Made by a program: the position numbers and the translations under genes
Assembly: GCA_048939245.1 (NCBI GenBank)
Contig: JBHLPR010000071.1
Span: 1-11,383, forward strand
Reading direction: 5' to 3'
Source of the DNA: Promethearchaeota archaeon
GTDB taxonomy: Archaea; Asgardarchaeota; Hermodarchaeia; Hermodarchaeales; Hermodarchaeaceae
DNA length: 11,383 nt
The notes under the pieces: model-generated
The model's input: only the letters and a program-made list of their open reading frames with translations
Databases searched by the model: none
Told to the model about the DNA's origin: nothing
Part shown: in pieces, positions 1-11,383 of the stretch
How positions within the stretch are numbered: position 1 is the first letter of the stretch
Layout of the letters: each line of letters opens with the position of its first letter

Positions 1-21
1 TGCTCGTTTTTGTTCTGTCAA
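1..21 (-). CDS. Possible 5' end of a divergent gene running off the left edge (TTG-TEQKRA...)
   Basis: On the minus strand, TTG ACA GAA CAA AAA CGA GCA is preceded by AGGTTG. Only 7 codons are visible. Confidence 0.2.
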
Positions 22-158
22 TGCATTAACAACCTACATTCTGCGCGCATAATGAAGGTGAAATAGTGTTCAAATAATGGCAATATGTCCTTTAAGTTTT
101 GATGCTTCTGCAAAGTTTTAGAATAACAGTGTTAACCGCAAAAGTGCAATCATTCCTC

Positions 159-208
159 TTTTATAATCCTTTAATAGCAGTTCAATGATGATTGTAATAA
201 TTGGTGAG
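159..208 (+). promoter_or_regulatory. Putative archaeal promoter (TATA-like) and SD for the 214..1107 gene
   Basis: TTTTATAA at about 159-166 and CTTTAATA at about 170-177; GGTGAG at 203-208 just upstream of TTG at 214. Confidence 0.45.
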
Positions 209-213
209 CTCTC

Positions 214-1107
214 TTGAGGGTACGGGGAGTACTCTTATTCTGTCTTATTATGGAGCTGTTATTGTTTCTTAGTTTTTCTCAGCCCTCGAATACGTTAATT
301 GTTAGCAGCGCCTTTTATTTTGAAGGATTTTATCAACGGGCTACTCAGGAAAATCATGGAGACATATTTGCATCCAATCTTAGAACGAATTGTCGAATCA
401 CCATCCTTGAAGAAATTATTCAAGGATCTCATTACAGTGTGAATTTCCAAGGTTATGCTGGCTATGATTATTATTTGACTAATGTTTTCTTGAATACGAA
501 TTCATCGGTTAATACAAGTAACAATATCATGTCTTTTGAATTGAATACGTATGATCCTGACGGGAATAATCGTTCACAGCCATTTAATATCGAAAATACT
601 CCCTCCAGTTATCCCATATCTGAATGTAACATCTTTCTGGTTAATCCTAATTGGAATGCTCACACGCCCACTTGGGCTTTATCGGTTGAAAATATGCAAC
701 AAAACTGGTGTGTAAATTGTGCCTTGAGCACAGCTTTCACCAACGGGATGGGAAAATTTCAGTATTCTATCGTAGTTAATGTTGAGGATAGTTTGACTAT
801 AGCAGGAAATAGCCAAGATTTCAATGGAACAACGACCTTTAGCTTCGTTAGTTCTTATGATACAGATGGAGTACTCATACAATATTCATACGAGACCTCT
901 ACCTATTACTATGAAGATAATAATGCACTGAAGCTAACGAGTTTGGTGACGTATACACGGGTTACTACAATTCCTCTCATTACCTCGATTTATCCATTTG
1001 TGCTCTCTCAGCTCATTTTAACTGCCATAGTACTCGTAATTGGGGTTAGTATTGGTTTTTGGGTGGGCAAACGGCAAAGGCGTCCTCAAACTGAAAGTAG
1101 CGAATAA
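214..1107 (+). CDS. Hypothetical single-pass membrane/cell-surface glycoprotein (N-terminal signal or anchor, Asn/Ser/Thr-rich ectodomain, C-terminal TM helix, short basic tail)
   Basis: 297-aa ORF. MRVR followed by hydrophobic GVLLFCLIMELLLFLSF; C-terminal hydrophobic FVLSQLILTAIVLVIGVSIGFWVG followed by KRQRR; N-X-S/T sequons NSS, NTS, NRS, NGT; SD-like GGTGAG upstream. No family recognised. Confidence 0.75.
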   Translation: MRVRGVLLFCLIMELLLFLSFSQPSNTLIVSSAFYFEGFYQRATQENHGDIFASNLRTNCRITILEEIIQGSHYSVNFQGYAGYDYYLTNVFLNTNSSVNTSNNIMSFELNTYDPDGNNRSQPFNIENTPSSYPISECNIFLVNPNWNAHTPTWALSVENMQQNWCVNCALSTAFTNGMGKFQYSIVVNVEDSLTIAGNSQDFNGTTTFSFVSSYDTDGVLIQYSYETSTYYYEDNNALKLTSLVTYTRVTTIPLITSIYPFVLSQLILTAIVLVIGVSIGFWVGKRQRRPQTESSE

Positions 1108-1170
1108 CTTAATTGGGTTGATTTTTTAGTGCGGGTTTCTGGTTTCCTAAACAATATACTTCCTTTCCAG

Positions 1171-1214
1171 GAGGCAATCAAGACTGTTTATGTGAAAATC
1201 CACTAGACTGCCTC
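1171..1214. terminator. Imperfect inverted repeat (hairpin) between convergent genes; possible terminator or 3' structure
   Basis: GAGGCAATCAAG (1171-1182) versus CTAGACTGCCTC (1203-1214): 10/12 complementary, 11/12 with a G-U pair on the minus strand, 20-nt loop. T-run at 1122-1127 downstream of the + gene. Confidence 0.35.
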
Positions 1215-1236
1215 TCTTCACTCTTTCATTTCTAGC

Positions 1237-2448
1237 TTATTCGATGGGTACCTTTTTTCCGTTGATATAAACCTCTGTAACTTCACTATAGAATTCGAAG
1301 GGATGGTCTGACCAGACGACAATATCGGCGTCTTTTCCAGGTTCAAAGGACCCAATTCGGTCTTGTAAGTTGAGGATTTCAGCTGGATTGATTGTGACGC
1401 ATTTCAAGGCGTCTTCCCGGCTCATGCCTGCCTTGATACAGTACATGGGCAGAAGAGGAAAGTAGAACATTGGGGTGAGTGAATCAGTTTGGAGTGCAAC
1501 CTTGACTCCAGCTTCGTTAAGAATAACAGCGGTTTTGAAGCCCTTTTCTTTGACTTCGGCTTTAGTCGACCAATAAATGGTGGGTCCGATAACAGCGGGG
1601 TATGGTTTCTTCGCAAGGAATTTTGAAATTTTGTGGCCTTCTGTGCAATGTATGAGGACCAAACGGAGATTGAATTCTTCAGCGATTCGAATAATGGTCG
1701 CTATGTCATCTGCACGATGACAGTGGGCATGGAGTGGAATTTCTCGCTTGAGAATCTTGGCAATGGTTTCTTGCCCGAGGTCTCGTTTGGGTGGTTTTGG
1801 CACTGCTTCTCCTTTCTCTTTAGCTTCTTTGGCTTTAGCACCAAAGGCTTTCCATTCGTCGAGATAATTCTGACCATCAGTGAAGGTTTTTCGAAGCAAA
1901 GCAGCAATGCCCATCCGGGTCATTGGCATTCGCTTGTTCTCATGTCCATGGATTCGTTTGGGATTTTCGCCCAAAGCGATTTTTAACCCTGACGGGGACA
2001 GGACAATCATCTTTTCTACAACGGTTTCTGGAACCGGTTTAAATGTAAAAGCTTCTCCTGAGACAACATTTCCTGATCCTGGGCCAGTGTTGACGGTGGT
2101 TACGCCACCTTTAAGAATCTCTTTGATGGATTCTTCAAATGGGTGAAAACCATCCTTTCCTCGCATTTCAGGGGTAATGGGCGTGGTCATTTCGTTTCCA
2201 TCCATCCCCATTGGACCAATGGTAGCGTCAAAAAGACCATGATGTGCATGGGCTTCCACAAATCCAGGAACGACATATTGCCCTTCCACATCAATGGTCT
2301 TAGTGTTACTTGGAATTGCAATAGCTTTGCCAACTTTGACAATCTTGCCTCGATCGAAGAGAATAGTCCCGTTTTCTATGAGTCCTTGTACAGGACAGAA
2401 AATTGTCGCATTGATTATAGCCCTCAACAAAGTCACCTGACTACTCAT
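1237..2448 (-). CDS. Metal-dependent amidohydrolase (imidazolonepropionase-like/urease superfamily TIM barrel)
   Basis: N-terminal beta-sandwich ..IDVEGQYVVPGFVEAHAHHG (HxH), GGVTTV, LKIALGENPK (candidate carboxylated Lys), HAHCHRADD, LIHCTEG, QTDS, TINPAEIL..DRIGSFEPGKDADIVVW. ATG at 2448 (MSSQV) preferred over TTG at 2457. Confidence 0.9.
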   Translation of the reverse strand: MSSQVTLLRAIINATIFCPVQGLIENGTILFDRGKIVKVGKAIAIPSNTKTIDVEGQYVVPGFVEAHAHHGLFDATIGPMGMDGNEMTTPITPEMRGKDGFHPFEESIKEILKGGVTTVNTGPGSGNVVSGEAFTFKPVPETVVEKMIVLSPSGLKIALGENPKRIHGHENKRMPMTRMGIAALLRKTFTDGQNYLDEWKAFGAKAKEAKEKGEAVPKPPKRDLGQETIAKILKREIPLHAHCHRADDIATIIRIAEEFNLRLVLIHCTEGHKISKFLAKKPYPAVIGPTIYWSTKAEVKEKGFKTAVILNEAGVKVALQTDSLTPMFYFPLLPMYCIKAGMSREDALKCVTINPAEILNLQDRIGSFEPGKDADIVVWSDHPFEFYSEVTEVYINGKKVPIE

Positions 2449-2491
2449 TATGAGCAAAAGCTACGAAAAGTTTTGGGTAATCAAAGAAATG

Positions 2492-3106
2492 CTAATCTTT
2501 CGGTTTCCGAAGCTTGGGGAAGATAGCGCCTGTTCGTTGTTGATATTTCCGGTATTTGTCACCAAACCGTTCAATCAGGTCTTTCTCCTCATAATGAATA
2601 ATAATGGGGCTGATAGTGAGAATCATAATAGTGGACCAAAGCACAAGAAAGAGGGAGTTGAGGAATAATGGGATGATAACAAACCAAGGCATTTCTCCAA
2701 CAGCTTGCGGATGACGAATGTAATTATAAATTCCGCCATACAGCTCAGTTGAGGGCGACGGCTCCATGGTTTCTTTTCCCGCATCCTTTATGCCTTTGAT
2801 CCAGATGGGAGTGAAAATACAGGCAAGAATAAGACCGATAAAAATACTAACCAGCCAATTGGGATTTACCAGCCATGCTAAGGCTTGAATCGGAAACCAC
2901 AACCATACAATCATATTAATGACTATGACAAACATCAGAATACCAGCGATGAATCGATCTCGCTTCGCGATTTTCCAGGCTAATTCACCAAGTTGTTTTG
3001 CACGAGTATAAGGTTGGACACTGCGGATGTAAAACCACCAGCACATTATTGTTATTATGTTTAAAACAAGAAAGTTAATCCAAGGAATAGCTAGTTGAAT
3101 TTGCAT
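2492..3106 (-). CDS. Isoprenylcysteine carboxyl methyltransferase (ICMT/Ste14/PEMT) family integral membrane methyltransferase
   Basis: Several TM helices and the family motifs GIYNYIRHPQAVG and EEKDLIERFGDKYRKYQQRTGAIFP. GGTGA SD upstream of the ATG. Confidence 0.88.
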   Translation of the reverse strand: MQIQLAIPWINFLVLNIITIMCWWFYIRSVQPYTRAKQLGELAWKIAKRDRFIAGILMFVIVINMIVWLWFPIQALAWLVNPNWLVSIFIGLILACIFTPIWIKGIKDAGKETMEPSPSTELYGGIYNYIRHPQAVGEMPWFVIIPLFLNSLFLVLWSTIMILTISPIIIHYEEKDLIERFGDKYRKYQQRTGAIFPKLRKPKD

Positions 3107-3145
3107 TCAGTCACCCGTAAAGGATTCTACGAGAAGATTGATTTT

Positions 3146-3940
3146 TCAACTATTTAAGCGGCTTCGGAGTTCGGGGATCAATGCTTTGATTGATTGTATA
3201 GCAGGAGAGTTGGGGGCGAAATCAATAGGTGCCGAACCTTCAATATTTGCCTGGCGAATGGCTTTATCAAATGGGATAATGGTTAACAACGGGATTCCCA
3301 TTTCTTTGAGCGTTTTTTCAATTACTGTTTGATCTACCTCATCCATCACCTTGTTTCCCACGGCAAAGACCGTATCCACGCCGATATCATGAGCTAGTTT
3401 CTTGATTCGAGCTACAGTATTGATAGATGTTTTGCCAGGTTCAACGACGATTATGAGCGCATCCATACCTTGAGAAGTTCCACGTCCCAAGTTTTCGATG
3501 CCCGCCTCAAGGTCCATAACAAAAGCTTCGTCGCTAGCTACAATCAAGTAGCGGATTAGCGCCTTAAGAAGTGCACCAGCTGGACACATACAACCTGACC
3601 CTCCAATAGTAACCGTTCCTGCTACTAAGAGTGTGGTATTATCAGGACCAGGAATCCCGAATTTATTAGCCAAGTCTGAAACGCGCGGGTTGAGTTTGAA
3701 CATACCACCATAGGTTTTCTTGTCCATTCCCGTTCGTTCTTCGACCAATTCATCATTTTCGGTGAGAGGAACGATTTTTTCTGCAACCTCTGGCGGTATT
3801 CCCAGGGTTGTCGCTAAGGATGGTGTTGGATCCGCATCGACTGCAAGTACTTGGATATTTTCTTGTCCGAGGAACCGTGCAAGGGTTCCAGCGACTAGAG
3901 TTTTTCCAACACCACCTTTTCCTGCAACTGCAATTTTCAT
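3146..3940 (-). CDS. cooC: CooC/AcsF-type nickel-insertion ATPase (CODH/ACS maturation factor, MinD/ParA class)
   Basis: MKIAVAGKGGVGKT deviant Walker A, AVDADP, Ni-binding GCMCP (CxC), MDLEAGIENLGRGT, VVEP, VGNKV. ATG at 3940 (alternative GTG at 3949). Confidence 0.92.
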   Translation of the reverse strand: MKIAVAGKGGVGKTLVAGTLARFLGQENIQVLAVDADPTPSLATTLGIPPEVAEKIVPLTENDELVEERTGMDKKTYGGMFKLNPRVSDLANKFGIPGPDNTTLLVAGTVTIGGSGCMCPAGALLKALIRYLIVASDEAFVMDLEAGIENLGRGTSQGMDALIIVVEPGKTSINTVARIKKLAHDIGVDTVFAVGNKVMDEVDQTVIEKTLKEMGIPLLTIIPFDKAIRQANIEGSAPIDFAPNSPAIQSIKALIPELRSRLNS

Positions 3941-4006
3941 AGTGGGCACCGTAATTCGTAGTAGCTTTATTGGTGCTTAAAGGCTTACCAATTATCCAAA
4001 TGGCAA

Positions 4007-5323
4007 CTAGCTAATTTGATTAAGTAGTTGGCGAAGTAGCTCTTCTTCGCTGTGAACCCCCTTGGGTGGTTGACTGAAGGGTTGTAACTGGATGGCTGTT
4101 CCATCCATTCGATAGACCGTCCCTTGAGTCTCAGCACCAGTAAGTGCAACGGGAAATACAATCGTAGATCGCTTTGAAGTAAGAGTTGGCTGTGTCGAAA
4201 AGGTGATTATCGGCAGATTGGATAGCACTTTTGCTACCGGTCCTGGAAGGAAGCTTAACCCATCCCAACTAGCGATGACAATACAGTCAAATTCACTATT
4301 AAGAATGCTCTCTTCGATTGAGTTGATTTGTTTTACTTTTTCTGAACTAAAGTCAACGGTAAATGGAAACTTAGTACTCTCTACAGTTGTTTTTACCGCA
4401 CCAATCGTGTTACAATGCCAAATCATTGGCAGAATCCAACATTTCTGGTTACCACGATTGAGAAGTTTCTTCAACTTGGCAAGTAAGGGTAAAGTTAGGT
4501 CAGAATGCATTGAGTGTATTAACCCGTTTCCATAAAATAAGGCTACATATTCTGCGTCACGAAGCTGTTTTGCAAAGCTCAAGAACTCAATGGAGGGAAC
4601 ACCACCCACTTTTTCTGGTAAGCGATCTTGGGTTCCTTCAAGTTCCTTAATCAAATATTGGAAAAATTCTACATCTCCAGTACCTGGAGATAAAATGAGT
4701 TGATGATTCGCTAATCGCATGGATTCGGTTTCTCGGATATCAATAACAGCCACAATTCGGCTTTCGCGACCTTCTGGGACATTCTTTCCTTTCGGAAACA
4801 CCGTGAAGCGACTGGCATGTCGGTGGTGGCTCTCTGCAGGATTAACACCCCAATAAACGATGTGATCTGAAAAATCGCGAACCTTATCCAGATTTAGGTA
4901 TCCTGCTTCGCCACCGTTAAGCTTTGTATCTAATAGGTGACCGTATTCAAAACTCGCGGTGCTATCAAAAACGCCCCTAGTCTGCTGAGCAAGTTCTAAA
5001 CCAATTTGGATGCTTTCTTGGGTACTATTGGACCAGCCTAAATAAAGTACTTTTTTAGCTTCCTGTAGAAGCATAACTGCTTGCTGCATTGCCACCTCCA
5101 TGGGAACGGTTTTCAGTTTTCCCGTCTTTGTCCTTTGAAGGGGTTTCTTTAACCGAGATTTATTAAAAATAGAAGCGCAATATTCATGACCGAGTCGACA
5201 AAGACCAAGTGATTGCAGCTTATTTTTTTTCATCGATACTGCTACGTCATCACAGACCACGGAGCAACCACAACATACCGTATCCTGCACGATGAATTCC
5301 CTTCCGCTAGTGGTGAGAAGCAA
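4007..5323 (-). CDS. fwdB: Formylmethanofuran dehydrogenase subunit B (FwdB/FmdB)-like protein with degenerate active site
   Basis: VCCGCSVVCDD...CRLG ([4Fe-4S] ligands), GWS, DSTAS, IVYWGVNPAESHHRHASR, VIDIRETES, GAETQGTVYRMDG; the 438-aa length fits FwdB. Canonical TASVCHG reads TASFEYG and MRGHYN reads MIWHCN. TTG start lies 2 bp after the upstream stop. Confidence 0.85.
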   Translation of the reverse strand: MLLTTSGREFIVQDTVCCGCSVVCDDVAVSMKKNKLQSLGLCRLGHEYCASIFNKSRLKKPLQRTKTGKLKTVPMEVAMQQAVMLLQEAKKVLYLGWSNSTQESIQIGLELAQQTRGVFDSTASFEYGHLLDTKLNGGEAGYLNLDKVRDFSDHIVYWGVNPAESHHRHASRFTVFPKGKNVPEGRESRIVAVIDIRETESMRLANHQLILSPGTGDVEFFQYLIKELEGTQDRLPEKVGGVPSIEFLSFAKQLRDAEYVALFYGNGLIHSMHSDLTLPLLAKLKKLLNRGNQKCWILPMIWHCNTIGAVKTTVESTKFPFTVDFSSEKVKQINSIEESILNSEFDCIVIASWDGLSFLPGPVAKVLSNLPIITFSTQPTLTSKRSTIVFPVALTGAETQGTVYRMDGTAIQLQPFSQPPKGVHSEEELLRQLLNQIS

Positions 5324-5325
5324 TA

Positions 5326-5793
5326 CTACCAGATTTCAATGGCGTTAACGTAACAGCCTTGTTCACAGACGCGACAATTCATTCGTTCGGGGGGGAAACG
5401 TCGACATTTTTCCAGGTTGATGATCTTGACGGTTCCATCCTCGACGCGGAAGACAGTTTCTGTCGTTCGGGCTGCCTTCCCTGAAGCGGTGTTAGGCTCA
5501 GCTGAGGCATCTACTGGACATACAACCACGCAGTTACCACAACCGGTACATATCGTCTCATCGAGTTTGATACCAGTCTCTTCTGTGTCTAGTAGCGGGC
5601 TTAAGATGTCATTTAGTTTTGAGAGTTGTTCCTTGTACTGTTCTTCTTCGAAAAGAGGTGTGCAGTCTTTAAGCTCAACTTCCCTGAGAGCAAGGCGTGT
5701 GGCGAAGGCCATACAGGTCATGCCACACTTTTTACAATTGGTCTGAGGTAAAAGCTTGTACAATTGCATTGGATTGACTTTCGCTTCTGCCAT
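5326..5793 (-). CDS. fwdG: FwdG-like ferredoxin: N-terminal FeS domain (CdhE/AcsC/RnfB N-terminal type) fused to a 2x[4Fe-4S] ferredoxin
   Basis: LYKLLPQTNCKKCGMTCMAFA..CTPL; CTGCGNCVVVCP; CRRFPPERMNCRVCEQGC; lies directly upstream of the fwdB-like gene, as in fwdGB(D) operons. Confidence 0.78.
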   Translation of the reverse strand: MAEAKVNPMQLYKLLPQTNCKKCGMTCMAFATRLALREVELKDCTPLFEEEQYKEQLSKLNDILSPLLDTEETGIKLDETICTGCGNCVVVCPVDASAEPNTASGKAARTTETVFRVEDGTVKIINLEKCRRFPPERMNCRVCEQGCYVNAIEIW

Positions 5794-5879
5794 CTACTCA
5801 CGACACAGCCTACAGTTACTGTTTTCAGATTTCTCCCTTTATCTCTTGGGTAACAACCAGAAGATTCGATGTACCAGTC

Positions 5880-5966
5880 GCCTTAATAATTAAAGCCCTA
5901 GATGGTAACGTAAAAAGTGTTAAAGCCTTTATTACCGCCTGAAACCATGGAGAACATAATAGGTGA
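5880..5966. promoter_or_regulatory. Divergent promoter region between fwdG and hdrA-mvhD
   Basis: 169-bp intergenic region (5794-5962). TTTAATTA on the minus strand (about 5894-5887); AAGCC-TTTATTA on the plus strand (5923-5934); TTAAAGCC at 5890 and 5920; SD-like AGGTGA at 5961-5966. Confidence 0.5.
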
Positions 5967-5968
5967 CC

Positions 5969-8413
5969 ATGGTGACGAAGTCCTCTAAAGCCAAAGAGAA
6001 AAAGACTAAACCAAAGTCATCTCGCCGGAAATCTTCTAAGAAGATGTCATCAAAAACTGCGCTTTTTCTTTGTCACTGTGGCTCAAATATCGCCAGTGTT
6101 ATTGATATTGAATCGCTGCTTAACCACTACAAGAAACAGCCAAATCTTGTAGTGGTTGACGACGCACACCTATGCATTGAACAAGGATTGAATCTGATAC
6201 GGGATACAATCAAGAATGAACAAGTGGATCATGTTGTGGTCGCCGCGTGTTCTCCAAAATTGCATGGTGAACTAATGGGCAAGACTGTTGAAGAAGCCGG
6301 ATTAAATCATGGTTATCTTTACATCGCAAATATTCGTGAACAATGTAGCTGGGTCCACTGGGATAATCCCGAAGCCGCAACCGCTAAAGCCCGCCTAATG
6401 ATTGATGCAGCAATTCAAATGGCGCAGCATGCTCTGCCAATCAATTCAGTCAGTGTACCAATCATTAAACGCGTCCTTGTTTTAGGAGCAGGTCCGGCTG
6501 GCATCACAGCCGCCCTCCAACTTGCCAACGCTGGATATGAAATTATACTCGTAGAAAAAAGCGGCTTTTTAGGTGGCCACATGGCTAAATGGGACAAACT
6601 CTTTCCTAGCCTTGATTGCAGTCTTTGCATTCTCGGACCTCTCATGACCCAGGTGAATACTCATCCCAAAATCAAAGTACTTACCCTCAGTGAACTCACA
6701 GATGTGCATGGAACACCAGGGTCCTATCAGGTTAGCATTCATCAAAAACCCCGATACGTAGATATTGAAACCTGTAATGGTTGCAATAAGTGTCTGGAAA
6801 TTTGTCCTATTGAAGAACCCAGTGAGTACAATTATGGACTTGGGACTCGGCAAGCCATTATTCGACCCTATCCAAATACAGTTCCCTTAGCTCCATACAT
6901 TGACATGGACGCCTGTGTGGGCTGTCAATCTTGTGTGGGCATTTGTGAGAAAGAATCTATCCAGTTTGAAGACACTGACCGAGACCATACATTCAAGGTT
7001 GGCGCTATCATCGTCGCCACTGGGTTCGAACCTTATAATCCTCAACCTCTCAGCGAATATGGGTATGAACGCTATCCCGATGTCATCATTGCACCAGAAC
7101 TTGAAAGATTACTTGACCCCGCTGGACCCTCCCACGGTCTCATCGTACGTCCTTCAACGGGAGAACTCCCAAAACGAGTTGCCTTCGTGCAATGTGTTGG
7201 AAGTCGAGATATCCGCATAAACCGTCCCTACTGCAGCCGAATATGCTGTACTTATGCAGTCAAAGAAGCGATCCAACTACGTCTGGCTCAACCTGACACA
7301 GAAGTATTCATTTTCTACACTGACATGCGCACCTTTGGCAAAGGCTTCGAGGAGATGTATGAACGAGCAGCTCGTGAACATGGGATCACATTTATTCGTG
7401 GACGCGTTGCTGAAATCGAAGAAGACCCAGCAACAAAAAGACTTCTGTTACGTGCAGAAGATACAGAACTCTGTGAGCCAATTGAATTTCCAGCAGACTT
7501 GGTTGTATTAAGTGTCGGTGTTGATCCCCCTCCATCAAACCCCACCCTTGCCACCTTACTAAACATTCCATTGGATGAAAACAACTTCTTCCTCGAAAAG
7601 CACCCTAAACTCAATCCAACCGGAACCTATTCTGCAGGTATCTTCCTTGCAGGGACTTCTCAAGGTCCCAAGGACATCGCGGATACCGTCGCCCATGCAG
7701 GTCTAGCTGCAGCTCAGGTATCTTCCCTGTTGAATCGACGTAAAATTGCCCTCGAGGTGTATGCACCTGTTGTCGATGAAACGCTGTGTGAAAATTGTCT
7801 ATTGTGCGAGCAAACCTGCGATGCAAACGCCATATCTTTCGAAGACTCAAAAGTACCCCAAATAGACGAAATCGCTTGTACAGGTTGTGGGGCGTGTGTC
7901 GCGTCATGCCCAACTGGTGCATTAGATCTACCTGGTTTTACTCGCCAACAGCTCTTATCCGCTGTCCATTCGGCATGCCAGGCGAATCCCCTTCGCCCAG
8001 TAATTATCGGATTTTTATGCAACTGGTGTGCCTATGAAGCAGCAGATAGAGCAGGAGTTTATCGTCTCCGTTATCCTCCTCATATGATACCAATCCGCGT
8101 TCCATGTACTAGTCGACTAGATCCTTTACTTATTCTTGAAGCCTTTAGTCAGGGCGCTGATGGTGTCGTAATCCTTGGCTGTCATGAAACCGATTGTCAT
8201 TATCGCACAGGCGTGAATAAAGCAAAAGATCGCCTAAACAAAATGCAGCCCCTGCTAGATGAAATGGGAATTAATCCTGAACGAATTTTCTTTGGAAGCA
8301 CTTCAGCATCTGAGGGTGCTCGATTAGCTGAACTTGTTGAAGACTTTGTCAAAACAATTGTTGCGATGGGACCACTCGGTTCCGAGTTAGCCGTCACTAC
8401 AAAGGCTCGCTAA
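5969..8413 (+). CDS. hdrA: Heterodisulfide reductase subunit A fused to a C-terminal MvhD ([2Fe-2S]) domain
   Basis: FLCHCGSNIA, AACSP, NIREQCSWVH, VLVLGAGPAGITAA (FAD), FPSLDCSLC, CNGCNKCLEICP and CVGCQSCVGIC, ELERLL, QCVGSRD..YCSRICC..VK, GIFLAG..QGPKDI, CENCLLCEQTC and CTGCGACVASCP; MvhD part (about 7994-8410) GFLCNWCAY..AD, RVPCTSR, GADGV..GCHETDCHY. Start uncertain: GTG 5963, ATG 5969 or ATG 6044. Confidence 0.95.
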   Translation: MVTKSSKAKEKKTKPKSSRRKSSKKMSSKTALFLCHCGSNIASVIDIESLLNHYKKQPNLVVVDDAHLCIEQGLNLIRDTIKNEQVDHVVVAACSPKLHGELMGKTVEEAGLNHGYLYIANIREQCSWVHWDNPEAATAKARLMIDAAIQMAQHALPINSVSVPIIKRVLVLGAGPAGITAALQLANAGYEIILVEKSGFLGGHMAKWDKLFPSLDCSLCILGPLMTQVNTHPKIKVLTLSELTDVHGTPGSYQVSIHQKPRYVDIETCNGCNKCLEICPIEEPSEYNYGLGTRQAIIRPYPNTVPLAPYIDMDACVGCQSCVGICEKESIQFEDTDRDHTFKVGAIIVATGFEPYNPQPLSEYGYERYPDVIIAPELERLLDPAGPSHGLIVRPSTGELPKRVAFVQCVGSRDIRINRPYCSRICCTYAVKEAIQLRLAQPDTEVFIFYTDMRTFGKGFEEMYERAAREHGITFIRGRVAEIEEDPATKRLLLRAEDTELCEPIEFPADLVVLSVGVDPPPSNPTLATLLNIPLDENNFFLEKHPKLNPTGTYSAGIFLAGTSQGPKDIADTVAHAGLAAAQVSSLLNRRKIALEVYAPVVDETLCENCLLCEQTCDANAISFEDSKVPQIDEIACTGCGACVASCPTGALDLPGFTRQQLLSAVHSACQANPLRPVIIGFLCNWCAYEAADRAGVYRLRYPPHMIPIRVPCTSRLDPLLILEAFSQGADGVVILGCHETDCHYRTGVNKAKDRLNKMQPLLDEMGINPERIFFGSTSASEGARLAELVEDFVKTIVAMGPLGSELAVTTKAR

Positions 8414-8481
8414 GCCACAGGTCAATATCATCAAAGATTTAAGCCATAATCTTATCAAATACCCATAGGCAACTAAGAGGG

Positions 8482-10161
8482 TTGGAATGTTTGAGGAGAA
8501 TTCATAAAACGGTTGCTATTTTTATATTAGCCTCGAGCATATTCACCGGATTTTTTCCACTGTGGTCTTCACTATCAACAAAAGCTTATCGTCCAGAGGC
8601 TAGTTATGTAAGCACTGATTCTATCTGGAGCATAACCCATGGATCAGGAACGGGGCCCAATTGCTTCTATTCTATTGCAGCCTGTCAAGCAGGCGGGTTC
8701 ATTGCGACTGGGGTTATCCAAGATCCAGATCAAGGAATCGTATCGATTCCATTAGTGCGCATAGCAGAGGATGGGAGTATCTTTTGGTCGCGTATGTTAC
8801 AGCCCTTCAACTATCAAGTAGGAAGAGAAGTGATTGAATGCCAATCCGGCGGTTATGCCATCATTGGAGAAACAATGGAAAACAACCATGATGCAATCCT
8901 AATCCGCACGGATGACTCTGGCAACGTCTCCTGGTGCAGAACTTATGGTCGGTCTGCTTTTTTTGATACAGCGACATGTCTCGTTGAATGTCAGTCGGGA
9001 GGATTTGCCTTTGCTGGATATGGAAGAGATGGAACCCTCTCAAGATCAGATTTTTGGTTGGTGCGAACCGATGATCAAGGCACCTTACTATGGAACCGAT
9101 ATTACGGAAGAGACTACGATGATTTCTGTTATTCACTCATAGAAACTGATACTAGAAATTTCGTTTTAGCTGGTTCGACAAAAGATGTTGGAATGCAAAG
9201 CGAGGATGGATGGATACTTCAAACGACTTCTCTTGGGAGTGAGAATTGGAATGTTACCTGGGGGGGAGTTTATTCTCAAATCTGTCGGGATCTCGTTCAG
9301 ATAAATAGTGGAAACCTGGTTACTATTGGAAGCACTGATGGTGTTACCAATCAGAACTCTGACGGATTTCTTCTTTCATTAGATATTATGGGGAATATTT
9401 TATGGAGTACAACATTCGGTGGAACATCTGAAGAACTACCTTATGCCATAACTGAATGTCAAAATAGCACTTATGCTGTGACAGGTCGAATCAGCGAATT
9501 GGATGGAGACCAATACTCAAGAAATCTCTGGTTAGTCCGATTGAATTACAATGGAGAACAACTTTGGACTAAAAGCTATGGTGGGCATGCGGCTGATGAG
9601 GGGTGGTCAATCCTTCTAACTCTTAATGGTGATTTTGTAATTGTTGGAATGAGTGAAAGTTTAGTTGAAGGTTACGGAGCTTGGGGACTACGAGTGCCTG
9701 ATACGCCTCCTGATATCACTACTCGCATATTTGGCCCTCCGAATCTATATCTGATTGGACTTGGAACCGGGTTATCCTTACTGATGGTTTTAGGATCTTA
9801 TTTACTTCTACGACAAAGCCGAAAGGAAATCGCACTTCCTTGGTCAAAACCTTCACGTCGTGCCATCTTTAAGTCATATCTAAGGCCACGTTATATCGAC
9901 GAGTTATCTCCTATTCTTGCTGGGTCGTCTCGTTGCTGGAATTGTGGGGAAGTCAGCGCTCGAGCTGATGTGCGCTGTTCACACTGTTCTGCTTATCGTC
10001 ATCGCTGTCTCTTTTGTGATAAGGGTATTCATGAGGATGAACTGGTGATTTTTTGTCCTAGCTGCAAAGGTCTTGCGCATCAGCTTCATATGGAAGAATG
10101 GCTCCGAAAACGAGATTTTTGCCCCCAGTGTTTTTCAAAATTAGTGACACAACGGGACTAA
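8482..10161 (+). CDS. Type-I membrane protein: signal peptide, 7-bladed beta-propeller ectodomain, TM helix, Zn-ribbon, RING-variant domain (candidate transmembrane E3 ligase)
   Basis: RRIHK plus hydrophobic N-terminus; seven ~50-aa repeats ([YW]S[IL]xEC..GG[FY]xxxG ... [FW]L[VI]RTDxxGxxxWxxxYG); TM at L422-L443 (9745-9810) followed by RQSRK; C485xxC-x10-C499xxC; C509xxC-x12-CxxC-x4-HxxH-x3-W-x6-CPxC550. Confidence 0.85.
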   Translation: MECLRRIHKTVAIFILASSIFTGFFPLWSSLSTKAYRPEASYVSTDSIWSITHGSGTGPNCFYSIAACQAGGFIATGVIQDPDQGIVSIPLVRIAEDGSIFWSRMLQPFNYQVGREVIECQSGGYAIIGETMENNHDAILIRTDDSGNVSWCRTYGRSAFFDTATCLVECQSGGFAFAGYGRDGTLSRSDFWLVRTDDQGTLLWNRYYGRDYDDFCYSLIETDTRNFVLAGSTKDVGMQSEDGWILQTTSLGSENWNVTWGGVYSQICRDLVQINSGNLVTIGSTDGVTNQNSDGFLLSLDIMGNILWSTTFGGTSEELPYAITECQNSTYAVTGRISELDGDQYSRNLWLVRLNYNGEQLWTKSYGGHAADEGWSILLTLNGDFVIVGMSESLVEGYGAWGLRVPDTPPDITTRIFGPPNLYLIGLGTGLSLLMVLGSYLLLRQSRKEIALPWSKPSRRAIFKSYLRPRYIDELSPILAGSSRCWNCGEVSARADVRCSHCSAYRHRCLFCDKGIHEDELVIFCPSCKGLAHQLHMEEWLRKRDFCPQCFSKLVTQRD

Positions 10162-10243
10162 TTAATAAAACTACAAAAGGTAACGATTTTTAATCCACTA
10201 CTGTGACAATTCTATTAAGAATTGTATGTGAGGTCAACCAGGA

Positions 10244-11383
10244 GTGCCCAAAACCAACATTTTCTTTTTAGTGTTAATCTTTTCTACACTTGTTTTTCCA
10301 ATTCTTTCTTGGTACTGTTCTCCTGCTTCCGCCCTTACCACCAATGGTGGTATTGTGCCAAATAGTTCCTCACTACGTGAAACTGACCAACAATGGAACC
10401 AATTCTTCGATGCAAATCAATCCAGACAAGCGTTCTCACTCGCTGAAAGTCATCTCGGTGGCTTCATTATGACGGGTTACGTTATCAAATCGGCATCTGG
10501 TCTCGGTGATAAGACTATATGGCTGGCAAAAATCGATGCGGGGGGCAATATTGAATGGGAACGTCGGTTTTTAGAGGGCTCTTACGGTTGGGGGGAATCG
10601 GTTATCGAATGTGAGAATGATGATTTCGTGCTGACAGGAGTAATTGATGATGAATTTGCAACTATATTCGTTTTACGCACTGATTCACAAGGGAATCCTC
10701 GATGGATACGGATTTTTAATTTCACCCAACATCAAGAAGCATACGACATCTTAGAATTACCTTCAGGCAATTTAGTGGTTTGTGGCTGGGCTTGGACCTA
10801 TCGACCAACCAACCCAATTGATGGATTGGTAATTTGTCTTGATGACTCTGGAGAACTAATTTGGCATCGAAGGTATGGTGGACTATTAGAAGAACAATTT
10901 TATTCTCTGACTTATACGCATGAAGATGAATTGGTTCTCACAGGAATGACTGAAAGTCATGGAAATCCCTCAGGCGAGGTATGGCTAGTTAAGACAGATT
11001 TACAGGGTAATATGGTTTGGAATACATCTTTTAGTGGCATAGCCACAAGCCGTGGCTATGGTATTGCATGCGATTCGTCTAAAGAATTAACTATAGCTGG
11101 CTTCATCCGAGATGAGAGCAATGACAGGCTTAATGCATTCATTATTCATACTAGCGCAAATGGAACTCAGATCTGGAACCAAACCTTGGGTGAAGAATTA
11201 GATACGATTGCCTATTCTATTGTCTCTTGCTCTAATGGAGGTTATGCAATCGCCGGTAAGATATCCCAGTCTGCAAATAGTTACTGGTTTGATATGCTCG
11301 TTATCCGAGTCAGTGATTCTGGGGATATTCTTTGGCAAAAAGCCTATGGAGATGAGGGGAACGATGTCGGTCTTTCAATTATT
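10244..11383 (+). CDS. Paralogous signal-peptide beta-propeller protein, 3'-truncated by the window edge (absent from the ORF track)
   Basis: Manual translation from GTG 10244 (GTGAGG SD at about 10228-10233) is open for 380 codons to the window end: MPKTNIFFLVLIFSTLVFPILSWYCSPASA...IWLAKIDAGGNIEWERRF...ESVIECENDDFVLTG...LRTDSQGNPRW...VWLVKTDLQGNMVWN...YSIVSCSNGGYAIAG...IRVSDSGDILWQKAYGDEGNDVGLSII. Same repeat type as 8482..10161; six blades plus the start of a seventh. Confidence 0.88.
   Translation, partial: MPKTNIFFLVLIFSTLVFPILSWYCSPASALTTNGGIVPNSSSLRETDQQWNQFFDANQSRQAFSLAESHLGGFIMTGYVIKSASGLGDKTIWLAKIDAGGNIEWERRFLEGSYGWGESVIECENDDFVLTGVIDDEFATIFVLRTDSQGNPRWIRIFNFTQHQEAYDILELPSGNLVVCGWAWTYRPTNPIDGLVICLDDSGELIWHRRYGGLLEEQFYSLTYTHEDELVLTGMTESHGNPSGEVWLVKTDLQGNMVWNTSFSGIATSRGYGIACDSSKELTIAGFIRDESNDRLNAFIIHTSANGTQIWNQTLGEELDTIAYSIVSCSNGGYAIAGKISQSANSYWFDMLVIRVSDSGDILWQKAYGDEGNDVGLSII

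What the first reader, a model, noticed from the sequence alone, without database searches (positions are those of the whole stretch)
4007..5323. FwdB pseudo-enzyme or neofunctionalised variant: W/Mo-ligating Cys-His and catalytic Arg lost, [4Fe-4S] ligands kept
Known: FwdB/FmdB uses TASV-C(or Sec)-H-G (Cys118/His119 in Methanothermobacter wolfeii) and M-R-G-H-Y-N (Arg288/His290) for CO2/formate conversion. Seen: a gapless match reads TASF-E126-Y127-G (codons at 4948-4943) and M-I301-W-H303-C-N (I301-H303 at 4423-4415); the YNPGE-type segment also appears absent. The ORF is intact and full length, and the four N-terminal cluster Cys are conserved. Known: FhcB of methylotrophs is a pterin-less FwdB homolog, but it also lacks the Fe-S cluster. 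Inference: this is either an intermediate, non-catalytic electron-relay, scaffold or sensor subunit, or an enzyme with a new Glu-ligated metal centre and a different substrate.
Basis: partly seen in the sequence, partly recalled or inferred. Interest (0 to 1): 0.72.

Follow-up and report, generated by a model that had tools for sequence, protein, structure and literature searches.

The report
Catalytically stripped FwdB paralog, HdrA module
This Asgard archaeon has a normal CO2-reducing FwdB plus a conserved second copy that keeps its iron-sulfur cluster but has lost the tungsten/molybdenum ligand and catalytic residues; the copy is encoded with an HdrA flavoprotein and iron-sulfur "wire" proteins, so it most likely relays electrons or acts as a scaffold.

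Summary
The gene (4007-5290, minus strand; real start GTG 5290) aligns end to end with solved FwdB/FmdB. It reads TASF-E-Y-G for TASV-C-H-G and M-I-W-H-C-N for M-R-G-H-Y-N, lacks the RYNPGE segment and keeps all four cluster cysteines. Independent metagenome contigs carry the same codons.

It is not decay. Glu-Tyr is invariant in 54 orthologs, dN/dS is about 0.1, and the gene is in 17 of 18 genomes of one Asgard (Hermod-type) family. Each genome with enough assembled also has a canonical FwdB; this one has FwdA, B, C and D on contig C16.

The gene belongs to a conserved module: FeS/ferredoxin, FwdB*, a CooC paralog, divergent HdrA2-MvhD, polyferredoxin and a second FwdD-like gene. In the tree the Arg was lost first. 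The Cys was lost later, in the ancestor of this clade and a sister clade whose ligand site varies freely. The CooC paralog appears at that same point. FwdD* has lost the motifs invariant in canonical FwdD, and FwdB*/FwdD* evolve 2-4 times faster than their partners.

Best reading (about 0.6): a non-catalytic Fe-S relay or scaffold of an HdrA-centred complex. A Glu-ligated new enzyme is not excluded but unsupported. Earlier reports of this scan found the same thing on other genomes.

The parts
4007..5290 (-). FwdB* gene, 427 aa: FwdB paralog with the Fe-S motif kept and the W/Mo site stripped
   Evidence: TIGR03129 scores 310.1 bits, below the cut-off of 327.8. Full-length alignment to 5T5I_B, 7BKB_H and 8RJA_B. 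AF2 model pLDDT 95.6; TM 0.91-0.94 to FwdB/FmdB. Start GTG 5290.
5198..5275 (-). Codons of the four [4Fe-4S] ligand cysteines (C6, C9, C13, C31 in true numbering)
   Evidence: Invariant in all 80 aligned family members.
4943..4948 (-). GAA TAC = Glu115-Tyr116, in place of the W/Mo ligand Cys and the adjacent His
   Evidence: Both residues are invariant in 54 orthologs. Identical in independent contigs.
4415..4423 (-). ATT TGG CAT = Ile290-Trp291-His292, in place of Arg-Gly-His
   Evidence: These positions vary within the clade: I/V/F, A/T/W/S/E, Y/H/L.
4310..4342 (-). Segment that replaces the canonical RYNPGE loop
   Evidence: 3-residue gap and no NPGE in the alignment. The canonical-invariant Gly is lost in the clade and the neighbouring Pro is not conserved.
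5326..5793 (-). FeS/ferredoxin protein, 155 aa: a CdhE/RnfB-type N-terminal 4-Cys domain plus a 2x[4Fe-4S] ferredoxin domain, in the position of FwdG
   Evidence: PF04060 and Fer4 families; sequence. It lies 35 nt upstream of FwdB* and is next to FwdB* in every Arg-less locus examined. omega 0.04.
3146..3949 (-). CooC-family ATPase paralog, with P-loop GKGGVGKT and the CXC motif GGSGCMCP
   Evidence: PDB 3KJE CooC1, E 5e-42, with the CXC aligned. Found next to FwdB* in 7/7 E-Y loci and 10/10 sister-clade loci with enough flank, and in 0/5 Cys-keeping loci.
5963..8413 (+). HdrA2-type flavoprotein with a fused MvhD domain, transcribed divergently
   Evidence: NF040770 HdrA2 scores 916 bits over its full length; PF02662 at residues 681-803. 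Conserved beside FwdB* in all Arg-less lineages.
5794..5962 (.). 169-bp divergent intergenic region between the FeS/ferredoxin operon and hdrA2
   Evidence: ORF map.
1237..3106 (-). ICMT/PEMT-like methyltransferase (2492-3106) and a 406-aa amidohydrolase (1237-2457), co-directional with 34-39 nt gaps; neighbours specific to this family
   Evidence: Syntenic in the same family only. The amidohydrolase is not FwdA-like beyond its N-terminal 60 residues.

Best explanation
FwdB* is the catalytically disabled descendant of the CO2-reducing subunit of formylmethanofuran dehydrogenase. It keeps the FwdB fold and the N-terminal [4Fe-4S] cluster but no longer has a protein ligand for W/Mo or the His/Arg pair that handles CO2/formate. 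It is encoded with a Fwd-derived set of partners: an FwdG-position FeS/ferredoxin, an FwdF-like polyferredoxin and a degenerate FwdD*. A divergently transcribed HdrA2-MvhD flavoprotein completes the set. Inferred mechanism: these proteins form one soluble complex. HdrA2's flavin splits or merges electron pairs, and the polyferredoxin and the FeS/ferredoxin carry the low-potential electrons. The FwdB*/FwdD* pair is retained as an Fe-S-bearing structural or docking unit, or as the end of the wire, much as NuoG is in complex I. It is not a CO2/formate catalyst; real formyl-MFR synthesis is done by the canonical FwdABCD on contig C16. Shown: the substitutions, their conservation, purifying selection, the gene module, the order of losses in the tree, and the relaxed constraint on B* and D*. 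Inferred: physical complex formation, the direction of electron flow, and loss of the metallopterin. Whether a pterin dinucleotide is still bound is unresolved. The role of the dedicated CooC paralog, which appeared when the Cys was lost, is also unexplained.
For: Substitutions at the ligand and catalytic positions. Glu-Tyr is invariant in 54 orthologs, while the former Arg-Gly-His positions vary. Purifying selection: dN/dS is 0.10-0.12 in three unsaturated ortholog pairs. The gene is present in 14/14 genomes of the genus and 17/18 of the family, and in 0 of 381 other Asgard genomes at E<=1e-90. Canonical FwdB (518.7 bits), FwdD, FwdA (690.7 bits) and FwdC are in the same genome. Conserved module of FeS/Fer4, FwdB*, HdrA2-MvhD, polyferredoxin and FwdD*: in this family, in three other Asgard families and in the metagenomic sister clade. 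Canonical CH/RGH genes instead sit with FwdD, FwdA and FwdC. Tree with the active-site columns removed: Arg-less sequences form one side of a branch (98). The E-Y clade (100) is sister (99) to a Cys-less clade (100), nested in a Cys-keeping grade. The sister clade in the same module has GL/GM/GP/GQ/GS/SA/AL/GV at the ligand site and WHE/WFS/APE/FVE/FVQ/SHD/TID at the Arg site, i.e. the old active site is unconstrained. FwdD* keeps the FwdD fold (TM 0.78-0.80). However, it has LxLAR(A/S)L(D/E)xD for LITGRTxKQG, and a 6-residue deletion removes the GMPxxKG loop. Its Pfam match stops at model position 83 of 110. For the G001/G008 pair, omega is 0.11 for FwdB* and 0.17 for FwdD*, against 0.04 FeS/Fer4, 0.05 HdrA2, 0.06 CooC, 0.07 polyferredoxin and 0.04-0.06 canonical FwdB. 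Amino-acid identity to this genome's proteins tells the same story: FwdB* 54-71% within the genus against 89-93% for canonical FwdB. No new shared Cys/His motif is found in the two Cys-less clades. Precedents: Fhc lost its metallopterin together with the D subunit and loop remodelling (PMC11656701). Hdr-Fmd supercomplexes are wired through FmdF (PMC13580544). A second FwdBD+FwdF+FwdG set lies next to HdrABC in Methanonezhaarchaeum (PMC12700198).
Against: FwdB* still carries 40 of the 66 canonical-invariant positions. These include WGxNP, DxR, GxG, two Asp and the YRMD motif, which belong to the dinucleotide-binding folds, and they survive in the sister clade too. That could mean a pterin dinucleotide is still bound. 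Glu-Tyr is absolutely invariant, which a mere filler need not be. A dedicated D subunit is retained. The model fits holo-FwdB (rmsd about 2.2 A) much better than pterin-less FhcB (TM 0.66, rmsd 4.2), although the input alignment contained canonical sequences. The CooC paralog, a metal-insertion type ATPase that is tightly linked and strongly constrained, hints at a metal site that this model does not explain. No protein, metal, pterin, expression or complex data exist. Model coordinates could not be read, so the pocket was not inspected.
Confidence: 0.6

Rival explanations
1. FwdB*/FwdD* still binds bis-pyranopterin guanine dinucleotide, with W/Mo ligated by Glu115 or with no protein ligand as in arsenite oxidase. 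It would be the catalytic end of the HdrA2 wire and reduce or oxidise a substrate other than CO2/formate.
For: Glu-Tyr is invariant in 54 sequences. The dinucleotide-fold motifs of B* are retained. A dedicated FwdD* is retained with the FwdD fold. The fold is almost identical to holo-FwdB. The deeper Arg-less relatives in the same module keep Cys(-His) and are probably real W/Mo enzymes with another substrate. From general knowledge, Asp (NarG), Ser (DMSO reductase) and no ligand (arsenite oxidase) are all known, so a carboxylate ligand is chemically possible.
Against: The sister clade in the same module has no conserved residue at the ligand or Arg positions. FwdD* has lost both canonical-invariant motifs, including a 6-residue deletion. 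B* and D* are the least constrained proteins of the module. Second-shell positions (former Arg, Gly, His, the NPGE loop) vary within the E-Y clade. I know of no Glu-ligated Mo/W-bisPGD enzyme.
Confidence: 0.2
2. The loss of Cys and the gain of a dedicated CooC paralog mark a change of cofactor. On this view CooC* installs Ni or another metal somewhere in the FwdB*/FeS-ferredoxin unit, or acts as an ATP-driven gate, giving a new catalytic or ATP-coupled redox module.
For: The CooC paralog has the P-loop and the CXC metal motif and matches CooC1 at E 5e-42. It lies directly downstream of FwdB* in 7/7 E-Y loci and 10/10 sister-clade loci, and in 0/5 Cys-keeping loci. It differs from the second CooC/MinD-like genes found elsewhere, which are 28-30% identical. 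Nearly all its population variants are at third codon positions, and its omega is 0.06.
Against: The two Cys-less clades are sisters, so the coincidence is a single evolutionary event. The two clades share no new Cys/His-rich motif in FwdB*. CooC* may instead serve CODH/ACS, whose genes lie 1-8 kb away in several lineages.
Confidence: 0.1
3. The gene is a decaying pseudogene or an assembly/strain artefact, or it is still an ordinary FwdB.
For: It scores just below the TIGR03129 cut-off and evolves faster than the canonical copy.
Against: The frame is intact in all 18 orthologs found. dN/dS is 0.10-0.12. Glu-Tyr is invariant. Independent metagenomes give the same codons. Synteny is conserved. 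Ordinary Fwd chemistry needs the Cys/Sec ligand, which is absent, and a canonical set exists on C16.
Confidence: 0.03

Closest known systems
FwdB/FmdB, the CO2-reducing subunit of formylmethanofuran dehydrogenase (PDB 5T5I_B, 8RJA_B, 7BKB_H)
   Same: Full-length homology at 27-29% identity; the same three-domain fold (TM 0.91-0.94); the N-terminal 4-Cys [4Fe-4S] motif; a separate D subunit; partners in the FwdG and FwdF positions.
   Different: There is no Cys/Sec ligand, and His119, Arg288 and the NPGE loop are gone. There is no fwdA or fwdC partner. The score is below the family cut-off. It is linked to HdrA2 and a CooC paralog. It evolves with 2-3 times higher omega.
'Fwd-Hdr' gene cluster of Methanonezhaarchaeum strain YNP3N (Kohtz et al. 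2025, PMC12700198), and the Methanosarcina fwdG2B2D2 cluster with hdrA-polyferredoxin (PMC2838876)
   Same: A second FwdB/FwdD set without FwdA/FwdC, encoded with FwdF-like polyferredoxin, FwdG and HdrA. The organism also has a separate complete Fwd.
   Different: Those clusters are proposed to oxidise formate and are taken to have working FwdBD. Here the ligand and catalytic residues are gone, FwdD* is degenerate, HdrB/C are not in the locus, and a CooC paralog is added. I did not inspect the active sites of those published proteins.
Hdr-Fmd/Fwd electron-bifurcating supercomplexes of methanogens (7BKB; PMC13580544)
   Same: The wiring logic: HdrA flavin to polyferredoxin (FmdF) to FmdB's cluster.
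   Different: Those complexes end in an active W/Mo site and include HdrBC plus a hydrogenase or Fdh as donor. Physical association is not shown here.
Cofactor-less members of the Mo/W-bisPGD fold: NuoG/Nqo3 of complex I and FhcB of the Fhc complex (6S6Y)
   Same: A molybdopterin-oxidoreductase fold kept as a structural part after catalysis was lost. NuoG also keeps an Fe-S cluster in that part. NuoG and FhcB are among the structural hits.
   Different: FhcB lacks the Fe-S domain and the D subunit and fits poorly (TM 0.66). NuoG is fused into a larger subunit. Loss of the pterin is inferred here, not shown.

Membership tests
FwdB/FmdB (TIGR03129, formylmethanofuran dehydrogenase subunit B) | Score at or above the curated family cut-off (327.8 bits) | tested here: not met
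   310.1 bits and 309.9 bits. The canonical copy on C16 scores 518.7.
FwdB/FmdB (TIGR03129, formylmethanofuran dehydrogenase subunit B) | Cys or Sec ligand to W/Mo, with the adjacent His (Cys118/His119 of M. wolfeii) | tested here: not met
   Glu-Tyr (GAA TAC) at the aligned positions; no TGA.
FwdB/FmdB (TIGR03129, formylmethanofuran dehydrogenase subunit B) | Active-site Arg288 and His290 (the RGH motif) | tested here: not met
   Ile-Trp-His here. Arg is absent from the whole clade, and the His position is Tyr in 72% of orthologs.
FwdB/FmdB (TIGR03129, formylmethanofuran dehydrogenase subunit B) | N-terminal CxxCxxxC...C [4Fe-4S] motif and the three-domain fold | tested here: met
   The four Cys are invariant. 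TM 0.91-0.94 and rmsd 1.9-2.4 A to FwdB/FmdB chains.
FwdB/FmdB (TIGR03129, formylmethanofuran dehydrogenase subunit B) | Encoded with fwdA, fwdC and a canonical fwdD | tested here: not met
   Canonical genes sit 0.8-0.9 kb from FwdD and about 1.4 kb from FwdA. This clade has no FwdA/FwdC nearby and a degenerate FwdD* 5-9 kb away.
FwdB/FmdB (TIGR03129, formylmethanofuran dehydrogenase subunit B) | Binds W/Mo-bis-pyranopterin guanine dinucleotide and interconverts CO2 and formate | not testable with these tools
   Needs metal and pterin analysis and an enzyme assay.
FhcB-type pterin-less homolog (Fhc complex, 6S6Y) | Lacks the N-terminal Fe-S domain and the D subunit; partners are FhcA/C/D | tested here: not met
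   The Fe-S motif is kept, an own FwdD* is present, and there are no FwdA/FwdC homologs in the locus. TM is only 0.66 to 6S6Y_F.
Hdr-linked Fwd module ('Fwd-Hdr', PMC12700198) | A second FwdB+FwdD encoded with FwdF-like polyferredoxin, an FwdG-like ferredoxin and HdrA | tested here: met
   The window holds FeS/Fer4, FwdB* and HdrA2. The polyferredoxin and FwdD* are on C41, and lie on the same contig as FwdB* in relatives.
Hdr-linked Fwd module ('Fwd-Hdr', PMC12700198) | HdrB/HdrC in the same cluster and a catalytically competent FwdBD | tested here: not met
   There is no CCG-domain gene in the window; the HdrB-like genes lie on other contigs. The catalytic residues are absent.

The most novel reading that the evidence does not exclude
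The Cys-less FwdB*/FwdD* pair is not dead. Together with its dedicated CooC paralog it would form a new redox module at the low-potential end of an HdrA2 bifurcating complex. That module could be a pterin site with a carboxylate (Glu115) or no protein ligand, a CooC-matured metal site, or a docking unit that feeds bifurcated electrons directly to CODH/ACS.
Probability: 0.15. Interest if true: 0.75.

Novelty: new variant of a known kind. Interest (0 to 1): 0.5.

Why it matters
Databases call this protein 'formylmethanofuran dehydrogenase subunit B', so metabolic reconstructions of Hermod-type and related Asgard archaea may count a CO2-reducing enzyme that cannot work as one. It is also a clean natural series showing how a W/Mo enzyme was taken apart while its iron-sulfur wiring stayed attached to an HdrA flavoprotein. 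The series runs from canonical, to Arg-less, to Cys-less with a free-running site or with a fixed Glu-Tyr. If the complex is real, it is an undescribed HdrA-centred electron-bifurcation unit in the archaeal group closest to eukaryotes. The unexplained CooC paralog gives a concrete handle for testing what its low-potential branch serves.

Tried and rejected
Contexts were taken instead from the genome search, the fetch from genomes and the search for related loci.
2. No RNA holder was listed for the stretch, so nothing can be said about expression.
3. Coordinates of the AF2 models are not available to scripts. The cofactor pocket, the environment of Glu115 and cavity volumes could not be examined.
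4. A sequence-level control with pterin-less FhcB failed. P0134 (360 aa) turned out to be a fragment of a canonical FmdB, and 6S6Y_B never ranks among the alignments shown. Only the fold-level comparison is available.
5. A search for a new metal site, meaning Cys/His shared by both Cys-less clades but absent elsewhere, found only Asn195-His196.
6. The 406-aa amidohydrolase was tested as an FwdA substitute. It shares only the N-terminal ~60 residues with FwdA models and is unrelated to the FwdA-like gene in locus L024. It is a neighbour in this family only.
7. Linkage to CODH/ACS: CdhE is 1-8 kb away in the sister clade and in some Cys-keeping lineages. It is not within about 9 kb in the seven loci of this family, and in this genome it lies on contig C7.
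8. Literature searches found no paper that describes Cys-less FwdB paralogs.
9. A contig joint skipping 145 bases (4548-4694) in runs X4 and X5 has only 29 bases on its shorter side and low depth. I treat it as unreliable.
Full report
**What is in the window.** The window is contig C89 of a 2.5-Mb, 88%-complete metagenome-assembled genome. Its closest protein relatives are labelled Hermodarchaeota/Promethearchaeota, i.e. Asgard archaea. On the minus strand, five co-directional genes are separated by 34-57 nt. They are an FeS/ferredoxin protein (5326-5793), the FwdB-like gene, a CooC-type ATPase (3146-3949), an ICMT/PEMT-like methyltransferase (2492-3106) and a 406-aa amidohydrolase (1237-2457). 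On the plus strand, across a 169-bp gap, lies an HdrA2-type flavoprotein with a fused MvhD domain (5963-8413). Two propeller proteins follow it.

**Check of the observation.** The frame 4007-5323 is open. It aligns from residue 12 to 437 with solved FwdB/FmdB chains (5T5I_B E 1.4e-53; 9SFI_Q, 7BKB_H, 8RJA_B). The alignment puts TASFEYG on TASVCHG and LPMIWHCN on IPMRGHYN. It leaves a 3-residue gap where the canonical proteins have RYNPGE.

- The codons are GAA TAC (4948-4943) and ATT TGG CAT (4423-4415), with no in-frame TGA.
- The four cluster cysteines are present and invariant across the family.
- The real start is almost certainly the GTG at 5290. It is preceded by GGAAGGG, and orthologs begin MQDTVCC.
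- Contigs from independent metagenome runs (mangrove and sediment studies) cover both sites without a difference.

**Not decay, and not the only FwdB.** The same genome encodes a canonical FwdB (518.7 bits against 309.9 for this gene). It also encodes FwdD, FwdA (690.7 bits) and FwdC, all on contig C16.

- The paralog is found in 14 of 14 genomes of the genus and in 17 of 18 of the family; the 18th holds a fragment. It is found in none of 381 other Asgard genomes at E<=1e-90. A canonical copy was found as well in 16 of the 18 relatives.
- In 54 orthologs down to 49% identity, Glu and Tyr are invariant. The former Arg-Gly-His positions vary: I/V/F, A/T/W/S/E, Y/H/L.
- Nei-Gojobori dN/dS for three unsaturated ortholog pairs is 0.10-0.12.

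So the gene is under purifying selection.

**The gene module.** tblastn of the window's proteins against 20-kb contexts from relatives shows one conserved set: amidohydrolase, methyltransferase, CooC*, FwdB* and FeS/Fer4, facing HdrA2.

- A second, divergent FwdD-like gene (125 aa; 54 bits to the FwdD model against 106 for the canonical one) lies on contig C41 next to a polyferredoxin that runs off the contig end.
- In relatives this pair lies on the same contig as FwdB*, 5-9 kb away, beyond HdrA2 and the propeller genes. C41 therefore most likely continues the window.
- The core FwdD*, polyferredoxin, HdrA2-MvhD, facing FeS/Fer4 and FwdB*, recurs in three other Asgard families. It also recurs in a metagenomic sister clade.
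- Across 94 loci, canonical (Cys-His, Arg-Gly-His) genes sit with FwdD at 0.8-0.9 kb, FwdA at about 1.4 kb, and FwdC. All Arg-less genes examined sit next to FeS/Fer4, and next to HdrA2, polyferredoxin and FwdD* wherever the contig reaches that far.

**Order of events.** An IQ-TREE tree built without the active-site columns gives this picture (FastTree agrees).

- All Arg-less sequences fall on one side of a branch (SH-aLRT 98).
- The Glu-Tyr clade (100) is sister (99) to a second Cys-less clade (100).
- Both are nested among Arg-less sequences that still have Cys-His or Cys-Gln.

The Arg was therefore lost first, in an already HdrA-linked paralog. The Cys was lost later, once. In the sister clade the ligand position reads GL, GM, GP, GQ, GS, SA, AL or GV. 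Its former Arg-Gly-His reads WHE, WFS, APE, FVE, FVQ, SHD or TID. There, in the same module, the old active site is under no visible constraint.

**The CooC paralog.** The ATPase downstream of FwdB* is a true CooC homolog (3KJE CooC1, E 5e-42) with the P-loop and the CXC motif.

- It lies next to FwdB* in 7 of 7 Glu-Tyr loci and in 10 of 10 sister-clade loci that have enough flank. It is next to none of 5 Cys-keeping Arg-less loci.
- It is distinct from other CooC/MinD-like genes, which are 28-30% identical.
- It is strongly constrained: omega is 0.06, and nearly all population variants fall at third codon positions.

Because the two Cys-less clades are sisters, this is one evolutionary coincidence, not two. 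I cannot explain it.

**Is the pterin still there?**

Arguments for loss:
- FwdD* keeps the FwdD fold (TM 0.78-0.80).
- But where canonical FwdD has the invariant LITGRTxKQG, it has LxLAR(A/S)L(D/E)xD. The GMPxxKG loop is removed by a 6-residue deletion.
- FwdB* has lost 26 of 66 canonical-invariant positions. Among them are the ligand, His, Arg-Gly-His and the NPGE glycine.
- FwdB* (omega 0.11) and FwdD* (0.17) are the least constrained members of the module. The others are FeS/Fer4 0.04, HdrA2 0.05, CooC* 0.06 and polyferredoxin 0.07; canonical FwdB is 0.04-0.06.
- The two Cys-less clades share no new Cys/His motif.

Arguments for retention:
- The remaining 40 invariant positions include WGxNP, DxR, GxG, two Asp and YRMD, and they persist in both Cys-less clades.
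- Glu-Tyr is invariant, and a D subunit is kept.
- The AF2 model (pLDDT 95.6) superposes on holo-FwdB at TM 0.91-0.94. It fits FhcB only at TM 0.66.

A review states that Fhc lost its metallopterin through loss of the D subunit and loop remodelling (PMC11656701). The case here is less extreme. I could not read the model coordinates, so the pocket itself was not examined.

**Most likely mechanism.** I commit to the following, at about 0.6. The proteins form an HdrA2-centred soluble complex of the kind seen in methanogen Hdr-Fmd supercomplexes, where FmdF wires HdrA to FmdB (PMC13580544). FwdB*/FwdD* is retained in it as an Fe-S-bearing structural or docking unit, not as a CO2/formate catalyst.

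- Shown: the substitutions, conservation, selection, synteny, the order of losses and the relative constraint.
- Inferred: complex formation, electron flow and cofactor loss.
- Rivals: a pterin enzyme with a carboxylate ligand or no ligand and a new substrate (0.2); a CooC-dependent new metal site or ATP-coupled module (0.1); decay, artefact or an ordinary FwdB (0.03).

**Comparison with what is known.** The closest described thing is the 'Fwd-Hdr' cluster of Methanonezhaarchaeum YNP3N. There a second FwdBD with FwdF and FwdG lies next to HdrABC and is proposed to oxidise formate (PMC12700198). Methanosarcina has an uncharacterised fwdG2B2D2 cluster and an hdrA-polyferredoxin pair (PMC2838876). 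HdrA2B2C2 is a characterised bifurcating enzyme (PMC5296606). The present module differs in four ways: the ligand and catalytic residues are gone, FwdD* is degenerate, HdrB/C are absent from the locus, and a CooC paralog is added. In function it resembles the cofactor-less molybdopterin-fold parts of NuoG and FhcB. I found no paper describing Cys-less FwdB paralogs.

**Relation to earlier reports of this scan.** Earlier reports describe the same dead FwdB paralog and HdrA module on at least seven other genomes, with the same reading. They usually place it beside the CODH/ACS genes. That holds for the sister clade and for some Cys-keeping lineages, where CdhE is 1-8 kb away. It does not hold for the seven loci of this family, and in this genome CdhE is on contig C7. 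New in this report:
- the order of losses;
- the unconstrained site in the sister clade;
- the coincidence of CooC gain with Cys loss;
- the comparison of omega values;
- confirmation of the codons in independent metagenomes.

**Verdict.** This is a new variant of a known kind, of moderate interest. It is a mis-annotated, conserved pseudo-enzyme inside an undescribed HdrA module, and two questions remain open: whether the pterin is bound, and what the CooC paralog does.

Noticed in passing
window 8482-11383: Two propeller (SBBP-repeat) genes lie between hdrA2 and the polyferredoxin/FwdD* pair in this family only. In other Asgard families and in the sister clade the polyferredoxin follows hdrA2 directly. 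They look like an insertion that split the module.
   Followed up: partly
window end (11383) and G000:C41:1-1658: Contig C41 begins inside the polyferredoxin, followed by FwdD* on the minus strand. Relatives have the order propeller gene, polyferredoxin, FwdD* on one contig, so C41 probably continues C89 after a gap that I estimate at a few hundred bases.
   Followed up: partly
L024 (G025:C84) 3127-5077 and 10658-11620; L052, L027: Cys-keeping, Arg-less modules carry a divergent FwdA-like amidohydrolase: 516 aa and TIGR03121 184.5 bits (cut-off 392.75) in L024, and tblastn 385 and 226 bits in L052 and L027. In L024 a LipS1-type lipoyl synthase follows FwdB*. The ancestral HdrA-linked paralog may have been a two-site enzyme like Fwd.
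   Followed up: partly
window 2492-3106 and relatives L015, L018: The ICMT/PEMT-like membrane methyltransferase is present in one to three tandem copies in relatives, 40-77% identical to the window's copy. Other Asgard families have an unrelated UbiE/CpaM-like methyltransferase beside the module.
   Followed up: no
window 5641: Contigs from runs X4 and X5 lack 3 bases in the FeS/ferredoxin gene. This is an in-frame one-codon length variant in related strains.
   Followed up: no
G000 whole genome: The cdhA model TIGR00314 found nothing at E<=1e-10, although CdhE (545 bits) is present on C7. The genome is 88% complete, so the alpha subunit may be unassembled or of another type.
   Followed up: no
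G000:C82:34585-35331: A second CooC/MinD-like ATPase, 30% identical to the module's CooC*, lies among unrelated genes and not in an ACDS operon.
   Followed up: partly
protein family at large (P0079-P0226): Many FwdB-like proteins from metagenomes keep the 4-Cys motif but have other residues at the ligand and Arg positions: YH, TH, SL, GY and many bacterial-looking forms. Stripped or altered FwdB sites seem widespread well beyond Asgard archaea.
   Followed up: no
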